DNA from: Eubacteriales bacterium
GTDB taxonomy: Bacteria > Bacillota > Clostridia > Oscillospirales > CAG-272
NCBI GenBank assembly: GCA_045119135.1
Contig: JBGVCY010000052.1
Coordinates: forward strand, 3,621-67,620
Length of the DNA: 64,000 nucleotides
Direction of reading: 5' to 3'
Shown here: positions 1-64,000 of the stretch, in pieces
How positions within the stretch are numbered: the first letter of the stretch is position 1
Layout of the letters: every line of letters starts with the position of its first letter
Notes under the pieces: generated by a model
Told to the model about the DNA's origin: nothing
The model's input: only the letters and a program-made list of their open reading frames with translations
Databases searched by the model: none
Translations under genes and position numbers: made by a program

Positions 1-612
1 CCAGAACGGGGTGTGTTTTTCCACGCGAAGCCCGTATACCGAGATATGCTCGGGCGCAAGCCTTGTGAGTGCATCCAGCGTTTTTGCGAAGCTGCTTTCG
101 GTTTGTGCGGGGATACCGAACATGAGATCAACACTGATGTTCGGAAAACCCACGTCACGTGCGGCGGAAAAGGTGTCCAGAAATTCGGCATAACCGTGGG
201 GTCTGCCCAGCAGCTGCAGCTCGTTTTCGTGTATGCTCTGCAGTCCGATGCTAAGACGGTTGATGCCCGCCGCACGCATTTGCGAAAGCTTCTCGCGATC
301 CCCCGCCACGGGGTTACATTCTGCGGTGATCTCGGCATCCCCTTCAAGATTGAAATGTGCCTGAACGGTATCCAAAATGCGCGCAAAATCACTGCCCTCA
401 AGCAGGTTTGGCGTGCCGCCGCCCAGATACACGGTATCCACGCGGTAATCACGAAGGCGCGCACCCTCAAAGCTAAGGTGGTTGATCAGTGCATCCACAT
501 AAGCGCGGCGGCGCTCCTTGTCGGCGGGTGCCGAGTAAAAATCGCAGTAGCGGCATTTTTGCACGCAAAAGGGGATGTGCAGATACAGCCCCAGCTTTTT
601 CGTTTCGCTCAT
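1..612 (-). CDS. hemW: HemW/HemN-like radical SAM protein (oxygen-independent coproporphyrinogen-III oxidase family); N-terminal part, gene runs off the left edge
   Basis: Not in ORF track because there is no stop inside the window. Manual minus-strand translation from ATG at 610-612 gives MSETKKLGLYLHIPFCVQKCRYCDFYSAPADKERRRAYVDALINH..., with a CxxxCxxC radical-SAM motif. The 13..642 plus ORF is its antisense shadow. Confidence 0.8.
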   Translation of the reverse strand, partial: MSETKKLGLYLHIPFCVQKCRYCDFYSAPADKERRRAYVDALINHLSFEGARLRDYRVDTVYLGGGTPNLLEGSDFARILDTVQAHFNLEGDAEITAECNPVAGDREKLSQMRAAGINRLSIGLQSIHENELQLLGRPHGYAEFLDTFSAARDVGFPNISVDLMFGIPAQTESSFAKTLDALTRLAPEHISVYGLRVEKHTPFW

Positions 613-666
613 AGCAATCCCCTTTCTTTTTTATCATTATAGCAAAACGGGTGCGAAAATACAAGT

Positions 667-696
667 GAAAAGGAGAGGCACGCCTCTCCTTTTTTG
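667..696. terminator. Hairpin terminator downstream of glyA
   Basis: aaaaGGAGAGGCacgCCTCTCCtttttt directly after the glyA stop (700-702). Confidence 0.6.
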
Positions 697-699
697 TTT

Positions 700-1935
700 T
701 TAGTTGTAGATCGGGAATTGGCGGCAAAGTGCAACGACCTCTTCGGTCACGCGCTCGCGCGAGCCCTCGAAATCGCGAACAACGCTTTCGATAAAGCCTG
801 CGATCTTTTCCATTTCGGCAACGCCGAAGCCACGCGAGGTAACGGCGGGAGTGCCGATACGCACGCCGCTGGTAATGAAGGGGCTTTGCGGATCGTTGGG
901 AACGGCATTCTTGTTAGCGGTGATATGCACCTCGTCAAGGCGCTTCTCCAGCTCCTTGCCCGTCAGCTCGGTATTGCGCAGGTCAAGCAGCATCAGGTGG
1001 TTATCCGTACCGCCCGAAACCAAGCGGAAGCCGCGGTCGGTAAGACCCTTGGCAAGCGCCGCCGCATTGGTAACGATATTCTGCTGATAGGTCTTGAAGT
1101 CGTCGGTCAGTGCTTCGCCCAGCGCCACCGCTTTCGCGGCGATGATGTGCATCAAGGGACCGCCCTGCGTGCCCGGGAACACTGCCTTGTCGATTGCCTT
1201 TGCCAGCTCTTCGCGGCAAAGGATCAGGCCGCCGCGCGGACCGCGCAACGTCTTGTGCGTGGTGGTGGTCACCACGTCAGCGTAAGGAACGGGCGAGGGG
1301 TGCACGCCTGCGGCGACAAGACCTGCAATGTGTGCCATATCGACCATAAAGTAGGCGCCGACCTCGTCAGCGATCTCGCGGAACTTGGCGAAATCGATCA
1401 CACGGGGGTAAGCGCTGGCACCCGCAAGGATCATTTTGGGACGGCACTCAAGTGCGATCTTGCGGACCGCATCGTAATCGATGGTCTCGGTATCATCCGA
1501 AACACCGTAAGGGACGATATTGAAATATTTGCCCGAAATGTTAACGGGCGAGCCGTGCGACAGGTGACCGCCGTGGGCAAGATTCATCGACAGCACGGTG
1601 TCACCGGGCTGCAGAAGCGCAAAGAAAACGGCAAGGTTTGCGTTGGCGCCGCTGTGAGGCTGTACGTTTGCGTGCTCGGCACCGAACAGCTGCTTGGCGC
1701 GGTTGCGGGCAATCTCCTCGACCTCGTCAACGTACACGCATCCACCGTAGTAGCGCTTGCCGGGATACCCCTCGGCATACTTGTTGGTCAGCACCGTGCC
1801 TGCGGCAAGCAGCACCGCCTTGGAAACGATATTTTCCGAGGCGATCAGCTCAATATTGTTCTGCTGGCGCGAGAATTCGCGGCCGCACGCGGCGGCTACG
1901 TCGGCATCAAAGGTTGCAAGCTCATCAAAAAACAT
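700..1935 (-). CDS. glyA: Serine hydroxymethyltransferase
   Basis: 411 aa; [38 protein letters not shown], and the PLP-lysine region [16 protein letters not shown]. Confidence 0.97.
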
Positions 1936-1961
1936 TTTTTCTTCCTCCTTGGGGGTAAATC

Positions 1962-2846
1962 TTAAAACAGGAAATTGGCAAGTACACTGACAGATCCCAG
2001 TACAAGTCCGATGGCACCGCCCAGCCAGATGATGGCGTTCAGCTCTTTTTTCATCACCGAAAGGAAAAGCTTTTCGATTGCCTCGGGGGGCATGGCATTG
2101 ATCTTTTCTTCAACGATCTCGGCAATGTGGAACTGCGATGCGATCGATCCCGCATACTTATCAACAAGTCGGCGGTAAAGCCCCACAACAACACGCTCGA
2201 AGGCTTCGGTATCCTTGACCCATTCGGCAACGGGCTTGGTCTCAACGCCTTCCAGCTCTGCCGACAGTGCCTCCTTCAGTTTTGCCTTTCCATCCCCTTC
2301 CAAAAATGCGGTAACCTTATCGCCGATGGGGGCGGCAAGCTGAGCGACCATAGCGTCGCTGACGAACATGGCAAGCAGGGGATTTTTGGCGGTAAACGCC
2401 GAAACGGTAGCGGATGCCTCGTTGGCGATGACCTCGCCCACGTTCATAGCAAGGATGCCCTGCAGAATACGGTCGGTCAGATAATCCAGCACGACATCGC
2501 GCTTGGCATCGTAATTCTCGCCAAACAGCGATTCCCCCGACGAACGGATCGACGGGAAGGCAAGAATACCCTTGGCAATGGTGTGCGAAATCTCGTCGGA
2601 AAGCAGCGCTTTCTTCAAATCCTCGGTACGTACCAGCGATTCGCTGATCATTCTTCCCATCGCTCGTGCCAACGCGCCCTGACGGCGAGGCATAATACCC
2701 GGGGTAAAGGGGATTTTGAATTTGCCGATGTATTTGACGCGATAAGGGCGGAAGAGCATTTTGACCGCAATATAGTTGGTAAAAATACCGATCACGGCGC
2801 TCATCACAAGCACAACGACGATACGCAAAATCTCGATAGGCTCCAT
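1962..2846 (-). CDS. DUF445-family membrane protein
   Basis: TM N-terminus followed by [14 protein letters not shown]...[12 protein letters not shown], typical of DUF445/YheB-like proteins. AAGGAG RBS sits 7 nt before the ATG at 2844-2846 (MEPIE...). Confidence 0.75.
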
Positions 2847-2949
2847 AAGGCATCTCCTTTTCAAAAAACAGTAAAAATATTATACCAAAAAGCAAGCAGA
2901 AAATCAAGGGATACGCCAAAAAAACCACAGATTTGTCACACACTTCGCC

Positions 2950-2978
2950 TTGCGCGCAGGCGGGAAATATGCTATACT
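2950..2978 (+). promoter_or_regulatory. Sigma-A type promoter for the yhaO/yhaN-like pair
   Basis: TTGCGC-17 nt-TATACT, about 37 nt upstream of the ATG at 3015. Confidence 0.45.
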
Positions 2979-3014
2979 GAAGGGGAAGTATCTTTTTTGA
3001 AGGGAGGATATCCC

Positions 3015-4121
3015 ATGCTACGGTTTTTACATGCGGGCGACCTGCACCTCGGCAGTGCCGCGGCGGCGTTTTCGCCGCGGGCGGCGGCACGCCGCCGAGA
3101 GCGACAGCTGGCGGCACTGGAGCGCTTGCTGAAGGATGCTGTTGCGGCAGGCGCACAGCTGTTTTTGTTTGCGGGCGACGTGTTTGATACCCCCGCACCC
3201 GATGCCGATCTCACGGCGCGCTTTTTCTCGATCCTGGGCGCGGCACCCGTCCCCTCGCTGGTTGTGCCCGGCAATCACGATTTTTACCGCGCGGGCGGTC
3301 CGTGGACAAGCACCGCGATCCCCGAAAACGTTTATGTTTTCGATACCCCTACGCTTTCCTGTATTGATTTCCCCACCCTGAACACATCGGTCTGGGGCTA
3401 CGCCTTTACGGGTGAAAGCAGCCCCTCGCCCACGCTTGGCGGCAGTGCCGACCGCATCGAGGGGCGCATCTCGCTCTTGCTGGCGCACGCAGATCTGACC
3501 TCGCCCATCTCCCCTTACGCGCCGATCACGGCGGGACAGCTCGAAGCGTCGGGCTTTGCCTATGCCGCGCTCGGTCACATCCACAACCCGGGTGAGCCCC
3601 GTCGTTATGGCGGCACGGTTGCCGCATACAGCGGATTTTTTGCAGGTCGCGGCTTTGACGAGACCGGCAAGGGCGGCGCACTTCTGGTTGAGATTGAGGG
3701 CTCGCACACCGCGATCACGCCCCTTGAAAGCACTGCTGACCGCTTTGAGCGGCGCACCCTTGACCTGACGGGTGCCACCGGCGGTGAGGAGGTTCGCACC
3801 CGTGTGGCGGCATACCTTGCCGACTGTGAGCTTTCCGATGACACCGCGCTGCGCCTTTCGCTAACGGGCAACGTGGGACTTTCCTGCTCGCCCGACACGG
3901 TAGTGCTTTCCGCCCTTGGTGAGCGCTTTGCGCTGTTCGAGGTCATCGACGAAACGCTACCGATCTTTGATGCCGCTTATCTGGAAAAGGACCCCACAAT
4001 GCGGGGCGCCTTTTACCGCGCGATGCTGCCCCGCCTTGGTTCGGCAGATGCCGAAACACGCGCCACCGCCGCCGAGGCGTTGCGCCTTGGCTTTGCCGCG
4101 CTTTCGGGCAAGGAGGTGTGA
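3015..4121 (+). CDS. Metallophosphoesterase / SbcD-like DNA repair exonuclease (YhaO-like)
   Basis: MLRFLHAGDLHLGS..., FLFAGDVFD, VVPGNHD and GHIH calcineurin-like motifs. GGGAGG RBS precedes the start. The 5' part of ORF 2127..4121 is antisense to the DUF445 gene. Confidence 0.82.
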   Translation: MLRFLHAGDLHLGSAAAAFSPRAAARRRERQLAALERLLKDAVAAGAQLFLFAGDVFDTPAPDADLTARFFSILGAAPVPSLVVPGNHDFYRAGGPWTSTAIPENVYVFDTPTLSCIDFPTLNTSVWGYAFTGESSPSPTLGGSADRIEGRISLLLAHADLTSPISPYAPITAGQLEASGFAYAALGHIHNPGEPRRYGGTVAAYSGFFAGRGFDETGKGGALLVEIEGSHTAITPLESTADRFERRTLDLTGATGGEEVRTRVAAYLADCELSDDTALRLSLTGNVGLSCSPDTVVLSALGERFALFEVIDETLPIFDAAYLEKDPTMRGAFYRAMLPRLGSADAETRATAAEALRLGFAALSGKEV

Positions 4122-4122
4122 G

Positions 4123-6396
4123 ATGCGCTTTATCAAAATGGAAATTGAAGAATTCGGCAAGCTGACCGATTTTTCGCTGACACTTGGCGAGGGTCTGAAC
4201 CTTGTCGAGGGCAAAAACGAATCGGGCAAAAGCACACTGCTTGCCTTTCTGCGTTTTGCGCTTTACAGCTTTCCGCGCCGCAACAGCGAGGGCGGAGACG
4301 AGCGCGATAAGCGCCTTTCATGGCGCAACCGCCGCGCGGCGGGGTCACTGACCCTTTCTCACGGCGGCGAGGAATACCGCATTACCCGCACCTTTACCGT
4401 GCGCGGCACCGCCGCGCGCGAGGTTCCGAGCGAATCGCTTTCGGTGGTGCGCATATCGGACGGACAAAAGATATCGCTTGACGGAAAAACGCCCGGCGAA
4501 TACTTCCTTGGACTGCCCGCCGAGCTATACGACAGCAGTCTTTGCCTGTCGCAATCGGATGCGGCGCGCGTGGCATCGCCCGCCGTGCGCGAAGCCGTAG
4601 GCGACCTCTTATTTTCGGGCGAATCAACGCTTTGCGCCGAGGGCGCCGAAGCGAAGCTACAGGCGGCGCGCCGCGATCTGCAGCATCAAAGGGGCAGAGG
4701 CGGTCGCATTGCCGCGCTTGAGGACGAGCAGGCACGCCTGGATCTGGAGCTATCCAAGGCACGCGACGACGCCGCACGACTTGCCGCAATGCGTGCCGAA
4801 AGTCACCGTTGCCGCGCCGCATTACAGCAGCAACGCGACGGGCTTTACACCGTCTCGGCGGCGCTGGAGCGCGCAGGAATTGAGCAGACGTTATCGCTTT
4901 TTGAGGCACGCGACCGCGCCGCCGCAGAGGAGCGCACCTGCCGCGCCGCGCTGGATACCGCCGAGCAGCAGCTGGCGGCACTGCCCGATCGCAACGCTGC
5001 CTCGCGCGTGGCGCTGGCGCTTCGTGATGCGGAAAACGCACGCGAAAACGTGGCGCGCGTGGCGCCCGAGGTTGCCCGTCTTGAGACCGTACAATACAAC
5101 GAAAAGCTGTTGCACACCGCCGCACGCGTGCGCGAGCAGGGGGGTGCGCCGTTACTGCTTGCCAAGCACGCAAAGCTTTCGGGTGGTGCAAAAAGGCTTG
5201 GTATCGCAGCGCTGATCTTGCTGTTGCTGGGTGCGCTTTGCGCACTGCCCGCGCTACTCTTTCCGGAGCTGTTGCTTTACGCCGCAGCGGGCGGCGGCGC
5301 GTTGCTGTTGGCGGCATGCTTCACCCTTCTCCTATCACTTGGCAAGCGCCGCCGTGCCAAGCGCCTTGTCGCAGAGCTTGGCGCCGTTGACACGGTGATG
5401 CTTCGCACCTATCTGGAGCAATGCGAGCGCGAGCGCGCATCATACGAGGCGCACCTCGAACACCTTGCAAGGTTGCAGGGTGAGCTGGCAAGCGCCCGTC
5501 AGGTGGAAGCGGGAGCGACCGAGCGCCTGCGCACCGAGTTTTCGGTATTTGGCACTGACCCCCGCGCCGTGACCCCTGAGATCGCACACGATCTTTTGAC
5601 GGCGCTGAACGAGCGCCGCACCGCCGCCGAGCAGGCGCGCGAGCGCGCATTGCTTGCCTTTGAAAAGGCAAAAGGAGCAAGAGAAACCCTTGCCGAGCGA
5701 CTTGCCGCGCAGGACGAGGCGGCGCTCCGCGCGCGCCGTGATGCACTGCCCGCAACGGGTGAAAATGCAGAAGCACTGCAATCCAGGCAAGCGCTGTTAC
5801 AGCACGCCGTGCGCGAGGCAGAGGCGAAGGTTGCCGAAGCCGAGCGCGCCGAATCGGCGTTGGCGGCAACCGCGCACGATCCCGAAGCCCTTGCGCGCGA
5901 GCGCGGTGCAATCGTCGCCGAGCTGGATGCGGCACGCCGCCGCCTTGCGGCGATCGGTATGGCTCTTTCGGCACTCGGAGAGGCGACCGAGGACCTTCGC
6001 CGCGGCATCACGCCGCGCCTGCGTGAGGATGCCTCGCGCATTTTCCGCGAGCTGACCGAGGGCGCTTACGAGGGGCTGGTGCTTGGCAACGATTTTTCGA
6101 TCTCGCTTATGGCCGGCGGTGAGCCGATGCCGCTTTCGCGCTTTAGCGCAGGCTGTCGGGATGCCGCGCATCTCTCGCTTCGCCTTGCCCTGCTTTCGAC
6201 CCTGACCGACGAGCGCCTGCCGCTGTTGCTTGACGAGGCGTTCTCCCGCCTTGACGACGACCGTGCGGCGGCACTGCTTAGCATTCTGCAGGGCTATGCC
6301 CGTGCGGGCGGGCAGGTGCTGCTGTTCACCTGCCACAGCCGCGAGCGCGTGATGCTGGCAGATGATCCCGCCACAAACGCAGTAGAACTGCTATAA
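4123..6396 (+). CDS. AAA/SMC-like ATPase (YhaN/SbcC-like) with a central hydrophobic hairpin
   Basis: MRFIKMEIEEFGKL...EGKNESGKSTLL Walker A, long Ala/Arg/Glu coiled-coil, and C-terminal LLLDEAFSRLDD Walker B. The start lies 1 nt after the yhaO-like stop. Confidence 0.82.
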   Translation: MRFIKMEIEEFGKLTDFSLTLGEGLNLVEGKNESGKSTLLAFLRFALYSFPRRNSEGGDERDKRLSWRNRRAAGSLTLSHGGEEYRITRTFTVRGTAAREVPSESLSVVRISDGQKISLDGKTPGEYFLGLPAELYDSSLCLSQSDAARVASPAVREAVGDLLFSGESTLCAEGAEAKLQAARRDLQHQRGRGGRIAALEDEQARLDLELSKARDDAARLAAMRAESHRCRAALQQQRDGLYTVSAALERAGIEQTLSLFEARDRAAAEERTCRAALDTAEQQLAALPDRNAASRVALALRDAENARENVARVAPEVARLETVQYNEKLLHTAARVREQGGAPLLLAKHAKLSGGAKRLGIAALILLLLGALCALPALLFPELLLYAAAGGGALLLAACFTLLLSLGKRRRAKRLVAELGAVDTVMLRTYLEQCERERASYEAHLEHLARLQGELASARQVEAGATERLRTEFSVFGTDPRAVTPEIAHDLLTALNERRTAAEQARERALLAFEKAKGARETLAERLAAQDEAALRARRDALPATGENAEALQSRQALLQHAVREAEAKVAEAERAESALAATAHDPEALARERGAIVAELDAARRRLAAIGMALSALGEATEDLRRGITPRLREDASRIFRELTEGAYEGLVLGNDFSISLMAGGEPMPLSRFSAGCRDAAHLSLRLALLSTLTDERLPLLLDEAFSRLDDDRAAALLSILQGYARAGGQVLLFTCHSRERVMLADDPATNAVELL

Positions 6397-6420
6397 AAGC
6401 AGGTATGTGCTAGCAAAAAC

Positions 6421-6450
6421 AAAAACGCTCCCACGTGGGAGCGTTTTTTG
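6421..6450. terminator. Bidirectional terminator between the yhaN-like gene and dapB
   Basis: aaaaACGCTCCCACGTGGGAGCGTtttttg. The same hairpin recurs at 49558-49586. Confidence 0.75.
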
Positions 6451-6467
6451 TTCACTTGCGGTCAAAC

Positions 6468-7223
6468 TTACAGTGCGCTGACTACATCATCCATATTGTA
6501 AAATCCTGCGGGCTTGCCCGAAAGGAAGTGCGCGGCGCGAATGGCGCCCGTGGCAAACACCTCGCGCGACGAGGCACTGTGCGAAAGGGTGATCACCTCA
6601 TCCTTGCCGCAGAACATCACCTCATGCTCGCCCACGATCGTGCCGCCGCGCACGGCGTGCAGACCGATCTCGCCGCGGGCGCGCTGACGGCGCTCGGCAT
6701 GGCGATCGTAAACGTAGGGGTGTGCTTCCCTCTCGCCCTCGGTAATGGCATCGGCGATCATCAGCGCCGTGCCGCTGGGGGCATCCAGCTTGCGGTTGTG
6801 ATGCTTTTCGATAATTTCAATATCAAAATCGTCACCAAGCGTTGCTGCCGCGCGGCGGCAAAGCGAGATAAGCAAATTGATGCCAAGCGACATATTGCGC
6901 GAAAAGAATACGGCGACCTTCTCGGATGCCGCCTTCATTGCGGCAAGCTCCTCTTCGGTGTGGCCCGTGGTGCAAACCACAAGGGGTGTGCCCGTTTTGG
7001 TGGCATAGGCAAGCAGTGCGCCAAGGGCGCTGTGATGCGAGAAATCAACGATCACGTCAGCCTTGCCCACAAATTCATCGGGTGAGGTGAACACGGGATA
7101 GGGACTGGTGGCAGCAGGGTTAATATCAACGCCCGCAACAATGCGGTCGCCCGCCGCCTCAGCCGCGGCGGCAACTGCCGCACCCATACGGCCGCCACAG
7201 CCGCAAAGCAAAATATTCAACAT
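6468..7223 (-). CDS. dapB: 4-hydroxy-tetrahydrodipicolinate reductase
   Basis: 251 aa; MLNILLCGCGGRMG N-terminal NAD fold and EIIEKHHNRKLDAPSGTAL signature. Confidence 0.95.
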   Translation of the reverse strand: MLNILLCGCGGRMGAAVAAAAEAAGDRIVAGVDINPAATSPYPVFTSPDEFVGKADVIVDFSHHSALGALLAYATKTGTPLVVCTTGHTEEELAAMKAASEKVAVFFSRNMSLGINLLISLCRRAAATLGDDFDIEIIEKHHNRKLDAPSGTALMIADAITEGEREAHPYVYDRHAERRQRARGEIGLHAVRGGTIVGEHEVMFCGKDEVITLSHSASSREVFATGAIRAAHFLSGKPAGFYNMDDVVSAL

Positions 7224-7241
7224 TTCAACGTCCCCCGTGGC

Positions 7242-8135
7242 TTACAGCAAGCCGTAATCGCGCATGGCGTTCTTCAGCTTTTCCAGGTTGTGAGGCTCCA
7301 TCTGCGACAGGGGCAGGCGGATCTCCTCACCGCAAAATCCGAGCAGTGCGGATGCGGTTTTGACGGGGATGGGATTGACCTCGCAGAACAGAGCATTCAT
7401 CAGGCGCAGATACTTCAGCTGCAGCTCGGCACCCTTCTGAAAGTCGCCCGCAAGGCAGGCGGCGCAGAGGTCGTGTGCCACGGTGGGCATAATGCCCGAG
7501 AATACCGAGATCACACCCTTGCCACCCAGCGACATAATGGGGACGATCTGGTCATCGTTACCCGAGTAAATATCCAGCGCATCACCGCACTCTGCGACAA
7601 GCTCGGCAATGGCGGAAAGGTTGCCCGATGCCTCTTTCACGGCGACGATGCGCTCGTGTTTCGACAGCTCGCGGTAAACGGGCAGGGTGATGTTCACGCC
7701 CGTGCGCGAGGGCACGTTATACAGAATGATGGGCTTATCGGTGGCTTCCGCCGTGGCAAGGAAGCTCTCGATCAGGCCCTTCGGGGTCGCCTTATTATAA
7801 TAGGGGGTCACCAGCAACAAACCGTCACAGCCCACCTCGCAGGCATAGCGTGACAGCTCGATGCCGTAGGCGGTATCGTTACTGCCCGTGCCCGCAATAA
7901 CGGGAACGCGACCTGCCACCTTTTCGACCGAGTAACGCAGAAGGTCGCAATGCTCCTCGTGCGAAAGGGTTGCCGCCTCGCCCGTGGTGCCCGCGATCAC
8001 AAGGGCATCAATGCCGCCCGCAATCTGCGTATCGATCAGGGTGTCAAGGCTGGCGTAATCGATCTTCCCATCCTTGAAGGGGGTGATCAGCGCGGTTGCC
8101 GCGCCGCAAAAGATGCTTTTCTTCAGCTTGCTCAT
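7242..8135 (-). CDS. dapA: 4-hydroxy-tetrahydrodipicolinate synthase
   Basis: 297 aa; ITPF...GIDALVIAGTTGEAATLS, VIAGTGSNDT, and YNVPSRTG with VAVKEASG (catalytic Lys region). Confidence 0.95.
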   Translation of the reverse strand: MSKLKKSIFCGAATALITPFKDGKIDYASLDTLIDTQIAGGIDALVIAGTTGEAATLSHEEHCDLLRYSVEKVAGRVPVIAGTGSNDTAYGIELSRYACEVGCDGLLLVTPYYNKATPKGLIESFLATAEATDKPIILYNVPSRTGVNITLPVYRELSKHERIVAVKEASGNLSAIAELVAECGDALDIYSGNDDQIVPIMSLGGKGVISVFSGIMPTVAHDLCAACLAGDFQKGAELQLKYLRLMNALFCEVNPIPVKTASALLGFCGEEIRLPLSQMEPHNLEKLKNAMRDYGLL

Positions 8136-8180
8136 GGTGATGTAATCCTCACTTTCTTCTGCGAAAAAACAAAGGAAAAT

Positions 8181-8411
8181 AAAAAAACTGGTTGAAAACC
8201 AGCTGCTGTTGTACTATAATAAAGACAGTGTTGCACCGTCCCAACATACAGATAGTTCTCCGTCATTCCTGACGACAGTTCCACAGCTATGAACCGTGTG
8301 AACCAGCAGGGCACCAGCCGCTGATGCCAAACTTCGGCACGCTGCGCTCCCACACAGGGTCGCTGGCGACGGCCGCCTATCCTGTGCGAGGTCACAATGT
8401 GCGCCTCTATC
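8181..8411 (-). promoter_or_regulatory. Lysine riboswitch (L-box) with terminator, leader of dapA-dapB
   Basis: Minus-strand read: GATAGAGGCGC...GTGCCGAAG...GGAACTGTCGTCAGGAATGACGGAGAACTATC, then CTGGTTttcaAACCAGttttttt (8181-8203). ORF 8132..8488 is spurious. Confidence 0.8.
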
Positions 8412-8520
8412 ATCATATTATGTTTTTTCGACTGTTTCGTCCCCTTTATCTTAACACACCGAAAACCGCTTGTCAACGGGTTTGGCAAGAATTGTGATAT
8501 TTTTCGTGAAAGGATACCCT

Positions 8521-9600
8521 ATGACAAAGCCGATCCGCAACCAACAGATCAAAACCGACCTGACGACCTCTGATTTTTATTACGACCTGCCGCAGGAGCG
8601 CATTGCACAGCACCCCGTCGAGCCGCGCGATTCCTCGCGTCTGATGGTGGTTGACCGCAAGACGGGTGCGCTGTCTCACGGCGTATTTTCCGATATCATC
8701 AACTACCTTCGCGAGGGTGACGTGCTTGTCATCAACGATTCGAAGGTCATCCCCGCGCGCCTTTACGGCACGGTTGAGGGACGTCCCGATGCCGCTATTG
8801 AGCTGCTGTTGCTACGCCAGCGCGAGCTGGATACCTGGGAGGTGCTGGTGAAGCCCGGCAAGCGTGCCCGCATCGGCGCGCGCCTCACGTTCGGCGAAGG
8901 ACTGCTTGGCGCCGAGGTGGTGGATATCGTGGAGGAGGGCAACCGTCTGGTGCACTTCACCTATGACAAGACCGCGCACGCCAACATTTATGATATTCTG
9001 CACAAGATCGGTCTGATGCCCCTGCCGCCTTACATCACCGAACGCCTTGAAAACAAGGACCGCTATCAAACGGTGTATGCACGCGAAGAAGGCTCTGCCG
9101 CCGCACCCACAGCGGGCTTGCATTTCACGCCCGAGCTGCTGGAGCGCATCCGCGCAAAGGGTGTCGCCATTGCGCCCGTAATGCTGCACGTGGGTCTTGG
9201 CACCTTCCGCCCCGTCAAGGTGGAGCGCCTTGACCAGCACGTCATGCATACCGAATACATTTCGGTCAGTCCCGAGAGCGCGGATCTCATTAACGCCCGC
9301 CGCGCGGCGGGCGGACGCATCGTTGCGGTGGGCACAACATCCTGCCGCACGCTCGAAAGCGTGACCGACGAGGCGGGCGTTGTACATCCCGTTTCGGGGG
9401 ATACGGGCATTTTTATCTATCCCGGCTACAAGTTCCGCGCGGTGGATGCCCTCATTACCAACTTTCACCTGCCCGAAAGCACACTGCTGATGCTGGTATC
9501 GGCATTTTCCTCGCGTGAAATCATGATGAACGCATACGAAACGGCAGTCAAAGAAAAATACAGATTTTTCTCCTTCGGCGACGCGATGTTTATTGAATAA
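8521..9600 (+). CDS. queA: S-adenosylmethionine:tRNA ribosyltransferase-isomerase
   Basis: [43 protein letters not shown]..., and [17 protein letters not shown] near the C-terminus. Confidence 0.95.
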
Positions 9601-9729
9601 ATGAAAAATAAATGATGAATCATTTTGGTTGAGCTCCGCCAAGCGGATCTCTTTCCTGCCTTTTCATGATTCACCATCCCCACATCCCCCGAAACGGGGC
9701 AAATAAATCCAAAAAGAAGGGAGCTCCCC

Positions 9730-9957
9730 ATGATCGATATTGAGGCATTGATGCATATTGCAACCGTGGCGTTGCTGGTGCTTGTGGGCGTGATCGCGGT
9801 ATATCTTGCCATGCGTCTTGCAGGCAAGGTAATCAAAAGCGTGATCGTCATCTTAACGGTGATCGCCATTCTTGTCGCTGTCTATTTTATGTTCATCCGA
9901 TCGGTGCCCCCCGCACCCCTTACACTTTCCCTGCCCTTTTCTTGGCAGGCTGTATGA
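9730..9957 (+). CDS. Small hypothetical membrane protein (75 aa, two hydrophobic helices)
   Basis: GGGAG RBS before the ATG, two TM-like stretches, and a strong terminator immediately downstream. No recognisable family. Confidence 0.45.
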   Translation: MIDIEALMHIATVALLVLVGVIAVYLAMRLAGKVIKSVIVILTVIAILVAVYFMFIRSVPPAPLTLSLPFSWQAV

Positions 9958-9961
9958 CGTG

Positions 9962-9992
9962 ATCTCGGGTGAAAAGCACCCGAGATTTTTTG
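9962..9992 (+). terminator. Rho-independent terminator after the small membrane ORF
   Basis: ATCTCGGGTGaaaagCACCCGAGATtttttt. It overlaps the GTG at 9969, which argues against that start for miaA. Confidence 0.7.
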
Positions 9993-10019
9993 ATTGATTT
10001 TGAAAAAGAGGTGAAGACG

Positions 10020-10985
10020 TTGCACGAAAAGCCGAAAATTATAGCCGTTGTGGGTCCGACCGCAGGCGGCAAAAGTGCGTTGGCGCTGACCCTTGCTGAG
10101 CGCCTTGACGGTGAGATTGTTTCCTGCGATTCGATGCAGATCTATCGCGGTATGGACATCGGTACGGCAAAGCCTACCCCCGCCGAGCGCGCCGCTATCC
10201 CCCATCACCTGATCGATATTGCCGAGCCCGAGGAGCCCTTTTCTGCTGTGGATTACGTCGCTGCGGCGGGCGAGGCGGTGACTGATATTCTGTCGCGCGG
10301 CAAGCTGCCCATCCTTTGCGGCGGAACCGGGCTTTATCTGGATGCCTTTTTGCGGGGCGAGAGCGTTGAGACCCCCGGCGCTGACCCTGCCTTACGCGAG
10401 GAGCTTTTGGCATTAGCCACCGAACGGGGTGCGGAATTCCTGCACGCGCAGCTGCGCGAGGTTGATCCCGAAAGCGCCGATGCCATCCATCCGAACAACC
10501 TGCGCCGTGTGATCCGCGCGCTGGAGCTATACCGCACCACGGGGGTAACCAAAACCGAATGGGATCGGCGCTCGCGCGAGGCTCCGTCGCGTTTTCGCGC
10601 TACCGTTCTGGGACTTTCTTATACAAACCGCAATATTCTTTACGACCGCATCGAGCGCCGCGTGGATCAAATGCTTACCGATGGCTTGCTGGAGGAGACC
10701 CGCGCTCTTGCCGCGCGCGGTGTGTTCCACCATTCCCCCACTGCGGCGGCAGCGATCGGCTATAAAGAATTGCTGCCCTATCTGGCAGGCGAATGTACGC
10801 TGGAAGATGCGATCGCCGAGCTGAAAACCGCCACAAGGCGCTATGCCAAGCGCCAGATGACCTGGTTTTTGGCAAAGCCCTACATTCAATGGATTGCGGC
10901 AGACGGCGGCGAATTGCCGCGAAAATATGAAGAAATTGTAAATATGGCGCTTGAATTATGCGGAGGCGCTGATAATATGTTATAA
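10020..10985 (+). CDS. miaA: tRNA dimethylallyltransferase
   Basis: KIIAVVGPTAGGKSALAL P-loop, then SCDSMQIYRGMDIGTAKPT. TTG start at 10020 is preceded by a GAGGTG RBS and is in frame with track ORF 9969..10985. Confidence 0.92.
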   Translation: MHEKPKIIAVVGPTAGGKSALALTLAERLDGEIVSCDSMQIYRGMDIGTAKPTPAERAAIPHHLIDIAEPEEPFSAVDYVAAAGEAVTDILSRGKLPILCGGTGLYLDAFLRGESVETPGADPALREELLALATERGAEFLHAQLREVDPESADAIHPNNLRRVIRALELYRTTGVTKTEWDRRSREAPSRFRATVLGLSYTNRNILYDRIERRVDQMLTDGLLEETRALAARGVFHHSPTAAAAIGYKELLPYLAGECTLEDAIAELKTATRRYAKRQMTWFLAKPYIQWIAADGGELPRKYEEIVNMALELCGGADNML

Positions 10986-11030
10986 TATAAAAACTATATT
11001 TTGCGCCCGCGCGCAGGAAGGGGGAAACGT

Positions 11031-12248
11031 ATGAGAAAAGTGTCGGTTCGGCAAAAACGCCGCAACGCGCTGGACCTGCTGTTTGCCTTTCTGCTGTTGG
11101 CACTGTTGGTTGCCATTCTGCTTGCCGAGATCACGCGCAGTGCCTCGGCGGTATCGCGCGAGCGCGCGATGATGACCTCGTTCACCGTGACCGAGGCATA
11201 CGAAGGCTACCTTTTCCGCGATGAAGAGGTGCTGCTGACCACCAACAACGGCCCCATTGAATATCACGCCTTCGAGGGCGATGCCGTTTCGGCGGGCGAC
11301 ACCGTTGCCAATGTGTATACCGACGGCACGGGCAGAGACAAGCGCGAGCAGGCAGCCGCCATTTATGCCGAGATCGCGGCACTGGAAAAGGCACTTGCCA
11401 CGGGCGACACCGCGTGGCAGACCGCATATCTTTCCTCGTGGAGCGAGGTGATGGGCGCACTTTCCGCAGGGAATTGGCGGGGTGGCGCAGAGAGCGCTTC
11501 TTCCCTTGCCGATGCTCTGATTCACCGAGACACCGCACTAACAGACGACACGGGTCGCGCCGCAATCGAGGCGCGCATTGCCGAGCTGACTGCCGCCGCC
11601 GAGGATCTGGTACGCTATGAGCAGATGCTGCCCGTCCGCGCCGCGACCAGCGGTGTGTTTACCACCACCGTTGACGGTCTGGAATCGATCTTCGGCAAGG
11701 GCACGATCGCAGATCTGACTCCCGAGGGACTGCAACAAAAGCTGACCACCGCTCCCGCAGGCGGCGATGCCATTGGCAAGCTGATCGACACGGGCGAGTG
11801 TTACATTGCCATTCCCCTTTCTGGCAGTGCGGCTGATACCTATACCGTGGGCAACACCTATCGTATCCGCTTTACCCGTTGCGGTGCGGCAATCGATATG
11901 GAGCTTTCCCGCATTTCCTATTCCACTGATGGGGCAGCAGCCCTTCTGATTCTTTACACCGATGCGGCTCCTGCCGCGCTGGATCCCTCTCGCCGACAGA
12001 CCGTCGAAATCGAACGCGAAACCGTGACGGGGCTTGCACTGCCCGCGGCGGCAGTGCAGACCGACGGCACGCGCGAGGTGGTGTATATCGAGGTGGATGG
12101 CAAGGCGGTGGCGCGTGCCATCAAGGTGCTTTACCGTGATGCGGGCGTACTGATCCTTGCGCCCGATGCAGGCGAGGGCTATCTTGCCGAGGGTGACGAG
12201 GCGCTGGTAACCGAGCGCAGTCTATACGAAGGAAGAGTGATCCGATGA
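11031..12248 (+). CDS. Membrane-anchored HlyD-like (barrel-sandwich/coiled-coil) protein, function unknown
   Basis: N-terminal TM (LLFAFLLLALLVAILL), a central coiled-coil-like region, and a C-terminal beta-rich part. ATG at 11031 follows GGGGGAAA. The stop overlaps the yggS start. Confidence 0.6.
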   Translation: MRKVSVRQKRRNALDLLFAFLLLALLVAILLAEITRSASAVSRERAMMTSFTVTEAYEGYLFRDEEVLLTTNNGPIEYHAFEGDAVSAGDTVANVYTDGTGRDKREQAAAIYAEIAALEKALATGDTAWQTAYLSSWSEVMGALSAGNWRGGAESASSLADALIHRDTALTDDTGRAAIEARIAELTAAAEDLVRYEQMLPVRAATSGVFTTTVDGLESIFGKGTIADLTPEGLQQKLTTAPAGGDAIGKLIDTGECYIAIPLSGSAADTYTVGNTYRIRFTRCGAAIDMELSRISYSTDGAAALLILYTDAAPAALDPSRRQTVEIERETVTGLALPAAAVQTDGTREVVYIEVDGKAVARAIKVLYRDAGVLILAPDAGEGYLAEGDEALVTERSLYEGRVIR

Positions 12249-12931
12249 TGGATGAGATCATTTCCCGCAATCTTGCCGCCGTGCGCGGCGAGATCGGAGA
12301 TGCCGAGCGCGCCGTGGGGCGCGAGGGCAAGACCACAATGCTTGTGGCAACCAAATACGCCGACAACGAAACCCTTGCGGCGCTTTTGCGCGCGGGTGTG
12401 CGCGATGTGGGCGAAAACCGTGTACAGCAGCTGCTGGAGCATTACGAGCAATTTGAGCGTGCAGGCGTGCGCGTGCATTTCATTGGCTCGTTGCAGACAA
12501 ACAAAGTCAAATACATTGCCGACAAGGTGGTAATGATCCATTCAATCGATTCGCTTCACCTTGCCGCCGAGGTGGAAAAGCAAGCGGCAAAGCACGATCG
12601 CGTGATCGACGTGCTGGTTGAGATCAACGCCGCGCGCGAGGAATCCAAAACAGGTGTCGCGCCCGAGGAAGCAGAGGCGCTGTGCCGTGCGATCCTCGAA
12701 ATGCCCCATCTGAAGCTTTGCGGCTTTATGACGATGGGCAGTGTAATGGAAAGCGACGAAGCCTACCGTGCATATTTCGCGGGCGTGCGCACAATGGGCG
12801 ATGCCCTGTGGCGCTCCCTTTCGCTTGCGGGCGAGCCTGTTTACTCGATGGGCATGTCGCAAAGCTTTGTTCCCGCGATATGGGCGGGGGCAGATATCGT
12901 TCGCATCGGCAGAAGACTGTTCGCCGAATAA
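12245..12931 (+). CDS. yggS: YggS/YlmE-family PLP-binding protein
   Basis: 228 aa; LVATKYADNETLAALLRAGVRDVGENRVQ and SMGMSQSF...GADIVRIG motifs. Confidence 0.9.
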   Translation: MMDEIISRNLAAVRGEIGDAERAVGREGKTTMLVATKYADNETLAALLRAGVRDVGENRVQQLLEHYEQFERAGVRVHFIGSLQTNKVKYIADKVVMIHSIDSLHLAAEVEKQAAKHDRVIDVLVEINAAREESKTGVAPEEAEALCRAILEMPHLKLCGFMTMGSVMESDEAYRAYFAGVRTMGDALWRSLSLAGEPVYSMGMSQSFVPAIWAGADIVRIGRRLFAE

Positions 12932-12992
12932 CCGTTCAACAAATTTACTTAAATTTTGAAAAATAGGAACCGAAGGAAAGGAAGGTACCAAT

Positions 12993-13433
12993 ATGAAAAA
13001 CCCCTTTAACAAGCGTGCAAGAGGCGAGTATGGCTCTTACGACGACAGCTACGACAACGATTTTTACCGCGGCGACGAGCAGGATGACGACGGCGTGATC
13101 GACGATTACGCATCCGACGATCAGCCCGCCATCCCCGCAAAGAAGCCCGCCGCCAAGGATGGCGGTGCCAATCAGGTGAAGGTGGTAAAGCCCCGCGATT
13201 ACCAGGATGGCCCCATCATTGCCGACTATCTGGTTGACGGCTATACCGTTGTCATGAACATTGAGGCGCTTGAGCGTCCCGCAACGCTCCGCCTGATCGA
13301 TTTCCTGCTGGGCGCGGTACATGTGCTGGGCGGCGAGCTGCGCCGTGTTACCAAAACCACGCTGGTGCTCTCTCCCCGTTCGGGCGAGGTCGTTGGCGAC
13401 GACGAGCTGTCTGACGACGAGTACGACGAATAA
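12993..13433 (+). CDS. sepF: Cell division protein SepF
   Basis: Acidic low-complexity N-terminal half, then VKVVKPRDYQDGPIIADYLVDGYTVVMNIEALE...RLIDFLLGAVHVLGG. Confidence 0.9.
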   Translation: MKNPFNKRARGEYGSYDDSYDNDFYRGDEQDDDGVIDDYASDDQPAIPAKKPAAKDGGANQVKVVKPRDYQDGPIIADYLVDGYTVVMNIEALERPATLRLIDFLLGAVHVLGGELRRVTKTTLVLSPRSGEVVGDDELSDDEYDE

Positions 13434-13469
13434 ATCCCGCGCATTTTGCGCTCTGATCCGGAGGTTTGC

Positions 13470-13751
13470 ATGAATCTGTTTATGGCGCTGTTTACAGGAA
13501 CCGTGCGCGCACTTCTTTTCTTCGTAGAGATCTGCTTTTTGATTCGTGCAGTGCTTTCCTGGTTCCCCATTCGCGAGGATCATCCGATCCTGTTGTTTGT
13601 GGCAATGATCACCGAGCCGATCGTCGCGCCCGTCCGCGCGCTGCTTGATCGGCTGGGGTGGTTCCGCAATCTGCCCATCGATATGTCGTTTTTCGTTGCC
13701 TATCTTCTGCTGATCCTTGTCGAGTCCTTACTTGGCATCTTTTTGTGGTGA
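13470..13751 (+). CDS. yggT: YggT/YlmG-family membrane protein
   Basis: MNLFMALF...ICFLIRAVLSWFP...PIVAPVRALL, typical of YggT. The internal ATG at 13470 of track ORF 13446..13751 is used. Confidence 0.85.
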   Translation: MNLFMALFTGTVRALLFFVEICFLIRAVLSWFPIREDHPILLFVAMITEPIVAPVRALLDRLGWFRNLPIDMSFFVAYLLLILVESLLGIFLW

Positions 13752-13753
13752 GC

Positions 13754-14536
13754 ATGAGAGAGGAAAACGATGCCCTCTTCGCGCGTGCAGACGAGTTGTG
13801 CGCACGCGCGGCAAAGGGCGAGATCACACATACGCAGTTTCTGACTCCGCGCGAAGCCAAGCTACTTGGCGCGCGCTTTGCATCCCACCGCGAAGCAACG
13901 CTCTTGGCGGGCGGCTATCCCACTGCCGAGCGTCGGCGCCTGTACTTCCTTCCCCCGTATCTGGAAGGGCTTGAGGAGCCACTGCGCACCGAGTGCCTGT
14001 CGGACACTCTTGCCGAAACGCTTTGTGCCGTCAGAATATCGGGCAGCGGCTACCGCGAGCTGTCGCACCGCGATTTTCTTGGCGCTGTGCTGAACCTCGG
14101 CATCGAGCGCGATCGCATCGGCGACATCTGTGTCACCGACCCCCACACGGCAATTCTCTTTTGCGATCGACTGATGGCGGATTTCCTGACGGAATCGCTC
14201 TCGCGCGTGGCAAACGATGCCGTGCGCGTGGCGCATATTCTGCCGCCTGCCGATTTTGACGGCGGCAAGCGCTATGAGGCAGTCAGCGATACCGTGGCAT
14301 CCCCCCGCGCCGATGCGGTGGTGGCGGCGTTGCTGAATCTCTCGCGCGAGCGCGCGCAAGCCCTCTTTCGTGAGGGGCGTGTTGAGATCGATTACGAAAC
14401 CGAGGAGCGCGTTGACAAAGCCCTTGCCGAGGGCGCGATCATCAGTATTCGCGGATACGGCAAATTCACCCTTCGTTCGCTTTCGGACAAGACCCGCAAG
14501 GGGCGCTATCGCCTGCTTGCCGACCGTCACGTCTGA
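13754..14536 (+). CDS. ylmH: YlmH-like S4-domain RNA-binding protein
   Basis: MREENDALFARADELCARAAKGEITHTQFLTPRE..., with a C-terminal S4-like segment RADAVVAALLNLSRERAQALFREGRVEIDY. Position after yggT matches the ylm cluster. Confidence 0.8.
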   Translation: MREENDALFARADELCARAAKGEITHTQFLTPREAKLLGARFASHREATLLAGGYPTAERRRLYFLPPYLEGLEEPLRTECLSDTLAETLCAVRISGSGYRELSHRDFLGAVLNLGIERDRIGDICVTDPHTAILFCDRLMADFLTESLSRVANDAVRVAHILPPADFDGGKRYEAVSDTVASPRADAVVAALLNLSRERAQALFREGRVEIDYETEERVDKALAEGAIISIRGYGKFTLRSLSDKTRKGRYRLLADRHV

Positions 14537-14584
14537 TCGATATATTGTCTAGATTTTTATTTTTATAGGAGCTTTAGAAAAACC

Positions 14585-17380
14585 ATGGCGAAAGATTACA
14601 GTGCATCTCTCAATCTACCGAACACCTCGTTTGCGATGCGTGCCGAGCTGCCAAAGCGCGAGCCCTTGATGCTTGACTATTGGCAAAGCATCGGTCTTTA
14701 CGACCGTATGCAGGAGCGCGGCGCAGGCAAGCCCACCTTTGTTCTGCACGACGGCCCTCCCTTCTCGAACGGCAACATTCATATGGGCACGGCGCTGAAC
14801 AAGATCCTGAAGGATTTTATCAACAAGTCGCGCACGATGATGGGCTATCGCGTACCCTTTATCCCCGGCTGGGATAACCACGGCATGCCGATCGAGAGCG
14901 CCATTATCAAGAAGAACAAGATCGACCGCAAGAAGCTGTCGACCCCCGAATTCCGCAACGCCTGCAGTGCCTTTGCAAAGGACTTTGTAAATATTCAGAT
15001 GGGGCAGTTCAAGCGTCTTGGCGTAACCGCGGATTGGGAGCATCCTTATCTGACGATGTCCCCCGACTTTGAGGCGCGTGAGGTACGCGTGTTTGGCGAA
15101 ATGTACCGCAAGGGCTACATCTACAAGGGTCTGAAGCCCGTGTATTGGTGCCCGAAGGACGAGACGGCACTTGCCGAGGCTGAGATCGAATACCAGACCG
15201 ACGAATGCACCTCGATCTACGTCAAGTTCCGCATGAAGAACGATCAGGGCAAGCTGGCATCGGTTTGCGATCTTGACAAGACCTATGTCATCATCTGGAC
15301 CACCACCACCTGGACCCTGCCCGGCAACCTTGCCATTGCCCTTAATCCCGTTGAGGATTACGTTGTGGTAAAGGCAGGCGACGAATACTACATCGTAGCA
15401 AGCGCGCTTGCCGAAAAGACCATGCAGGCAGGCGGCGTTACCGACTATACCGTAGTTGCCACCATGAAGGGCAGCGAGTTTGAGTATATGACCGCCGCAC
15501 ATCCCTTCCTTGACCGCGAATCGGTGCTGGTAAACGCCGATTACGTTACCATGGAAAGCGGTACGGGCTGCGTGCATACCGCGCCCGGCTTCGGTGCCGA
15601 CGACTATCAGACCTGCCGCCGTTATAACATTGAAATTATCGTTCCCGTTGACGACCGCGGCTATCAGACCAAGGATGCGGGCAAGTTTGCGGGTATGTAT
15701 TACGCCGAATCCAACGAAGCAATCCTTGCCGATATGAAGGAAAGCGGTGCGCTGTTCGCCTCTGAGCAGATCTCGCACGAGTATCCGCACTGCTGGCGCT
15801 GCAAGCATCCCATTATCTTCCGTGCCACCCCCCAGTGGTTCTGCTCGGTCGATGCCTTCAAGGAAGAGGCCGCCAAGGCGTGCGAGAGCGTACAGTGGCT
15901 GCCCGAGTGGGGCGGCGAGCGCATCAAATCGATGGTGCGCGAGCGTGCTGACTGGTGCATTTCCCGTCAGCGCCTTTGGGGTCTGCCCATCCCCGTATTT
16001 TATTGCGAGGACTGCGGCAAGCCGATCTGTAACGAGGAAACCATCAACGCTGTTTCGGTGCTGTTTGGCAAAGAGGGCTCGAACGCCTGGTATCTGACCG
16101 ATACCGCCGATATTCTGCCCGCAGGCTTTGCTTGCCCGCATTGCGGCGGCAAGCGCTTTACCAAGGAGACCAACACGCTTGACTGCTGGTTTGACTCGGG
16201 CTCCAGCCACTTCTCGGTGCTGGAATCGCGCGAGGGACATCACTTCCCCGCTGACGTGTACCTGGAAGGTGCCGACCAGTACCGCGGCTGGTTCCAATCC
16301 TCGCTGCTGACGGCTGTCGGCGCGAAGGGAGAGGGCGCGCCCTTCAAGACCGTTCTCACCCACGGCTGGGTGGTTGACGGCGAGGGCAAGGCAATGCACA
16401 AGTCGCTCGGCAACTCCGTCGCCCCCGAGGAAATGATCGTGAAGTACGGCGCAGACCTTGTCCGTCTGTGGGTCGCCTCCAGCGACTATCACGTGGACGT
16501 GCGCGCGTCGGATGCCATCTTCAAGCAGCTGTCGGATGCCTACCGCAAGATCCGTAACACCGCACGCTTCCTGCTTGCCGACCTTTACGATTTCGATCCC
16601 GACAAGGATGCACTGCCGATCGACGAGCTGACCGAGATCGACCGCTATATCATCTCCCGTATGAACGAGGTGGTTGCCAACGCACGCCGCGCATACGATA
16701 ACTACGAATTCCACATCATCTATCACGATATCAACAACTTCTGCACCATTGATCTGTCGAAGCTGTATATCGATATCACCAAGGACCGCGTGTATGCAGA
16801 GGGCGCCGACTCGCGCGAGCGCCGCTCGGCACAGACCGCGATGTATCATATCATCAGCACCATGACCCGCCTGATCGCACCCCTGATGGCGTTCACCGCC
16901 GAGGAGATCTGGCAGGCAATGCCCCGCCGTGCGGGCGACGTGAAGGAGAGCGTATTCCTGAATGATATGCCTGCCTTCGACGAAAGCCTTACCGTGCCCG
17001 AGATCAGCGCACGCTGGACCAAGCTCCTCGAGCTGCGCGAGCCTGTGATGAAGGCACTGGAGCTTGCCCGTGCCGAAAAGCGCATCGGTAAGTCGCTGGA
17101 TGCCAAGGTCACGGTTTATGCGCCGAACGCCGCCGAGTACGATTTCCTCAAGTCGTTTGAGAGCGAGCTCCCCACCGTATTTATCGTATCGCAGGTAGAG
17201 CTTGTGAATGCTGCCGCACCCGCAGGCACCGCGATCGAAGAGGGCGCACCCATCGGTGTGGTGGTTGCCGCCGCCGAAGGCGAGAAGTGCGACCGTTGCT
17301 GGAACTTTACGCTTGCCGCACATCACGATGACGAGGGCGGTTGCCTTTGCCCCCGTTGCAAGCGCGTGCTGGGACTGTAA
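14585..17380 (+). CDS. ileS: Isoleucine--tRNA ligase
   Basis: 931 aa; HDGPPFSNGNIHMGTALNK (HIGH), KMHKSLGN (KMSKS), and a C-terminal Cys4 zinc cluster CDRCW...CPRC. Confidence 0.98.
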   Translation: MAKDYSASLNLPNTSFAMRAELPKREPLMLDYWQSIGLYDRMQERGAGKPTFVLHDGPPFSNGNIHMGTALNKILKDFINKSRTMMGYRVPFIPGWDNHGMPIESAIIKKNKIDRKKLSTPEFRNACSAFAKDFVNIQMGQFKRLGVTADWEHPYLTMSPDFEAREVRVFGEMYRKGYIYKGLKPVYWCPKDETALAEAEIEYQTDECTSIYVKFRMKNDQGKLASVCDLDKTYVIIWTTTTWTLPGNLAIALNPVEDYVVVKAGDEYYIVASALAEKTMQAGGVTDYTVVATMKGSEFEYMTAAHPFLDRESVLVNADYVTMESGTGCVHTAPGFGADDYQTCRRYNIEIIVPVDDRGYQTKDAGKFAGMYYAESNEAILADMKESGALFASEQISHEYPHCWRCKHPIIFRATPQWFCSVDAFKEEAAKACESVQWLPEWGGERIKSMVRERADWCISRQRLWGLPIPVFYCEDCGKPICNEETINAVSVLFGKEGSNAWYLTDTADILPAGFACPHCGGKRFTKETNTLDCWFDSGSSHFSVLESREGHHFPADVYLEGADQYRGWFQSSLLTAVGAKGEGAPFKTVLTHGWVVDGEGKAMHKSLGNSVAPEEMIVKYGADLVRLWVASSDYHVDVRASDAIFKQLSDAYRKIRNTARFLLADLYDFDPDKDALPIDELTEIDRYIISRMNEVVANARRAYDNYEFHIIYHDINNFCTIDLSKLYIDITKDRVYAEGADSRERRSAQTAMYHIISTMTRLIAPLMAFTAEEIWQAMPRRAGDVKESVFLNDMPAFDESLTVPEISARWTKLLELREPVMKALELARAEKRIGKSLDAKVTVYAPNAAEYDFLKSFESELPTVFIVSQVELVNAAAPAGTAIEEGAPIGVVVAAAEGEKCDRCWNFTLAAHHDDEGGCLCPRCKRVLGL

Positions 17381-17448
17381 TCAAAAACAGCCGCAACGCC
17401 ACATGGCGTTGCGGCGAGCGCGCGAAATTCTTTTGAAAGGAGACCCTT

Positions 17449-17955
17449 ATGTGGTGGATTCTTCCCGTATGCGTGGTAGCGGGCACCGTTCTGCTTGACC
17501 AAGTGACGAAGGCGCTGGTGCTGAATCTGATGTACGAGGGGCAAATCGTGCTGATCCCCCACGTGCTGAACTTCACCTATGTGGAAAACCGCGGTATGGC
17601 ATTCGGGCTTCTTTCCGAGCACCGCTGGGTCTTTCTGGTGCTGTCGACCGTCGGCATTGCGCTGATGGCGCTTTACCTGTGGTATTATGCTAAAACCACC
17701 CTTTCGCGCGTGGGACTCTCGCTTGTGATCGCGGGCGGCATCGGCAATATGATCGACCGTTTGGCGCTTGGCTTTGTGGTCGATTTCATCGATTTTTGCG
17801 CCTTCGATTTCTGGGTGTGGGTCTTTAACGTGGCGGATGCCGCCGTTTGCGTGGGAGCCGCAATTTTTGTGCTGGATCTTGTGCTGGAGCTTGTGCGCGA
17901 GGTGCGCGCCAAGAACGGCAAGGGAAAGGATGCGGGCGATGGCAGGAACACTTAA
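17449..17955 (+). CDS. lspA: Lipoprotein signal peptidase II
   Basis: 168 aa; FTYVENRGMAFG, GGIGNMIDRL and FNVADA motifs. Confidence 0.93.
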   Translation: MWWILPVCVVAGTVLLDQVTKALVLNLMYEGQIVLIPHVLNFTYVENRGMAFGLLSEHRWVFLVLSTVGIALMALYLWYYAKTTLSRVGLSLVIAGGIGNMIDRLALGFVVDFIDFCAFDFWVWVFNVADAAVCVGAAIFVLDLVLELVREVRAKNGKGKDAGDGRNT

Positions 17956-18889
17956 GACCACTGTCACGGCAGATGCCGTCGGTGTGCGGCTTGACCGCTA
18001 TCTTTCCGAGCAATTCGATATCACCCGATCCGCCGCCGAGCGCTTGCTTGACGAGGGCGCGATCTGCGTTTCGGGCGGCACCGCCGCCAAAAATTACCGC
18101 CTGCGCGGCGGCGAGGAGATCACGCTGACCCTACCCGATCCCGCCCCCGCCGAGGCACAACCCGAAAGCATTCCCCTTGACATTGTCTTTGAGGACGATG
18201 ACATTGTGGTGATCAATAAGCCCGTCGGTATGGTGGTGCACCCCGCTGCGGGAAATCCTACGGGCACGCTTGTGAATGCCCTGCTTTATCACTGCCGTGG
18301 CTCGCTTTCGGGCATCGGCGGCGTTGAGCGCCCCGGCATTGTGCACCGCATCGACAAGGATACCTCGGGGCTTTTGGTGGTCGCCAAAAACGACCGTGCT
18401 CACGTGGGACTTGCCGAGCAATTGAAAACACATACCGTCAGCCGCGTTTACCGCGCCATTGTGCTGGGCAACATCAAAGAGGATACGGGAACGGTCAATA
18501 AGCCGATTGCCCGTCACCCCGTTGACCGCAAGCGCATGGCTGTTGCGCGACGCGCCGAGGATGGGCGCGAGGCGATCACGCACTTTACGGTGCTGGAGCG
18601 CTTTGGCGCCTTTACCCTTGTTGAGTGTCGCCTGGAAACCGGCCGCACGCATCAGATCCGCGTGCATATGGCGTCGCTTGGACATCCGCTGCTCGGCGAT
18701 CCCGTTTATGGCGGAGACGGTACGAAATTTGAGGCGCGTCACCGCGCGCTTATCCACGGGCAGTGCCTGCATGCAGGCGAGCTGTCGCTGATACACCCCA
18801 TAACGGGTGAGAACATGACGTTTCAGGCAGACCTGCCCGCCGATTTCGCGGCACTGCTGGATATACTCAGAAAGGAAACTACGCTATGA
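17939..18889 (+). CDS. rluD: 23S rRNA pseudouridine synthase, RluD/RluA family
   Basis: S4 N-terminus (VRLDRYLSE...), HRIDKDTSGLLVVAK catalytic motif, and TGRTHQIRVH. ATG at 17939 overlaps the lspA end. Confidence 0.92.
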   Translation: MAGTLKTTVTADAVGVRLDRYLSEQFDITRSAAERLLDEGAICVSGGTAAKNYRLRGGEEITLTLPDPAPAEAQPESIPLDIVFEDDDIVVINKPVGMVVHPAAGNPTGTLVNALLYHCRGSLSGIGGVERPGIVHRIDKDTSGLLVVAKNDRAHVGLAEQLKTHTVSRVYRAIVLGNIKEDTGTVNKPIARHPVDRKRMAVARRAEDGREAITHFTVLERFGAFTLVECRLETGRTHQIRVHMASLGHPLLGDPVYGGDGTKFEARHRALIHGQCLHAGELSLIHPITGENMTFQADLPADFAALLDILRKETTL

Positions 18890-19749
18890 CCGATTTTTCC
18901 AAGTACATTATTGCAACCGACCTTGACGGCACCTTCTTCGACGACCATTCGCAGTTCGTGCCCCGCAACGTAGAGGCGATCAAGCGCTTCTGTGCAGGCG
19001 GCGGTCTTTTCACACTGGCAACGGGTCGCGTGCAACTGAATATGTACACCCGTTATGGGGCGTTTGCCGAGGTGCTGTCTGCGCCTGCCGTGATGTCCAA
19101 CGGTGCGTATCTCTATAATTTCACCACCGATGAGGAGTATCTGCCCGAATTTATCCCCGAGGATATTGCAGACGAGCTGCTTAACGTTGCCCATACAAAA
19201 TTCCCCGACGTGGATTTCCGTGTGCACGTACCGCAGGGGCTTCGCATTGAGCGCGATGACCGCACGGTTGGCAGAGATGCCCGCAACTATAAGCCCGGCA
19301 GCGTGATCGTTGCCCCCTCTACCGAGTGGCCGCACGACAACTGGTATAAGATCGTGTTCCGCGCCATCGCCAAGCCGACGGATCCCATTGAGGAGATCAA
19401 CGCTGCGCTCGATCGCCTCAAAGAAGTGCGTGCCGCGATCAACGCACAGTTCGGTGACCGCATCGAAATGGCAACCTCTGACCCCGCGATTCTTGAAATT
19501 CAGGCAAAGGGCGTCACCAAGGCGCACGGCATTGATAAGCTGCGCAAATTCCTTGGCAACGACCGCCGTCTTGTAATCACCTGCGGCGACTATGAGAACG
19601 ATATCCCAATGCACCGCGCCGCCGATATTGCCATTGCCCCCGGCAACGCACTGCCCGAGGTCAAGGCGATCTGCAAGCACACCGTGTGCCATTGCAACCA
19701 GGGTGTGATCGCTGATACCATCGAGCTGATTGAACGAGGAGAGATATGA
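18886..19749 (+). CDS. Cof-type HAD-IIB hydrolase
   Basis: IATDLDGTFF motif I, C-terminal CGDYENDIPM motif. ATGA overlap with rluD. Confidence 0.85.
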   Translation: MTDFSKYIIATDLDGTFFDDHSQFVPRNVEAIKRFCAGGGLFTLATGRVQLNMYTRYGAFAEVLSAPAVMSNGAYLYNFTTDEEYLPEFIPEDIADELLNVAHTKFPDVDFRVHVPQGLRIERDDRTVGRDARNYKPGSVIVAPSTEWPHDNWYKIVFRAIAKPTDPIEEINAALDRLKEVRAAINAQFGDRIEMATSDPAILEIQAKGVTKAHGIDKLRKFLGNDRRLVITCGDYENDIPMHRAADIAIAPGNALPEVKAICKHTVCHCNQGVIADTIELIERGEI

Positions 19750-20396
19750 GAAGATACGATCTTGCGATCTTCGATATGGACGGTACCATCCTTGATACTT
19801 TGACCGATATCGCAGATTCGCTGAATGTAATCCTTTGTCGCCACGGTTTTGCCACGCACGAGCTGTGCGCGGTGCGCCTGTTTGTTGGAAACGGCGTGCA
19901 TAAGCTCATCGAGCGCGCTCTGCCCGCGGATGTGGACGCCGCGACCCTTGAGCGCGTGTATGACGATTTTGTGGTGTATTATAAGGCACACTGCGCCGAA
20001 AAGACCGCGCCGTATGCAGGTATTCCCGAGATGCTGGCAGACCTGCGCGCGGCGGGCATCAAGACCGCCGTTTATTCCAACAAGATCGATGCTGCCGTGA
20101 AAAGCCTTACCGACAAATATTTTGCGGGGCTGTTTGATTTCGCGCTGGGTCAGCGCGACGGCGTACCCACCAAGCCCGCACCCGACGGCGTTTACGACGT
20201 GCTGACGGCACTGGACGTGCCTGCGGCGCGCGCGGTTTACGTGGGCGACAGCGAGGTGGATGTAAAAACCGCCCTCAATGCGGGCACCGACGGCGTGTTT
20301 GTGTCCTACGGCTTCCGCGAAAAGCAAACCCTTGTGGATGCGGGCGGTGTGAAAATCGCCGATACGGTGGAAGAATTAAAGACATTTCTCTTATAA
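19746..20396 (+). CDS. HAD-IA hydrolase (phosphoglycolate phosphatase-like)
   Basis: LAIFDMDGTILDT motif I, YSNK motif II, VYVGDSEVD motif III. Confidence 0.85.
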   Translation: MRRYDLAIFDMDGTILDTLTDIADSLNVILCRHGFATHELCAVRLFVGNGVHKLIERALPADVDAATLERVYDDFVVYYKAHCAEKTAPYAGIPEMLADLRAAGIKTAVYSNKIDAAVKSLTDKYFAGLFDFALGQRDGVPTKPAPDGVYDVLTALDVPAARAVYVGDSEVDVKTALNAGTDGVFVSYGFREKQTLVDAGGVKIADTVEELKTFLL

Positions 20397-20400
20397 ATAT

Positions 20401-20512
20401 CTTTCCTTTGAAGGAAGACTTCGCCGAAGGTAACGGATGAGCAGGTACAATATTCAATTCCGCCTCATCCGGCACGGCTAGCCGCGCCACCTTCCCCTCA
20501 AGGGGAAGGCTA
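20401..20512. repeat. Palindrome-capped structured intergenic repeat, shorter/diverged copy
   Basis: CTTTCCTTTGAAGGAAG ... GGATGAG..CCTCATCC ... CCTTCCCCTCAAGGGGAAGG. It has the same architecture and right-end sequence as the element at 37081-37208. Confidence 0.7.
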
Positions 20513-20514
20513 AC

Positions 20515-20550
20515 AAAAAGCCGAACAGGTCAAACCTGTTCGGCTTTTTT
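20515..20550. terminator. Bidirectional terminator between the HAD gene and glutamine synthetase
   Basis: aaaaaGCCGAACAGGTcaaACCTGTTCGGCtttttt. Confidence 0.85.
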
Positions 20551-20557
20551 GATTCCG

Positions 20558-22651
20558 TTACGGCAGGAACATCAGGTCGCCGTAGGTGGGGATGGGCCAA
20601 TAGTCGCGTGCCGTCAGGGTCTCCATTTCGTCGACCTTGGCGCGCAAAAGATTCATGGCGGGAATCACCTTGTGGCAGAAGTCCTCCGCCATGGCAACGT
20701 GGGTGGGAGCCTTTCGTGCATCGGCATCGGCGCTCTTCAGCGCATTCAGGGCGGTATACGCTTCGCCCGACAGCTTCGAGAGCTTGCGGATCACGTCCAC
20801 CTCGGCAGAAACATCGATATCGTCGGCAACGGCGCGCTGTGCGTTTACGCCTGCCGCCAAGTCGCCCACATATTTGTGTACGGCGGGCAGAAGGTCGCGC
20901 GATGCCATTTCGATCATGGTCTGCGCCTCAATATTGATGATCTTGGCGTAATTTTCAAACAGAATGTCCTCGCGCGAGAGCATCTCGGTGCGGCTCATAA
21001 CGCCGTGACGGGTAAAGAGCGCAACGTTCTTCTCTGCTGTGAAGGTCTTATAGGCATCCACGGATGTGGAAAGATTCAGAAGACCGCGTGCGGCGGCTTC
21101 CTTTTGCCATTCCTCGGAATAGCCGTTACCGTTGAAGATGATGCGGCGGTGCTCGGTAAAGGTATCCTTGATAAGGGCCGAGAGCGCGGCGTCGAAATCC
21201 TCGGCATTCTCCAGCACGTCAGCAAACTGACGGAAGGATTCTGCCACAGCGGTATTCAGCACCACGTTGGGCATCGATACGTTCTGCGACGAGCCGACCA
21301 TACGGAACTCAAACTTATTGCCCGTAAAGGCAAAGGGAGAGGTGCGGTTGCGGTCGGTGGTATCCTGATTGAAGGTGGGAACGGTGGGTACGCCCAGATT
21401 CATCTTGCGTGCGCCCGCCCCCTTATAGGCGGTACCGCCGATGATCGAATCAACCACCGCCTGCAGATCGTCACCGATGAACATCGAAACAATGGCAGGG
21501 GGTGCCTCGTCACCGCCAAGGCGGTGGTCGTTGCCCGCGTGCGCCGCCGAAACACGCAACAGATCCTGATAATCGTCCACCGCCTTGACAACGGCGGCAA
21601 GCATCAGAAGGAAGTGCTTGTTCTCAGCGGGGGTCTTGCCGGGCTTCAGAAGGTTCTTGCCCGTATCGGTGCCAATCGACCAGTTGTTATGCTTGCCCGA
21701 GCCGTTCACGCCCGCATAGGGCTTTTCGTGCAACAGGCACACAAGGCCGTGCTTTTTGGCGATCTTTTTCATCGTCGCCATAATCAGCAGGTTGTGGTCA
21801 ATGGCAAGGTTTGCGGTCGAATAAATGGGAGCCAGCTCGTGCTGCGAGGGCGCTGCCTCGTTGTGCTTGGTCTTGGAGAGGATGCCGAGCTTCCACAGCT
21901 CCTCGTCAAGGTCTGCCATAAAGGCGCTGATGCGAGTGCGCAGCGGGCCGAAGTAATGATCCTCCAGCTCCTGGCCCTTGGGCGCGGGCGCGCCAAACAG
22001 CGTGCGACCCGTATAAAACAGGTCCTTGCGGCGGTCGCGCATTGCCTTATCCACGATAAAATATTCCTGCTCAGCGCCCACGGTGGTAACGATACGCTTT
22101 GCCTCGGTATCACCGAGCAGACGAACGATACGCATGCCCTGCTGGGAAAGCGCATCCATCGAGCGCAGAAGGGGGGTCTTGGTATCCAGCGCCTCGCCCG
22201 TATAGGAGCAGAAGGCGGTGGGAATAAACAGCGTGCCATCCTTAACGAAGGCGTAAGAGGCGGGGTCCCACGCGGTATAGCCGCGCGCCTCGAAGGTGGC
22301 GCGAAGTCCGCCCGAGGGGAAGGAAGAAGCATCGGGCTCGCCCTTGATCAGCTCCTTGCCCGAAAATTCCATAACCACCTTGCCGTCGGTAACGGGGGCG
22401 ATAAAGGCATCATGCTTTTCGGCGGTAACGCCCGTTAAGGGCTGGAACCAGTGCGAATAGTGGGTGGCGCCCTTCTCCAGCGCCCAGTCCTTCATAGCGT
22501 TTGCCACCACGTCGGCAATTGAGGGGTCGATCGCCTTTCCCTCTTCAATGGTTTTGGTAAGCGATTTGAAGACCTCACGGGGCAGACGCTGTCGCATAAC
22601 CTCTTCATTAAATACCATATTGCCAAAAATTTCGGGGATGCTTTTTGTCAT
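20558..22651 (-). CDS. glnN: Glutamine synthetase, type III
   Basis: 697 aa; MTKSIPEIFGNMVFNEEVMRQRLP...ATHYSHWFQPLTG N-terminus and a length typical of GSIII; NGSGKHNNWS motif. Confidence 0.92.
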   Translation of the reverse strand: MTKSIPEIFGNMVFNEEVMRQRLPREVFKSLTKTIEEGKAIDPSIADVVANAMKDWALEKGATHYSHWFQPLTGVTAEKHDAFIAPVTDGKVVMEFSGKELIKGEPDASSFPSGGLRATFEARGYTAWDPASYAFVKDGTLFIPTAFCSYTGEALDTKTPLLRSMDALSQQGMRIVRLLGDTEAKRIVTTVGAEQEYFIVDKAMRDRRKDLFYTGRTLFGAPAPKGQELEDHYFGPLRTRISAFMADLDEELWKLGILSKTKHNEAAPSQHELAPIYSTANLAIDHNLLIMATMKKIAKKHGLVCLLHEKPYAGVNGSGKHNNWSIGTDTGKNLLKPGKTPAENKHFLLMLAAVVKAVDDYQDLLRVSAAHAGNDHRLGGDEAPPAIVSMFIGDDLQAVVDSIIGGTAYKGAGARKMNLGVPTVPTFNQDTTDRNRTSPFAFTGNKFEFRMVGSSQNVSMPNVVLNTAVAESFRQFADVLENAEDFDAALSALIKDTFTEHRRIIFNGNGYSEEWQKEAAARGLLNLSTSVDAYKTFTAEKNVALFTRHGVMSRTEMLSREDILFENYAKIINIEAQTMIEMASRDLLPAVHKYVGDLAAGVNAQRAVADDIDVSAEVDVIRKLSKLSGEAYTALNALKSADADARKAPTHVAMAEDFCHKVIPAMNLLRAKVDEMETLTARDYWPIPTYGDLMFLP

Positions 22652-22717
22652 ACGTCACACTGCCTTTCGTGATAAATTGCGGCGAAAAAAATCTTCCACC
22701 TTGTTTTATATAATGCA

Positions 22718-22747
22718 ATTATAATCGCACGGTTGCCCCTTTGTCAA
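22718..22747 (-). promoter_or_regulatory. Consensus sigma-A promoter for glnN
   Basis: Minus-strand TTGACA-18 nt-TATAAT. Confidence 0.6.
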
Positions 22748-22766
22748 GAGAATTCGACAAAAAATA

Positions 22767-22795
22767 AAAGAACGCCCCTGCGGGGCGCTCTTTTA
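22767..22795 (-). terminator. Terminator after the 83-aa membrane protein gene
   Basis: Minus-strand read: GAGCGCCCCgcaGGGGCGTTCtttt. Confidence 0.7.
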
Positions 22796-22813
22796 TGTAG
22801 TCTTTTGACCGTT

Positions 22814-23065
22814 TTAGTCAGCAAGAACGGTGATCTTGTCGTTCAAAAGAACGGTAACAAGGTCAACGATCCAAGCGATCAGGTTGCCAACACCGGTGAA
22901 GGTGACAAGAATGCCAACAACAAGGGTGAGAAGTTTGCCGGTCTCAAAGAAGCGGACAATGCGGTAAACGCCGCCAACAACAGCACCGAGAAGCAGCTGG
23001 ATCAAAATCTTTGCAAGCTTGGGCAGTGCGTCATATGCGCCGGTCAGAGTGTTCTTCTTTGCCAT
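22814..23065 (-). CDS. Small membrane protein (83 aa), unknown function
   Basis: Two hydrophobic helices, AGGAGA RBS, own promoter and terminator. Confidence 0.6.
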   Translation of the reverse strand: MAKKNTLTGAYDALPKLAKILIQLLLGAVVGGVYRIVRFFETGKLLTLVVGILVTFTGVGNLIAWIVDLVTVLLNDKITVLAD

Positions 23066-23116
23066 GATGAATATCTCCTTTTCTGTGTATTGTCGGGGAA
23101 TATCCGACTTGTTATT

Positions 23117-23145
23117 ATTATAGCATAGTGAGAAAAAGTTTGCAA
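23117..23145 (-). promoter_or_regulatory. Sigma-A promoter for the 83-aa membrane protein gene
   Basis: Minus-strand TTGCAA-17 nt-TATAAT. Confidence 0.5.
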
Positions 23146-23165
23146 TAGAACAAAATACAAAAACG

Positions 23166-23197
23166 AAAAAAGAACGGACTTTCGCCCGTTCTTTTTT
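23166..23197 (-). terminator. Terminator after the alanine/glycine symporter gene
   Basis: aaaaaAGAACGGactttcgCCCGTTCTttttt, adjacent to the stop at 23205. Confidence 0.75.
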
Positions 23198-23204
23198 GAA
23201 AGGA

Positions 23205-24683
23205 TTATTCTACGGTTTCCTCAACCTTTTCGGTCTTTTCCTCAGGAAGCTCGCAGCAGCAGCAATTCTTTTTCTTGCGTGCCTCGCCAGCAACCATCTT
23301 ACCGAGTGCGGCAAGGGCGATGACGTTGGGCAGTACCATCAGGTAGTTAAAGAAGTCGGTCAGCTCCCAGACAAGGTCGTCAGAGAAGATCGAGCCAAGG
23401 AAGATGAAAGCAACTGCAATAACGGTATAGATGATCGTTTTCTTTTTGCCAAACAGATACTGGAAGTTGATCTTGCCAAAGAAGTTCCAGCTAAGGATGG
23501 TCGAGAAGGCAAAGAAGAACAGACATACGGCAACAAAGATGTTACCAAAGGTCTCACCAAACACGGTGCCGAATGCCTTCTGCGCAAGGTTCGCCTTGGG
23601 GAATGCGGCAGCAGCTGCTTCAAGCAAACCGCCGTTGACGTGGTCGTAAATCAGGGTATTGGAAAGCGGGCCGTTACCTGCATACAGGGTGGAGATCACC
23701 ACAAGTGCGGTCATGGTCAGCACGATAAAGGTATCGATAAACACACCGATCATAGCAGTGGTGCCCTGCTCGTGTGCGGTCTTGACGTTTGCCTGCGCGT
23801 GTGCGTGAGGGGTAGAACCCATACCTGCCTCGTTGGAGAAGAGGCCACGCTTTGCGCCCTGGCTGATTGCGGTCTTCAGTGCGTAGCCGATGCCGCCACC
23901 GATCAGCGCGTTGGCGTTGAAGGCGTACTTGAAGATCATACCAAAGGTTTCGGGGACGTACTTGACGCGGGCGAAGATGATCACCAGCGAGCCGACGATG
24001 TAAAGAAGTGCCATAACGGGTACCAGCTTTTCGGTAACCGAGGCAAGGCGGTCAACACCGCCAATGAATACCACAGCGGCAATGGCTACCACCACGATAC
24101 CGATGATCCAGTAAAGGTTGCTGTTCATGCCGATAGCGGCACCCATGGTGCCTGCGATCGAGTTGGACTGTACCATCGAGCCCATGAAGCCAAGTGCCAG
24201 CATAACGGCAACGGCGAAGAATGCGGCAAGGAACTTGCCGAATTTGCCCTTGAATGCGGTCTTGATATAGTAAACGGGACCGCCCTCAACGCTGCCGTCT
24301 TCGTTTACCTTACGGGTCTTCTGCGCAAGAACTGCCTCTGCGTAGATGGTTGCCATGCCGAAGAAGGCGATAACCCACATCCAAAAGATAGCGCCGGGAC
24401 CACCAATGAGGATCGCGCCGCAGGCACCGACGATGTTACCCGTACCGACCTGTGCCGCGATTGCGGTTGCCAGTGCCTGGAAGGAGCTGAGACCGCCGCC
24501 CTGTTTACCGCCGCGCAACGAGATCTTGCCGAACACGTTCTTCATACCCTCGCCAAAGCAGCGAACCTGCACGAAGCGAGTGCGGATGGTGAAGTAGATA
24601 CCGATACCGACTAAGAGGAAGATCAGCACATAGTCGGTAAGGTAGGAGTTGACCGTTTGAACGATCTTGAGTAAGGTTTCCAT
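23205..24683 (-). CDS. Alanine/glycine:cation symporter (AGCS family)
   Basis: METLLKIVQTVNSYL...FTIRTRFVQVR...SSFQALATAIAAQVGTGNIVG...FWMWVIAFFGMAT. ATG at 24681-24683 lies inside track ORF 23205..24740. Confidence 0.92.
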   Translation of the reverse strand: METLLKIVQTVNSYLTDYVLIFLLVGIGIYFTIRTRFVQVRCFGEGMKNVFGKISLRGGKQGGGLSSFQALATAIAAQVGTGNIVGACGAILIGGPGAIFWMWVIAFFGMATIYAEAVLAQKTRKVNEDGSVEGGPVYYIKTAFKGKFGKFLAAFFAVAVMLALGFMGSMVQSNSIAGTMGAAIGMNSNLYWIIGIVVVAIAAVVFIGGVDRLASVTEKLVPVMALLYIVGSLVIIFARVKYVPETFGMIFKYAFNANALIGGGIGYALKTAISQGAKRGLFSNEAGMGSTPHAHAQANVKTAHEQGTTAMIGVFIDTFIVLTMTALVVISTLYAGNGPLSNTLIYDHVNGGLLEAAAAAFPKANLAQKAFGTVFGETFGNIFVAVCLFFFAFSTILSWNFFGKINFQYLFGKKKTIIYTVIAVAFIFLGSIFSDDLVWELTDFFNYLMVLPNVIALAALGKMVAGEARKKKNCCCCELPEEKTEKVEETVE

Positions 24684-24702
24684 TGTTTTCTTTTTCCCTC
24701 CA

Positions 24703-24893
24703 AAAAATAAAATAAGACTGCCCGCATCGGCAGCCCACAAAAAATCTCAAACAGAAAAATAGCAAAAATTTTCTGCTCTGTCCTTTGGCCTGAGAGATTC
24801 GGCTTTCGCCTTGCACCTTCGGCACTCCTTGGGAGATTCTCCAGAGCGTCCTCCACCCCCGGTTTGACCCGAGAGCTTCTGCGGAAACACGAC
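24703..24893 (-). promoter_or_regulatory. Glycine riboswitch (single full aptamer plus upstream partial element) with terminator
   Basis: Minus-strand read: CTCTGGAGAATCTCCCAAGGAGTGCCGAAGGTGCAAGGCGAAAGCCGAATCTCTCAGGCCAAAGGACAGAG, then CTGCCgatgcgGGCAG followed by a T-rich run (24703-24736). Confidence 0.75.
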
Positions 24894-24894
24894 C

Positions 24895-24923
24895 ATTATA
24901 GCACCGTGTGATGGCAATGTCAA
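24895..24923 (-). promoter_or_regulatory. Consensus sigma-A promoter driving the glycine riboswitch and symporter
   Basis: Minus-strand TTGACA-17 nt-TATAAT. Confidence 0.6.
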
Positions 24924-25020
24924 GGGATTTTGAATATTTTTTGACAAAAAACTTGAAATTCTGCAAAAAAATGCAAAACAACGGAAAAAAGCCTCCCTTG
25001 AAAAAGAGAGGCTTTCTGAT

Positions 25021-25851
25021 TCAATCCTTGGGCACAAAGCCCTCGAAAATGGGATAGGTGCCTGTTGCGATGTGGCAGTGATATTTTACCTCATCACGCA
25101 CGGTATAGCACAGCGATGCGGCGCCAAAGGCGCGGATGGCAACGAAACGCGACACACTGTGGGGGTATTTTTCGTTCCACGCGATGAAATGGGGACGGCA
25201 AAGGAAATTGAGCAGCATTGCCGAGAGCGCGAAGTTGCGCACCTTGCTGCCTTCCTTTTTATCGCGGATCAGGTCGGTGACCAACAATCCTCGCACGGCG
25301 TGCGGTGCGTGCTTTTTGACGGCACGCAACAACAGGGGGTTGAAGGATTCCATACACCATTCCCCCTTGTAATCGGCAAGGATCTTCAGCGCGGCAGGCA
25401 CCAGATCGGTGCTGAAATCCTCGCCCTTCAGCTCGATCAGCAGCGGCACACGCCCCTTCACGGTATCCAAAACCTCGCGGAAGGTGGGGATTTTTTGCGC
25501 AGTGCCGTCAAGGCGGCACTCGCCAAGCGCGGCGGCGGTCAGATCCTTTACATGGGCATCCTTGCCGCACATACGCGCAAGGGTGTAATCGTGAAACACC
25601 ATGACCTCGCCATCGCTTGAAAGCTGAATGTCCAGCTCAATCGCAAAGCCCGCGGCGGCAGCCGCCTCAAATGCGGCAAGCGAATTTTCGGGCACTTCCC
25701 CACCCCAAAGACCTCGGTGGGCATAGGGACGGAGAAAGGGCTGCATTGCCTTTCTGCGCGCGCGAGGCGCGATCAGGAACAACCACAGGAGCATCAGTGC
25801 CACAAGCACGGCGGCGACAACAATCAGCACAACAAGCAAGGGCTCCATCAA
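25021..25851 (-). CDS. Membrane-anchored glycerophosphodiester phosphodiesterase family protein
   Basis: N-terminal TM, then YAHRGLWGGEVPENSLAAFEAAAAAGFAIELDIQLSSDGEVMVFHD (GDPD signature). Confidence 0.88.
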   Translation of the reverse strand: MMEPLLVVLIVVAAVLVALMLLWLFLIAPRARRKAMQPFLRPYAHRGLWGGEVPENSLAAFEAAAAAGFAIELDIQLSSDGEVMVFHDYTLARMCGKDAHVKDLTAAALGECRLDGTAQKIPTFREVLDTVKGRVPLLIELKGEDFSTDLVPAALKILADYKGEWCMESFNPLLLRAVKKHAPHAVRGLLVTDLIRDKKEGSKVRNFALSAMLLNFLCRPHFIAWNEKYPHSVSRFVAIRAFGAASLCYTVRDEVKYHCHIATGTYPIFEGFVPKD

Positions 25852-27440
25852 TTATCGCCCCCAAGCGCATCAAGCGCCACGTCCTTTGCCACGGGCTTGG
25901 CATCGCCGTGGCGGACAAAGAACATGGTAACGAAAGCAAGCGCCACGAAAAGGGCGGCATACGGAAAAAGAGTCCGCCAGCTGATGTTATCCAGGAACAC
26001 ACCCGACAGAATGGGGGTAACCACCTGCGCCGACATACTTGCCGTGTAGTAAAAGCCCGTATATTTGCCCACGTTCGAGCCGCGCGACAGCTCAACCACC
26101 ATCGGATAGGAGTTGACATTGATGGTCGCCCAGCCGATGCCTGCGGCGGCAAACAAGAGGGGCATCAGCACCTGCTTGACCATTTCGGGGCTCTCGGCGC
26201 TGAGGAAGGAAGCAAAGAAGAAGGAAGCGCCGAGAATGACGACACCGCCAAGGATCATCTTTTTTCTGCCCAGCTTCGAGGAAAGCATACCCACAGGCAG
26301 GTAGGAAATGATCGCCGCCGCCTGCGCGATCAGCAACGTGGTGTTGTAATCGACATTCAGCACGGTGCTGGCATAAACAGAATATTTACTGGTAACGGCG
26401 TTATAGCCCATAAACCAGAACACGACCGATGCAAGAATCAGTCCAAGCGAAATTTTTTCACCGCGCGAGAGCTTGCGTACCTCGGTCTGCTCGGCATTGC
26501 CTTCTTCGGGCTGATCCAGCCCCAGACGCTCGCTTTCCGCCTGCATCTCTTGCGCCCATTGGACCTCACGCACCTTCCACAAAAAGATGGCAAGGCCAAC
26601 CATCATAATACCTGCCACCACCGCAAAGAAGGTGGTATAGCTCATCAGCGCGTTCTTCATTTTACCCGTGCCGAACACGGTACCCAGCAGCAGCACCAGA
26701 ATACCGCCTGCCGTGCCCATCAGGTTGATGATGGCATTCGCCTTGGAACGCAAGGGCTTGATGGTGACGTCGGGCATCAGCGCCACAGCGGGCGAGCGGA
26801 AGGTGCCCATTGCCACCAGCGTGAAGAACAGCATTACCATAAAGATCACCAGAGGCGCAGAGTTCTGCGAGGTCATCTTTGCCGCATACGCTTGCCGTGC
26901 GGGCACGACGATATTGGTATAGTCGGGATTGGTGACGGCGGTACCGTTTTCTTCGGTACGTGTCATCGAAATCGCGGTAAATGCTTCGCGCGAGATCAGC
27001 TCCTGCAAGGGCTTTTTCTCGGCGACAAGGCTATCTGCCGTAACGTCGCTGACACGGGGGTTGGCATCCCAGATCACGCCGAGCGATTCGGTATACGCCT
27101 CGCCCTCGGTGGCGCTTGCCGCTTCGATATTTTTGAGCTGTGCGGCATCGGGAATGGACAGCGATACCAAGAGAATGGCGGCGGCAATGGCGCCCACCAC
27201 GATAAAGGGCGTGCGGCGGCCGCGGCGGCTGTTCACCTTATCCGAAATGGCACCAAAGATGGGCAACAGCACCAGCGCAAACACGTTATCCAGCGCCATG
27301 ATCGCGCCCGACCAGGTCTGCGCCAAGCCGAACTTATCGGTCAGAATCTTCGGCACGATGGTGTCATATGCCTGCCAGAATGCCGAAATCAGAAAAAAGG
27401 CGAAGCCGACAAATATCGTGCGCTTGACATTTAATTTCAT
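25848..27440 (-). CDS. MFS transporter with a large central loop
   Basis: 530 aa, about 12 TM; GAISDKVNSRRGRRTPF MFS loop motif. ATGA overlaps on both sides. Confidence 0.85.
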   Translation of the reverse strand: MKLNVKRTIFVGFAFFLISAFWQAYDTIVPKILTDKFGLAQTWSGAIMALDNVFALVLLPIFGAISDKVNSRRGRRTPFIVVGAIAAAILLVSLSIPDAAQLKNIEAASATEGEAYTESLGVIWDANPRVSDVTADSLVAEKKPLQELISREAFTAISMTRTEENGTAVTNPDYTNIVVPARQAYAAKMTSQNSAPLVIFMVMLFFTLVAMGTFRSPAVALMPDVTIKPLRSKANAIINLMGTAGGILVLLLGTVFGTGKMKNALMSYTTFFAVVAGIMMVGLAIFLWKVREVQWAQEMQAESERLGLDQPEEGNAEQTEVRKLSRGEKISLGLILASVVFWFMGYNAVTSKYSVYASTVLNVDYNTTLLIAQAAAIISYLPVGMLSSKLGRKKMILGGVVILGASFFFASFLSAESPEMVKQVLMPLLFAAAGIGWATINVNSYPMVVELSRGSNVGKYTGFYYTASMSAQVVTPILSGVFLDNISWRTLFPYAALFVALAFVTMFFVRHGDAKPVAKDVALDALGGDN

Positions 27441-27988
27441 ACGTTTCCCTCTCTTTGCAAGATCATATAGGCGCGCAGGATTCCCGCCTGCGTTTTGCCA
27501 TCGGGAATGCGGCCTGCCAGCACCTCTTCGACCGCATCCTTGATGGGCATTTTAAAGACCTCAAGCATTTCGTCACGGTCAAGCTCCTGCTCACCAAAGG
27601 TAAGGCCGCGCGCCAAAAACACACGGACACGCTCGCCCATAATGGCAGGCGATCCGTAATAATCACCGATGTACGTCATTTCGGCGGCAACAGCACCCGT
27701 TTCCTCGCGCAGCTCGCGCAGTGCCGCCTCGCGGGGATCCTCGTCAGCGGCATCCAGCTTGCCTGCGGGAATCTCAACCAGCACCTCGTCAAAGGGATAG
27801 CGGAACTGTCGCTCCAGCAAAATCTCATTTTCCTCGGTCAGGGCGATCACGCACACAGCGCCGATGTGGCGCACGTATTCGCGCCGCGAGGTCTCGCCGT
27901 TAGACAGCAGCACCTCATCCTCAAACAAATGCACCACTCTGCCCTTGTAAATCTCACGCGAGGCAGTTTGCGTTTCTTTTAGATTCAT
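27437..27988 (-). CDS. NUDIX hydrolase (ADP-ribose pyrophosphatase-like)
   Basis: Nudix box GKLDAADEDPREAALRELREETG. N-terminal fold resembles NudF. Confidence 0.88.
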   Translation of the reverse strand: MNLKETQTASREIYKGRVVHLFEDEVLLSNGETSRREYVRHIGAVCVIALTEENEILLERQFRYPFDEVLVEIPAGKLDAADEDPREAALRELREETGAVAAEMTYIGDYYGSPAIMGERVRVFLARGLTFGEQELDRDEMLEVFKMPIKDAVEEVLAGRIPDGKTQAGILRAYMILQREGNV

Positions 27989-28065
27989 CGTCTTCTCCTT
28001 TTCGCAATCAAGGTATCATATAAAGTATAACCAAATTTTTGGCATTTGTAAAGGATAAAAAAGGA

Positions 28066-28103
28066 AAACCGCCTCAAATCAGTGATTTGAGGCGGTTTCT
28101 TTT
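28066..28103. terminator. Hairpin terminator after the oxidoreductase gene
   Basis: aaaACCGCCTCAAATCagtGATTTGAGGCGGTttctttt. Confidence 0.7.
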
Positions 28104-29359
28104 CAGATCACGCAGTCGGGAACGATCGCCTTGCCGCCCGCCTTGCGGGATTCCTCGGCGGCAAAGCCGATGGCGTGGCTCTGCAACGACACGCCGATGG
28201 TGGTCAGCTCGCTGCCACCGTTATTTTCGAAAATATCGATCATATCACGGATCATGCGCGAGTCACCGCCGCCGTGACCGTACTGACCCTCAATCAGCGC
28301 ACCGATATCCACCGTGCGCACCTCACCCTCCTCGAAGGTGTCGCCGTAGGTCTTGAGATACAGCGTGTTGTTAAAGGCAATGATGTCACCGTTGGTGCAG
28401 TGGATATGGAAATCTCTGCCGCCATTGGTGGAGAAGGCGGTCATGGTCAGGTGCGCGGTAGCGCCCCCCGCAAACTGCATATTCACCACCTGGTGGTCCA
28501 CTGCGGTGTTGTCGCAATGGAAGACGCAACGGGCGTAAGGATTGCTCTTATCACGCATCAGGTCATCCACGAACGCGCGATTTTCCAGCAGGCGGTAGTC
28601 CGAAACACAGGGGCGCAGCCATTCGGGATGCTTGCCGTAAATGGTGATAGCGCTTGCGGGGCAGGTCATTTTATGGGGACATTCGAAGCAATACTTGGTT
28701 GCACCCTCGGGAGCGTGCTCCTTGTTAAAATAAGTAAGGTCGCCATAAGAGCTGACACTCACGCAGGGCTTGTGACCCATCCACCAGCTGATCATATCGG
28801 TATCATGGCAGCACTTGGCAATGATCATGGGAGTGGATGCTTCGCAGACCGCCCAGTTGCCGCGCACGTAGGAGTGGCACTGGTGGTGGAACTCGACGTT
28901 CTCGGTCAGGTTGATGGTCATGACCTCGCCGTATTTGCCCGTGGCAAGCTCTTCCTTGACCGTGCGGAAAAGGGGCGCATAGCGCAGCACGTGGCACACG
29001 AACACGCGACAGCCCTTTTCCTCTGCCTTGTCGTAAATGGCACGGCATTTTTCATAGGTTTCGGCGATCGGCTTTTCCAGCAGCAGGTCATAACCCACCT
29101 CAAGCGCCTGCAAGGCGTGCCCGTAATGGTCGGTATCCTGCGTAGCGATAATCAGAAGGTCGCAAAGCTTTCCCTTGGCGAAAAATTCCGTTTCGTCGGT
29201 GAAAAACATGTCGGGCGAAATGCCGAACTCGCGCACGGCGGTTTCCTTTCTGCCTGCGTTCTTTTCGCAAACTGCCACCATCTGGGTGCGTCCGTCGTTT
29301 TTCATGTGCTGGGAATAGCCATAGCCTCTGTTTCCGAAGCCAAGAACGGCATATTTCAT
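28103..29359 (-). CDS. Gfo/Idh/MocA-family oxidoreductase
   Basis: MKYAVLGFGNRG Rossmann N-terminus and LLEKPIA motif. The AAGGAGA RBS favours the second ATG (29357-29359). Confidence 0.88.
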   Translation of the reverse strand: MKYAVLGFGNRGYGYSQHMKNDGRTQMVAVCEKNAGRKETAVREFGISPDMFFTDETEFFAKGKLCDLLIIATQDTDHYGHALQALEVGYDLLLEKPIAETYEKCRAIYDKAEEKGCRVFVCHVLRYAPLFRTVKEELATGKYGEVMTINLTENVEFHHQCHSYVRGNWAVCEASTPMIIAKCCHDTDMISWWMGHKPCVSVSSYGDLTYFNKEHAPEGATKYCFECPHKMTCPASAITIYGKHPEWLRPCVSDYRLLENRAFVDDLMRDKSNPYARCVFHCDNTAVDHQVVNMQFAGGATAHLTMTAFSTNGGRDFHIHCTNGDIIAFNNTLYLKTYGDTFEEGEVRTVDIGALIEGQYGHGGGDSRMIRDMIDIFENNGGSELTTIGVSLQSHAIGFAAEESRKAGGKAIVPDCVI

Positions 29360-29482
29360 ATTCATTCTCCTTAAAAAAAGATTTGACAGGTGTTCCTCTG
29401 TATGCTATACTATCATCAAATATTGCGCTTTTCAAGGATATTTTTGCTCTATTTTTTGCATTTATTGCGCTTTTGAGGTGAT

Positions 29483-30232
29483 ATGATGTCAAACAACTCT
29501 TTTTACGAGCCGCAACGCGACGTCCAGCACAATCTGGACTGTAACTACCGCAGTCTTGCCACGTCGATCACGCCGCACTTTCATCAGGCGATCGAGATTT
29601 CCTATATTCTGTCGGGCGGAATCGATTTCACCGTGGGCAGCGAAACCGTGACAGTGGGCGAGGGGGATATCACCTTTGTTCCCCCATATGTGGTGCATTC
29701 CTCATCGACAAGCGAGCGCTGTGATGCGGCGGTGCTGATCATCCCACGCCATTATTACGCCGATTTTGAGGCGATGATGGCGGGCAGCAGCTTTTCCTTT
29801 CTTTGTAATAAGGAAGCAAACATACCGATTGCCGCACTGATTGCCGAGCTTGCCGACCGCCAGGAAGCGGGGGGCGGGATCAACGAGATTTTGCTTCGCT
29901 CCTATGCCGACCGCGTGCTGGGGCTGATCGCCGACAGCTATCCGCCAGAGAAAATTGACAGCAAGAACAACGACCTGATTTTAAAAATCATTCATTACGT
30001 TGATGCGCATGCCGCTGAAAATATCACACTTGATTCGATCGCGGCGCACTTCGGTTACAGCAAATACTATTTTTCGCGGCTGTTTCACGCCGCCTTTCAC
30101 TGTTCTCTGCCCACGTACGTGAACGCGGTGCGTGTCCGCCGTGTCGCCAATGCCGACAAGGGCAGAAAGGGTGACCGCATCTTTGATGCGGGCTTCGGCT
30201 CGCTTTCCGCCTACTATCGGGCGAAGAAATAA
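29483..30232 (+). CDS. AraC-family transcriptional regulator (cupin + HTH)
   Basis: N-terminal cupin-like HFHQAIEISYILSG; C-terminal IAAHFGYSKYYFSRLF HTH. Divergent from the oxidoreductase. Confidence 0.88.
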   Translation: MMSNNSFYEPQRDVQHNLDCNYRSLATSITPHFHQAIEISYILSGGIDFTVGSETVTVGEGDITFVPPYVVHSSSTSERCDAAVLIIPRHYYADFEAMMAGSSFSFLCNKEANIPIAALIAELADRQEAGGGINEILLRSYADRVLGLIADSYPPEKIDSKNNDLILKIIHYVDAHAAENITLDSIAAHFGYSKYYFSRLFHAAFHCSLPTYVNAVRVRRVANADKGRKGDRIFDAGFGSLSAYYRAKK

Positions 30233-30320
30233 AGAGGTCCCTTCCAAAAATATGCAACCGTTGTGCGCCAAGGGTCAGGCGACGCAGCTACGGGCGAACG
30301 CTGTTCGCCTGCGAAAAACC

Positions 30321-30357
30321 AAACAGCCTCTCTCGTGCCGAGAGAGGCTGTTTTTTT
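30321..30357. terminator. Bidirectional terminator between the AraC gene and the P-type ATPase
   Basis: AAACAGCCTCTCTCgtgccGAGAGAGGCTGTTTtttt. Confidence 0.8.
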
Positions 30358-32272
30358 ATTGCTTCTGCTCGCCGCGCAGGATGCGCGAGCTGTTCAGCAG
30401 CACGGCAAAGGCGCCGAGGTTATGCAGCACCGAGCCCGCCAGCGCGCTGATCACGCCAAGGGCAGACAGGGCGATCATACCCACGCTGATGCCGATGGAG
30501 AGTGCAAGATTCTGATAGATCGTGCGTCTGGTCTTACGCGCCAGCGAAATGACGAAGGGGATATTTTCGAGATTGTTATTCATCAGGGCAATATCCGCCG
30601 ATTCGATGGCAAGGTCGGAGCCCATGGCACCCATCGCGATGCCGACATCCGCCTCGCGGAGTGCAAGCGCATCGTTGATGCCGTCGCCCACGGCAAGCAC
30701 GCGGTGCTCGCCCTCACCAATGGCACGCAGCTTTTCCAGCTTATCCTGGGGCAGAAGGCGTGCGTACACCTCATCTACACCAAGCGCCTTTCCAATACCC
30801 ACGGCAGGCTCCTCGCGGTCACCCGTCAGGATCACGGTGCGCTCGGCACCAAGCGCGCGCAGGGTCGCCACGGTATCGGCGGCATTCTCGCGCAGGGTGT
30901 CGTTAAAGGAAAGCGCGCCCAACAGCTTGCCGTCACGCGACACCAAGCTGACACTGCCCGACAGCGCGGTGGCGAAGTCGGCAGGAATCTCACAGCCGCA
31001 GTCGATCAGCCACTCGCGGCGGCCAAAGCGTACCACGGCGCCATCCGCACCCTCTCCCTCAACGCCGCCGCCCGACACCTCACGTGCGGTGGATGCCGCC
31101 GTGTAGGCAGGCAGTGCCGCATACTCGGTCACGGCACGCGACACGGGGTGGGTGGATGCCACGGCAACCGAGGCGGCAGCCGAAAGCAGCTCCTCGACAT
31201 CGGTGTCGCCAAAGGGCAACACGTCAACCAGCGCAAGCTCGCCCTTGGTGACGGTACCCGTTTTGTCAAACACCACGGTATCGATTTCGGTCAGCTCTTC
31301 GATAAACTTGGAATTCTTGATCAGCACACCACGCTTGGTCGCCACCGACAGCGCGGCGATCATGGGGGCGGAGCTGACCAGCATCTGCCCGCAGGGGCAA
31401 GAGACCACCAGAATGGCAATGGTCTTGGAAATATCTGCGGTAACAAGTCCCACGCCTGCCGCAACGGCAAGCACAAAGGGAATGTAATAGCCAAGGAATC
31501 GGTCGATCAGGCGCGATTCGGGAACGGCGATATTCTCGGAATTTTCCAGCAGCTGCAAAATCTTGGAGAACGAGGTGTCCACGTGCTCCTTTTGCACCTC
31601 GACGGTAATTTTGCCGTCCAGATTGACAGTACCTGCAAACACGCTATCCCCCACCTTGGCGTGGGCGGGCTGCGGCTCGCCCGTCAGTGATTTCTGGTCG
31701 ATATGAGTCTCGCCCGCGATCACCACACCGTCGATCGGGATGCCTGCACCCGGTTTAATGACGATATGCTGACTCACGCGCAGCGTATCCACGGGAACGG
31801 TGGTTTCTACACCGTCCACAAGCAACAAGGCGGTGGTCTGCTGCATATTCTTCAGGCCCTCGATCACGTCTCTGCCGCCCATGATGCTGCGCTCCTCAAG
31901 AAGATGCACAACATTCAGGATCAACGGAATGAGCAGTGCCAAGATCAGTTCCTGGTTAAAGACACACGCAACAATCGCGATGCCCACCAAAATCTCCATA
32001 GCGTTGGTCAGATTTTTGGTAAACAGACCCTTCACGCCCGACACGATCACGGGCACGCCCTCAATCAAAAAGCCGATGAAATACAGCAGCTGCGGCAGGA
32101 TGGAATCCCCCCTGCCAAGCACGTAGGTATATATGAGACCCACCGCCAGAAGACAAAGCGTTGCCGCGCCGCAGATGATATCGCGCGCAAGCTTGTGTCT
32201 GCCCTTTTCGGTCAGGTTATCCCGCGAAAGGGCCTCAAGGCTGTTACGCCCCATATGGTCAATATTTTCCAT
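30356..32272 (-). CDS. P1B-type heavy-metal-translocating ATPase without an N-terminal metal-binding domain
   Basis: 638 aa; SCPCGQM (CPC), DKTGTVT, STHPVS, GDGINDALAL. There is no GMTCxxC HMA domain. Last gene of the SPFH operon. Confidence 0.92.
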   Translation of the reverse strand: MENIDHMGRNSLEALSRDNLTEKGRHKLARDIICGAATLCLLAVGLIYTYVLGRGDSILPQLLYFIGFLIEGVPVIVSGVKGLFTKNLTNAMEILVGIAIVACVFNQELILALLIPLILNVVHLLEERSIMGGRDVIEGLKNMQQTTALLLVDGVETTVPVDTLRVSQHIVIKPGAGIPIDGVVIAGETHIDQKSLTGEPQPAHAKVGDSVFAGTVNLDGKITVEVQKEHVDTSFSKILQLLENSENIAVPESRLIDRFLGYYIPFVLAVAAGVGLVTADISKTIAILVVSCPCGQMLVSSAPMIAALSVATKRGVLIKNSKFIEELTEIDTVVFDKTGTVTKGELALVDVLPFGDTDVEELLSAAASVAVASTHPVSRAVTEYAALPAYTAASTAREVSGGGVEGEGADGAVVRFGRREWLIDCGCEIPADFATALSGSVSLVSRDGKLLGALSFNDTLRENAADTVATLRALGAERTVILTGDREEPAVGIGKALGVDEVYARLLPQDKLEKLRAIGEGEHRVLAVGDGINDALALREADVGIAMGAMGSDLAIESADIALMNNNLENIPFVISLARKTRRTIYQNLALSIGISVGMIALSALGVISALAGSVLHNLGAFAVLLNSSRILRGEQKQ

Positions 32273-32284
32273 ACAAAAGCCCCC

Positions 32285-33226
32285 TTACGGATTGATAAAT
32301 ATCTTGGAATTTTCATCCTCGACGGCAATGACCCGCGAGAATCTGGCAATCGCCTTCATAATCTTTTCGGAATACACGCGCGCTTCCACGGCGGCAGGAG
32401 AGATCTTGTAGTCATCCAGCAGGCCCCAGAATTCGGAAAGATAGCTGTTTGCCGCCGCAATCTGCGTGCTTTTTTGCGAATTGGCGGTAGCAATGGCGGT
32501 AGCCCTTTCCTCCTTTGCCGAGGGGATGACCTTTGCGGCGTACTGATTTGCCTCTTCCTCGATGGTGGCGGCGCGCACAACGGCGGCATTGACCTGATCG
32601 TAAATGTCACGCACCTCCTCGGGCATTGCCACGTACGTCAGCTCGACCGTACCAAGCGACACGCCAACCTCCAGCTTTTCCAGCTTTTCGGTGGCACGCT
32701 CCAGCACCGCAGCAGAAAACTCTGCCTTTTTGTCGGTAAGAAGGCTATCCACCTCGATGCCTGCCGCTTCGGAAAGCATCGCGTTACTGACGGTTCCCTC
32801 GATGATCGCGGCAATATCCTTCACGTGCAGGGCATATGCCACGGGATCGGAAATGGTATATTTGACCGATGCCGACACCACGGCAACGTTATTATCACCC
32901 GTTAAAAGGTAGCCTGCGTTATCGTTACCGATGATCTTGCCGCTTGTGTAATAGGTGGTAATGCTTTGCTCGATTACACTGCCCGTGGGCACGGTGATGA
33001 CCTCATCGATGATATACGGCAGGGCGAAATGCAGACCCGGCTCGCGCACCTGCTCCTCTTTGGTGTCGCCCACCACCTTGCCAAAGCGCAGCACCACGGC
33101 AACATTGCCGCTTTCCACCACGCGGATGCAGGATGCTAAGATCAGCAGCACCACAACGCCGATGAGGATAAAGAAATACTTGGTAACACTTTCTAAAATG
33201 TCACCGACCAGCGTTTTCTTTTTCAT
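32285..33226 (-). CDS. SPFH/band-7 domain protein (third paralog)
   Basis: N-terminal TM, then IRVVESGNVAVVLRFGKV...EPGLHFALPYIIDEV, and a C-terminal Ala/Glu coiled-coil. Confidence 0.8.
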   Translation of the reverse strand: MKKKTLVGDILESVTKYFFILIGVVVLLILASCIRVVESGNVAVVLRFGKVVGDTKEEQVREPGLHFALPYIIDEVITVPTGSVIEQSITTYYTSGKIIGNDNAGYLLTGDNNVAVVSASVKYTISDPVAYALHVKDIAAIIEGTVSNAMLSEAAGIEVDSLLTDKKAEFSAAVLERATEKLEKLEVGVSLGTVELTYVAMPEEVRDIYDQVNAAVVRAATIEEEANQYAAKVIPSAKEERATAIATANSQKSTQIAAANSYLSEFWGLLDDYKISPAAVEARVYSEKIMKAIARFSRVIAVEDENSKIFINP

Positions 33227-33229
33227 ATC

Positions 33230-34327
33230 TTATCCCTCCGGCATCGTAATGCCGTTCTTTGCCGCCGCTTCCTCGATCAGCTCGTTCACGCCGTCGATGA
33301 TGGCTTGACGCTGGGTATCGTCCAGCTGGCTTAAGATATAGGTCAGATCGTGGATTACCTTATCGCCATCCTCGTCGGTCATATAATCCGAGTAATCCAG
33401 CAGAATGTTGAAGGGGTATTTATTGATGTTGACCACCAGCACACTCGAGGAATTGACAGAGGAAACAAGGGTATCCAGATTGCGCAGGAACTGATACAGA
33501 TCGATGTTGGCGTTATAGGCGTTGTTGTAAATTTCGGTCACAGCCTTTTCTGCCTCGGCGCGGATCTTTGCCGCCTCGGTCGTGCCCTCGCCGCGGATCT
33601 TGGATGCCTCGGCATCTGCCTCGGTGGTGATGTCGTTCGCCTTCAGATAGGCATTGGCAAGGATGATATCGATCTCCTTCTGGCGTTCTGCCTGCATCTG
33701 CTCGAACACGCTTTCCAGCGTGGCATCGGGCAGGGAGAACAGAAGGAAGCTGACGTCGGTCACGCGGATGCCGTAATTTTCAAGGCAGACCTCACGCACG
33801 GCGGCATAGATCTCGTTCTGGATCTGATCGATCTTGATCTCCTCTTGATCAAGCGAGACAAGATTGGTCAGGTTATATGTACCAAGCGTGCTGTTGGTGG
33901 CGTTGAAGACCTGACTGTTCAGCTTTTGCTCGGCGGTGCTGTTGAAGCCCACGCTGTTGTGATACAGCACGGGGTCGGCAACCTCCCACGTGACGAACGA
34001 GCGCACCACGATGTTGCGCTTATCCTTGGTCATGGTCTCAAGGTCGCCGGTTTCCAGATACTGCACGCGGCCGTCATAGGTAACCGAGGTCTCGAAGGGC
34101 CAGGGGAGCTTGAAGTAAAGACCCGCATCGGTGATCTCTTCACGAACGGCGCCAAAGCGCAGGATCACGGCGGTCTCGCCCTCTCTTACCTCGCAGGTGC
34201 AGCCAAACCAGAACAGCACCAGCACCACGGCAAATGCCGTGACGTATTTTGCGATCCTGATACCGAGGGGCGAGCGCGTCTTTTCAACGGTCTCTTTCCT
34301 TGCGGCGATTTTCTTATCGTTATTCAT
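33230..34327 (-). CDS. SPFH/band-7 domain protein (HflC-like)
   Basis: N-terminal TM, then EVREGETAVILRFGAVREEITDAGLYFKLPWPFETSV...TKDKRNIVV. Confidence 0.85.
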   Translation of the reverse strand: MNNDKKIAARKETVEKTRSPLGIRIAKYVTAFAVVLVLFWFGCTCEVREGETAVILRFGAVREEITDAGLYFKLPWPFETSVTYDGRVQYLETGDLETMTKDKRNIVVRSFVTWEVADPVLYHNSVGFNSTAEQKLNSQVFNATNSTLGTYNLTNLVSLDQEEIKIDQIQNEIYAAVREVCLENYGIRVTDVSFLLFSLPDATLESVFEQMQAERQKEIDIILANAYLKANDITTEADAEASKIRGEGTTEAAKIRAEAEKAVTEIYNNAYNANIDLYQFLRNLDTLVSSVNSSSVLVVNINKYPFNILLDYSDYMTDEDGDKVIHDLTYILSQLDDTQRQAIIDGVNELIEEAAAKNGITMPEG

Positions 34328-34347
34328 ACGGTTTTCCTCCGTTCCAC

Positions 34348-36132
34348 TTAGTTCAGCTTGCCAATATAAAGATTGGCGGTATTCACGCCGTCGCCCACCA
34401 GAACGATGGTGGCGTTGCCATAGGCATCGGTGATGGCGCCCAGATACTTTTCATATCGGTAAAAATCGGGATACGCCTTGTCCGCCTCGACAGCGGCAAG
34501 GAACTCGGCAACCGAGCCGTGTGCCGCGGCGATTGCCATATTCTTTTCGGCAGTTGCCACACCGATCAGGGTCGTTTTGCCCGTGTTGGCGGAGATCAGC
34601 GCCTCGGCGGCGGTTGCCTCTGCCATCAGGATGATGCGCTCGGCATCGATGCCCGCACTGAGCAGCTTCTGATAAATATCGGCGATCTCGACGGGGGGAT
34701 GGATGCTTTCCAGCACCACGCCGACCACCTCAAGCCCGAGCTCGCGCTCGGCGGCACGCTCGCGCAGCTCGGCGCACATATCGTCGGCAAACGCCACGCG
34801 GTCGGTAGCAAGCAGGGTGTCAAGGTCGGTGCTGATGGTACGCATCGTCAGCGCCTCGTACGCCATCGCCTGCAAAATCGATTCGGGGGCGGCACTGTTT
34901 TTGAGGTAGGCATTCAGGTCGCCGATCTTGTATTCCACGCGCAGGTTCACCGAAACCAGCTCCTCGCCGCCGCCAAGCAACAGGCGATGCTCCTCGGTGC
35001 CGTGCTCTGCCGTCCACAGGTTGTCCATACTGTCATCGGTCAGATAGCCGATGGTCATTTGCTGTACCTTACCCGTGTCATAGACCTCGACACGGTCGAA
35101 GGGCCAAGGCAGTGTGAAGTGAATGCCTGCCGTCAGCGGCTTGTCGGATAGCTTGCCCAAGCGGTAGTGCGCGCCCTGTTCAGAGGATTCGATCTGCACC
35201 ACGCCCGACGTGCCCCAAAGGATGACCAGCGCGGCGATAAAGGCATAGGGAATCACGGTCTTGACAAGACGGATGCTCCACAGCGAGCGCATTGTGATGC
35301 CCGTGTGCTTTTCGAGATACGAAAGGAACCCAAGGTCGGCGCCACCCACGCCCGGAACGGGCACCGAAAAATCGGGGACGGTCGACAGCTCGCGGCGAAT
35401 CAGACGAACGACCAGCGAGAGCATAAGGAAAAGCGTTTCATAGGCAAACAGCACCGCCAGCAGGATCACCGCGATCTTGGCAGGGTTATAGGTGCCAAGC
35501 AGGCGGATCACGGCGGCAACGGCGACGATCACCGTGCCGATTTTGGCAACGGCGGCAGCCGAGCGCAGGCTGTGCAGCAGTGCCACAATGTAGGTGTCGG
35601 CAGGCGACAACTCCTCGCCCTCGACGGCGACGGGCGCGCTGTGCTTGCACCACTTATCCAGAATGGTTAAGATCACGAAAAGGGCAAGCAGCAGCACAGG
35701 CACGGTATAGCCGAAGCGAACGGTCGGCAGGTCCAGCCTGCATTTTAACCAGAACATGATATTGGTGCCGATCAGCACAAGCGTCCACAGCACCGCCACG
35801 ATGGTATCGCGCCGACGCGCGTAGGCGTTATGCGCGCGAATGCGTGCGCCCGCGCGGCGCGCGGCGCGCTTTTGGCGGCGAAGCGTTTTTTTGTCAGCCG
35901 AGGCTTCAGGCGCCGCATCGGCAGGCTTTTCAAGCACTCTGCCAAAGGGCAGAAGCAGCACCAGCGAAATGGCAAACGGCGGCAGACAGCAAAGGGCAAG
36001 CAACAGAAGCGGCAGATAACTGATACTGCTGTAAAACAGCAACAGCACCGCCGCCGAAGCTGCAAGCAGCAACGCGGCGATCAGCGCCGTTTGCCGATTG
36101 CCCTTCGGGCGTTTTTGAGGCTTTCGATCCAT
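34348..36132 (-). CDS. Polytopic membrane protein with C-terminal HflK-like SPFH domain
   Basis: 594 aa from the ATG at 36130-36132 (AAGGAGGAG RBS). About 7 hydrophobic helices, then VVQIESSEQGAHYRLGKL...GIHFTLPWPFDRVEV and a coiled-coil tail. Confidence 0.8.
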   Translation of the reverse strand: MDRKPQKRPKGNRQTALIAALLLAASAAVLLLFYSSISYLPLLLLALCCLPPFAISLVLLLPFGRVLEKPADAAPEASADKKTLRRQKRAARRAGARIRAHNAYARRRDTIVAVLWTLVLIGTNIMFWLKCRLDLPTVRFGYTVPVLLLALFVILTILDKWCKHSAPVAVEGEELSPADTYIVALLHSLRSAAAVAKIGTVIVAVAAVIRLLGTYNPAKIAVILLAVLFAYETLFLMLSLVVRLIRRELSTVPDFSVPVPGVGGADLGFLSYLEKHTGITMRSLWSIRLVKTVIPYAFIAALVILWGTSGVVQIESSEQGAHYRLGKLSDKPLTAGIHFTLPWPFDRVEVYDTGKVQQMTIGYLTDDSMDNLWTAEHGTEEHRLLLGGGEELVSVNLRVEYKIGDLNAYLKNSAAPESILQAMAYEALTMRTISTDLDTLLATDRVAFADDMCAELRERAAERELGLEVVGVVLESIHPPVEIADIYQKLLSAGIDAERIILMAEATAAEALISANTGKTTLIGVATAEKNMAIAAAHGSVAEFLAAVEADKAYPDFYRYEKYLGAITDAYGNATIVLVGDGVNTANLYIGKLN

Positions 36133-36246
36133 TTTATCTCCTCCTTTGGGATAACATCGCGCAACCGCGGCAATGCCGCGGTTGCGCTTCGCAAAACACA
36201 ATGATGACCCGCGCACACGCGCGCTTTGTCCAATAGAGATAAAAAT

Positions 36247-36276
36247 ATTATAACACTATGCTCTATTGTTTGTCAA
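36247..36276 (-). promoter_or_regulatory. Consensus sigma-A promoter of the SPFH/ATPase operon
   Basis: Minus-strand TTGACA-18 nt-TATAAT, flanked by the inverted repeat CAATAGAG (36231-36238) / CTCTATTG (36261-36268). Confidence 0.6.
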
Positions 36277-36301
36277 GAATAACAGAAAAGGAGCGCTACA
36301 C

Positions 36302-36335
36302 AAAAAAGCACCGCGCAAAGCGCGGTGCTTTTTTC
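36302..36335 (-). terminator. Terminator after the SDR gene
   Basis: aaaaaaGCACCGCGCaaaGCGCGGTGCtttttt. Confidence 0.8.
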
Positions 36336-37053
36336 AAATGGCGAAGCCGCCGTCCACTCCAAGGCACTGACCCGTGACGAAGGATGCGGCATCCGATGCA
36401 AAAAACTGCACGGCGGCGGCAACGTCCTCGGGGGTGCCGATGCGGCAAAGGGGCGTCGCCTCGATCAGTGCCGAGCGCGTGTCGGCATCCAGCGAAGCGT
36501 TCATTTCGGTGTCGATCACACCGGGCTCAACGCAGTTCACGGTAATGCCCGAGGGCCCCAGCTCCTTGGCAAGCGCCATACACATACCGCGCAGTGCCGC
36601 CTTGGATGCCGAGTACGCCACCTCGCAGGATGCGCCGACCTTGCCCCACATCGAGCCGATAACGATGATACGCCCCCTGCCCGCGGCGATCATATCGCCC
36701 TGCAGCTCACGCGCCAGGTAAAAGTGACCCGACAGATTGGTGTCGATGATACGGCGCCATTCGGCATCGGTCACGTCGCGTGAGAGCGCGATCGAGGAAA
36801 CACCCGCATTCCCCACAAGGATCTCTACCCCGCCGCCAAGCGCCGCGCGCGCGGCGGCAACGGCGGCGCGCACCTCGTCAGGCGAGGAAATATCGCACCG
36901 AATGGGGGTGGCACCTGTCTCGTTTGCCACCCGTTCGGCGGCTTTTTCATCAGAACGGTACAAAAACGCCACACGTGCACCGTCCGCCGCAAAGGCGCGC
37001 ACCAGAGCGGCACCAATGCCGCGCGAGCCGCCTGTGATCAATACTCTTTTCAT
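36334..37053 (-). CDS. SDR-family oxidoreductase (FabG-like)
   Basis: MKRVLITGGSRGIGAAL, NAG, and YSASKAAL catalytic motif. The upstream extension of track ORF (to 37113) reads into the repeat element. Confidence 0.9.
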   Translation of the reverse strand: MKRVLITGGSRGIGAALVRAFAADGARVAFLYRSDEKAAERVANETGATPIRCDISSPDEVRAAVAAARAALGGGVEILVGNAGVSSIALSRDVTDAEWRRIIDTNLSGHFYLARELQGDMIAAGRGRIIVIGSMWGKVGASCEVAYSASKAALRGMCMALAKELGPSGITVNCVEPGVIDTEMNASLDADTRSALIEATPLCRIGTPEDVAAAVQFFASDAASFVTGQCLGVDGGFAI

Positions 37054-37080
37054 ATCCTTCTCCTTATCAATCGTGTCAGC

Positions 37081-37208
37081 AGCCTTCCCCTTGAGGGGAA
37101 GGTGGCAAACCAAAGGTTTGTCGGATGAGGTGTTATCTCATTCAAGCATCCGCCTCGGGGCTACACCTCATCACCCGCTCGCGCGGGAGCTTCCCCTCAA
37201 GGGGAAGC
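37081..37208. repeat. Palindrome-capped structured intergenic repeat (REP/MITE-like), full copy
   Basis: CCTTCCCCTTGAGGGGAAGG ... CAAACCaaaGGTTTG ... GGATGAGGTGT-29 nt-ACACCTCATC ... CCCGCtcgcGCGGG ... CTTCCCCTCAAGGGGAAG. There are five nested or serial hairpins. Confidence 0.75.
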
Positions 37209-37212
37209 CTTG

Positions 37213-38646
37213 TCACAAACCCTTCGGCGGGCGTCTGACCTCAAACATAGCAAAATCGGCGCGCAGGCGCTCGCCAAGCGCCTGATGTGCCTTTTGGGGA
37301 ATGCGCTCCCGCGCAAATGCCGACAGGTGCGTGAACAGATCGCGCTGTGAGATCTTCTGCAACGGCTTGCCTGTTGTCTTTTCCAAATACGCGGAAAAGC
37401 CCTCATAGAAGGCAAACGGGGTGAAATACGCGGGCATCAAGAGATCCAGTGTATGGGGAAAGCGCCCGCTGTCGCGCAAGCGCTCCATCAAATCGGATAC
37501 CGCGTGCAGGCGCACAAGCTCGGCAAACGACAACTCGTTGGTGGAAAGCACCTCATATGGCGGCGTTTTGGAGTACCGTATGCCATATTTTTGCGCATCG
37601 CGGCAAAGCGCCGTGCCGTGCAGAATTTTCAAAAAGCCAAGCTGCAACACGTGCGAGGCAAAGTACGCGCTGTCGAACGAGTGCGCAAAGGATGCGTAAT
37701 CCTCGTACGGCAGTCCTGCAATCAGGTCAAGATGCACGTGGGTATTTCCCGCCGCCACCAAACGGTGTGCAACCGAAAGCACAGCATCGGCATCGGTGTG
37801 CCGTGAAATGGCGGCAAGCGTTTTTTTGTTGGTGGATTGCAGACCGATCTCAAGCCGCACCTTGCCCGCAGGAAACTGCGACAGAATATCTATGCTCTCG
37901 TCATCCAACAGATGCGCGGCAATTTCAAAATGGTAGCACTTGGTATAGGATTTTTCCAACAATCCGCGCCAGATGGTTTTGGCGCGCTCGCGGTCAAAAT
38001 TGAAGGTGCGGTCGACAAGCTTTACGGTCAGTGGGGTATCAAACGTCTCAAATTCGGCAAGGTCTGCAAGGGTCTCGGCGGCGGATTTGGCGCGCACGCC
38101 CTCGACAGCCGAGGAAAGGCAGAAGGCGCACGAAAAGGGACAGCCGCGCGACGATTCGTAATACACAAGGCGCGGCACCTGCTCTCCCCTTTGATAGGCG
38201 ATGCCCTGTGCCAAAAATTCCTTGTACGGCTTACCCGCGATCACGCGGGGCAGCTGCTTGCCTGCGGCAAGTACTTGGGCGGCGGTGACGATCGCCTCTT
38301 CCCCCTCGCCCGTGATCACGCAATCCACAAAAGGAAGTGCCGCAAAGCGCTCGGTGTCAAACGACACCTCGGGACCGCCCAGCACGATGCACGCATCGGG
38401 GCGCAGGGTCTTCAGATCCTCAGCAAGGGTCAGCATATCGCCAAGATTCCAGATATAGCAGGAAAAGCCAAACAGCGTGGCATCCGACGCCGCCAGACGG
38501 GAAAGCACACTGCGCGTGCGCTCGGCGGGAGTTGCTTCATATATTTCATATGCACAGCCCGCGCGTGCCAGCGCGCCGCCGAGCGCGCGCACCGAAAGCG
38601 CCGAGTGTGAATAGGATGCGTTCAACGCAAACAGCAGGGTCTTCAT
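37213..38646 (-). CDS. B12-binding-domain radical SAM protein (DUF4080-type C-terminus)
   Basis: MKTLLFALNASYSHSALS... N-terminal B12-binding-like domain and SRGCPFSCAFC radical-SAM cluster. ATG at 38644-38646. Confidence 0.88.
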   Translation of the reverse strand: MKTLLFALNASYSHSALSVRALGGALARAGCAYEIYEATPAERTRSVLSRLAASDATLFGFSCYIWNLGDMLTLAEDLKTLRPDACIVLGGPEVSFDTERFAALPFVDCVITGEGEEAIVTAAQVLAAGKQLPRVIAGKPYKEFLAQGIAYQRGEQVPRLVYYESSRGCPFSCAFCLSSAVEGVRAKSAAETLADLAEFETFDTPLTVKLVDRTFNFDRERAKTIWRGLLEKSYTKCYHFEIAAHLLDDESIDILSQFPAGKVRLEIGLQSTNKKTLAAISRHTDADAVLSVAHRLVAAGNTHVHLDLIAGLPYEDYASFAHSFDSAYFASHVLQLGFLKILHGTALCRDAQKYGIRYSKTPPYEVLSTNELSFAELVRLHAVSDLMERLRDSGRFPHTLDLLMPAYFTPFAFYEGFSAYLEKTTGKPLQKISQRDLFTHLSAFARERIPQKAHQALGERLRADFAMFEVRRPPKGL

Positions 38647-38744
38647 AGGCGCTTCCTTTCTTTTTGCTTTCATATCGTTTTTATTATAAACCGCAAAAAA
38701 GAGGTTGTCAAGGCGGGCGTGCGGTGCAAAAAACAAATCGTGGA

Positions 38745-38771
38745 ATATTTTGCGTGCCTTTCACATATGGT
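38745..38771 (+). promoter_or_regulatory. Sigma-E-like sporulation promoter upstream of the spoIIIAH-like gene
   Basis: ATATT-14 nt-CATATGGT, compared with my recollection of the B. subtilis sigma-E consensus (ATATT-14-CATACA-T). Confidence 0.4.
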
Positions 38772-38804
38772 GAAGTGAGAAAACACGAAAGGGAGGATCA
38801 TCAA

Positions 38805-39359
38805 ATGGATGCTCAACTGCAACTCGAAGCCCCCAAAAAAAGAAGCTTTCCCAAAATCGGCCGCCGATCGGTGGTTATCGCCTGTGCCGTACTGCTGATC
38901 GCCACGGCGGTGGTGCTGAACGTATTCCTTTTCGGCAAGGATAGCGTGACCGACCCTGCCACCGATGCGGGCAGTGACCTTTCCGACGGTGCCACCACGC
39001 CCGTGGGGGATACCGACGGCTATTTCTCGGCAACGCAGGTCAGCCGCCAGCGCGCCCGTGACGAGGCGCTTGAGGTACTGCAAAGCGTTGTTGACAATGA
39101 AAGCGCCGACGAGGCAACCAAAACCGAAGCACTGCTTGAGATTGCCGAGCTTGCCCGCGCAATGGAAGCCGAGGCGAACATTGAGACTCTGGTGATTGCC
39201 AAGGGCTTTGCACAGTGCGTGGCAGTGATCAACGGCGACACCTGCTCGGTGGTGGTCAGCGGCGACGAGCTGTTGCCCGCAGAGATCTCGCAGATCAACG
39301 AGATCGTTTACGAGCAAGCAGGCATTGCCCCTGCAAACGTGCGCATCGTCGTGAAATAA
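38805..39359 (+). CDS. spoIIIAH: SpoIIIAH-like sporulation protein
   Basis: N-terminal TM, then YFSATQVSRQRARDEALEVLQSVVDN...ANIETLVIAKGFAQCVAVINGDTCSVVV...EISQINEIVYEQAGI. GGGAGG RBS. Confidence 0.7.
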   Translation: MDAQLQLEAPKKRSFPKIGRRSVVIACAVLLIATAVVLNVFLFGKDSVTDPATDAGSDLSDGATTPVGDTDGYFSATQVSRQRARDEALEVLQSVVDNESADEATKTEALLEIAELARAMEAEANIETLVIAKGFAQCVAVINGDTCSVVVSGDELLPAEISQINEIVYEQAGIAPANVRIVVK

Positions 39360-39363
39360 AGGT

Positions 39364-39396
39364 AAAAAAAGAGAGCCTATGCAGGCTCTCTTTTTT
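39364..39396. terminator. Bidirectional terminator
   Basis: aaaaaaaGAGAGCCTatgcAGGCTCTCtttttt. Confidence 0.8.
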
Positions 39397-39420
39397 GGTT
39401 GGACTTGCGCGCAGCTTGCT

Positions 39421-39888
39421 TCAATTCCAAAGCAGTAGCAACAGCAAAAACGGCAGGATATCGTCCTCGTCGCCCTCACCGCTGAACAGGAAGATCAGCG
39501 CCGCGATCAGCACCCAATCGGGCAGTCCGCCTTTGTCCTTTCCCCGTCCGCGCGGGGGCGGCATCAGCGAGGAAAGCAGGGGGATGCGGGAAAACAGTCC
39601 CCCACCCCCCGCAGGCACCGCGGGAGGTGCGCTCTCCCCTTCGGCAAAGACCGCCGCATCCGCGGGGGGATCGCTTGTGCCGTCTGCTTCGCTGATATCG
39701 GGGGCTGCGGGCGCCGCCTCATCCTCGCCCCCGTCAAAGGCAAGGGGCGGCGGTGGCGGCACGGCGATATCGGCAGGCGGCGGTGACGGTGGCGGCGGGG
39801 GTGCGGGCGCAAAGGCATTACCGCTGTAATCCCGCGGCACGCTGAAGGGCAGCTCGGGCGTTCCCCTGCCCACGGGCTGGATGTACAT
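39421..39888 (-). CDS. Proline-rich hypothetical protein with C-terminal hydrophobic anchor (155 aa)
   Basis: GGGGGTGA RBS. The PPPPPSPPP and PPPPP tracts, acidic stretches and the WVLIAALIFLF...LLLLLLW tail are present. Third gene of a tight three-gene operon; the plus-strand 204-aa ORF is a shadow. Confidence 0.55.
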   Translation of the reverse strand: MYIQPVGRGTPELPFSVPRDYSGNAFAPAPPPPPSPPPADIAVPPPPPLAFDGGEDEAAPAAPDISEADGTSDPPADAAVFAEGESAPPAVPAGGGGLFSRIPLLSSLMPPPRGRGKDKGGLPDWVLIAALIFLFSGEGDEDDILPFLLLLLLWN

Positions 39889-39903
39889 CGCTTAATTCAC
39901 CCC

Positions 39904-40188
39904 CTATTGCAGTGAACGGATCGCATCTCCCACGCGCGAGAGGCGCAGGAGATAATCAATGGCGGCACAGCGCTCGGATGACAGATAGGGCTTCAGCGCC
40001 AGCAGCAGTGCCTCGCGGCGCGCACATCCCTTCCCTCTGCCGCCCTCTTTGGGCGGCGGCGCCTTTCCCCCGCCCCCCAGCAGGGGCGCGATGGCACTGA
40101 CAAGAGGCGCGGCGCGGGAAACTGTCTCCATCAACGCCGAAAATTCCTCGTCGGGCAGCCCCTCGTCCTCTACTCTTTTCTCATCCAT
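39904..40188 (-). CDS. Hypothetical small protein (94 aa)
   Basis: GGTAGGTGA RBS, acidic N-terminus, Gly/Pro/Lys linker, and conserved-looking C-terminus REALLLALKPYLSSERCAAIDYLLRLSRV. Confidence 0.55.
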   Translation of the reverse strand: MDEKRVEDEGLPDEEFSALMETVSRAAPLVSAIAPLLGGGGKAPPPKEGGRGKGCARREALLLALKPYLSSERCAAIDYLLRLSRVGDAIRSLQ

Positions 40189-40192
40189 CGTG

Positions 40193-40408
40193 TCACCTAC
40201 CGTCCTTTCTCAGCTGTCTTGTGATCGACAGCAGCTCCTCGTCGCTTGCATTTCGGATGGCGCGCCGAAGGGATGCCATATCCCCCTCACGCACCTGAAA
40301 GCCCGAAAGATCAAGCCCGTAGTCCGACACCAGCTTATCGATCACGATCTGCAACTGTCGGTCATTCAACGCCAACAGGCGGTCAAGCATTTTGCGGTCA
40401 AGCTGCAT
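40193..40408 (-). CDS. Hypothetical small helical protein (71 aa)
   Basis: AAGGAGAG RBS. The stop lies 4 nt before the next start. Confidence 0.6.
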   Translation of the reverse strand: MQLDRKMLDRLLALNDRQLQIVIDKLVSDYGLDLSGFQVREGDMASLRRAIRNASDEELLSITRQLRKDGR

Positions 40409-40488
40409 AGATTCTCTCCTTTTCGCGGATATTTGTTCATTTTTAGTCTATGCGCCCTGCGCGCCCCGCGCCAAATTTTCAAAAGCCC

Positions 40489-40517
40489 TTGCCTTTTGGG
40501 GGCAAAAGGGTTATACT
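40489..40517 (+). promoter_or_regulatory. Sigma-A promoter of copA
   Basis: TTGCCT-17 nt-TATACT. The spacer contains the imperfect GC palindrome CCCTTGCCTTTTGGGGGCAAAAGGG. Confidence 0.5.
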
Positions 40518-40552
40518 ATAAACGATAGGATTAACTAACAAAGGAAGGAATT

Positions 40553-43105
40553 ATGAAAAAAGTAAGCTTTGCCGTAACCGGCATGACCTGCGCCGCTTGC
40601 GTTGCCCACGTCGAGCGCGCGGCTCGCGGCGTGCTTGGCGACGGAATTCCCTTTACCGTCAGCCTGTTATCCAATACCCTTTCGCTCTCGCTTGAGGATT
40701 CTGCCGATGCCGAGGCGCTCTTCCGCCGCCTTGCGGCGGCGCTGAAGCGCGCGGGCTACGGGCTGGAAAAGCCCGAGGCGCGCAGCGACGCGGCGCGCGC
40801 GGCACGCGAGCGGCGCCGCGAGACCGCGCGGCTTGTCGCATCGATCGCACTGACGGCTCTGTTGATGGTGGTTGCGATGTGGCATATGACGCCTCTGCCC
40901 GCACCCTGGATCTTGGATTCGTCGCGCTATCCCGTGGCATTCTGGTGCTTGCAGGCGGTGCTGACGGGGGTTGTTATTTTTTTAGAGCGCCGCTTCTGGC
41001 GCGGCGGCTTCTCGGCGCTTTTGCACCGATCGCCGAATATGGATTCGCTGGTGGCGCTGGGCTCGGCATCGGCTGCCGTATACGGCTTGGTCGCGGGCGG
41101 CTTTATCCTTTACGGCACCGCCGTGGGCGATGCCGCGCTGGTGCACCGCTATCTGCACGAGCTGTATCTCGAATCGGCGGCAATGATCTTGACCCTTGTT
41201 TCGGTGGGCAAGTTTTTGGAAGGGCGCGCCCGCAACCGCGCCGCAGGCGCGGTACGCGCGCTGATTTCCGAGGAAGCCACCACCGCACACGTGCTGCGCG
41301 ATGGCAAGGAATGTGAGGTACTGACCGCCGAGCTTGCCGCAGGCGACCTGCTGCTTGTCCGCGAGGGCGAAAAGATTCCCACCGATGGCAAGATCGAAGG
41401 GGGCGAGGGTAGTGTCAACGAGGCGATGCTGACAGGCGAATCGCTCCCCCGTGCCGTTGCCGCAGGCGACGAGGTATCGGGTGCTACGGTTCTGGTGGAA
41501 GGAACGCTGACCGTGCGCGCTACGCGCGTGGGCGAAGAAACAACACTGCGCCGCATTGCGGCTCTGCTGGAAGAGACCGCCGCCACAAAAGCCCCCGTAC
41601 AACGCCTTGCCGACAAGGTCAGCTCCATTTTTGTGCCCGCCGTGCTTTGCATCTCACTGCTGACGGCTGTCGTGTGGCTGATTGCCACGCGCAACGTATC
41701 ACTTGCCTTCCGCACCGCGGTTTCGGTGCTGGTCATCTCCTGTCCCTGTGCGCTGGGGCTTGCCACCCCCACCGCCATTACGGTGGGCAGTGGACGGGGC
41801 GCACGCTTTGGCATTCTTTTCAAAAGCGCCGAGGCGCTGGAAACGCTTTCCTCGATGCGCTATCTGCTGACCGACAAAACGGGGACTCTGACGAAGGGCG
41901 AAATGACGGTAACCGACCGTCTGTGCCTTGCGGGCGACGAGCCGTATTTTCTCGCCGTTACCGCCTCGGTCGAGGCGCTTTCCGCGCATCCCGTGGCAAA
42001 GCCGCTTGCTGCACTTTCGGATGCTCGCTTCCCCATCGAGGACCTTGTTTCGCATACCGCACGCGGACTGTCCGCCTCGCTTGCGGGCGAGCGCGTGCTG
42101 GCAGGCAACGTGGCGCTGTTTGCCGAAACCGCGGGCGCGCCTCTGCTTTCCCCCGAGGTGCTTGCAACCGTTTCGCTGTGGGAGGGCGAGGGCAAAAGCG
42201 TTACGGTAGTTGCCAAAGGCGATACCGTTTTGGGACTTGTTGCCGTTGCCGATACCCTGCGCGAGGATAGCCCCGCCGCCGTTGCGGCGCTGAAGCGCCA
42301 CGGCGTGCAGGTGGTGATGCTGACGGGTGACCACGAGCGCACGGCGCGCAAGATTGCCGCCGAGGCGGGAATCGATGCCTTCCGCGCGGGGCTGTTGCCT
42401 GCTGATAAGGAGCGTATCGCGCACGAATACACCGAAAAGGATGTCACCGCTATGGTGGGTGACGGCATCAACGATGCGCCCGCGCTTGCGCGCGCTGACA
42501 TTGGTATCGCCATTGGTGCGGGCACGGCAGTTGCTGTGGAATCGGCATCGGTGGTGCTGTCGGGCAATACCCTATCGGATGCGGTTGCCGCCATGGAATT
42601 GGGGCGTGCCACCCGTCGCAACATCCGACAGAATCTCTTTTGGGCACTGCTGTATAACGCCATCTGTATCCCCGTGGCGGCAGGCGTGTTTTACGCCCCG
42701 TTCGGGCTCTTACTCACCCCGATGATCGCTTCGGCGGCGATGAGCTGCTCGTCGATCTTTGTGGTGCTGAACGCTCTGCGCCTTTCGCGCTTTATTCCCC
42801 CGTCGATCCGCGCACGCGAGCAAGCTCGCCGCGCTGAAGAAAAAGCATATCAAGAAAAAAGAAAGAAGGAAGAGGAAATGTTTTTTAAGAAAAAGGAAAC
42901 CGTGACAACCGTTCTTTCGGTTGAGGGTATGATGTGCGGCAAGTGCGCCGCGCACGTGGAAAACGCACTGAAGGCACTGAAGGGTGTCACCGCGGTCAAG
43001 GTCGACCTTGATGCCAAATCGGTGACGGTAACCGCCACCGCCAAGGTTACCGCCGACGCGATGAAAAAAGCGATCACCGACGCGGGCTACACCGTGGTCG
43101 ACTGA
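40553..43105 (+). CDS. copA: Copper-translocating P1B-1 ATPase with N-terminal and C-terminal HMA domains
   Basis: 850 aa; [37 protein letters not shown], and a C-terminal [11 protein letters not shown] domain after a Lys/Glu linker. Confidence 0.95.
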
Positions 43106-43112
43106 CGCACCG

Positions 43113-43176
43113 CACAAAAAAACCGAGCATCCTGCGATGCTCGGTTTTTTATGTTTCCTCCGCCGCCGCGGCGCGG
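43113..43176. repeat. 64-bp direct repeat, copy A (terminator hairpin plus duplicated 3' end of the AraC gene)
   Basis: CACAAAAAAACCGAGCATCCTGCGATGCTCGGTTTTTTATGTTTCCTCCGCCGCCGCGGCGCGG, identical to 43796-43859. Confidence 0.95.
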
Positions 43177-43180
43177 AATT

Positions 43181-43444
43181 TCATTTCATTACTTCAATCA
43201 ATGCTTTCGCCGCAAGGCAGAAACCTTCACAAAACGCTTGCTCTCCATAAAGCGTCAACAGGTCGCCGTAACGATCCGCATACGCTTCCAGCATTTCCCC
43301 GCCCTTTGTGTCCAACAAATCCAAAAGCTTTTCGTGATGCTTGGCAATCAGCAATTCCAATTCCTTGATTGCTTCGTTTTTGCAAGCGCAGGCTTCAGCG
43401 GGATAAAAATTACCATTCCATAATTCTTGTAAAATGTTTTTCAT
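43181..43444 (-). CDS. Small helical protein of unknown function (87 aa), cassette gene
   Basis: MKNILQELWNGNFYPAE...; AGGAGG RBS before the ATG at 43442-43444. Divergent from the XRE gene. Confidence 0.7.
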   Translation of the reverse strand: MKNILQELWNGNFYPAEACACKNEAIKELELLIAKHHEKLLDLLDTKGGEMLEAYADRYGDLLTLYGEQAFCEGFCLAAKALIEVMK

Positions 43445-43462
43445 ACAGCCTCCTGTAAATCG

Positions 43463-43526
43463 CACAAATTTGTGTTGCTGTCGAAATTATAGCACAAATT
43501 TGTGCGAACGTCAACACAAATTTGTG
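43463..43526. promoter_or_regulatory. Triple palindromic operator array (3 x CACAAATTTGTG)
   Basis: Perfect 12-bp palindromes at 43463-43474, 43493-43504 and 43515-43526. The third overlaps a putative -35 upstream of TATAAT (43535-43540). Confidence 0.7.
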
Positions 43527-43560
43527 CGATTCGTTATAATAAATGCAATGAGGTGATGAA

Positions 43561-43779
43561 ATGAGACGATTTGAAAACCGCTTGCGCGATTTGCGAGAGG
43601 ATAAAGACCTGACACAAGCAGAAGTGGCGAAAATCTTCTTCTTGCAAGTAACGCAATACAGAAGATATGAAAACGGAGAAAGCGATCTCCCTCTTGAATT
43701 GGCAAAAAAGTTTGCAAAATTCTACAACGTGTCCATTGATTATATCGCCATGCTGATTGAAACACCGCGAAAGCTGTAA
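43561..43779 (+). CDS. XRE-family helix-turn-helix regulator (72 aa)
   Basis: LRDLREDKDLTQAEVAKIF...VTQYRRYENGESDLPLELAKKFAKFYNVSIDYI. Confidence 0.88.
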   Translation: MRRFENRLRDLREDKDLTQAEVAKIFFLQVTQYRRYENGESDLPLELAKKFAKFYNVSIDYIAMLIETPRKL

Positions 43780-43795
43780 GCATTGACCCCAAGCC

Positions 43796-43859
43796 CACAA
43801 AAAAACCGAGCATCCTGCGATGCTCGGTTTTTTATGTTTCCTCCGCCGCCGCGGCGCGG
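43796..43859. repeat. 64-bp direct repeat, copy B (functional terminator plus true 3' end of the AraC gene)
   Basis: Identical to 43113-43176. It includes the last 9 codons and stop of the AraC gene (43832-43859). Confidence 0.95.
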
Positions 43860-44755
43860 CGCTTGGAGGAATATTTGCTGTATTCGGTGGGGGTCATCCC
43901 CACACGCCCCTTGAATATTTTTGAAAAATACCCCACCGAGGAAAAGCCCAACCCCTCGGCAATATCGGTAAAACTTGCGGCGGAATGACGGATGCGGGTC
44001 TTTGCCTCATCGATCTTTAAATCGATAAAATAATCCATCACGCCCTTGCCCTCGATCTTACGGAACTTCCGCGACAGCGCAGTACGGCTGACCCAGAACT
44101 GCGCGCAAATGTCGCCGAGTGACAAATGCTGTTCAAGATTCTCGGCAAGAAAAATTTTGACCTGTTCGACAAGGCGGCTCTCGCCAAGGTGCCTGCTGAC
44201 CTTTTCGGTCTCGTCCGTGAGGAATCCGATGCCCGACAGACGGCAATACAGCAGACAAAGAAAGCGCTCAAGCGAGGCACACACAAAGCTGAGCATCACG
44301 GGCGGCACGTCGGGGCGCACCTTCATGCCCTCGTGCTCCTCTTCCTCAACGGGCTGACAGATACGCGCGGCGGTGCGCATCAGATCGTAAAGGGTGGCGC
44401 GCTCTTCCTCACAAAGCGCCACAGGCGGGCGGTGAAAGGTTTGCATGGCGGGCGAATCACAGATGAAATCCACCACGGCAAAACGAACGTCATCCCCTGT
44501 GTCATAGGTGAACTGACACGCCTCGAACGCGGGGTGAAAAACGATCATGCCGGGGGTCATCACAAAGCTTTCCTGCTCGGTGGTATAGGTGGCACTGCCC
44601 GATATCATTAAAATGATCTGTGTAAAGTCATACTTTTCCCAGCCGAGATCCACATCGGGCGCGGCAACGAAATGGTATGCCGCCACAAACGAGCTGACAT
44701 CAAAGAATTTATTATTCTCGGTTCTGTGGAACTCGGTTGCCGTTTTGATATACAA
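43832..44755 (-). CDS. AraC-family transcriptional regulator
   Basis: 307 aa; cupin-like N-terminus, and C-terminal HTH LSLGDICAQFWVSRTALSRKF...IAEGLGFSSVGYFSKIFK. Confidence 0.88.
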   Translation of the reverse strand: MYIKTATEFHRTENNKFFDVSSFVAAYHFVAAPDVDLGWEKYDFTQIILMISGSATYTTEQESFVMTPGMIVFHPAFEACQFTYDTGDDVRFAVVDFICDSPAMQTFHRPPVALCEEERATLYDLMRTAARICQPVEEEEHEGMKVRPDVPPVMLSFVCASLERFLCLLYCRLSGIGFLTDETEKVSRHLGESRLVEQVKIFLAENLEQHLSLGDICAQFWVSRTALSRKFRKIEGKGVMDYFIDLKIDEAKTRIRHSAASFTDIAEGLGFSSVGYFSKIFKGRVGMTPTEYSKYSSKRRAAAAEET

Positions 44756-44884
44756 AATACCCCTCCTCCCGTTCGTTTTTTACCAAAGAAGTGTTCGATT
44801 TGACATAGATTTTTTGCGTTTCCAATGGTAAGATTACTATACAACACCCGCAAAAATTTGTCAAGACACGAAAGGAAATGAGCT

Positions 44885-46222
44885 ATGAAATTGTTAACGC
44901 TTGCCGAGCAGCGCCGCCGCTTCGACAATCTTACCTTCGCTTACGGCGCAGTGAAGGATTGCCTTTTCAAGCATCAGGTGCACGATTATATCCCCGGTCA
45001 TGCCATTTATAACTTCGGCGAGTACCCTCGCCCTGTATCCGCCGCACCCACCGAGTTTGATGAGCAGCGCCTTGCCGAGCTTGCAAGCATCGGCGTGGGG
45101 CTGATCCACATTCACGAGGATTGGAACGACGCGATCCGCGTGGGCGGCGCCGACAAATACACCTCTACCGACCCCAAGGGTCTTGCCGCCTTCATCGAGC
45201 TTTGCCACAAGAACGGCATTAAGGTGCTTCCCTATTTTTCCACGGGCTTTTTCGACGTGCGCGACCCCGATATGCGCGAGGAATTCTATCACCCCAAGCG
45301 CCCGACACTATTCTCGAGACACTTCAAATTCACGGGCTGTGACCCCAAATCCCCCGAATGGACGACCTTCGTTCTTGAAAAGATGAAGGGTATCCTTGAC
45401 AATCACGATTGGGACGGCATCTATAACGATATGGGCTACCCCGACGATGCAAATTTCATTGACGGATACATTCAAAACGACCCCTATATCGAGGATACGA
45501 TGGCGCGTATCTACTCTGCCGTCAAGGAGCGCGGCGGCATTGTGAAGGTGCATCAGGGTGCGTGCATCGCGCCGCGCGCCAACACCAAGATTTACGATTA
45601 CCTGATCGTTGGCGAAAGCGTTGCCGACCCCGCCGAGCTTCGTCGCTCCGCCACCTTCCAGCCCTATATTACCCCCCTCACCGACTTCTGGTTCTACAAG
45701 GGCGAGCCCGACGAGGTATTTGCCCGCACCATTCCCTTTATGCAGTTTGAAAACCGCTACGACGGCCGTCCCTTCACGGGCGAGCGCATCACCGTGCCGG
45801 GCATTGATTACACCTTTAACAAGATCGACAACCGCATGGATATGTACGTTGCCAGCAAAAAGTGGTATGACGAGCATCCCGACGGGCCCTACACGTACAG
45901 CGAATGGTCGTCGGTGCCCGATGATGTGGCACACCGCGACAAGTGGGCGTCGTACATGGCGCTTTACCGCCCTATGGTAGAGGAAAACTCGCACGTTCTT
46001 GCCGATATCACCGACAGCACCCTGTTGCTTGGCAAAAAGCCCGACAGCATTGTGATGAGCCTGTTTGTGAACAGCGAATGTTATTTGGTGGTTTCCAACG
46101 TGGGAGAGAAGCCCCAAAAAGTAACCCTTGCCGAGGAATGGATCGATCGCGAAAGCGGCAAACCCGTGCGCGAGTTGACACTGGGCAAATGCGAGCTTTC
46201 GTTCCTTGTCAAGCCGCAATGA
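44885..46222 (+). CDS. Hypothetical 445-aa protein, possibly a TIM-barrel glycosidase-like fold
   Basis: Long clean ORF divergent from the AraC gene. IHIHEDWND...GIKVLPYFSTGF...WDGIYNDMGY resembles glycoside-hydrolase-like barrels, but I do not recognise a family. Confidence 0.7.
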   Translation: MKLLTLAEQRRRFDNLTFAYGAVKDCLFKHQVHDYIPGHAIYNFGEYPRPVSAAPTEFDEQRLAELASIGVGLIHIHEDWNDAIRVGGADKYTSTDPKGLAAFIELCHKNGIKVLPYFSTGFFDVRDPDMREEFYHPKRPTLFSRHFKFTGCDPKSPEWTTFVLEKMKGILDNHDWDGIYNDMGYPDDANFIDGYIQNDPYIEDTMARIYSAVKERGGIVKVHQGACIAPRANTKIYDYLIVGESVADPAELRRSATFQPYITPLTDFWFYKGEPDEVFARTIPFMQFENRYDGRPFTGERITVPGIDYTFNKIDNRMDMYVASKKWYDEHPDGPYTYSEWSSVPDDVAHRDKWASYMALYRPMVEENSHVLADITDSTLLLGKKPDSIVMSLFVNSECYLVVSNVGEKPQKVTLAEEWIDRESGKPVRELTLGKCELSFLVKPQ

Positions 46223-46223
46223 T

Positions 46224-46252
46224 AAAAAAGAGCCGCAAAGCGGCTCTTTTTT
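46224..46252 (+). terminator. Rho-independent terminator
   Basis: aaaaaaGAGCCGCaaaGCGGCTCtttttt. Confidence 0.8.
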
Positions 46253-46323
46253 GCTTTCTTTCTCTTGCAAACCGACGCTCGCGGTGTTACAATAAAATCA
46301 ACACCAAAAAAGGGGGACTTTCC

Positions 46324-47028
46324 ATGCTTACGGTCTCACATTTAACGAAACAATATGGCAAAAATCTTGCCTGCAACGATCTTTCCTTCCACGTGGATCG
46401 CGGCAGCATTACCGTGCTTCTCGGTCCTAACGGTGCGGGAAAATCAACACTTCTCAAATCCGTCACGGGCTTTTTGCGTTACGGTGGCGAGGTGCTGGTG
46501 GACGGCATCCCGAACAAAACCGTTGAGGCAAAGCGCGTGATGGGCTACATTCCCGAAATTCCATCTCTTTACCCCAATCTGACGGTTGCCGAGCATATGG
46601 AATTCATTGCGCGCGCCTACCGTCTTACCGATTACAAGGCATTCGCCGAGGAGCTGCTCACCCGCTTTGAGCTTGACGACAAGAAAAAGAAATTCGGCGA
46701 CGAGCTTTCGAAGGGTATGCAGCAAAAGCTGAACCTGTGCTTGGGGCTCCTGCCCCGTCCGCAGCTTTTGTTGATGGATGAGCCGATGATCGGTCTTGAC
46801 CCTCACGCCATCAAGGAGCTGAAGACGATGATCGAGGAGATGCGCGCCGAGGGGCGCACCGTGCTGGTTTCCACGCATATGATCGACAGCATCGATATGC
46901 TGTGGGATCGCACGCTGATTATGCGGGGCGGTTGTCTTGTGGGCAACGTCACGCGCGAGGAGCTGGCGGCAAATCAGCAAACGCTTGAGGAGCTGTTCTT
47001 CTCGCTTACCGAGGGTGGCGTGCAATGA
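46324..47028 (+). CDS. ABC transporter ATP-binding protein
   Basis: GPNGAGKSTLLK Walker A, LSKGMQQKL signature, LLLMDEP Walker B. The internal ATG at 46324 of track ORF 45943..47028 is used. Confidence 0.93.
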   Translation: MLTVSHLTKQYGKNLACNDLSFHVDRGSITVLLGPNGAGKSTLLKSVTGFLRYGGEVLVDGIPNKTVEAKRVMGYIPEIPSLYPNLTVAEHMEFIARAYRLTDYKAFAEELLTRFELDDKKKKFGDELSKGMQQKLNLCLGLLPRPQLLLMDEPMIGLDPHAIKELKTMIEEMRAEGRTVLVSTHMIDSIDMLWDRTLIMRGGCLVGNVTREELAANQQTLEELFFSLTEGGVQ

Positions 47029-48656
47029 AGCTGATTTTTTACTATCTGACACGCACCGTCAAAAACCAAATTCGCAAGATTTTCCGCACGTGGGTGGCTG
47101 TTTTCCTTCTGGTCTGCCTTGTATTCGGTCTTTTGTGCGGTCTTGGCGCGGCGGCGCTGGAGTCGTTATTTGAGGACGACAGCGCGGACGAGGAGATCAC
47201 CGAAACCGTGCCCGAGGAAGAAGAACTCATACTGACCGAGGAAGAAAAAAGCGCCGTGCTCGAGCTGATCACGGGCGGCGTGGTGCTGGCGGTGCTGTTT
47301 TTCAGTGCCTTTCTTGCCGATAAAAACGGCGGCTCGATCTTTTTGATGGCAGACGTCAACCTCTTGTTTGCCGCCCCGTTAAAGCCCCAATCGGTGCTTT
47401 TGTTCCGCCTCATTATGCAGGCGGGTACTTCGATCATTGCCACCATTTATATCATCTTTCAGATTCCGAATCTGGTGATCAATCTGGGGCTTGGCATCGG
47501 CACGGGGCTTGCGCTGATCGGCGCGTGGTTCTTCCTGATGATCTACGCCAAGCTGATTTCGGTTCTGCTGTATACGCTCTCATCCACCTATCCGCGCGTA
47601 AAGCGCTGTCTGCGCCCCGCGCTGTGGGCGCTACTGCTTCTCATTGGCGGTGGCTATTGGCTGTCGGCACAAGGTGCAGAAAACTATTTTGTGGCGGCAC
47701 TTTCCTATTTTAACGCCCCCGTTACCCGCTATATTCCCGTGTGGGGGTGGCTGAAGGGATTTGTGCTCTTCGCCGCCGAGGGGCACATTGCGGGCGCACT
47801 GCTCTCGCTTGCCGCACTGCTTGTTGCGGCGGTACTGCTGGTGCTGGTGATCTGGCGCATCAAAGCCGATTTTTATGAGGATGCGATGGCACGCTCAGAG
47901 GAAACTGCCGAGCTGCAGCAGGCGGCAAACGCAGGAAAGGCACAGATGAAGCAACGTAAAAAGGATCGCAGCGAGCGCCTTTCGCGAGGCGGTCTGTCAC
48001 AGGGTGCGGGCGCCAGCGTTTATTTTTACAAGGCGATGTACAACCGCTTCCGCTTTGCGCACCTGCGCGTGTTTACCAAAACAAGCGAAACCTATCTGCT
48101 GTGTGCCGTGGGGCTTTCCCTGCTGTTGCTGTTCGTCATCAAATCCCCCGTGTTTGTCGTTGTTCCCCTGGTGCTTGGCGGTCTGAGCTTTTTCCGCTCG
48201 CTCGGCAATCCCATTGCCACCGATATCGAGAAGGAATCCTTTTTCCTTGTGCCCGATACCGCACACCGTAAGGTGCTGTTTTCCTTCGCGGCGGGCGTTT
48301 TGAACGCGGTGCTTGATCTGTTGCCCGCCTTTTTGGTGGCGTGCGTGCTGCTGCGCCCCGATCCCCTATCGGCGCTGGTGTGGTTCTTGGTGGTGGTATC
48401 GCTTGGTGCCTATTCGGATAGCGTGGGAATGTTTATCGACCTGTCGCTTTCCACGGGACTTTCGCAGATCGTCAAATCCCTTGTGCAGATCCTGTTTATC
48501 TATTTCGGACTGATCCCCGCGGTGGTACTGATCGTGCTGGGCTTCGCGCTTGATAAACTCTTGCTGTTCGCTCTGCTTTGTGTGCTGTTTAACCTTGCAC
48601 TGACCGCCATTTCGCTTACCGTATCGCCACTTTTTGTAGAAAACGGACGGAAATGA
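47025..48656 (+). CDS. Polytopic membrane protein, putative ABC exporter permease partner
   Basis: 543 aa, many TM helices, ATGA overlap with the ATPase gene. Confidence 0.78.
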   Translation: MKLIFYYLTRTVKNQIRKIFRTWVAVFLLVCLVFGLLCGLGAAALESLFEDDSADEEITETVPEEEELILTEEEKSAVLELITGGVVLAVLFFSAFLADKNGGSIFLMADVNLLFAAPLKPQSVLLFRLIMQAGTSIIATIYIIFQIPNLVINLGLGIGTGLALIGAWFFLMIYAKLISVLLYTLSSTYPRVKRCLRPALWALLLLIGGGYWLSAQGAENYFVAALSYFNAPVTRYIPVWGWLKGFVLFAAEGHIAGALLSLAALLVAAVLLVLVIWRIKADFYEDAMARSEETAELQQAANAGKAQMKQRKKDRSERLSRGGLSQGAGASVYFYKAMYNRFRFAHLRVFTKTSETYLLCAVGLSLLLLFVIKSPVFVVVPLVLGGLSFFRSLGNPIATDIEKESFFLVPDTAHRKVLFSFAAGVLNAVLDLLPAFLVACVLLRPDPLSALVWFLVVVSLGAYSDSVGMFIDLSLSTGLSQIVKSLVQILFIYFGLIPAVVLIVLGFALDKLLLFALLCVLFNLALTAISLTVSPLFVENGRK

Positions 48657-48665
48657 TTCAAAAAC

Positions 48666-48698
48666 AAAAGACCCGAAGCCGCGGCTTCGGGTCTTTTG
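48666..48698. terminator. Bidirectional terminator
   Basis: aaaaGACCCGAAGCCgcGGCTTCGGGTCtttt. Confidence 0.8.
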
Positions 48699-48699
48699 T

Positions 48700-49440
48700 T
48701 TAGGATGCATCCTCGTAGTTCGTATCCTCACCAAGGCTTGCCATCGCGTCACTGTCTAAATAGTCGGTGGGGTCAACGGCAAGACCGTTTACCGTCATTT
48801 CCACGTGCAGGTGCGGCTCCTCGGCAACCTCTACCATAGCGCTCTCGCCCACGGTACCGATCACGTCGCCCGCCTTCACGGCGGCACCGATCACCACTCC
48901 CTCAGGCAGCTCGGTCGACAGATTCTTATAAATGGTATAGGCATCGCCGCTGTGTGCTACTGCCACGCACTTGCCCATATACACGTCATCCCATACCTGC
49001 GAGATCACGCCATCCGCCATCGCCGATACGCTGGCGCCCGCCACCGTACCGATATCCAGCCCTACGTGCATGCGGTAATCCTTCATTGTCTCGGAAAACA
49101 CCTGCACGTCAACGTGGTGCGATTTCTGCAAAACCCCGTCAACGGGTAGCAAAAAACGGGTGGGAAGTGCGCCCGTTTCAGTGTCGCCCTTGTCGCCTTC
49201 GTCATCCCCGTCATCGGGATCGTCGGGCAGGTCGGGCGTTTCGTTCCCGTCATCATCGGGGTCGGTCACACCTGCGGGCTGACTGTAGCCTGCATCGTAA
49301 TCGTTATCCACGGCGCGGTTGGCGATCACGGTGGTCACAATGATCGCCGTCAGCACCAGAAACATTGCCGTTACCGTAATGGCAATGGCGCGTGCGCCCT
49401 TGTCCTCACGCAGCTTCATAAAAATATTGTTCTTTTTCAT
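48700..49440 (-). CDS. Membrane-anchored M23/LytM-family metallopeptidase
   Basis: N-terminal TM, acidic linker, then HVGLDIG...GKCVAVAHSGDAYTIYKNL...HLHVEMTVNG (HxxxD and HxH). Confidence 0.88.
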   Translation of the reverse strand: MKKNNIFMKLREDKGARAIAITVTAMFLVLTAIIVTTVIANRAVDNDYDAGYSQPAGVTDPDDDGNETPDLPDDPDDGDDEGDKGDTETGALPTRFLLPVDGVLQKSHHVDVQVFSETMKDYRMHVGLDIGTVAGASVSAMADGVISQVWDDVYMGKCVAVAHSGDAYTIYKNLSTELPEGVVIGAAVKAGDVIGTVGESAMVEVAEEPHLHVEMTVNGLAVDPTDYLDSDAMASLGEDTNYEDAS

Positions 49441-49557
49441 CGTTGCTCTCCTTTTTTTGTGCTGCTTCTATTTTTGCCACGTTTTCCACACTTATACGGC
49501 ATGGACAAAAATTTCTGCACAAAAACCGGATGCATCTCTTCCCCCGAAACGGTAAAT

Positions 49558-49586
49558 AAAAAACGCTCCCACGTGGGAGCGTTTTA
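49558..49586. terminator. Hairpin terminator, second copy of the ACGCTCCCACGTGGGAGCGT hairpin
   Basis: aaaaaACGCTCCCACGTGGGAGCGTttt, identical stem-loop to 6421-6450. Confidence 0.7.
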
Positions 49587-49591
49587 TATTT

Positions 49592-50461
49592 TTAAAGCCC
49601 CAGCAGGGCGGCAAGCCCTGTCAGGTCAAACAAGCATCCGAAAAGGATTCCCGTGAAAAGCAGAACGCCCGTCAGCAACAGATTTTGCTTGTGGTGCTTA
49701 TTGGTGCGGAACAGCACCAAGAGTCCTGCGCCCGCACCCGTGAGGAGCCCTGCCAGCATGGCACCACCCGACATGACACCGCGCGTCCAGAGCGTGGCGA
49801 TCAGCACCGATGCCGCACAGTTGGGCACAAGACCCACCAGCGCCGCGCACAGCACGCCCACCACGGGGATATCGGAAAGGAAGGCGCCGATGCGTGCCTC
49901 GCCGATAAATTCAAATGCGCCGCCGAGCAAGAGATTAATCAGGAACACAAAGCCAAAGATCTCTACCGTATGTATGAGCGACGACAGCCAGATGCCGCGC
50001 TCGCCGCAATGACAGTTTTCCTCGGCGCAAAGCTCCTCTACCTCGATGCCGTGCCTGTGATCGCGCATCAGAAAATCAATCAGGAAACCGACCGCCAGCG
50101 CCACCAACAGCTTGATGCCAAGCACCGCAAGGATGCGCGTGGGGGCAACACCCTCGCCCAAAAAGATGGGCAACATCTCGTCAGACGTAGCAAGAAACAC
50201 AGCAAGCAATGTGCCGGGGGTGATGACGTGACCCGCATAAAGTCCTGCCGCCGCCGCGGAAAATCCGCACTGCGGCACAAGCCCCAAAAGCCCGCCGAAG
50301 AAGGGACCCGCCTTGCCTGTTTTGGCGATCGCGCCCTTGACGCGCTCGCCCGCCTTATGCTCAAGCAATTCCATGGCAAGATAGGTGAGAAACAAAAAGG
50401 GCAGCAGCCACACCGAATCGAGAAGCGCGTGCTCAAATATATGCCAAAGGGTATGCCACAT
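49592..50461 (-). CDS. Polytopic permease, putative metal transporter (ArsP_2-like)
   Basis: 289 aa; GLVPQCGFSAAAAGLY and GLVPNCAASVLI repeated Cys motifs, and CAEENCHCGE in the central loop. The start overlaps the Fur-family stop by 1 nt. Confidence 0.7.
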   Translation of the reverse strand: MWHTLWHIFEHALLDSVWLLPFLFLTYLAMELLEHKAGERVKGAIAKTGKAGPFFGGLLGLVPQCGFSAAAAGLYAGHVITPGTLLAVFLATSDEMLPIFLGEGVAPTRILAVLGIKLLVALAVGFLIDFLMRDHRHGIEVEELCAEENCHCGERGIWLSSLIHTVEIFGFVFLINLLLGGAFEFIGEARIGAFLSDIPVVGVLCAALVGLVPNCAASVLIATLWTRGVMSGGAMLAGLLTGAGAGLLVLFRTNKHHKQNLLLTGVLLFTGILFGCLFDLTGLAALLGL

Positions 50462-50880
50462 TACGCTTCACCCCCCTTTGCCGCGCACTGCGCGCAGGTG
50501 CCGTACAGCACGCTCTGGCCGCGATCCACCGAAAAGCCGTGCGCGCGAAGGAGATGCTCTGCAATCTCACGGCTGCAGCCGCACTCCAGATGCGACAGCT
50601 CGCCGCAGACCGTGCATTGCAGGTGGAAATGGTGGTCGCAGGCGCGACCCGCGCCCACGTATTGATAGATGTAGCCCGCCTCGGCGCGGAATTTTCTGAC
50701 CTCGCCTGTGGCGCACAGCTCACCCAGCATACGGTAAACCGAGCTTTGCGCAGGCGCATCCTTCTCGCCCGCCAGTGCCTCGCAGATGGCTTCGGCGCTT
50801 TGCGGGGTGGCGCTTGCTTCTTTTTTTAAATATTCCAGCAGGCGCGTGCGCCCCTTGGTGTGATAGTGCTTTTTTTCCAT
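50461..50880 (-). CDS. Fur-family metalloregulator
   Basis: MEKKHYHTKGRTRLLEYL..., winged helix SVYRMLGEL, and CDHHFHLQCTVCGE...YGTCAQC Cys clusters. Confidence 0.88.
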   Translation of the reverse strand: MEKKHYHTKGRTRLLEYLKKEASATPQSAEAICEALAGEKDAPAQSSVYRMLGELCATGEVRKFRAEAGYIYQYVGAGRACDHHFHLQCTVCGELSHLECGCSREIAEHLLRAHGFSVDRGQSVLYGTCAQCAAKGGEA

Positions 50881-50893
50881 ATACGCTCCAAAT

Positions 50894-50908
50894 TGAGAAC
50901 AGTTCTCA
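50894..50908. promoter_or_regulatory. Palindromic operator (Fur-family box candidate)
   Basis: TGAGAAC-A-GTTCTCA, a perfect 7-1-7 palindrome immediately downstream of the -10 element. Confidence 0.6.
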
Positions 50909-50909
50909 T

Positions 50910-50938
50910 ATTGTAGCATATCGCGCGCCGTTTGTCAA
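50910..50938 (-). promoter_or_regulatory. Sigma-A promoter of the Fur-family/permease operon
   Basis: Minus-strand TTGACA-17 nt-TACAAT. Confidence 0.55.
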
Positions 50939-50941
50939 TAG

Positions 50942-50968
50942 AAAAAAGCCCCGTTTCGGGGCTTTTTT
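50942..50968 (-). terminator. Terminator of the DUF4430/S-component/phosphoesterase operon
   Basis: aaaaaaGCCCCGtttCGGGGCtttttt. Confidence 0.8.
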
Positions 50969-51461
50969 ACAGTTTTCCAAAGCCTGCCAGCATCACGCCG
51001 CCTCGCAGGGTGAGTGTTGCAAAGGATGCATCGGCATCGCCAAGACTGCCGGGGCAGACCACCAGCAAGGGCTTTTCCAGCATCACGCCGCCCACGGTGC
51101 TGCCTGCGGTCAGCGTTTTTTCAAACGGGATATGCGTGTGCCCGTAAAGCAGGGCATCTGCCCCCGCGCCCACGGCGGCACAGATCGCCGATTCCAGCGA
51201 ATATTTCACCCCATAGCGGTGCCCGTGCGTGAGGAAAAAGCGCAAGCCTCCCACCTCCTCGACACGGCGCTCGGGAAGATCCGCACTGCCGAAGAAATCA
51301 CAGTTGCCGCGCACGGCGCGCACCGAAAGATCGTCAGGAAGTGCATCAAGATCGCGCACACCGTCGCCAAGGAAAAAGACAAGATCGGGGCGCACGCGCT
51401 CTGTCAGTGCCGAAAGGCGATCGCGCTTGCCGTGCGTATCGGATGTTACCAGAATCACCAT
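50967..51461 (-). CDS. YfcE/MJ0936-family metallophosphoesterase
   Basis: MVILVTSDTHGK, FLGDGV, VRGNCD, THGH and GHTH motifs. Confidence 0.88.
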   Translation of the reverse strand: MVILVTSDTHGKRDRLSALTERVRPDLVFFLGDGVRDLDALPDDLSVRAVRGNCDFFGSADLPERRVEEVGGLRFFLTHGHRYGVKYSLESAICAAVGAGADALLYGHTHIPFEKTLTAGSTVGGVMLEKPLLVVCPGSLGDADASFATLTLRGGVMLAGFGKL

Positions 51462-51480
51462 TGTCTTCTCCTTTCTTTTG

Positions 51481-52062
51481 TCAGCGCGCCGCGCGCCGCT
51501 CCAGCCGTTGCATCAGCGCCGCAAGAGGGGTTACCAGCGTGCAGGCGGCAATATTACCAACGGCGTGCGTGATATCAAACAGCGAACCCGCCGCGATCCA
51601 CGTGATCATTCCCTTCACATCCAGCCCGAATAAGAGCGCCTGTGCGGGTGCATACAGAATGCCAAACAGAATACCGTGCAGACCGCCGATGACAAGATAG
51701 CAGACTGCCGTCGCCCACCGAGGCAAGCGACGGGGCACAAGCATGGTCAGTGCCCACGGCAGCAGCCACACGTAAAGGTATGGCAGCAGCCACGGCGAAA
51801 AGCCGTTGAACAAGAGTGTCAGCAGCACGAAGATGTAGATCGGCACCAACGCCTTTTTGCGGTACACCACGGTGAAGGTGATGATGAACATATCCAGAAA
51901 ATGAATGTTCGGTGCCCACTCCATCAGCAGCTTCGAGCAGAACATCAACGCGCCTAACATCGAAAACACGCAGAGCTCGCGCACCGAAAGCCACTGCCCG
52001 TGGCGCTTTTGGGGAGTCAGGGACGGTTCGGTCGCCCCTCTTTTTTTGGGATCAGAATTCAT
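51481..52062 (-). CDS. ECF-transporter S-component-like membrane protein
   Basis: 193 aa, about 6 TM helices. Sits between a DUF4430 lipoprotein gene and the phosphoesterase gene. Substrate assignment is inference only. Confidence 0.6.
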   Translation of the reverse strand: MNSDPKKRGATEPSLTPQKRHGQWLSVRELCVFSMLGALMFCSKLLMEWAPNIHFLDMFIITFTVVYRKKALVPIYIFVLLTLLFNGFSPWLLPYLYVWLLPWALTMLVPRRLPRWATAVCYLVIGGLHGILFGILYAPAQALLFGLDVKGMITWIAAGSLFDITHAVGNIAACTLVTPLAALMQRLERRAAR

Positions 52063-52480
52063 TTGTCTTCTTCAGCTCGTAGCTGTCGCCGTCCGAAATC
52101 TCAACGCCGTCAATGCCCGTGGGGGTGGCAACGCCATCCTTAAAGATGCCCCACCAATAGCCGCTGTCAAATTTGACCTCCATACCGTTGACCACCTCAA
52201 GCGTCAGACCGTAAGGTCCCTCGGTACCGTCGATCAGATCATGCTCGTCCATCGCCTCGCGCAGGGTGTCCTTGTCGGTGTGAATGGTAAAGGTCAGGGA
52301 TTGCTCCTCTGCCGTTACCACAACGGTAATGGTCTTCTCTCCCTTGCCGAATTCCTTGTCGCTGGTGTAGGTAGCATTTTCCCAGATGCCGGTTTTCTCA
52401 ACGTCGGCACACGCCACGAACGATACCGTCATAACAAGTGCAAGAATCAGCAACAACGCGGATGTCAGTGTCTTTTTCAT
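52052..52480 (-). CDS. DUF4430-type lipoprotein
   Basis: MKKTLTSALLLILALVMTVSFVAC lipobox, then ...GLTLEVVNGMEVKFDSGYWWGIFKDG. The upstream 85 codons of track ORF 52052..52735 cover the leader RNA and are rejected. Confidence 0.75.
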   Translation of the reverse strand: MKKTLTSALLLILALVMTVSFVACADVEKTGIWENATYTSDKEFGKGEKTITVVVTAEEQSLTFTIHTDKDTLREAMDEHDLIDGTEGPYGLTLEVVNGMEVKFDSGYWWGIFKDGVATPTGIDGVEISDGDSYELKKTNEF

Positions 52481-52563
52481 TTTTTGTTTTCCTTCTTTCG
52501 TTTTTTTGACAAAACGAATGATACAAAAAGCCCCCCACGGCGATAGCCGAAGGGGAGACACGC

Positions 52564-52770
52564 CAAAAAAACGGTGCCGAACTTCACCGTTTTTCGCAAT
52601 GTTCCCCCCAAAATTACCCGAGGGCGTTTTGCGGCACGGGACGATGAGCATTCCGACTTTGACGGTAATGGCTGTTGCGACGGGTTTGCACCGCACTTTC
52701 CTCATCCCCGCCCTGCCGCAGCAGGGCGATTGCACGGTGGGCGTTGCCCCCGTGCCGAACCGTGTTCACT
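52564..52770 (-). promoter_or_regulatory. Candidate cobalamin riboswitch with terminator
   Basis: Minus-strand read: GGCACGGG...CGCCCTGCtgcgGCAGGGCG...GATGAGGAAAGTGCGGTGCAAACCCGTCGCAACAGCC...AGTCGGAATGCTCATC...CCCGTGCC, then ACGGTGaagttcggCACCGTttttttt. GTTCGGCAC occurs in both the aptamer 5' arm and the terminator loop. Confidence 0.5.
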
Positions 52771-52801
52771 CTATTTTGTTGTCGCATATTGCGACATGTT
52801 T

Positions 52802-52830
52802 ATTATAGCGCGCCGCGCGCACCTTGTCAA
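52802..52830 (-). promoter_or_regulatory. Consensus sigma-A promoter of the riboswitch/DUF4430 operon
   Basis: Minus-strand TTGACA-17 nt-TATAAT, about 320 nt upstream of the first start codon. Confidence 0.6.
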
Positions 52831-53333
52831 GGGGTTTCCAACACCTCAAAAAGGACGATTGTTGCGCTGACTGTGGCGTTTGCGGCGGCGATCGGTGTGC
52901 CGTCCTCCTGCAGGGTCAAGGTAAAGCCTTCCCCCGTGACCACGCTGTGTCCTGCCTCGTCAAGCGAAACCTCTGTCACCTCGCCCCCGACAGGCAGAAG
53001 ATGTAGCAGGGGCAAAAAGCCCTCGGCGCTGATGCCGGCCACAGAAAGGTCTCCCACGGAAAGCGACAGCTCGCCCGCGGGCGATTGCGTCACCACCGTA
53101 CCCGAAAGCGATGCGGGTGCATAAAATGTGAGGGTAAGTGTGCGAACGCCATCGCCATTCAGTGCATCTGCTTCCAGCACCGCGCCGAACGGCACGCCGT
53201 TCATCTCCCCCGCGATATCGGCGCGGTACGCGCCGCGAAAGGGGGCAAACAAATCCTTTTCCCGATCGCACGCGCCGAAAAGGGTCAGTAACGGAATCAA
53301 GCAAAGGGTCAGCAATATGCGAATCACTTTCAT
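52827..53333 (-). CDS. Hypothetical lipoprotein (168 aa)
   Basis: MKVIRILLTLCLIPLLTLFGAC lipobox; the remainder is beta-rich with no recognised family. Confidence 0.65.
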   Translation of the reverse strand: MKVIRILLTLCLIPLLTLFGACDREKDLFAPFRGAYRADIAGEMNGVPFGAVLEADALNGDGVRTLTLTFYAPASLSGTVVTQSPAGELSLSVGDLSVAGISAEGFLPLLHLLPVGGEVTEVSLDEAGHSVVTGEGFTLTLQEDGTPIAAANATVSATIVLFEVLETP

Positions 53334-53437
53334 AAAACCACCTCGCCCAAGGGATGTAAAAAACTTTATGCCGCAAAATAAGCAAATAGACTTGTCACAG
53401 GACAAAAATTGTGCTATGATGAAAGGAGAGACAAGGC

Positions 53438-54532
53438 TTGAAAAAATCGGTTTTTTTAAAAACGAGAGTTTTTGCTACGGTCGACACCGCCGCGCTTGCG
53501 CGCAATTTCCGTCTGCTTTCGGCGCACGCGCCTCGCAAGCGCATCATTGCCGTGGTCAAGGCAAACGCCTATGGGCACGGCATCGGCATCGCGGTTCCCA
53601 CCCTGCTGGCGGCAGGCTGTCACAATTTTGCGGTCGCCACCCTTGACGAGGCGCTGGCGGTGCGCGCCCTTGCGCCCGATGCCGACATCCTGATCCTTGG
53701 CTATACGCCGCCTGTACACGCCGATATGCTGGCAGATGCGCGCCTTACGCAAACCGTCTTTTCGCTGGACTATGCCCGCGCGCTTGCTACGCGCGGGCGG
53801 CGCATTTCTGTACATCTGAAGATTGACGGCGGTATGTGTCGCCTCGGCTTTTCCCCCCGCGACAAGCGCGGGATCCTGGCGGCGCTTGCCTGCGCACCGC
53901 TGACTGCCACAGGCATTTACACCCACTTCCCCGTGGCAGACAGCAACCCCACCGCCACACAGCACGCTCTGGCGCTGTTTACCCGACTTCGTGCCGAAAT
54001 TTCGGCACACGGATACCCACTTTTTGCACACGCGGCGGCATCCGCGGCACTGCTGTCACTGCCCGACACCGCGCTTGACGGCGTGCGCCCGGGACTGGCG
54101 CTCTATGGCATTGCACCCGTTCAAACCTCGCTGCCGCTCTCGCCCGTGCTGTCTCTGCACGCGCCCGTGGTACAGATTCATCGCGTGCCGCGCGGCACGC
54201 CCATAGGATACGGCGGCGACTTTGTCACCAAGCGCCCGTCACGCATCGGCACCCTTCCCGTGGGCTATGCCGACGGATTCCCCCGCGCGATGCAGGGCTT
54301 TCCCTTAACGCTTTGCCACGCGGGCAAAGACTTCCGCATCTTCCCCGCAGGTCGCATCTGCATGGATCAGATGACCGTCGACCTGACCGACACCCCCGCG
54401 CGCGTGGGGGATACGGTAACGCTCTGGCGCGATGCCCGCGCCCCCGCCGCCCACCTTGATACCATTCCTTATGAAATACTGACAGCCCTCTCACCCCGCG
54501 TGACACGGCTGATCAAAGAGGAGCACCTATGA
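53438..54532 (+). CDS. alr: Alanine racemase
   Basis: VVKANAYGHG PLP-lysine motif and C-terminal GRICMDQMTVDL. TTG start after an AAAGGAGAG RBS. Confidence 0.93.
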   Translation: MKKSVFLKTRVFATVDTAALARNFRLLSAHAPRKRIIAVVKANAYGHGIGIAVPTLLAAGCHNFAVATLDEALAVRALAPDADILILGYTPPVHADMLADARLTQTVFSLDYARALATRGRRISVHLKIDGGMCRLGFSPRDKRGILAALACAPLTATGIYTHFPVADSNPTATQHALALFTRLRAEISAHGYPLFAHAAASAALLSLPDTALDGVRPGLALYGIAPVQTSLPLSPVLSLHAPVVQIHRVPRGTPIGYGGDFVTKRPSRIGTLPVGYADGFPRAMQGFPLTLCHAGKDFRIFPAGRICMDQMTVDLTDTPARVGDTVTLWRDARAPAAHLDTIPYEILTALSPRVTRLIKEEHL

Positions 54533-55341
54533 ACACATTTTACGAAAAGCAATATGATGATTTTCGCTGTCGCAAATACTATGCGGGCGAAAAGCGCCTT
54601 GACAAGGAGCCGCATATGCACTATCACATTGAGCTGGTCGCCCTTGCCGAGGGCAAGACCGAGGCGTATGCCGACACCGAGCGCTGTGTGATCGAGGGGG
54701 GCGATATCTTTGTTTCCTTCCCCAACGCCATTCACCGCTACATCTCGTACGATACCGAGCGCTTCTATCTCCTCTTCGTCAATCCCGACCTGATCCCCGA
54801 GCTTGCCGAGGTCTTTACCACGCTCCGTCCGACCACCGCATTGCTGAAGGGTGCGGCGCGTGACCCCGACATTTTCGGTCTGATCGCGCGGCTCTCGCGT
54901 GAGCAGGGCAAGGACGATGCCTTTGCCGCTGTGCGGCGCAAGGGGTATCTCCTGTCGCTGTTTTCCCTGCTGCTTGCCCGCATGGAGCTGGTGGAAAACG
55001 ATTCGGACGATCTGCACAGTCTGAAGGCGCTGGTCACCTATTGCACGCAGAATTACACCAAGGATCTGTCGCTTGCCATGCTTGAGGAAGAGCTGCACAT
55101 CAGCAAATACTACATCTCGCACCTCTTTTCGGACAAGCTGGGCATCGGCTTTATCGATTACATCAACTCCCTGCGTGTGTCGTTTGCCTGCCGTATGCTG
55201 CGGCACACCGATAAATCGGTGACCGAGATCGGCGGTGAGGCAGGCTTTGGCACGCTTCGCACCTTCAATCGCGCCTTTCAAAAGCAAATGGGCTGTACCC
55301 CCGGCGAATACCGCCGCCAACAAAAGGAGAACGTAACATGA
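54529..55341 (+). CDS. AraC-family transcriptional regulator
   Basis: Cupin-like N-terminus (HMHYHIELV), C-terminal HTH (LEEELHISKYYISHLF...IGGEAGFGTLRTFNRAF). ATGA overlaps on both sides. Confidence 0.85.
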   Translation: MNTFYEKQYDDFRCRKYYAGEKRLDKEPHMHYHIELVALAEGKTEAYADTERCVIEGGDIFVSFPNAIHRYISYDTERFYLLFVNPDLIPELAEVFTTLRPTTALLKGAARDPDIFGLIARLSREQGKDDAFAAVRRKGYLLSLFSLLLARMELVENDSDDLHSLKALVTYCTQNYTKDLSLAMLEEELHISKYYISHLFSDKLGIGFIDYINSLRVSFACRMLRHTDKSVTEIGGEAGFGTLRTFNRAFQKQMGCTPGEYRRQQKENVT

Positions 55342-55793
55342 AACGCATTGCATCCTTCTCGGTCGATCACGATAAGATCGTGCCCGGTATGTATATCTCG
55401 CGCATCGACGGCGATATCACCACCTTCGATCTGCGCACCCGCACGCCCAACGCGGGCAACTATATGGACAACGTCACCATGCACACCGTCGAGCATATGC
55501 TTGCCACGCTGCTGCGCGGGGGCGAGATCGGCGACAGTGTGATCTACTTCGGCCCGATGGGCTGTCGCACGGGCTTTTATCTCCTCACGCGCGATGTGGC
55601 ACCCGAACGGGTGCTGACGGTACTCAAAAAAGCACTTGCCGACACGGTTGCCTTTGCGGGCGCGGTGCCCGGTGCCAGCAGGCAGGAATGCGGCAATTAC
55701 CGCGAGCTGTCGCTGGATGCCGCCAAGCAAGAATGCGCCGCGTATCTTGCGGTGCTAGAGCAACACAAGGGGGATTTTTCGTATGCAGAATAA
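55338..55793 (+). CDS. luxS: S-ribosylhomocysteine lyase
   Basis: SFSVDHDKIVPGMYISR...HTVEHMLATLLR...GPMGCRTGFY. Confidence 0.95.
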   Translation: MKRIASFSVDHDKIVPGMYISRIDGDITTFDLRTRTPNAGNYMDNVTMHTVEHMLATLLRGGEIGDSVIYFGPMGCRTGFYLLTRDVAPERVLTVLKKALADTVAFAGAVPGASRQECGNYRELSLDAAKQECAAYLAVLEQHKGDFSYAE

Positions 55794-56475
55794 CGAATTG
55801 ATCGGCATCATCGGTGCCATGGAAATTGAGGTGGAAGCACTGCGCGCTCTGATGACCGACGCGCGCGACGAGGTGGTCAGCGGCATCCGCTTTACCGTTG
55901 GCACGCTGGAGGGCACGCCTGCCGTCTGCGCGGTTTGCGGCGTGGGCAAGGTGGCGGCGGCAATGGTTGCCGAGGCAATGATTCTGCGCTTTGGCGTGAC
56001 CCGCCTTCTCAATACGGGCGTTGCGGGCGGCCTTGGCGAAGGGCTTGTGGTGGGCGACATTGTGGTTGCCGATGCCGTGGTCCAGCACGACATGGATACC
56101 ACCGCCCTTGGCGACCCCGCAGGTCTGATCTCGGGTCTTGGCATCGTTAAGATTCCCGCCGATCCCGTTTTCGGTGCCACCCTACAGGCGGCAACCGTTG
56201 CCGCGGGATTTGTCCCCCGCGTGGGCACGGTGGCATCGGGTGACCTTTTCGTGGCAAAGGACGAGGACAAGGCGCGCATCAAGGCGCAGTTCGATGCCGT
56301 TGCCTGTGAAATGGAAGGCGCCGCGATCGGACAGGTTGCCTACACCAACGGCGTGCCCTTTGCTGTGCTGCGCGCCATTTCTGACGGGGGCGACGGTATG
56401 GAATTTTCGGAATTCGTGGGACTTGCCGCCGAGCGCTCGGTAGCGGTTACGCGTGCGCTTCTTGCCCTTCTGTGA
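55783..56475 (+). CDS. mtnN: 5'-methylthioadenosine/S-adenosylhomocysteine nucleosidase
   Basis: IGIIGAMEIEV..., GVGKVAAAM, ACEMEGAAIGQV, and RAISD. Confidence 0.93.
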   Translation: MQNNELIGIIGAMEIEVEALRALMTDARDEVVSGIRFTVGTLEGTPAVCAVCGVGKVAAAMVAEAMILRFGVTRLLNTGVAGGLGEGLVVGDIVVADAVVQHDMDTTALGDPAGLISGLGIVKIPADPVFGATLQAATVAAGFVPRVGTVASGDLFVAKDEDKARIKAQFDAVACEMEGAAIGQVAYTNGVPFAVLRAISDGGDGMEFSEFVGLAAERSVAVTRALLALL

Positions 56476-56485
56476 GGTAAAAACG

Positions 56486-57583
56486 ATGAAACGTATCTTG
56501 ATTTTACTGCTCACCCTCTTCTCGCTCACGCTTCTTTTCGGCTGTGACCGCGGGGAAACCCCGCCCCCCGAAGAAGGCGGCTCCAATCCCCCCGCCGCAC
56601 AAAAGGCGACCTTTTATAACGGAGACAAGAGCGACCAATTTGCCATTGCCGAGGACGTTCATACGCTGATCCTGCCCGCTGCCCCCCAAATGAACGGCGC
56701 CACCTTTATCGGCTGGGTGTACGAGGGGGAGGAGGGCGATGTGCTTTACCACGCAAACGCATCCTTCACCGATCTGCCCGAAACGGGTGACCTTGTCTTC
56801 CGTGCGCTTGGCGTGCGCCTTGCCACAGGCGAGGCGGCAACCCCTTCTCTTACCGAGGAAACGCTGACCTTTTCCGCAACTCTTCACGGCGAGGATTACC
56901 GCAAGCTCGCCTCGCTTGTGGGTACGGAAAACATCACCGTCGGGTTGCTGATCGCTCCTTACGAGCATGTAACGGGCGGTGATCGCACCTTTACGCTTTC
57001 CTGCGGTGCACAGGGACTTTTGAACCGTGTCAACACGCTGTCCCCCGAGGGCACCAACGCTTATTACTCGCTTTCGGGCACCAGCGAAGCCATTGCCCCT
57101 TCCGATATTTTGGAAAAGCTGGCGGGACGTGCCTATCTTTCCTGCACGTTTGGCGGCGAGACCGTGACCGCCTATGCCCCCTATTATCCTCTGAACCACA
57201 CCTGCACGCTGTACGGTGCCAGCGCCGCGGGCTATGAGGTGCTTGCCGCCGCAGGCGCGGACGAAGCAACCCTTGCTCCACTCAAGGCGCGCCTTGACCG
57301 CGTGGTCAGCGTAGGCATCTCCTCGGGTGGCAGTATCCTGCAGGAGTATTCGCTCAACAATGTCGACTTTTTCAATTTCGAGCATTATCAGTCGCCCTAC
57401 ACCCTTTCCGCGGTGCTTACCAACACCCCCGAGGGCTACACCACCTACGTGGTGACGGGCGCCACCGCAAATGCGCATATGACCGTGACCGCCTATTTCA
57501 TCGGTCGCTCCTACCGCGCGCCCGCCCCCGCCGAATGGCAATCGGACGGCATCTATATCGCGGTGGAAAACCCGAAGGCGTAA
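56486..57583 (+). CDS. Hypothetical lipoprotein (365 aa)
   Basis: MKRILILLLTLFSLTLLFGC lipobox. No recognised family. Confidence 0.7.
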   Translation: MKRILILLLTLFSLTLLFGCDRGETPPPEEGGSNPPAAQKATFYNGDKSDQFAIAEDVHTLILPAAPQMNGATFIGWVYEGEEGDVLYHANASFTDLPETGDLVFRALGVRLATGEAATPSLTEETLTFSATLHGEDYRKLASLVGTENITVGLLIAPYEHVTGGDRTFTLSCGAQGLLNRVNTLSPEGTNAYYSLSGTSEAIAPSDILEKLAGRAYLSCTFGGETVTAYAPYYPLNHTCTLYGASAAGYEVLAAAGADEATLAPLKARLDRVVSVGISSGGSILQEYSLNNVDFFNFEHYQSPYTLSAVLTNTPEGYTTYVVTGATANAHMTVTAYFIGRSYRAPAPAEWQSDGIYIAVENPKA

Positions 57584-57586
57584 CTC

Positions 57587-57615
57587 AAAAAAGGACGGAG
57601 ACATCCGTCCTTTTT
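57587..57615 (+). terminator. Rho-independent terminator
   Basis: aaaaaaGGACGGagacatCCGTCCttttt. Confidence 0.8.
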
Positions 57616-57621
57616 ATCATC

Positions 57622-57650
57622 TTGCAAAATCCGACAGGATGTGCTATACT
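57622..57650 (+). promoter_or_regulatory. Sigma-A promoter of the dCMP deaminase gene
   Basis: TTGCAA-17 nt-TATACT. Confidence 0.5.
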
Positions 57651-57698
57651 ACATATATATTGTTATAATGTGGGACAACCCACAGGAAAGAGGGCTTT

Positions 57699-58187
57699 AT
57701 GGAGCGCGTTTCCAAGGAAAATTACTATCTGGATATTGCACAAACGGTTTCCGAGCGTGCAACCTGTCTGCGCCGCCGCTTCGGTGCAATCATCGTAAAG
57801 AACGACGTCATCGTTTCGACGGGATACAACGGTGCGCCCCGCGGGCGCAAGAACTGCTCGGATCTGGGCTTTTGCTACCGCGATCAGATGCAGATCCCGC
57901 GCGGCGAGCGCTATGAGCTTTGCCGTTCGGTGCACGCCGAGCAGAATGCCATCATCGCCGCACCCCGCGAGCAGATGCTGGGCGCGACCCTGTATATGGT
58001 TTGCACCTCGCCCGAGGATGGCAGTGTGCAGGGCGGCTGCAACTCGTGTATGATGTGCAAGCGCGTGATCCTGAACGCAGGCATCTCCACCGTAGTGGTG
58101 CGCGATACCGCCACCGAATACCGTGTGATCAACACCGCCGATTGGATCGAGGATGACGATTCGCTCAGCGGCAAATTCGGCTATTGA
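57699..58187 (+). CDS. comEB: Deoxycytidylate (dCMP) deaminase, ComEB-like
   Basis: YYLDIAQTVSERATCLRRRFGAIIV, HAEQNAI, and CNSCMMCKRVILNAGI zinc motifs. Confidence 0.92.
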   Translation: MERVSKENYYLDIAQTVSERATCLRRRFGAIIVKNDVIVSTGYNGAPRGRKNCSDLGFCYRDQMQIPRGERYELCRSVHAEQNAIIAAPREQMLGATLYMVCTSPEDGSVQGGCNSCMMCKRVILNAGISTVVVRDTATEYRVINTADWIEDDDSLSGKFGY

Positions 58188-58392
58188 GGAAGCGACTGTA
58201 AAAGAAAAAACAAGAGTCATCGGCTATGCCGTAATGATCGCCGTCCGTGTGGCGATCGCAATGGCTTCGACAGACACGGCTGACCCTGCCAATGTGTATA
58301 GCTGCCGCAACTTTTTGAAGGCGGGCTATACGTTCCATTCGCGCAAGCAAAAATACGGCGGCCTTGTGCGTGATATTTACTGTAAACAAATC

Positions 58393-58424
58393 AAAAAAGC
58401 GTAACCTTGCGGTTACGCTTTTTT
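58393..58424. terminator. Bidirectional terminator inside a 23-bp perfect inverted repeat
   Basis: AAACAAATCAAAAAAGCGTAACCttgcGGTTACGCTTTTTTGATTTGTT. Confidence 0.8.
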
Positions 58425-58462
58425 GATTTGTTAAAGGATGTACGGCAGATACGGGTCGCTTA

Positions 58463-58672
58463 TTACGGCACTTGGTCGGGGATATATTCCATAATATCCT
58501 CAACGCGGCAGTCAAGCGCCGCACACAGCTTATTCAGGGTCTTGGTCTCGATATTGTCATTTGCCTTCAGGCGGCGCACGGTCTTGCTGTCAATGCCGCA
58601 ATCCTCGCGCAGCTGATAGGTCGATACTCCTTTTTCGCGCATCACCTTCCATAATTTTTCAAACACGATCAT
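58463..58672 (-). CDS. XRE-family helix-turn-helix regulator (69 aa)
   Basis: MIVFEKLWKVMREKGVSTYQLREDCGIDSKTVRRLKANDNIETKTLNKLCAALDCRVEDIMEY. The internal ATG of track ORF 58463..58894 is used. Confidence 0.85.
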   Translation of the reverse strand: MIVFEKLWKVMREKGVSTYQLREDCGIDSKTVRRLKANDNIETKTLNKLCAALDCRVEDIMEYIPDQVP

Positions 58673-58684
58673 AGCAACGCCCCC

Positions 58685-58713
58685 TTGACAATTATTATTA
58701 TGGGGGTTATAAT
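58685..58713 (+). promoter_or_regulatory. Consensus sigma-A promoter for the 50-aa ORF, embedded in inverted repeats
   Basis: TTGACA-17 nt-TATAAT. It is flanked by TTATGGGG (58698-58705) / CCCCATAA (58737-58744), with the GGGGATataATCCCC palindrome at 58726-58740. Confidence 0.55.
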
Positions 58714-58754
58714 CTTTATTATTAAGGGGATATAATCCCCATAAGAGGTAAGTT

Positions 58755-58907
58755 ATGGATGATAAAAGCAAGAAAAAACGCGTCGGTGACGAAGCCGAAA
58801 AACGGCTGGAACGGTTGAACGAAATGCTTTCCCGTTTGCAAATTTCCCCGATGACGGCAGAGGAATTTGCGGCACTGGAACGGGATATCGACAACTTCGA
58901 AAAATGA
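58755..58907 (+). CDS. Small hypothetical protein (50 aa), below the ORF-track cutoff
   Basis: Manual translation: MDDKSKKKRVGDEAEKRLERLNEMLSRLQISPMTAEEFAALERDIDNFEK. It has an AAGAGG RBS, its own consensus promoter, and a terminator at 58972-59004. Confidence 0.5.
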   Translation: MDDKSKKKRVGDEAEKRLERLNEMLSRLQISPMTAEEFAALERDIDNFEK

Positions 58908-58971
58908 TTTTTGAAGGGTTCGAGATGTGCGAAATGCAGAAGGCGCTTTGCGGCATCCTGCTGCCTGCTTT

Positions 58972-59004
58972 AAAAAAGGGCACGCCATTCGGCGCGCCCT
59001 TTTT
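58972..59004. terminator. Bidirectional terminator (small ORF / tRNA-Gly)
   Basis: aaaaaaGGGCACGCCattcGGCGCGCCCttttt, abutting the tRNA 3' end. Confidence 0.75.
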
Positions 59005-59078
59005 TGGAGCAGGCAACGGGAATCGAACCCGCAGCATCAGCTTGGGAAGCTGAGGTTTTACCACTAGACTATGCCTGC
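59005..59078 (-). tRNA. tRNA-Gly (anticodon CCC), CCA encoded
   Basis: Minus-strand read: GCAGGCATAGTCTAGTGGTAAAACCTCAGCTTCCCAAGCTGATGCTGCGGGTTCGATTCCCGTTGCCTGCTCCA. Acceptor GCAGGCA/TGCCTGC, anticodon stem TCAGC/GCTGA with loop TTCCCAA, T-arm GCGGG-TTCGATT-CCCGT. Confidence 0.93.
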
Positions 59079-59088
59079 GAACAGTATT

Positions 59089-59117
59089 ATTATAGCCCAC
59101 AAAATGGCACTTGTCAA
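59089..59117 (-). promoter_or_regulatory. Consensus sigma-A promoter of tRNA-Gly
   Basis: Minus-strand TTGACA-17 nt-TATAAT, about 10 nt upstream of the tRNA 5' end. Confidence 0.6.
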
Positions 59118-59143
59118 TGCCCAAGGGTAAGATTTTTTCAAAA

Positions 59144-59170
59144 CAAAAAGGGGCGTTTCGCCCCTTTTTG
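59144..59170 (-). terminator. Terminator after the LRR lipoprotein gene
   Basis: caaaaaGGGGCGtttCGCCCCtttttg. Confidence 0.8.
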
Positions 59171-59180
59171 TCAGCCCTCG

Positions 59181-59882
59181 TCAGCTTTTCGGAAAACACG
59201 TCACGGTGGCGTTTTGGAAAACGTCGTTGCCCGCCTCAACCGTCATGGCGGCGCGGGTGCTTTGCCATTCGGTCTCGCTGCCCGTAAAGTGCAGCTTCAG
59301 CGCGGCACTGCCCCCCGTATAAAAGGCACCGTACCCCACTTGCGAAAGCGGCGTGGAGATCGAAACCGTCGCAAGCGACGAGCAGTTGGAAAAAGCATTC
59401 TCATCGATCAGAGCAAGCCCCACGCCGCCCGACACGGTCTTCAGGCTCGTACAGTTTTCAAAAACGGCATACGGCAGTGCCGTAAGCGATGCGGGCAGGG
59501 TCACGGTTTTCAGGGCAGCCAGATTCTTAAAGGCGTATTCGCCAAGACCCGTTACCCCCTCTTCCACGGTTACGGTGGTGATATAAGAGAGCAGCTCTGC
59601 CCACGGGCGGCTGTCATTGCCCACATCCACTGTGGGAAAATCGGGCATGGCGCCCGTGCCACCGATGATCAGTTCACCGTCGGTCATCAGCTTCCAGGTG
59701 ACGGTGCTCTCGCCCACGTCGCCCTTGAAGGCAACCTTGGGTCCCTCCGGCTCTCCGCCTTCCTCGCCACCCTCTGTACCTTCGGTCGGGGGCTCTTCGG
59801 GGGGAGCTTCCTCATCCTTGCAGGCAACCAGGCAAACACACAGCAGCAGTGCCAGAGCAAATACAAAAATGCGTTTCAACAT
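59181..59882 (-). CDS. BspA-type leucine-rich-repeat lipoprotein
   Basis: MLKRIFVFALALLLCVCLVAC lipobox, Glu/Pro/Gly linker, and repeats such as IGEYAFKNLAALKTVTLPASLTALPYAVFENCTSLKTV...IDENAFSNCSSLATVSI. Confidence 0.8.
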   Translation of the reverse strand: MLKRIFVFALALLLCVCLVACKDEEAPPEEPPTEGTEGGEEGGEPEGPKVAFKGDVGESTVTWKLMTDGELIIGGTGAMPDFPTVDVGNDSRPWAELLSYITTVTVEEGVTGLGEYAFKNLAALKTVTLPASLTALPYAVFENCTSLKTVSGGVGLALIDENAFSNCSSLATVSISTPLSQVGYGAFYTGGSAALKLHFTGSETEWQSTRAAMTVEAGNDVFQNATVTCFPKS

Positions 59883-59938
59883 CACAATTCCTTTCAGCAA
59901 AAGCGGGGTGCAATCACCCCGCTGATTTTCGTAAAATG

Positions 59939-60502
59939 TCAGAGAATCGGCGTACCGTCCGCACGAAACAGCGGCAGCTTTTCCAGATAAATGATGTCAT
60001 CGCGGTCGGCGGCATCACCCTCGGCAAGGATGGTCATACGACCCACGATATTGCCGCCTGCGGCGTTGACCAGCTGCTCGATGGCGTGCAGCGATTCACC
60101 CGTGGAGATCACATCATCCACGATCACGATGCGTTTTCCGCGCATCAGCTCGGCATCGGTGCGGTCCAGATACAGATGCTGGGTCTTTGCCGTGGTGATC
60201 GAGCGGACCTCAACCTCCATCACATCCGACATATACAGCTTGGGCGCCTTGCGCGCCAGAAAATATTTCTGGTTGCCTGCAAGACGTGCCATCTCGTGCA
60301 CCAGCGGAATGCCCTTTGCTTCTGCCGAGATCAGATAATCGTAGGCGGGCGCGCGCTCCAACAGCGCCTTTGCGGTAGCGGTGGTCAGCTCGGGGTCGCC
60401 GAAAATGACGAACGCGCCGATCGACAGCTCGTCGCTGATGGGGCAAAGGGGCAGGTCACGGTCAAGACCCGCTATGTTCATACGGTATGCCTTTTGGCTC
60501 AT
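59939..60502 (-). CDS. Phosphoribosyltransferase family protein (adenine/xanthine PRTase-like)
   Basis: RIVIVDDVISTGESL PRPP-binding motif; 187 aa. Confidence 0.82.
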   Translation of the reverse strand: MSQKAYRMNIAGLDRDLPLCPISDELSIGAFVIFGDPELTTATAKALLERAPAYDYLISAEAKGIPLVHEMARLAGNQKYFLARKAPKLYMSDVMEVEVRSITTAKTQHLYLDRTDAELMRGKRIVIVDDVISTGESLHAIEQLVNAAGGNIVGRMTILAEGDAADRDDIIYLEKLPLFRADGTPIL

Positions 60503-60514
60503 AATAGCTTCTCC

Positions 60515-61549
60515 TTATAATGAACAAATTAATTTTTCAATAGCAGAATAATCGCCGCGCAGGCGCTTCAGCTCGCGGTCGGCATCGGTGGCAAGGCGGA
60601 TGGCGCGGGCAAGGCGTGCGGGATCGGTGCGACCCGCGGCGCGGGCAACAAGCCCCGCCTTGTATTCGTGCACGCGCAGGGCTTCGGCAATCTCGCGCTT
60701 GCCCTTGCCCGCATCCAGCAGTACGCGTGCCGTTTGCATCTCGCAAAGCGTGCGCGACAGCTCGCCCAGCACTACCGTGGGATCGACACGCTCGAACTTC
60801 ATCACAGCAAGCACCGAAAGTGCCTCGCGGGTCTTGCCGTCAAGAATGGCATTGGAAAACGCAAAGGCATCGGCGCTGACAGCAGGCACTGCAACCGTTG
60901 TTACGTATTCGCGTGTGACAACCGTTTCGCCCTTTGCAAGCACAAAGCAGGCAAGCTTTTCAATCTCATTTGCCAGCTGATACATATCCCGCCCTGCATA
61001 GGCGACAAGATAGGCACAGACATCGGGCGCGGCGCTGACACCGCGATGGGCAAAATGCTTGCCTGCCCACGCCGCAAGGCGCGCATCGGTTGATGCAGGA
61101 AACTGCACGGGGGTCGCCACCTCGCCAAGCTTTTTGAGCATCGCCGAGGGCTTTTTGGGCAAGTACCCCTCATCGATCAGGCCTGCCGCCACCTCGATGA
61201 TGATGGTATTGTAATCGTATTCGGGCAACAGCGAAAGCGCCTCAATCAAGGCATCTGCGTCGCTTGGCTTCATGCGCGTGAAATCGAATCCGCGCAGCAA
61301 CACAAGTCTTGCCTCTGCCATCATCGGGGGCGGACTCATCGCATCCAGCAGCTTATCGGGGGTAAAATCAAGTGCATCGATGGTGATATCGTTAAACAGC
61401 GCAAACGAAGGATCGGGACACAGCCGCTCGCGGGTCTGCCGCACGGCAAACGCCTTCAGATAATCCTCTTCACCAAAAAAAAGGAATGCCTTTCCCGCCA
61501 CGCGGTCAAGCTGCTTGCGATATTCGGCTTCGCTGATGATCTCGCGCAT
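60515..61549 (-). CDS. holA: DNA polymerase III subunit delta
   Basis: 344 aa; FLFFGEEDYLK..., with overall length and helical C-terminal domains typical of HolA. Confidence 0.85.
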   Translation of the reverse strand: MREIISEAEYRKQLDRVAGKAFLFFGEEDYLKAFAVRQTRERLCPDPSFALFNDITIDALDFTPDKLLDAMSPPPMMAEARLVLLRGFDFTRMKPSDADALIEALSLLPEYDYNTIIIEVAAGLIDEGYLPKKPSAMLKKLGEVATPVQFPASTDARLAAWAGKHFAHRGVSAAPDVCAYLVAYAGRDMYQLANEIEKLACFVLAKGETVVTREYVTTVAVPAVSADAFAFSNAILDGKTREALSVLAVMKFERVDPTVVLGELSRTLCEMQTARVLLDAGKGKREIAEALRVHEYKAGLVARAAGRTDPARLARAIRLATDADRELKRLRGDYSAIEKLICSL

Positions 61550-61580
61550 AAAGGCACCTCCTTTCCTTCCTTACAGTATT

Positions 61581-61609
61581 ATTATACCCGCCGCCGCGCG
61601 CCTTGTCAA
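61581..61609 (-). promoter_or_regulatory. Consensus sigma-A promoter of holA
   Basis: Minus-strand TTGACA-17 nt-TATAAT. Confidence 0.55.
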
Positions 61610-61716
61610 TTCTCTTGTTGAATTTCGCGCCTCTTTTGTGAAATCTGCAAAAAACCACCTGTGCGAAAAAATGCGAATTTTGTTGCACGCGCGCGCAAAA
61701 AATATTGCCAAAACTA

Positions 61717-61745
61717 TTGCACGCTAAAAAAAATGGTGTTATAAT
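61717..61745 (+). promoter_or_regulatory. Sigma-A promoter of the GMP synthase subunit gene
   Basis: TTGCAC-17 nt-TATAAT, about 45 nt upstream of the ATG. That leaves no room for a purine riboswitch. Confidence 0.5.
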
Positions 61746-61790
61746 AAATTATCCTTTTTTATCGTTTATTTTACCGAGGAGGAAATATAT

Positions 61791-62792
61791 ATGCAGATCG
61801 TCAAACGTCCCGAAACCATGGAACGCATCACCACCCCCGCGCTTGCCAACGCGTTTATCGAGCAAGAGGTTGCCAATATCCGCGCACAGGTAGGCGACAA
61901 AAAGGTGCTTCTCGCCCTCTCCGGCGGTGTTGACTCCTCGGTGGTTGCCGCACTTCTGATCAAAGCCATCGGCAAGCAGCTGGTCTGCGTGCACGTCAAT
62001 CACGGCCTGATGCGCAAGGGCGAATCCGAGCAGGTGATCGAGGTGTTCGGCAAGGCGCTGGATGCCAACCTTATTTATATCGATGCGACCGACCGCTTCC
62101 TGGACCTTCTTGCAGGCGTTTCCGAGCCCGAAAAGAAGCGCAAGATCATCGGCGCAGAATTCATTAACGTCTTTGCCGAAGAGGCATCGAAGCTGGAGGG
62201 TATCTCCTTCCTCGCTCAGGGCACCATTTACCCCGACATTCTGGAAAGCATCAAGCAGGCAGAGGGGAAAAAGGCAATCAAATCCCACCACAACGTGGGC
62301 GGTCTGCCCGAGGACCTGCAGTTTGAGCTGGTCGAGCCCGTCAAGCTCTTGTTTAAGGACGAGGTGCGCGTCGTCGGCGAGGCACTGGGTCTGCCGCACG
62401 GTATGGTATACCGTCAGCCGTTCCCCGGCCCCGGTCTTGGCGTCCGTTGCCTTGGTGCCATTACCCGCGACCGTCTGCACGCTCTGCGCGAGGCAGATGC
62501 CATCCTGCGTGAGGAGTTTGACAACGCAGGTCTTGCCGAAAAGGTTTGGCAGTATTTCATCGCCGTGCCCGATATCAAGAGCGTTGGCGTGAAGGACGAA
62601 AGCCGTTACGAGGGTTGGCCCGCGATCATCCGCGCCATCAACACCAAGGATGCAATGACCGCCACCATTGAAGAGATCCCCTACCCTGTGCTGCACAAGA
62701 TCGTGGCGCGCATCACTGCCGAGGTTGAGGGTATCAACCGCGTGCTTTACGACCTGACGCCCAAGCCCACGGGCACCATCGAGTGGGAATAA
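61791..62792 (+). CDS. guaA: GMP synthase ATP-pyrophosphatase/dimerisation subunit only (no glutamine amidotransferase domain)
   Basis: 333 aa; LALSGGVDSSV PP-loop, HHNVGGLP, and C-terminal ...DLTPKPTGTIEWE. The ORF begins just before the PP-loop domain. Confidence 0.92.
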   Translation: MQIVKRPETMERITTPALANAFIEQEVANIRAQVGDKKVLLALSGGVDSSVVAALLIKAIGKQLVCVHVNHGLMRKGESEQVIEVFGKALDANLIYIDATDRFLDLLAGVSEPEKKRKIIGAEFINVFAEEASKLEGISFLAQGTIYPDILESIKQAEGKKAIKSHHNVGGLPEDLQFELVEPVKLLFKDEVRVVGEALGLPHGMVYRQPFPGPGLGVRCLGAITRDRLHALREADAILREEFDNAGLAEKVWQYFIAVPDIKSVGVKDESRYEGWPAIIRAINTKDAMTATIEEIPYPVLHKIVARITAEVEGINRVLYDLTPKPTGTIEWE

Positions 62793-62824
62793 TCGATCTG
62801 TCCGATTTTGTTACCAAATAAATT

Positions 62825-62866
62825 AAAGCAACGGCAGGAACGCAAGCGTTCCTGCCGTTGCTTTTT
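62825..62866 (+). terminator. Rho-independent terminator after guaA
   Basis: AAAGCAACGGCAGGAACGcaaGCGTTCCTGCCGTTGCTTTtt. Confidence 0.85.
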
Positions 62867-62886
62867 CTGGAATGTCAAATTTTCTA

Positions 62887-62915
62887 TTGACAAAAGCAAT
62901 ACTTCGTGATATGAT
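62887..62915 (+). promoter_or_regulatory. Sigma-A promoter of the padR operon
   Basis: TTGACA-17 nt-TATGAT. Confidence 0.55.
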
Positions 62916-62936
62916 GTATTACGCAAGGAGGAGTAT

Positions 62937-63260
62937 GCTAAGGACATCCAATTAAAACGCGGACTGCTTGATGTATGCGTATTAGCCGCGATCAAAAACG
63001 AAGATTCCTACGGCTATCAAATCATCAAGGATATGAAGCCGTATATCGAAATGTCGGAATCGACGCTGTACACGATACTGAAGCGCTTGGAGCTTTCGGG
63101 AATGCTGACGGTACGCACCGCTGAGCACGGGGGAAGACTGCGCAAATACTATCACATCACAAGCAGGGGTCTTGAGCGCATAGAGGAATTCAAGAACGAA
63201 TGGCGTGAGGTGATGTCGATTTATCAATTTGTGATAAAGGAGGATGAAGGAAATGCGTAA
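62937..63260 (+). CDS. PadR-family transcriptional regulator; start codon problem (ATG at 62935 is out of frame by one nucleotide)
   Basis: The in-frame read from 62937 is AKDIQLKRGLLDVCVLAAIKNEDSYGYQIIKDMKPYIEMSESTLYTILKRLE..., a full PadR N-terminus. The track only reports 63033..63260. AAGGAGGAG RBS at 62925-62933. Confidence 0.7.
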   Translation, partial: AKDIQLKRGLLDVCVLAAIKNEDSYGYQIIKDMKPYIEMSESTLYTILKRLELSGMLTVRTAEHGGRLRKYYHITSRGLERIEEFKNEWREVMSIYQFVIKEDEGNA

Positions 63261-63855
63261 GTTGGAATTTCTCAATCAGCTTCGGGCAAAGCTTGTTGGC
63301 TTGCCCCGGCAAGATGCCGAAGAGCGCCTTGCTTTTTACGGCGAGATGATCGACGACCGCATTGAAGACGGTCTCACCGAGGAAGAAGCGGTTTTGGATA
63401 TTGGCTCGGTGGATGAAATATACGAGCAGATCATAGCCGATATTCCGTTTACCAAAATCGCAAAGGAACGCATCAAGCCGAAAAGACGACTGCTGGCGTG
63501 GGAGATCGTGCTGTTGGTGCTTGGCTCTCCGATATGGCTTTCGCTGGCGATCGCCGCATTTGCTATCATACTTTCACTTTACGTGGTGCTGTGGTCCCTG
63601 ATCGTTTCTGTATGGGCTGTTTTCGTTTCGCTTGTTGCTTGTGTCATCGGCGGAGCCGCGGCAGGCGTTATACTCGCCATTACGGGTAACGGTTTTATGG
63701 GAATTGCCATGGTCAGTGCGGGTGTTGTCTGTGCGGGGCTTGCCATCCTCTTATTCTTTGGATGCAAGGCGGCAACCAAAGGCACCCTACTGCTGACAAG
63801 AAAAATGGCTTTGGGTACAAAAAAATGTTTTGTGAGAAAGGAGAAGGCGCAATGA
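63253..63855 (+). CDS. DUF1700-type membrane protein (PadR-associated)
   Basis: MRKLEFLNQLRAKLVGLPRQDAEERLAFYGEMIDDRIEDGLTEEEAV, then TM helices. The second ATG is favoured by RBS spacing. Confidence 0.82.
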   Translation: MRKLEFLNQLRAKLVGLPRQDAEERLAFYGEMIDDRIEDGLTEEEAVLDIGSVDEIYEQIIADIPFTKIAKERIKPKRRLLAWEIVLLVLGSPIWLSLAIAAFAIILSLYVVLWSLIVSVWAVFVSLVACVIGGAAAGVILAITGNGFMGIAMVSAGVVCAGLAILLFFGCKAATKGTLLLTRKMALGTKKCFVRKEKAQ

Positions 63856-64000
63856 GCAAACACATAAAAATATGGCTTGTAGCAGCCATCTTACTCCTCG
63901 TGCTTGGATGCATCCTTTTTATCGGCACAATGTCCGTGTTGAAATGGGATTTTGCCGCATTATCAACAAGCAAATACGAAACAAACACTTATGAAATTAC
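63852..64000 (+). CDS. Membrane-anchored protein, probably the DUF4097-type third gene of the padR operon; partial, runs off the right edge
   Basis: Manual translation: MSKHIKIWLVAAILLLVLGCILFIGTMSVLKWDFAALSTSKYETNTYEI. ATGA overlap with the previous gene. Confidence 0.55.
   Translation, partial: MSKHIKIWLVAAILLLVLGCILFIGTMSVLKWDFAALSTSKYETNTYEI

Follow-up and report, generated by a model that had tools for sequence, protein, structure and literature searches.

In Pseudomonas aeruginosa, three genes of the HflK/HflC family (PA2439-PA2437, PaFlo5-7) and the P1B ATPase gene hmtA (PA2435) belong to one Zur-bound locus that is co-induced by zinc starvation, with Zur binding to the PA2439 promoter. 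Expression of HmtA was reported to increase cellular Zn and Cu; import by HmtA is regarded as unconfirmed, and in one study the hmtA mRNA was low and not repressed by added Zn. Deletion of paFlo5-7 caused only subtle phenotypes, metal limitation lying outside the tested conditions. PA2437-2439 have been annotated by the P. aeruginosa authors as FtsH modulators, or read as a stand-alone three-gene operon, and in the literature that we searched PaFlo5-7 and HmtA are not treated as one machine. P. aeruginosa possesses a canonical hfq-hflX-hflK-hflC operon besides this trio.

Several other systems combine SPFH proteins or P1B pumps with dedicated partners. In Escherichia coli, K-type and C-type SPFH proteins (HflK and HflC) alternate around FtsH, a polytopic AAA protease fenced into a membrane patch; both are anchored by an N-in TM helix, and their outer-face SPFH domain continues into a long coiled coil that ends with a hydrophobic strand at the C-terminus. 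SPFH-NfeD operons (QmcA-YbbJ, FloA-NfeD, stomatin-STOPP) pair an SPFH gene with a dedicated membrane partner, and the YbbK/QmcA-type SPFH proteins face the cytoplasm. In mycobacterial "effluxosomes" the pumps CtpC, CtpG and CtpV are served by PacL scaffolds. These small DUF1490 proteins have one TM helix, carry EA repeats in the cytosol as well as a metal-binding motif, and bind the metal-binding domain (MBD) of the pump. FezB/P1B-6 pumps of anaerobes, which have no N-terminal MBD, are encoded with small GxxxG or R-rich partner proteins.

Organization of the four-gene unit

The locus described here lies in a 64,000-nt window of DNA from a Eubacteriales bacterium (GCA_045119135.1, contig JBGVCY010000052.1, positions 3,621 to 67,620 of the forward strand); all coordinates below refer to this window, and to its minus strand unless stated otherwise. 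Four ORFs, g1-g2-g3-g4, encode proteins of 594, 365, 313 and 638 aa and are separated by gaps of only 20, 3 and 12 nt. They are preceded by a sigma70 promoter (36247-36276; TTGACA, an 18-nt spacer and a TG-extended TATAAT) that matches both consensus hexamers at 12/12 positions, and are followed, 3 nt past the stop codon of the ATPase gene, by a bidirectional intrinsic terminator found by sequence scan (30321-30353; a 15-bp stem with 8 GC pairs). With a single promoter, tight gaps and a single terminator, the genes from g1 to the ATPase constitute one operon. The layout, promoter, ORF types and lengths given in the preliminary description were all confirmed, as was its statement that NfeD and protease genes are missing; neither these nor ftsH occur inside or adjoining the unit.

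The promoter of the window copy is strong and apparently constitutive, and similar promoters (cTTGACAA...TATAAT-like) precede g1 in about 25 related loci. The 114-nt 5' leader (36133-36246) contains GC-rich hairpins (MFE -49 kcal/mol) and the RBS AAAGGAGG; an Rfam scan of it reported no family above the gathering threshold. No Zur or Fur box was found at the g1 promoters and leaders of the window clade. The likely start of g1 is the ATG at 36132, which is served by this RBS and coincides with the position at which homologues begin; the ORF could extend upstream to a GTG at 36216.

The SPFH trio and the pump

The g1 protein (34348-36132) is HflK-like: hflK is its best-scoring model, and Pfam identifies Band_7 at residues 313-507. 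The AF2 model (mean pLDDT 79.8) exhibits six TM helices, an amphipathic helix, a seventh TM helix, the SPFH domain and a coiled coil, in agreement with the earlier suggestion of about seven hydrophobic helices fused to an HflK-like SPFH domain, and its top structural matches are HflK and HflC chains of HflK/C-FtsH cages (E ~1e-13). The N-terminal polytopic domain (residues 1-262; 35347-36132) comprises the first six TM helices and carries a DKWCKH motif (35641-35658) conserved in the homologue alignment. It matches no Pfam family, and no homology is detectable between it and the N-terminal domains of g1 proteins from Proteobacteria; the homology to the latter (hhalign E 4.5e-38) starts at the cytoplasmic juxtamembrane motif FLSYLEKHTGITMRSLWSIRLVK (35260-35328), in which YLE..TG..MRSLWS is invariant among homologues. 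The SPFH domain (residues 310-478; 34699-35205), delineated from Pfam, AF2 and the structural matches, is predicted to be extracytoplasmic because it follows seven TM helices and an N-terminus located inside. It includes a g1-specific loop, DNLWTAEHGTEEHR (34984-35025), with a W-x3-H signature, which is an insert with respect to canonical HflK (the HflK alignment passes over residues 349-383). The W and H are retained in the g1-type proteins of Oscillospirales and Proteobacteria and in those fused to the pump; neither g2 nor g3 has the motif.

The two remaining Band_7 proteins each possess one N-terminal TM helix. The g2 protein (33230-34327) scores best with the hflC model (TIGR01932, 125.9 bits, cut-off 134.4) and matches HflC chains (E 4e-20), and its orthologues are invariably the second SPFH gene in the cassettes compared. 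The g3 protein (32285-33226) scores best with the hflK model (TIGR01933, 122.5 bits, cut-off 159.4) and matches HflK chains (E 2e-15). The similarity of the trio to HflK/C is evident from sequence and structure, and extends to the alternation of K and C types, the N-in anchor, the predicted outer-face SPFH domain, the coiled coil and the C-terminal strand; all three proteins nonetheless remain below the HflK/HflC equivalog cut-offs, in both phyla compared below. The unit further departs from HflK/HflC-FtsH in several ways: the paralogues number three and not two, six TM helices and the W-x3-H insertion are additions in g1, the hfq-hflX context is missing, and the client encoded alongside is a P-type pump, where FtsH is an AAA protease. 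From the SPFH-NfeD operons, with which it shares the principle of an SPFH gene and a membrane partner in one operon, it differs in the absence of an NfeD gene, and g1-g3 resemble the HflK/C type rather than the cytoplasm-facing YbbK/QmcA type.

The g4 protein (30356-32272) is a P1B-type ATPase (TIGR01525, 479 bits) with about 8 TM helices and the Pfam domains E1-E2_ATPase and Hydrolase. The motif scan revealed SLTGEP, SCPCGQMLVSSAP, DKTGT (31253-31267), HP and GDGINDA, and Pfam found no HMA domain, so that the initial characterization as an HMA-less ATPase with DKTGT, GDGINDA and CPC motifs stands. DKTGT, TGE and GDGINDA are kept in 72/72 Oscillospirales orthologues, and the metal-site motif of TM4, VVSCPCGQMLVSSAP (31364-31408), is identical (VSCPCGQMLVSSAP) in 65 of the 72 distinct sequences. 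It differs in the alignment from the copA motif of the same window, with which it had been contrasted as atypical. The protein is about equidistant from the solved CopA, ZntA and sCoaT, and it exceeds the cut-off of the NCBIfam Cd/Zn-type subfamily (TIGR01512, 421 bits). The Asn of the TM6 motif LHNLGAFAVLLNSSR (30383-30427) aligns with the Asp of ZntA types ("ADxG") and the Glu of P1B-4-like pumps ("HEGS"), and "HN" is a hallmark of P1B-6/CtpC-like pumps. Among the P1B subgroups, g4 is placed by these sequence features in the "CPC/HN" (P1B-6-like) group. A FezB-type assignment was also considered and rejected, as the defining TM4 motif and the TM6 Thr are lacking. The TM4 motif of the window clade (CPCGQMLVSSAP) is distinctive, so the metal transported in this clade may differ.

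Conservation of the cassette across genomes

Relatives of g1 are encoded in 108 species-level genomes, and 73 loci with enough DNA were scored. The order g1-g2-g3-ATPase is kept in all informative species-level Oscillospirales loci (73/73), including those whose flanking genes are unrelated. The hosts of the Oscillospirales loci are gut anaerobes. The K-C-K and pump cassette is also present on plasmids of Klebsiella, Rhizobium, Burkholderia and Paraburkholderia (11/11 records with this pump type), on the chromosomes of Kosakonia and Salmonella, and in three of the four sampled intermediate pump lineages, one of these loci having Planctomycetes-like neighbours; one sampled CPC/HN pump (P0247, L177) stands without SPFH genes beside it. 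It spans the Oscillospirales, alpha-, beta- and gamma-Proteobacteria and other lineages, with positional orthology across phyla (g1 to g1, g2 to g2, g3 to g3) and with overlapping start and stop codons between adjacent proteobacterial genes. As a negative control, 80 generic P1B ATPase loci were inspected, none of which has SPFH neighbours. This neighbourhood survey, proposed in the preliminary description, establishes a linkage that is strict within Oscillospirales and extends across phyla; it is not confined to close relatives of the strain, and ATPase orthologues elsewhere also adjoin SPFH genes. No ftsH gene is linked to the cassette at any Oscillospirales or proteobacterial locus viewed, and no MerR/ArsR metal-sensing regulator or HMA chaperone is linked to the cassettes, from which a non-cassette Chelativorans pump differs. 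Several proteobacterial copies reside on plasmids or islands beside transposases and integrases.

Natural fusions of the pump with a Band_7 domain form seven 50%-identity cluster representatives and were found in independent assemblies. Their SPFH domain is of the g1 type, the pump taking the place of the polytopic N-terminal domain of g1, and in 3/3 fusion loci examined the genes downstream encode first a C-like and then a K-like SPFH protein. The fused SPFH domain is preceded by a K/R-rich linker and one TM helix, and should therefore lie outside the membrane; we infer that this architecture provides independent support for an outer-face SPFH domain in g1.

Going by the genes published for PA2439-PA2435 (PaFlo5-7 and HmtA) and by their order, that locus is the counterpart of the module: three HflK/HflC-family genes (K-family, C, C/K-family), the HflK-family gene first, precede a P1B ATPase, the distribution is similarly patchy and suggestive of horizontal transfer, and the proteobacterial cassettes read here are orthologous gene by gene to that of the window. 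The P. aeruginosa locus differs in its Zur regulation and zinc-starvation induction, as opposed to the window clade, and in an extra gene (PA2436) between the SPFH genes and hmtA. A Zur-like box precedes g1 of Kosakonia, and in one of the intermediate pump lineages (L178) znuA and znuC adjoin the cassette divergently. The N-termini of enterobacterial and Rhizobium pumps are rich in His, unlike those of the window clade, and the TM4 tail of the window pump is different as well. The proposal that the arrangement is undescribed holds in part: a link between the SPFH proteins and the pump has not been drawn in the literature that we searched, whereas PA2439-PA2435 had already been reported as a co-induced Zur locus.

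Proposed function and alternative explanations

We propose, with a probability of roughly two in three, that the four genes encode a self-contained module in which a P1B pump is served by a dedicated HflK/HflC-type SPFH assembly. Cross-phylum linkage, positional orthology and the fusions all argue for the hetero-oligomeric scaffold suggested in the preliminary description; a physical cage would be a further step, modelled on the way in which HflK/C encloses FtsH. The three distinct paralogues, g1 (K-like, with the polytopic domain), g2 (C-like) and g3 (K-like), would assemble into a ring or cage with their SPFH domains on the outer face of the cytoplasmic membrane, so that the pump would be enclosed in a membrane patch of its own with its outer mouth covered, and g1 may be the subunit that contacts the pump. 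Against this, the outer loops of P1B pumps are very small and offer no obvious point of contact for an outer-face cage. As the P. aeruginosa counterpart is Zur-controlled and its pump was reported to raise Zn and Cu, the role is most likely acquisition or allocation of zinc or a related divalent metal, with Zn2+ as the leading candidate. The Zur-like box of Kosakonia, the znuA/znuC neighbours and the His-rich N-termini also speak for zinc; the absence of a Zur or Fur box and of a His-rich N-terminus in the window clade speaks against it. By our own estimates uptake has about an even chance, outward delivery into a cage-delimited space is possible with a distinctly lower one, and other modes take the remainder. 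Recurrence in distant phyla and the fusions point to an almost unstudied pump-in-a-cage complex.

It is unlikely that the SPFH proteins cluster and stabilize an exporting pump that detoxifies excess Zn, Cd or Cu. Mechanistically characterized P1B ATPases export metals, g4 scores as a Cd/Zn-type pump, and CtpC, likewise of the CPC/HN "P1B-6-like" type, requires an operon-encoded membrane scaffold by which it is clustered and stabilized. The resemblance to PacL-Ctp is functional only, without homology, and the partners here are outward-facing SPFH proteins of a pump without an MBD. The strong promoter of the window copy and the association of proteobacterial copies with mobile elements, frequent for resistance genes, would also fit. 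However, the P. aeruginosa locus responds to zinc starvation and not to excess, the znuA/znuC adjacency and the Zur-like box also suggest limitation, HmtA expression was reported to increase cellular Zn and Cu, and the expected regulators and HMA chaperones are missing from the cassettes.

We consider it improbable that the trio is an ordinary FtsH modulator, merely co-transcribed with the pump or tuning its turnover by FtsH as a quality-control client. This would agree with the HflK and HflC models and cages as best matches, with the annotation of PA2437-2439, and with the known dependence of P-ATPase stability on accessory proteins that protect from degradation. It accounts poorly for the sub-threshold equivalog scores, the W-x3-H insertion and polytopic domain missing in HflK, the strict association with one pump lineage, at times as a fusion, the lack of linked ftsH, and the canonical hflK-hflC operon that P. 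aeruginosa already has. Enterobacterales likewise carry the canonical hfq-hflX-hflK-hflC operon.

Very improbable is a ferrosome-like storage compartment, in which a P1B-6-related pump would load metal into a membrane-bounded structure shaped by the SPFH proteins. The TM6 "HN", the missing N-terminal MBD, the dedicated operon partners and the anaerobic gut hosts are shared with FezB/P1B-6 pumps that load ferrosomes, and SPFH assemblies make membrane domes. On the other hand, TM4 reads SCPC instead of D[YF]SCA, the Thr of HNxxT is missing from TM6, about 8 TM helices are present instead of 6, and neither the unit nor the Oscillospirales loci viewed contain small GxxxG or R-rich proteins of the Fez type; the SPFH domains are predicted on the outer and not the cytoplasmic face, and in Proteobacteria the module belongs to the zinc-starvation genes.

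Incidental synteny without a functional link is effectively refuted by the comparative data (cassettes kept amid wholly different flanks and across phyla, plasmids and islands, overlapping start and stop codons, gene fusions, and 0/80 control loci), although the flanks are partly common to some Oscillospirales loci. These shared flanking genes encode PfkB upstream, and Gfo/Idh/MocA and AraC proteins downstream.

The four-gene unit and its products

The unit comprises four minus-strand genes, found by ORF calling as g1 (34348-36216, or up to 36132 with the shorter start), g2 (33230-34327), g3 (32285-33226) and g4, which encodes the pump (30356-32272), separated by gaps of 20, 3 and 12 nt. It is preceded by a sigma70 promoter with an extended -10 element (36276-36247, 12/12 match) and followed, after the last stop codon, by a terminator with a 15-bp stem (30321-30353), in agreement with the preliminary description, which had placed the four genes behind a single consensus promoter. 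The start of g1 is most likely the ATG at 36132, giving a protein of 594 aa, because AAAGGAGG precedes it and the homologues of g1 begin at the equivalent position. The flanking genes (an SDR, a radical-SAM/B12 protein, an AraC regulator, a Gfo/Idh/MocA oxidoreductase and an MFS transporter) have no relation to metals or proteolysis, and the claim that no NfeD or protease gene is present holds for the cassette and its flanks. NfeD is also absent from the related loci inspected, whereas in SPFH-NfeD operons the NfeD partner adjoins the SPFH gene.

The 114-nt leader (36133-36246) forms strong GC-rich hairpins, GCGCGCGTGTGCGCG and GCGCAACCGCGGCATTGCCGCGGTTGCGC, and an 8-bp inverted repeat, CAATAGAG...CTCTATTG, flanks the -10 box (36227-36266). 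Short GCGCGC-loop-GCGCGC hairpins between the promoter and the RBS recur in about 10 related loci; no larger leader structure is common to them, and a comparison of the leader with Rfam reported no family above the threshold.

High-resolution views of SPFH cages (HflK/C, stomatin, prohibitin, erlin, flotillin) have become available in recent years, but what most of these cages enclose, and why, is not yet clear; the best-characterised client of the bacterial HflK/C type is FtsH. Pfam identified the Band_7 domain in g1 (residues 313-507), g2 and g3, and among the NCBIfam models that of HflK ranked best for g1 and g3 and that of HflC for g2. All scores were below the equivalog cut-offs (TIGR01933: g1, 95.4 bits, g3, 122.5 bits, cut-off 159.4; TIGR01932: g2, 125.9 bits, cut-off 134.4), as were those of the corresponding trio from a Klebsiella plasmid, and no NCBIfam model specific to this SPFH/pump family was found. 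Among the solved cages, g2 matched the HflC chains (E-value 4e-20) and g1 and g3 the HflK chains (E-values 1e-15 to 1e-17). The AF2 model of g1 (mean pLDDT 79.8) comprises six TM helices, a short amphipathic helix that carries the invariant YLEKxTGITMRSLWS motif, TM7, the SPFH domain and a coiled-coil helix of ~70 residues; its top structural matches are the HflK/HflC chains of HflK/C-FtsH assemblies (E-value ~1e-13), ahead of stomatin, erlin, prohibitin, QmcA and flotillin. By these matches, g1-g3 have the HflK/C-type layout, in which an SPFH domain is joined to a coiled coil and a C-terminal strand and K types are paired with C types, but not equivalog-level similarity. The g1-type proteins of every lineage exhibit an inserted W-x3-H loop (WTAEH, WDKSH, WDNSH, WTMPH) that HflK lacks and that neither g2 nor g3 contains.

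The polytopic N-terminal domain of g1 gave no Pfam match, even at E <= 10. Apart from SPFH proteins, Foldseek reported for the g1 model only CDF zinc transporters (ZnT7, YiiP, ZnT3/4, SLC30A10; E-values 0.02-0.7), presumably matched by the six-TM N-terminal bundle (35347-36132, residues 1-262). Since these scores are weak, Pfam is silent and the domain has no conserved intramembrane Asp/His quartet, leaving the resemblance without sequence support, we rejected the CDF identity and do not label the domain as such. It is poorly conserved, save for two motifs: K-W-C(-x-H), nearly invariant, where TM4 meets the cytoplasm (DKWCKH, 35641-35658), and a conserved Y-E-T in TM6 (FAYETLF, 35428-35448). 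Both are possible sites of contact with metal or lipid.

The fourth product (638 aa) contains E1-E2_ATPase and Hydrolase domains and no HMA domain according to Pfam, and scored 479 bits against the model of the heavy-metal P1B subfamily (TIGR01525, cut-off 346). The motifs SLTGEP (residues 195-200), DKTGT (336-340), STHPVS (373-378) and GDGINDA (529-535) are present, TM4 carries SCPC, and the hydropathy profile shows four helices ahead of the A domain, two behind it and a C-terminal pair (~8 TM). Catalytic motifs, CPC in TM4 and topology together identify the protein as a P1B-type ATPase. A cytosolic HMA or His-rich metal-binding domain is common, not obligatory, in such pumps; the N-terminus here is not His-rich (2 His in the first 40 residues). 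The preliminary description had proposed all four products as they now appear: a protein with about seven hydrophobic helices fused to an HflK-like SPFH domain, an HflC-like protein, a third SPFH paralogue, and a P-type ATPase with DKTGT, GDGINDA and CPC and no HMA domain.

The HMA-bearing CopA of the window lies ~4 kb from the unit (850 aa; 40553-43105, plus strand). Its HMA domain is C-terminal (residues 787-847), and Pfam detected none in the ~240 residues ahead of the A domain; in bacterial CopA pumps HMA is usually N-terminal.

The pump is about equally distant from the solved structures of CopA, ZntA and sCoaT. Its TM5, YQNLALSIGISVG, contains no Lys, and its TM6 (LHNLGA) has Asn where ZntA types have ADxG. 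Its TIGR01512 score exceeds the cut-off of that model. An assignment to P1B-2 (ZntA/CadA) was rejected because, in spite of the CPC, the TM5 Lys and the TM6 Asp are missing; a true P1B-6 (FezB) was rejected because TM4 reads VVSCPC and not D[Y/F]SCA, TM6 (HNLGA) is without Thr and there are ~8 rather than 6 TM helices. No fez-like partner genes were found. The 'HN' of TM6 is nonetheless common to FezB, M. tuberculosis CtpC and our pump, which on these motifs can be described as 'P1B-6-like' in the sense used for CtpC. CtpC itself has been reported as a CPC-bearing 'P1B-6-like' pump that requires an operon-encoded scaffold, PacL1. DKTGT, TGE and GDGINDA are retained in 72/72 distinct orthologues, 65 of which possess the identical TM4 motif VSCPCGQMLVSSAP. 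When the window pump was compared exhaustively with 1.84 billion representative proteins, the matches formed a continuum of pumps of 620-670 aa without a metal-binding domain, which have in common CPC in TM4 and LHNxG...NSAR in TM6. The phylogenetic placement suggested earlier was carried out as a neighbour-joining tree without support values, in which the window clade adjoins a proteobacterial (HmtA-like) clade, both within a 'CPC/HN' group of 34 leaves that is well separated from the ZntA/CadA types (TM5 Lys, TM6 ADxG).

Linkage of the pump to the SPFH trio

Homologues of g1 (45-50% identity) and of the pump (70-77%) lie on common contigs, and three neighbourhoods have the identical four-gene order, one of them (L005) with entirely different flanks. 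When each species was represented by a single genome, 108 genomes proved to encode a g1 relative, and all of these are MAGs of uncultured gut Clostridia or Oscillospiraceae; the order g1-g2-g3-pump was present in 73/73 loci with a long enough contig, the 7 exceptions among the 80 loci kept stopping at a contig edge. Uncultured Oscillospirales of the gut thus commonly carry the module. Across species-level genomes the pump retains 57-76% identity against ~39-57% for g1; it is far better conserved than its partners and under strong purifying selection. In the genome collection the best g1 identity to the window is 50-57%, metagenome-derived proteins reach 78% (g1) and 92% (pump), and the exact g1 match came only from a 4.8-kb Logan contig; a close species representative of the window organism seems to be missing from the collection.

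Outside Oscillospirales, Rhizobium and Klebsiella records were among the best tblastn matches of the window pump in plasmids. The Klebsiella aerogenes plasmid encodes, with overlapping stop and start codons, 'HflK' (568 aa), 'HflC' (334 aa), 'HflK' (359 aa) and, last, a P-type ATPase of 638 aa, and the cassette was also found on plasmids of Rhizobium lusitanum, R. tumorigenes and Burkholderia ubonensis. Of 72,556 plasmids, 11 encode a pump of this type, defined by at least 52% identity to that of Klebsiella, and in each of them an HflC-like gene precedes the pump by 1-2 kb in the same orientation; the plasmid pumps next in rank (37% identity or less) have none, and one of them that we inspected has a gene for an HMA chaperone instead. 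The identical four genes occur on Kosakonia and Salmonella chromosomes in an island-like context with integrase/transposase genes; no cassette was found in the complete genomes of E. coli.

The annotated start of the Klebsiella plasmid g1 (L087:2116-3145, 3146) is probably ~40-60 codons too far downstream: an in-frame ORF, ATGGTGCCTAAC..., extends upstream of it, and the Kosakonia and Salmonella orthologues have 626-633 aa. A DUF4198 gene lies 1 kb upstream of the same g1.

All-against-all BLAST related each SPFH protein of the window to its proteobacterial counterpart in the same position (g1: 108-117 bits; g2: 126-133 bits; g3: 55-67 bits, above the score of g3 against proteobacterial g1), and profile-profile comparison related the two g1 families with an E-value of 4.5e-38; no homology was detectable between the N-terminal domains of Oscillospirales and proteobacterial g1. 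Sequence similarity thus shows positional orthology with the Klebsiella, Burkholderia, Rhizobium, Kosakonia and Salmonella cassettes, and from the position-specific matches we conclude that the three paralogues were already distinct in the ancestor of the module. The cassette is present in three of the four intermediate pump lineages inspected: L180, with Planctomycetes-like neighbours, encodes SPFH proteins of 582, 335 and 362 aa and then a 647-aa pump; L178 encodes SPFH proteins of 648, 306 and 358 aa and a 636-aa pump; in L179, cut by the contig end, an SPFH gene overlaps the pump start. In the fourth, L177, no SPFH neighbour was seen. None of 80 generic P1B-ATPase loci, that is ordinary P1B pumps from a metagenome scan with the fusion alignment and generic ATPase patterns, has an SPFH gene nearby. 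The neighbourhood survey proposed in the preliminary description therefore places the linkage well beyond close relatives of the window organism, and orthologous pumps elsewhere do adjoin SPFH genes.

Fusion proteins and the nature of the partnership

Seven representatives (989-1301 aa) fuse the pump to a Band_7 domain. Their contigs, which belong to independent assemblies, are 9 to 549 kb long, and six members of 995 aa make up one cluster. The pump TM6 is followed by a K/R-rich linker, one TM helix and an SPFH domain that is g1-type by BLAST, with the W-x3-H loop in the form EWNxQH. As the C-terminus of P-type ATPases is cytoplasmic, a single TM helix would place the fused SPFH domain outside; this architecture backs the topology predicted for g1-g3, with SPFH domains on the outer face of the membrane and an N-in anchor. 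In the three fusion loci examined (3/3), the fusion gene is followed by a gene that is g2-like (HflC-like) only, and this by a K-like gene. A pump with three SPFH paralogues of K-C-K type (HflK-like, HflC-like, HflK-like) is thus kept in three different architectures. The pump of the fusions occupies the place of the polytopic N-terminal domain of g1, and g1 is therefore likely to be the pump-contacting subunit.

Homologous ORFs of ~160 aa (E-value 8e-15) with an N-terminal TM helix follow the fusion modules of L175 (12240-12731) and L176 (10884-11366) and may be a lineage-specific fifth component. A 161-aa ORF behind the Kosakonia pump (L092:9913-10398) is unrelated to them.

Linkage across phyla, fixed composition and fusions strongly support a dedicated functional partnership between the pump and a three-paralogue HflK/C-type assembly on the outer membrane face, as the preliminary description had supposed in proposing an SPFH scaffold for an ion pump; we infer that the partnership is almost certainly physical. 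The alternative, that the trio is simply an FtsH modulator like the HflK/HflC chains it resembles, is weakened by its scores below the HflK/HflC equivalog cut-offs, by its strict association with one pump lineage, by the fusion of a trio-type domain to the pump in some proteins, and by the coexistence of canonical hflKC in proteobacterial hosts (from the literature for P. aeruginosa, from general knowledge for Enterobacterales); no linkage to ftsH was seen in any locus inspected. Under the partnership reading, because the module is conserved across phyla with one pump and three SPFH proteins and the fusions mark a contact subunit, the metal pump would be a genetically defined second client of the HflK/C type.

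We speculate further, though we consider it unlikely, that the K-C-K assembly encloses a chamber, closed or gated, at the outer membrane face directly above the pump mouth, in which a ring of g1 W-x3-H loops provides metal ligands that pass the ions to or from the pump. Such a chamber would be a private, periplasm-like micro-compartment even in a monoderm bacterium, would let a P1B-type ATPase serve metal acquisition or protected delivery, and would constitute a second client class for bacterial HflK/C-type cages and the first SPFH cage integral to a transporter.

The HmtA locus and zinc

The PA2439-PA2435 locus of P. aeruginosa has, in the published order, three HflK/C-family genes followed by a P1B ATPase, as in the window; this likeness is drawn from published annotations, sequence orthology having been demonstrated only with the other proteobacterial cassettes. 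A homologue search with the Klebsiella pump returned no Pseudomonas among the best 120 matches, all from Enterobacterales. PA2439 (HflK family), PA2438 (HflC), PA2437 (HflC family) and PA2435 (HmtA) are reported to be induced in a znuA mutant and upon Zn depletion. HmtA reportedly increases the Zn and Cu content of cells, and this 'unusual characteristic' still awaits confirmation according to reviewers; HmtA was studied without its three SPFH partners, and the chamber, if real, could explain this long-puzzling 'importer' behaviour. The name PaFlo5-7 was given to the three SPFH proteins in a 2026 paper, which describes a patchy distribution resembling horizontal transfer and no more than subtle phenotypes upon deletion, and makes no mention of the ATPase. 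The 'importing' HmtA and the 'orphan' PaFlo5-7 operon are probably one zinc-starvation-response machine. The preliminary description knew of no account of the arrangement: we found no pairing of SPFH proteins with P1B ATPases in the literature searched, but the gene content of PA2439-PA2435 was already published. Since gut Oscillospirales as well as plasmids and islands of enterobacteria carry the module, it may be relevant to competition for metals in the gut.

Whereas expression of PA2439-PA2435 is Zur-dependent and induced by Zn starvation, none of 82 Oscillospirales upstream regions contains a Zur/Fur box within 2 mismatches, and the window clade shows no znu adjacency or His-rich pump N-terminus either. 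Of six proteobacterial loci, only that of Kosakonia has a Zur-like box, located upstream of g1 (the sole match in 18 kb, ~0.015 expected by chance); the pump N-termini are His-rich in Enterobacterales and Rhizobium. In L178, znuA and znuC divergently adjoin the cassette. By homology and context, zinc is the leading candidate for the metal. The divergent control region between znuA and the L178 cassette (L178:2022-2529) contains a perfect 17-bp palindrome, TTGCGAATTATTCGCAA, and, 47 bp from it, a near copy, TTGCGAGTGAGTCGCAA, which are candidate metalloregulator operators common to the zinc ABC importer and the SPFH-pump module.

Follow-up and report, generated by a model that had tools for sequence, protein, structure and literature searches.

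Most small accessory genes in bacterial chromosomes show no visible means of arrival. The locus described here, in a 64,000-nucleotide stretch of DNA (the window) from an uncultured, spore-forming gut Clostridia species, raises this question in a compact form: how did two small genes without a recombinase come to lie between long and identical direct repeats? The 64-nt repeat R (CACAAAAAAACCGAGCATCCTGCGATGCTCGGTTTTTTATGTTTCCTCCGCCGCCGCGGCGCGG) is present in two 100% identical copies, R1 at 43113-43176 and R2 at 43796-43859, which are 683 nt apart from start to start and bracket 619 bp. Only these two matches to R were found in the window when up to three mismatches were allowed, and none of 100 shuffled sequences gave any match; the pair is the sole long direct repeat of this kind within the 64 kb. 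The exact coordinates and this search bear out the original prediction of a perfect 64-bp repeat around a 619-bp two-gene cassette. The identity stops at the borders, R1 being preceded by CCG and followed by AATT, and R2 by GCC and CGCT, respectively.

Each copy of R contains a hairpin (z = -4.8): a 9-bp G+C-rich stem (CCGAGCATC/GATGCTCGG) closes on a 4-nt loop, with A7 on one side and T6 on the other. Since this hairpin (43117-43150 in R1, 43800-43833 in R2) is symmetric and flanked by both A7 and T6, it should be able to terminate transcription in both directions. R1 is placed to serve as terminator for the left neighbour, a copA-type P1B ATPase gene read rightward (40553-43105, forward strand), and for the leftward DUF6809 gene of the cassette; R2 is placed to do so for the rightward XRE gene and for the right neighbour, the leftward AraC-family regulator gene araC (43832-44755, reverse strand), which is convergent with copA in the empty site. 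The functional 3' end of araC, 28 nt that comprise nine codons and the stop, lies in R2, which keeps this gene intact, and R1 carries a dead duplicate of the same nine codons and stop (43149-43176, reverse strand), as read from the sequence and placed by the offset of the araC stop (43832-43834) within R. The hairpin and the position of the stop codon agree with the earlier claim that each repeat copy combines a bidirectional terminator with the 3' end of araC. A 10-bp G+C palindrome, CGCCGCGGCG, lies 3 nt from the right end of R (43164-43173, with a second copy at 43847-43856).

The left gene of the cassette (43181-43444, reverse strand), with an AGGAGG ribosome-binding site 4 nt upstream, encodes an 87-aa protein that belongs to the DUF6809 family (Pfam PF20648; E = 1.3e-18, 68 bits for a cut-off of 27, residues 1-85 aligned on profile positions 1-85). 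This protein is predicted to fold into four helices (pLDDT 92.4), and the predicted structure has no match in the PDB. The conserved DUF6809 columns consist solely of Leu, Trp, Gly, Pro and Phe, no match was obtained in NCBIfam, PHROGs or PADLOC, and our literature search found no paper that mentions DUF6809. The right gene (43561-43779, forward strand) encodes a 72-aa XRE-family (HTH_3) regulator (PF01381; E = 7e-13), whose score of 48.8 bits (cut-off 23) assigns it to the Cro/C1-type HTH proteins. It also matches phage repressor families, i.e., phrog_8 (E = 1e-14) and an RstR-type family (E = 6e-15), and the exact XRE protein is encoded by four contigs, every one of them at the copA/araC locus. 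Between the two divergent genes, a control region of 116 bp (43445-43560) contains three putative operators, 12-bp palindromes of sequence CACAAATTTGTG (43463-43474, 43493-43504 and 43515-43526), which lie in the region of the two predicted and mutually overlapping promoters, one leftward (-35 at 43514-43509, -10 at 43491-43486) and one rightward (-35 at 43511-43516, -10 at 43535-43540). Judging from this layout, the XRE protein probably binds the three operators, and would probably repress the DUF6809 promoter via O1 and O2 and its own promoter via O3. The Pfam matches and the three operators confirm that two divergent small genes with an operator array separate the repeats, as first proposed. 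A type II toxin-antitoxin pair was considered and rejected: the genes are divergent, DUF6809 has no match in NCBIfam, PHROGs or PADLOC, and the matches of XRE to antitoxin-like HTH domains are weak and below threshold.

Comparison with relatives indicates that the cassette was inserted. Empty sites, in which a single copy of R separates copA from araC, are present in two contigs that match the window at ~99% identity (L045 and L123) and in L047, a relative at 86%; this is the copA-terminator-araC arrangement with one 64-bp copy that the insertion reading had predicted. Two segments of the window, 41277-43176 and 43796-49583, match L045 at 99.2% and share exactly 64 nt there, the length of one R; L123 has the same arrangement. 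Since strains that are ~99% identical lack the cassette, the insertion is real. R1 and R2 are both identical at 64 of 64 positions to R of the empty strains L045 and L123, while the single R of L047 has diverged (~10 of 64 positions differ, plus an indel), so that R is lineage-specific host DNA that has been duplicated. The long identical flanks had been taken for attL/attR of a site-specific element; this is at odds with copies of R that equal the resident allele of the empty strains, and such identity in a fast-evolving sequence points to a duplicated target and not to an imported attP. The insertion thus came with a 64-bp duplication of resident DNA, comprising the terminator and the last 28 nt of araC.

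The filled arrangement was recovered in independent assemblies from other samples, with both copies of R in L002 and partially in L003 and L004, and is therefore not an assembly artefact; all four filled contigs share one compact structure. Among strains, the cassette varies by three substitutions in 619 bp and by a 30-bp deletion allele, a diversity similar to that of the flanks, which suggests that the insertion is not very recent. In L002, both copies of R have a derived G at position 10, and position 22 differs between the copies, R1 having the outgroup state; this pattern shows exchange between copies or strains, and repeated excision and re-integration would give the same pattern. The haplotypes are mosaic and fit att cycling, homologous recombination or gene conversion alike, and such fine patterns may be partly artefactual, metagenome contigs being consensus sequences. 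A further contig (L001), found by its AraC, stops inside the hairpin. The best match of an AraC search of species representatives was 50% identical and not syntenic, and the DUF6809 and CopA proteins of the window were absent from the records in an exact-protein look-up. The cassette is a presence/absence polymorphism in the population of this species.

The cassette has a G+C content of 0.417 versus 0.568 for the window. A sister cassette (73% identical over 543 nt) is present in L071, with a G+C content of 0.377 in a genome of 0.57-0.59; it lies between another pair of convergent genes, without flanking repeats, and its XRE and DUF6809 proteins are 88% and 57% identical to those of the window, respectively. 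Because of its low G+C content and of this sister cassette at another convergent-gene locus, the module is regarded as foreign and as moving as a unit. What lies in the window is a horizontally acquired module of 619 bp, located at the single bidirectional terminator common to convergent copA and araC. A HMMER scan for DUF6809 matched 302 cluster representatives at E <= 0.001 and revealed the 57% relative; a word-indexed homologue search with DUF6809 returned the L002 variant alone. Four independent DUF6809 loci were compared. In the window, in L071-L073 and in L051-L060, the cassette is located exactly between convergent chromosomal genes, beside their terminators; the remaining type (L061-L070) lacks this convergent setting. 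DUF6809 cassettes are lower in G+C than the host sequence. Flanking repeats of at least 14 nt were found at the window locus alone, two other DUF6809 loci having none. Distant homologues of DUF6809 (29-31% identity) are encoded by gut phages, and viral contigs also gave an unrelated XRE protein at 53% identity.

The proposal that the cassette lacks its own recombinase held up, as there are only two genes between the repeats and neither contains a recombinase domain. No recombinase or transposase Pfam domain was detected in the cassette or in the 41 scanned ORFs of the 64-kb window, which include housekeeping genes. The original prediction had also looked to the same cassette at other loci; none was found among ~15 billion proteins (5.8 billion clusters), the L071 sister being devoid of flanking repeats. 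Searches of phage and plasmid collections and of viral contigs with XRE and DUF6809 as queries revealed no related cassette, the cassette is present in a single copy in the window, and no larger element occupies the site in L045, L047, L123, L124 or L125. The search for terminal inverted repeats gave just a 9-nt inverted match, located 22 nt and 9 nt inside the cassette ends, which is at chance level because an equally long chance match occurs elsewhere in the cassette. The hairpin pattern CCGAGCATCNNNCGATGCTCGG had 49 matches in metagenomes, all of them chance hairpins with dissimilar flanks, and none in viral contigs; an Rfam scan reached no family threshold.

The same stretch has received another insertion in a sister species, represented by L124 and L125. 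These contigs share 98.6% identity with the empty L047 and carry a different 719-bp insertion with a DUF559 gene at the homologous G+C palindrome in the araC tail, 17-18 bp from the R boundary and with a 12-nt target duplication. We count this as support for a copA/araC site that is itself prone to insertion. Targeting of the site by a recombinase could likewise account for two insertions so close together. We found nothing in the literature that describes DUF559 as a mobile element.

The explanation that we tentatively favour, at a little short of an even chance, is a one-off, site-driven illegitimate insertion with a 64-bp target duplication that is now a presence/absence polymorphism. The insertion would have been a single, non-dedicated event, driven by the site and not by an element-encoded or cognate recombinase. 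The breaks would flank two structure-forming palindromes, 4 nt to the left of the terminator hairpin and 3 nt to the right of CGCCGCGGCG, and either staggered breaks were filled in or sister copies were joined unequally, with a foreign fragment captured between the ends to give R-cassette-R. This configuration could have been kept by selection because all four genes obtain a terminator and araC stays intact. The allele would then have spread or been lost via homologous recombination in the flanks, and precise loss of the cassette by recombination between R1 and R2 is possible. Events that combine fragment capture with a 64-bp duplication are rare.

The most serious competitor, which we nevertheless regard as unlikely, is the reading put forward at first, a miniature att-flanked element of 683 bp (the cassette plus one R), similar to a CIME or mini-island. 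It would enter and leave through site-specific or Campbell-type recombination within R, served in trans by an integrase encoded elsewhere in the genome or by a helper element. Perfect 64-bp repeats that restore the 3' end of a target gene are what attL/attR classically look like, strains that are ~99% identical include both filled and empty alleles, the R alleles of L002, L003 and L004 imply exchange inside or beside R, and the hairpin, a perfect palindrome, could, judging from its sequence, represent a pair of recombinase-binding arms separated by a short spacer. However, an integrase domain is absent from the cassette and the 41 scanned ORFs, no relative has a larger element at the site (just the DUF559 gene), and neither another locus nor any phage or plasmid collection yielded the cassette, its sister lying at an unrelated site without att-like repeats. 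Moreover, the 64/64 match to a fast-evolving host sequence means that any attP would be host-derived, so that the first duplication would still need another explanation.

It is more doubtful that DUF6809-XRE pairs are recombinase-free cassettes set at intrinsic terminators between convergent genes by a dedicated host or helper activity. Such a route would cut on both sides of the hairpin and produce target duplications of tens of bp, visible solely in recent insertions like that of the window, and the nearby DUF559 insertion would be its second client. We know of no candidate enzyme. The location of three of the four DUF6809 loci, the low G+C content of the cassettes relative to host sequence and the second recombinase-less module with its 12-nt duplication in the same stretch are all compatible with this idea, as is a duplication whose 64 bp greatly exceed the 16-28 bp that are "unusually long" for insertion sequences (PMC10132070). 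On the other hand, flanking repeats of at least 14 nt are confined to the window locus, the L061-L070 type departs from the convergent setting, and convergent junctions are the places of least harm, so that survivorship can explain the pattern.

More improbable still is a remnant: a larger prophage, ICE or IME would have used its own integrase to enter at R, and internal deletion would later have removed everything except XRE and DUF6809. The phage repressor families matched by XRE, the resemblance of divergent genes with three operators to a phage immunity switch and the distant DUF6809 homologue (30% identity) in a gut phage would suit such a history. The earlier suggestion of a remnant nevertheless fits poorly with stop codons situated only 4 nt and 16 nt from the borders of R and with the absence of pseudogene debris. 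All four filled contigs are equally compact, the sister cassette consists of this same pair, standing alone elsewhere in a chromosome, and no strain was found with a larger element at this site.

There is very little probability that the two-R filled state is ancestral and that every empty site is a secondary deletion. The similar diversity of cassette and flanks, indicating an insertion that is not very recent, is in line with this reading, and recombination between R1 and R2 would yield exactly the observed empty allele, but just one copy of the terminator occupies the corresponding position in L047 and in its conspecifics L124 and L125, and the G+C content of the cassette is foreign; even if some of the ~99% identical empty sites were revertants, the insertion would still be derived. 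Finally, an assembly artefact (a spurious duplication in the window or a collapsed repeat in the "empty" contigs) is hardly credible: all sequences are metagenome assemblies, a 64-bp repeat exceeds small k-mers and the Logan contig L001 stops inside the hairpin, but the filled structure comes from four independent samples and different assemblers, the empty structure comes from three samples, and two empty contigs have a k141 prefix, which we take to denote 141-mers, so that joining copA, R and araC would need spanning reads.

Natural populations offer the insertion product (619 bp plus the duplicated 64 bp), its unfilled target and a related cassette elsewhere, which opens the entry route of recombinase-less gene pairs to direct testing. 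A recurring process at terminator hairpins, if this is what the duplication reflects, would amount to a new way of gaining genes; even as an isolated accident, duplication of a shared terminator still illustrates how an insertion between convergent genes can be harmless. The DUF6809 family also gains a genetic context, as the putatively repressor-controlled, horizontally moving and fast-diverging partner of an XRE protein.

Several known systems resemble parts of this locus. CIMEs are elements that retain attL and attR and have lost integration and transfer genes (PMC5704250). Like the CIMEs of streptococcal ICE/IME biology, the cassette is non-autonomous, lies between direct repeats that contain the 3' end of a target gene and lacks integration and transfer genes. 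CIMEs arise when ICEs or IMEs decay, and a related element, resident or incoming, makes use of their att sites, whereas the cassette shows no remnants of decay, no larger, cognate element or integrase was found for it, the unit measures 683 bp and its repeats are pure host sequence. A prophage or ICE with its own integrase was rejected, there being just two genes between the repeats, neither with a recombinase domain. Phage morons and small chromosomal islets share with the cassette their own promoters and terminators, a deviant G+C content and a location between genes left undisturbed; the cassette differs from them in lying outside a prophage, in combining two genes with a repressor-operator switch and in its 64-bp target duplication. 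Insertion sequences also have a direct target duplication on both sides of the insert, mostly of 2-14 bp, those of 16-28 bp being "unusually long" and the IS1202 group extreme (PMC10132070). An insertion sequence or MITE was rejected in view of the 64-bp duplication, the lack of a transposase and of terminal inverted repeats beyond a chance 9-mer, and the single copy in the window.

The control region recalls the lambda cI/cro switch, with which it shares divergent genes, one small Cro/CI-type HTH protein and three similar palindromic operators over both promoters; unlike in lambda, the partner (DUF6809) is not an HTH protein, there is no surrounding prophage and the operators are predicted. 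Integron cassettes consist of a promoterless ORF with attC cores RYYYAAC/GTTRRRY, near IntI and attI. An integron gene cassette was rejected, since R (...AAAAAAC.../...GTTTTTT...) does not fit the core consensus, the two genes have their own promoters and no integrase was found among the scanned ORFs. In CRISPR spacer acquisition, strand transfer or nicking by Cas1-Cas2 occurs at both borders of a partly palindromic target and fill-in duplicates tens of bp. The locus differs from this process in having no CRISPR array, leader or cas genes, a coding insert of 619 bp and a single event; by analogy, the two may nevertheless have in common that a target with palindromic parts is attacked at its two borders and that fill-in then leaves a duplicate on either side of the insert.

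The 64-nt direct repeat R occurs at 43113-43176 (R1) and 43796-43859 (R2), with zero mismatches and 683 nt apart, and its identity ends abruptly at both edges. No third copy was detected in the window at up to 3 mismatches (0/100 in shuffled sequences), R being the sole long direct repeat of such kind across the 64 kb. Each copy carries a symmetric bidirectional intrinsic terminator (A7 and T6 tracts around a G+C-rich hairpin with a 9-bp stem and a 4-nt loop) and, 3 nt from the right end of R, a 10-bp G+C palindrome (CGCCGCGGCG). R2 also includes the final nine codons and the stop (28 nt) of an AraC-family gene (43832-44755, minus strand), whose duplicate in R1 (43149-43176) is a dead 28-nt fragment. 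The left neighbour is a copA-type ATPase gene (40553-43105). The 619-bp cassette between the two copies is composed of a DUF6809 gene (43181-43444, minus strand, 87 aa; PF20648, E = 1.3e-18), a control region of 116 bp and an XRE/HTH_3 gene (43561-43779, plus strand, 72 aa). Since the DUF6809 stop is 4 nt from R1 and the XRE stop 16 nt from R2, four genes each end at a copy of one bidirectional terminator. The original prediction had described the perfect 64-bp repeat, the terminator hairpin with the last 28 nt of the AraC gene in each copy, and two divergent small genes (87 aa and a 72-aa XRE regulator) between them; all three points were borne out, the 87-aa protein being DUF6809.

Several other features were observed in the window. 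At the end of the copA ORF (42820-43105), a Lys/Glu-rich, A-rich linker with imperfect repeats (42837-42908) precedes a second heavy-metal-associated domain, which starts with Met-Phe-Phe-Lys-Lys-Lys. The arrangement resembles an in-frame fusion between copA and a gene for a CopZ-type metallochaperone. Beside araC, a 445-aa ORF (44885-46222, within 44757-46244) without Pfam match is missing from an 83-86% relative (L124), in which araC and the ABC-transporter gene are direct neighbours; this is the second difference in gene presence at the locus. Finally, two terminator-like hairpins located 43 kb apart (6416-6452 and 49554-49590) share 89% identity across 37 nt (AAAAACGCTCCCACGTGGGAGCGTTTT) and may belong to a small dispersed hairpin family.

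The decisive contigs came from a look-up of AraC variants in public assemblies. A 7.6-kb contig from a separate sample (L045) matches window positions 41277-43176 and 43796-49583 at 99.2%, and because these two matching segments have exactly 64 nt in common, its gene order is copA, one R, araC. This is the empty site that had been predicted; it recurs in a second contig of the ~99% identical kind from a third sample (L123) and, with an R that has diverged by about 10 substitutions and an additional T, in a relative with 86% DNA identity (L047). The filled structure is present in the window, in L002 (98.9% identical, with both R copies) and in the short contigs L003 and L004. Both alleles come from different samples and different assemblers, and the ~99% identical empty contigs bear the prefix k141, which we take to mean a 141-mer assembly; 141-mers joining copA, R and araC would then need truly spanning reads. 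This makes an assembly artefact very unlikely: the insertion at this locus is real. In an 80% relative (L049, 2096-2156, at the contig end), similarity to the window breaks off within the terminator hairpin; just its right arm is conserved, and the remainder of the contig beyond it is unrelated, which may reflect either a further rearrangement at the hairpin or the end of an assembly.

R1 and R2 of the window are identical to the R of empty strains at 64/64 positions, and R is fast-evolving, judging by its divergence in L047. An imported attP with such identity would require an origin in this same population; the first event must thus have been a duplication of resident target DNA, whatever came later.

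The cassette is foreign, with a GC of 0.417 where the window has 0.568 and R has 0.578, and it moves as one unit. Among 1.84 billion cluster representatives, only P0092 (57% identity) is close to DUF6809 outside this locus, all remaining relatives being at most 46% identical. P0092 is encoded in a divergent XRE-DUF6809 pair located between other convergent genes, a 250-aa gene and ldh (L071-L073). Comparison of this sister cassette (L071 3180-3771) with window 43181-43779 revealed 73% identity over 543 nt (window 43210-43748), a GC of 0.38-0.42 in both cassettes, with 0.57-0.59 in their hosts, and similar operators (CACAAATTTGTG versus CACAAAATTGTG and CACAATATTGTG). The XRE proteins are 88% identical and the DUF6809 proteins 57%, DUF6809 diverging much faster than XRE. 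A third, more distant pair is found between convergent DUF2804 and GH31 genes (L051-L060), and a fourth type of DUF6809 locus is not between convergent genes (L061-L070). No flanking direct repeats of at least 14 nt were found at these other loci. The original prediction had proposed a search for the same cassette elsewhere; the exact XRE protein is present on four contigs, every one at this locus, as are both members of the DUF6809 cluster, and the only close relative at another site is the 73% sister. No related cassette or R copy was detected in phage, plasmid, viral-contig and JGI metagenome collections. A 30%-identical DUF6809 homologue is encoded by the human-gut phage NatCom_17901 (L050 4001-4270; PV036423.1 29320-29589), between tail genes and the tape-measure gene and beside an antitoxin-annotated gene, in a moron-like position.

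We detected no recombinase, transposase or nuclease domain in the cassette genes, in agreement with the predicted lack of an own recombinase, nor in the 41 window ORFs scanned, which include housekeeping genes (SpoIIIAH, DapA/DapB, QueA, MiaA, Alr) and an ABC exporter. Terminal inverted repeats in the cassette do not exceed chance level. A four-helix structure is predicted for DUF6809 with high confidence (pLDDT 92.4), and no PDB counterpart was found; conservation in this protein is confined to Leu, Trp, Gly, Pro and Phe residues, and it is hence not an enzyme.

The predicted promoters of DUF6809 (leftward; TTGACG, 17 nt, TATAAT) and XRE (rightward; TCAACA, 18 nt, TATAAT) overlap back to back. 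Three putative operators are located just downstream of the DUF6809 -10 box (O1, 43463-43474), in the spacer of the DUF6809 promoter (O2, 43493-43504) and in the XRE promoter (O3, 43515-43526), positions from which XRE binding would repress DUF6809 and autoregulate XRE. The module probably works like a small immunity-type switch. L003 and L004 carry a 30-bp deletion allele (window 43462-43495; alignment columns 363-392) lacking the DUF6809 -10 box (43486-43491) along with one copy of the operator, a loss that probably silences DUF6809 in some strains.

Flank haplotypes, read from contigs that are consensus sequences, are mosaic: L045 corresponds to the window on the left flank and to L002 on the right. 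In L002, both R copies have a derived G at position 10; at position 22, R1 has the outgroup nucleotide A and R2 has G. L003 and L004 have their cassette haplotype in common but not the nucleotide at position 10 of R2. This pattern shows that R and its surroundings have undergone recombination or gene conversion, which could correspond to inter-strain homologous exchange, conversion between R1 and R2, or excision/integration cycles. Some empty sites could be revertants through R1 x R2 recombination. Cassette diversity (3 substitutions per 619 bp and a deletion allele) is similar to that of the flanks, which dates the insertion to roughly the time when these strains diverged.

Two contigs from the species of the empty L047 (L124 and L125, 98.6% identical to it) harbour a different insertion of 719 bp (L124 3553-4271) in the same G+C-rich araC tail, within the last codons and at a distance of 17-18 bp from the boundary of R. 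The window's counterpart of this position is the 3' end of araC (about 43840-43860). This insertion contains a gene for a DUF559 (Vsr-like endonuclease) protein of 132 aa, arrays of several hairpins (CCTCCCTC...GAGGGAGG) and two 63-bp tandem units with araC-tail-like sequence. It changes the final residues of AraC (305 aa) and is flanked by a 12-nt duplication (CGCCGCGGCGGA) covering the homologous G+C palindrome. Sister lineages thus carry, no more than about 20 bp apart, two small modules that are unrelated and lack a recombinase, each with an oversized target duplication; the araC tail is an insertion-prone site.

The most likely explanation, which we favour tentatively, is a site-driven insertion without dedicated machinery. 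Breaks at the outer sides of two structure-forming palindromes would be staggered and filled in, or would occur on sister copies joined unequally, and a foreign fragment would be captured between the broken ends. Selection would account for our seeing this particular product, because without terminator duplication an insert in the 43-bp spacer leaves genes unterminated or truncates araC.

The main rival, proposed by the original prediction and in our opinion rather unlikely, is a miniature unit with att flanks that an integrase supplied in trans would mobilise, likened to a CIME (PMC5704250). It fits the repeats and the filled/empty polymorphism but leaves the first duplication unexplained. 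No integrase was found in the cassette or the 41 window ORFs, nor was there a sign of a helper element, of a second locus or of an att site common to the family. The att-site interpretation thus has partial support only. A dedicated route targeting terminators is improbable, and a remnant left by deletion of a larger element more improbable still; there is very little chance that the filled state is ancestral, and an artefact of assembly comes last.

The cassette represents a clean natural case of insertion, at a shared terminator and with an exceptionally long target duplication, of a gene pair that lacks a recombinase. It is kin to known kinds of small insertions, with a slim chance that it points to an undescribed insertion route. 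For insertion sequences, target duplications of 16-28 bp are termed 'unusually long' (PMC10132070); at 64 bp, the duplication of R is more than twice that length.
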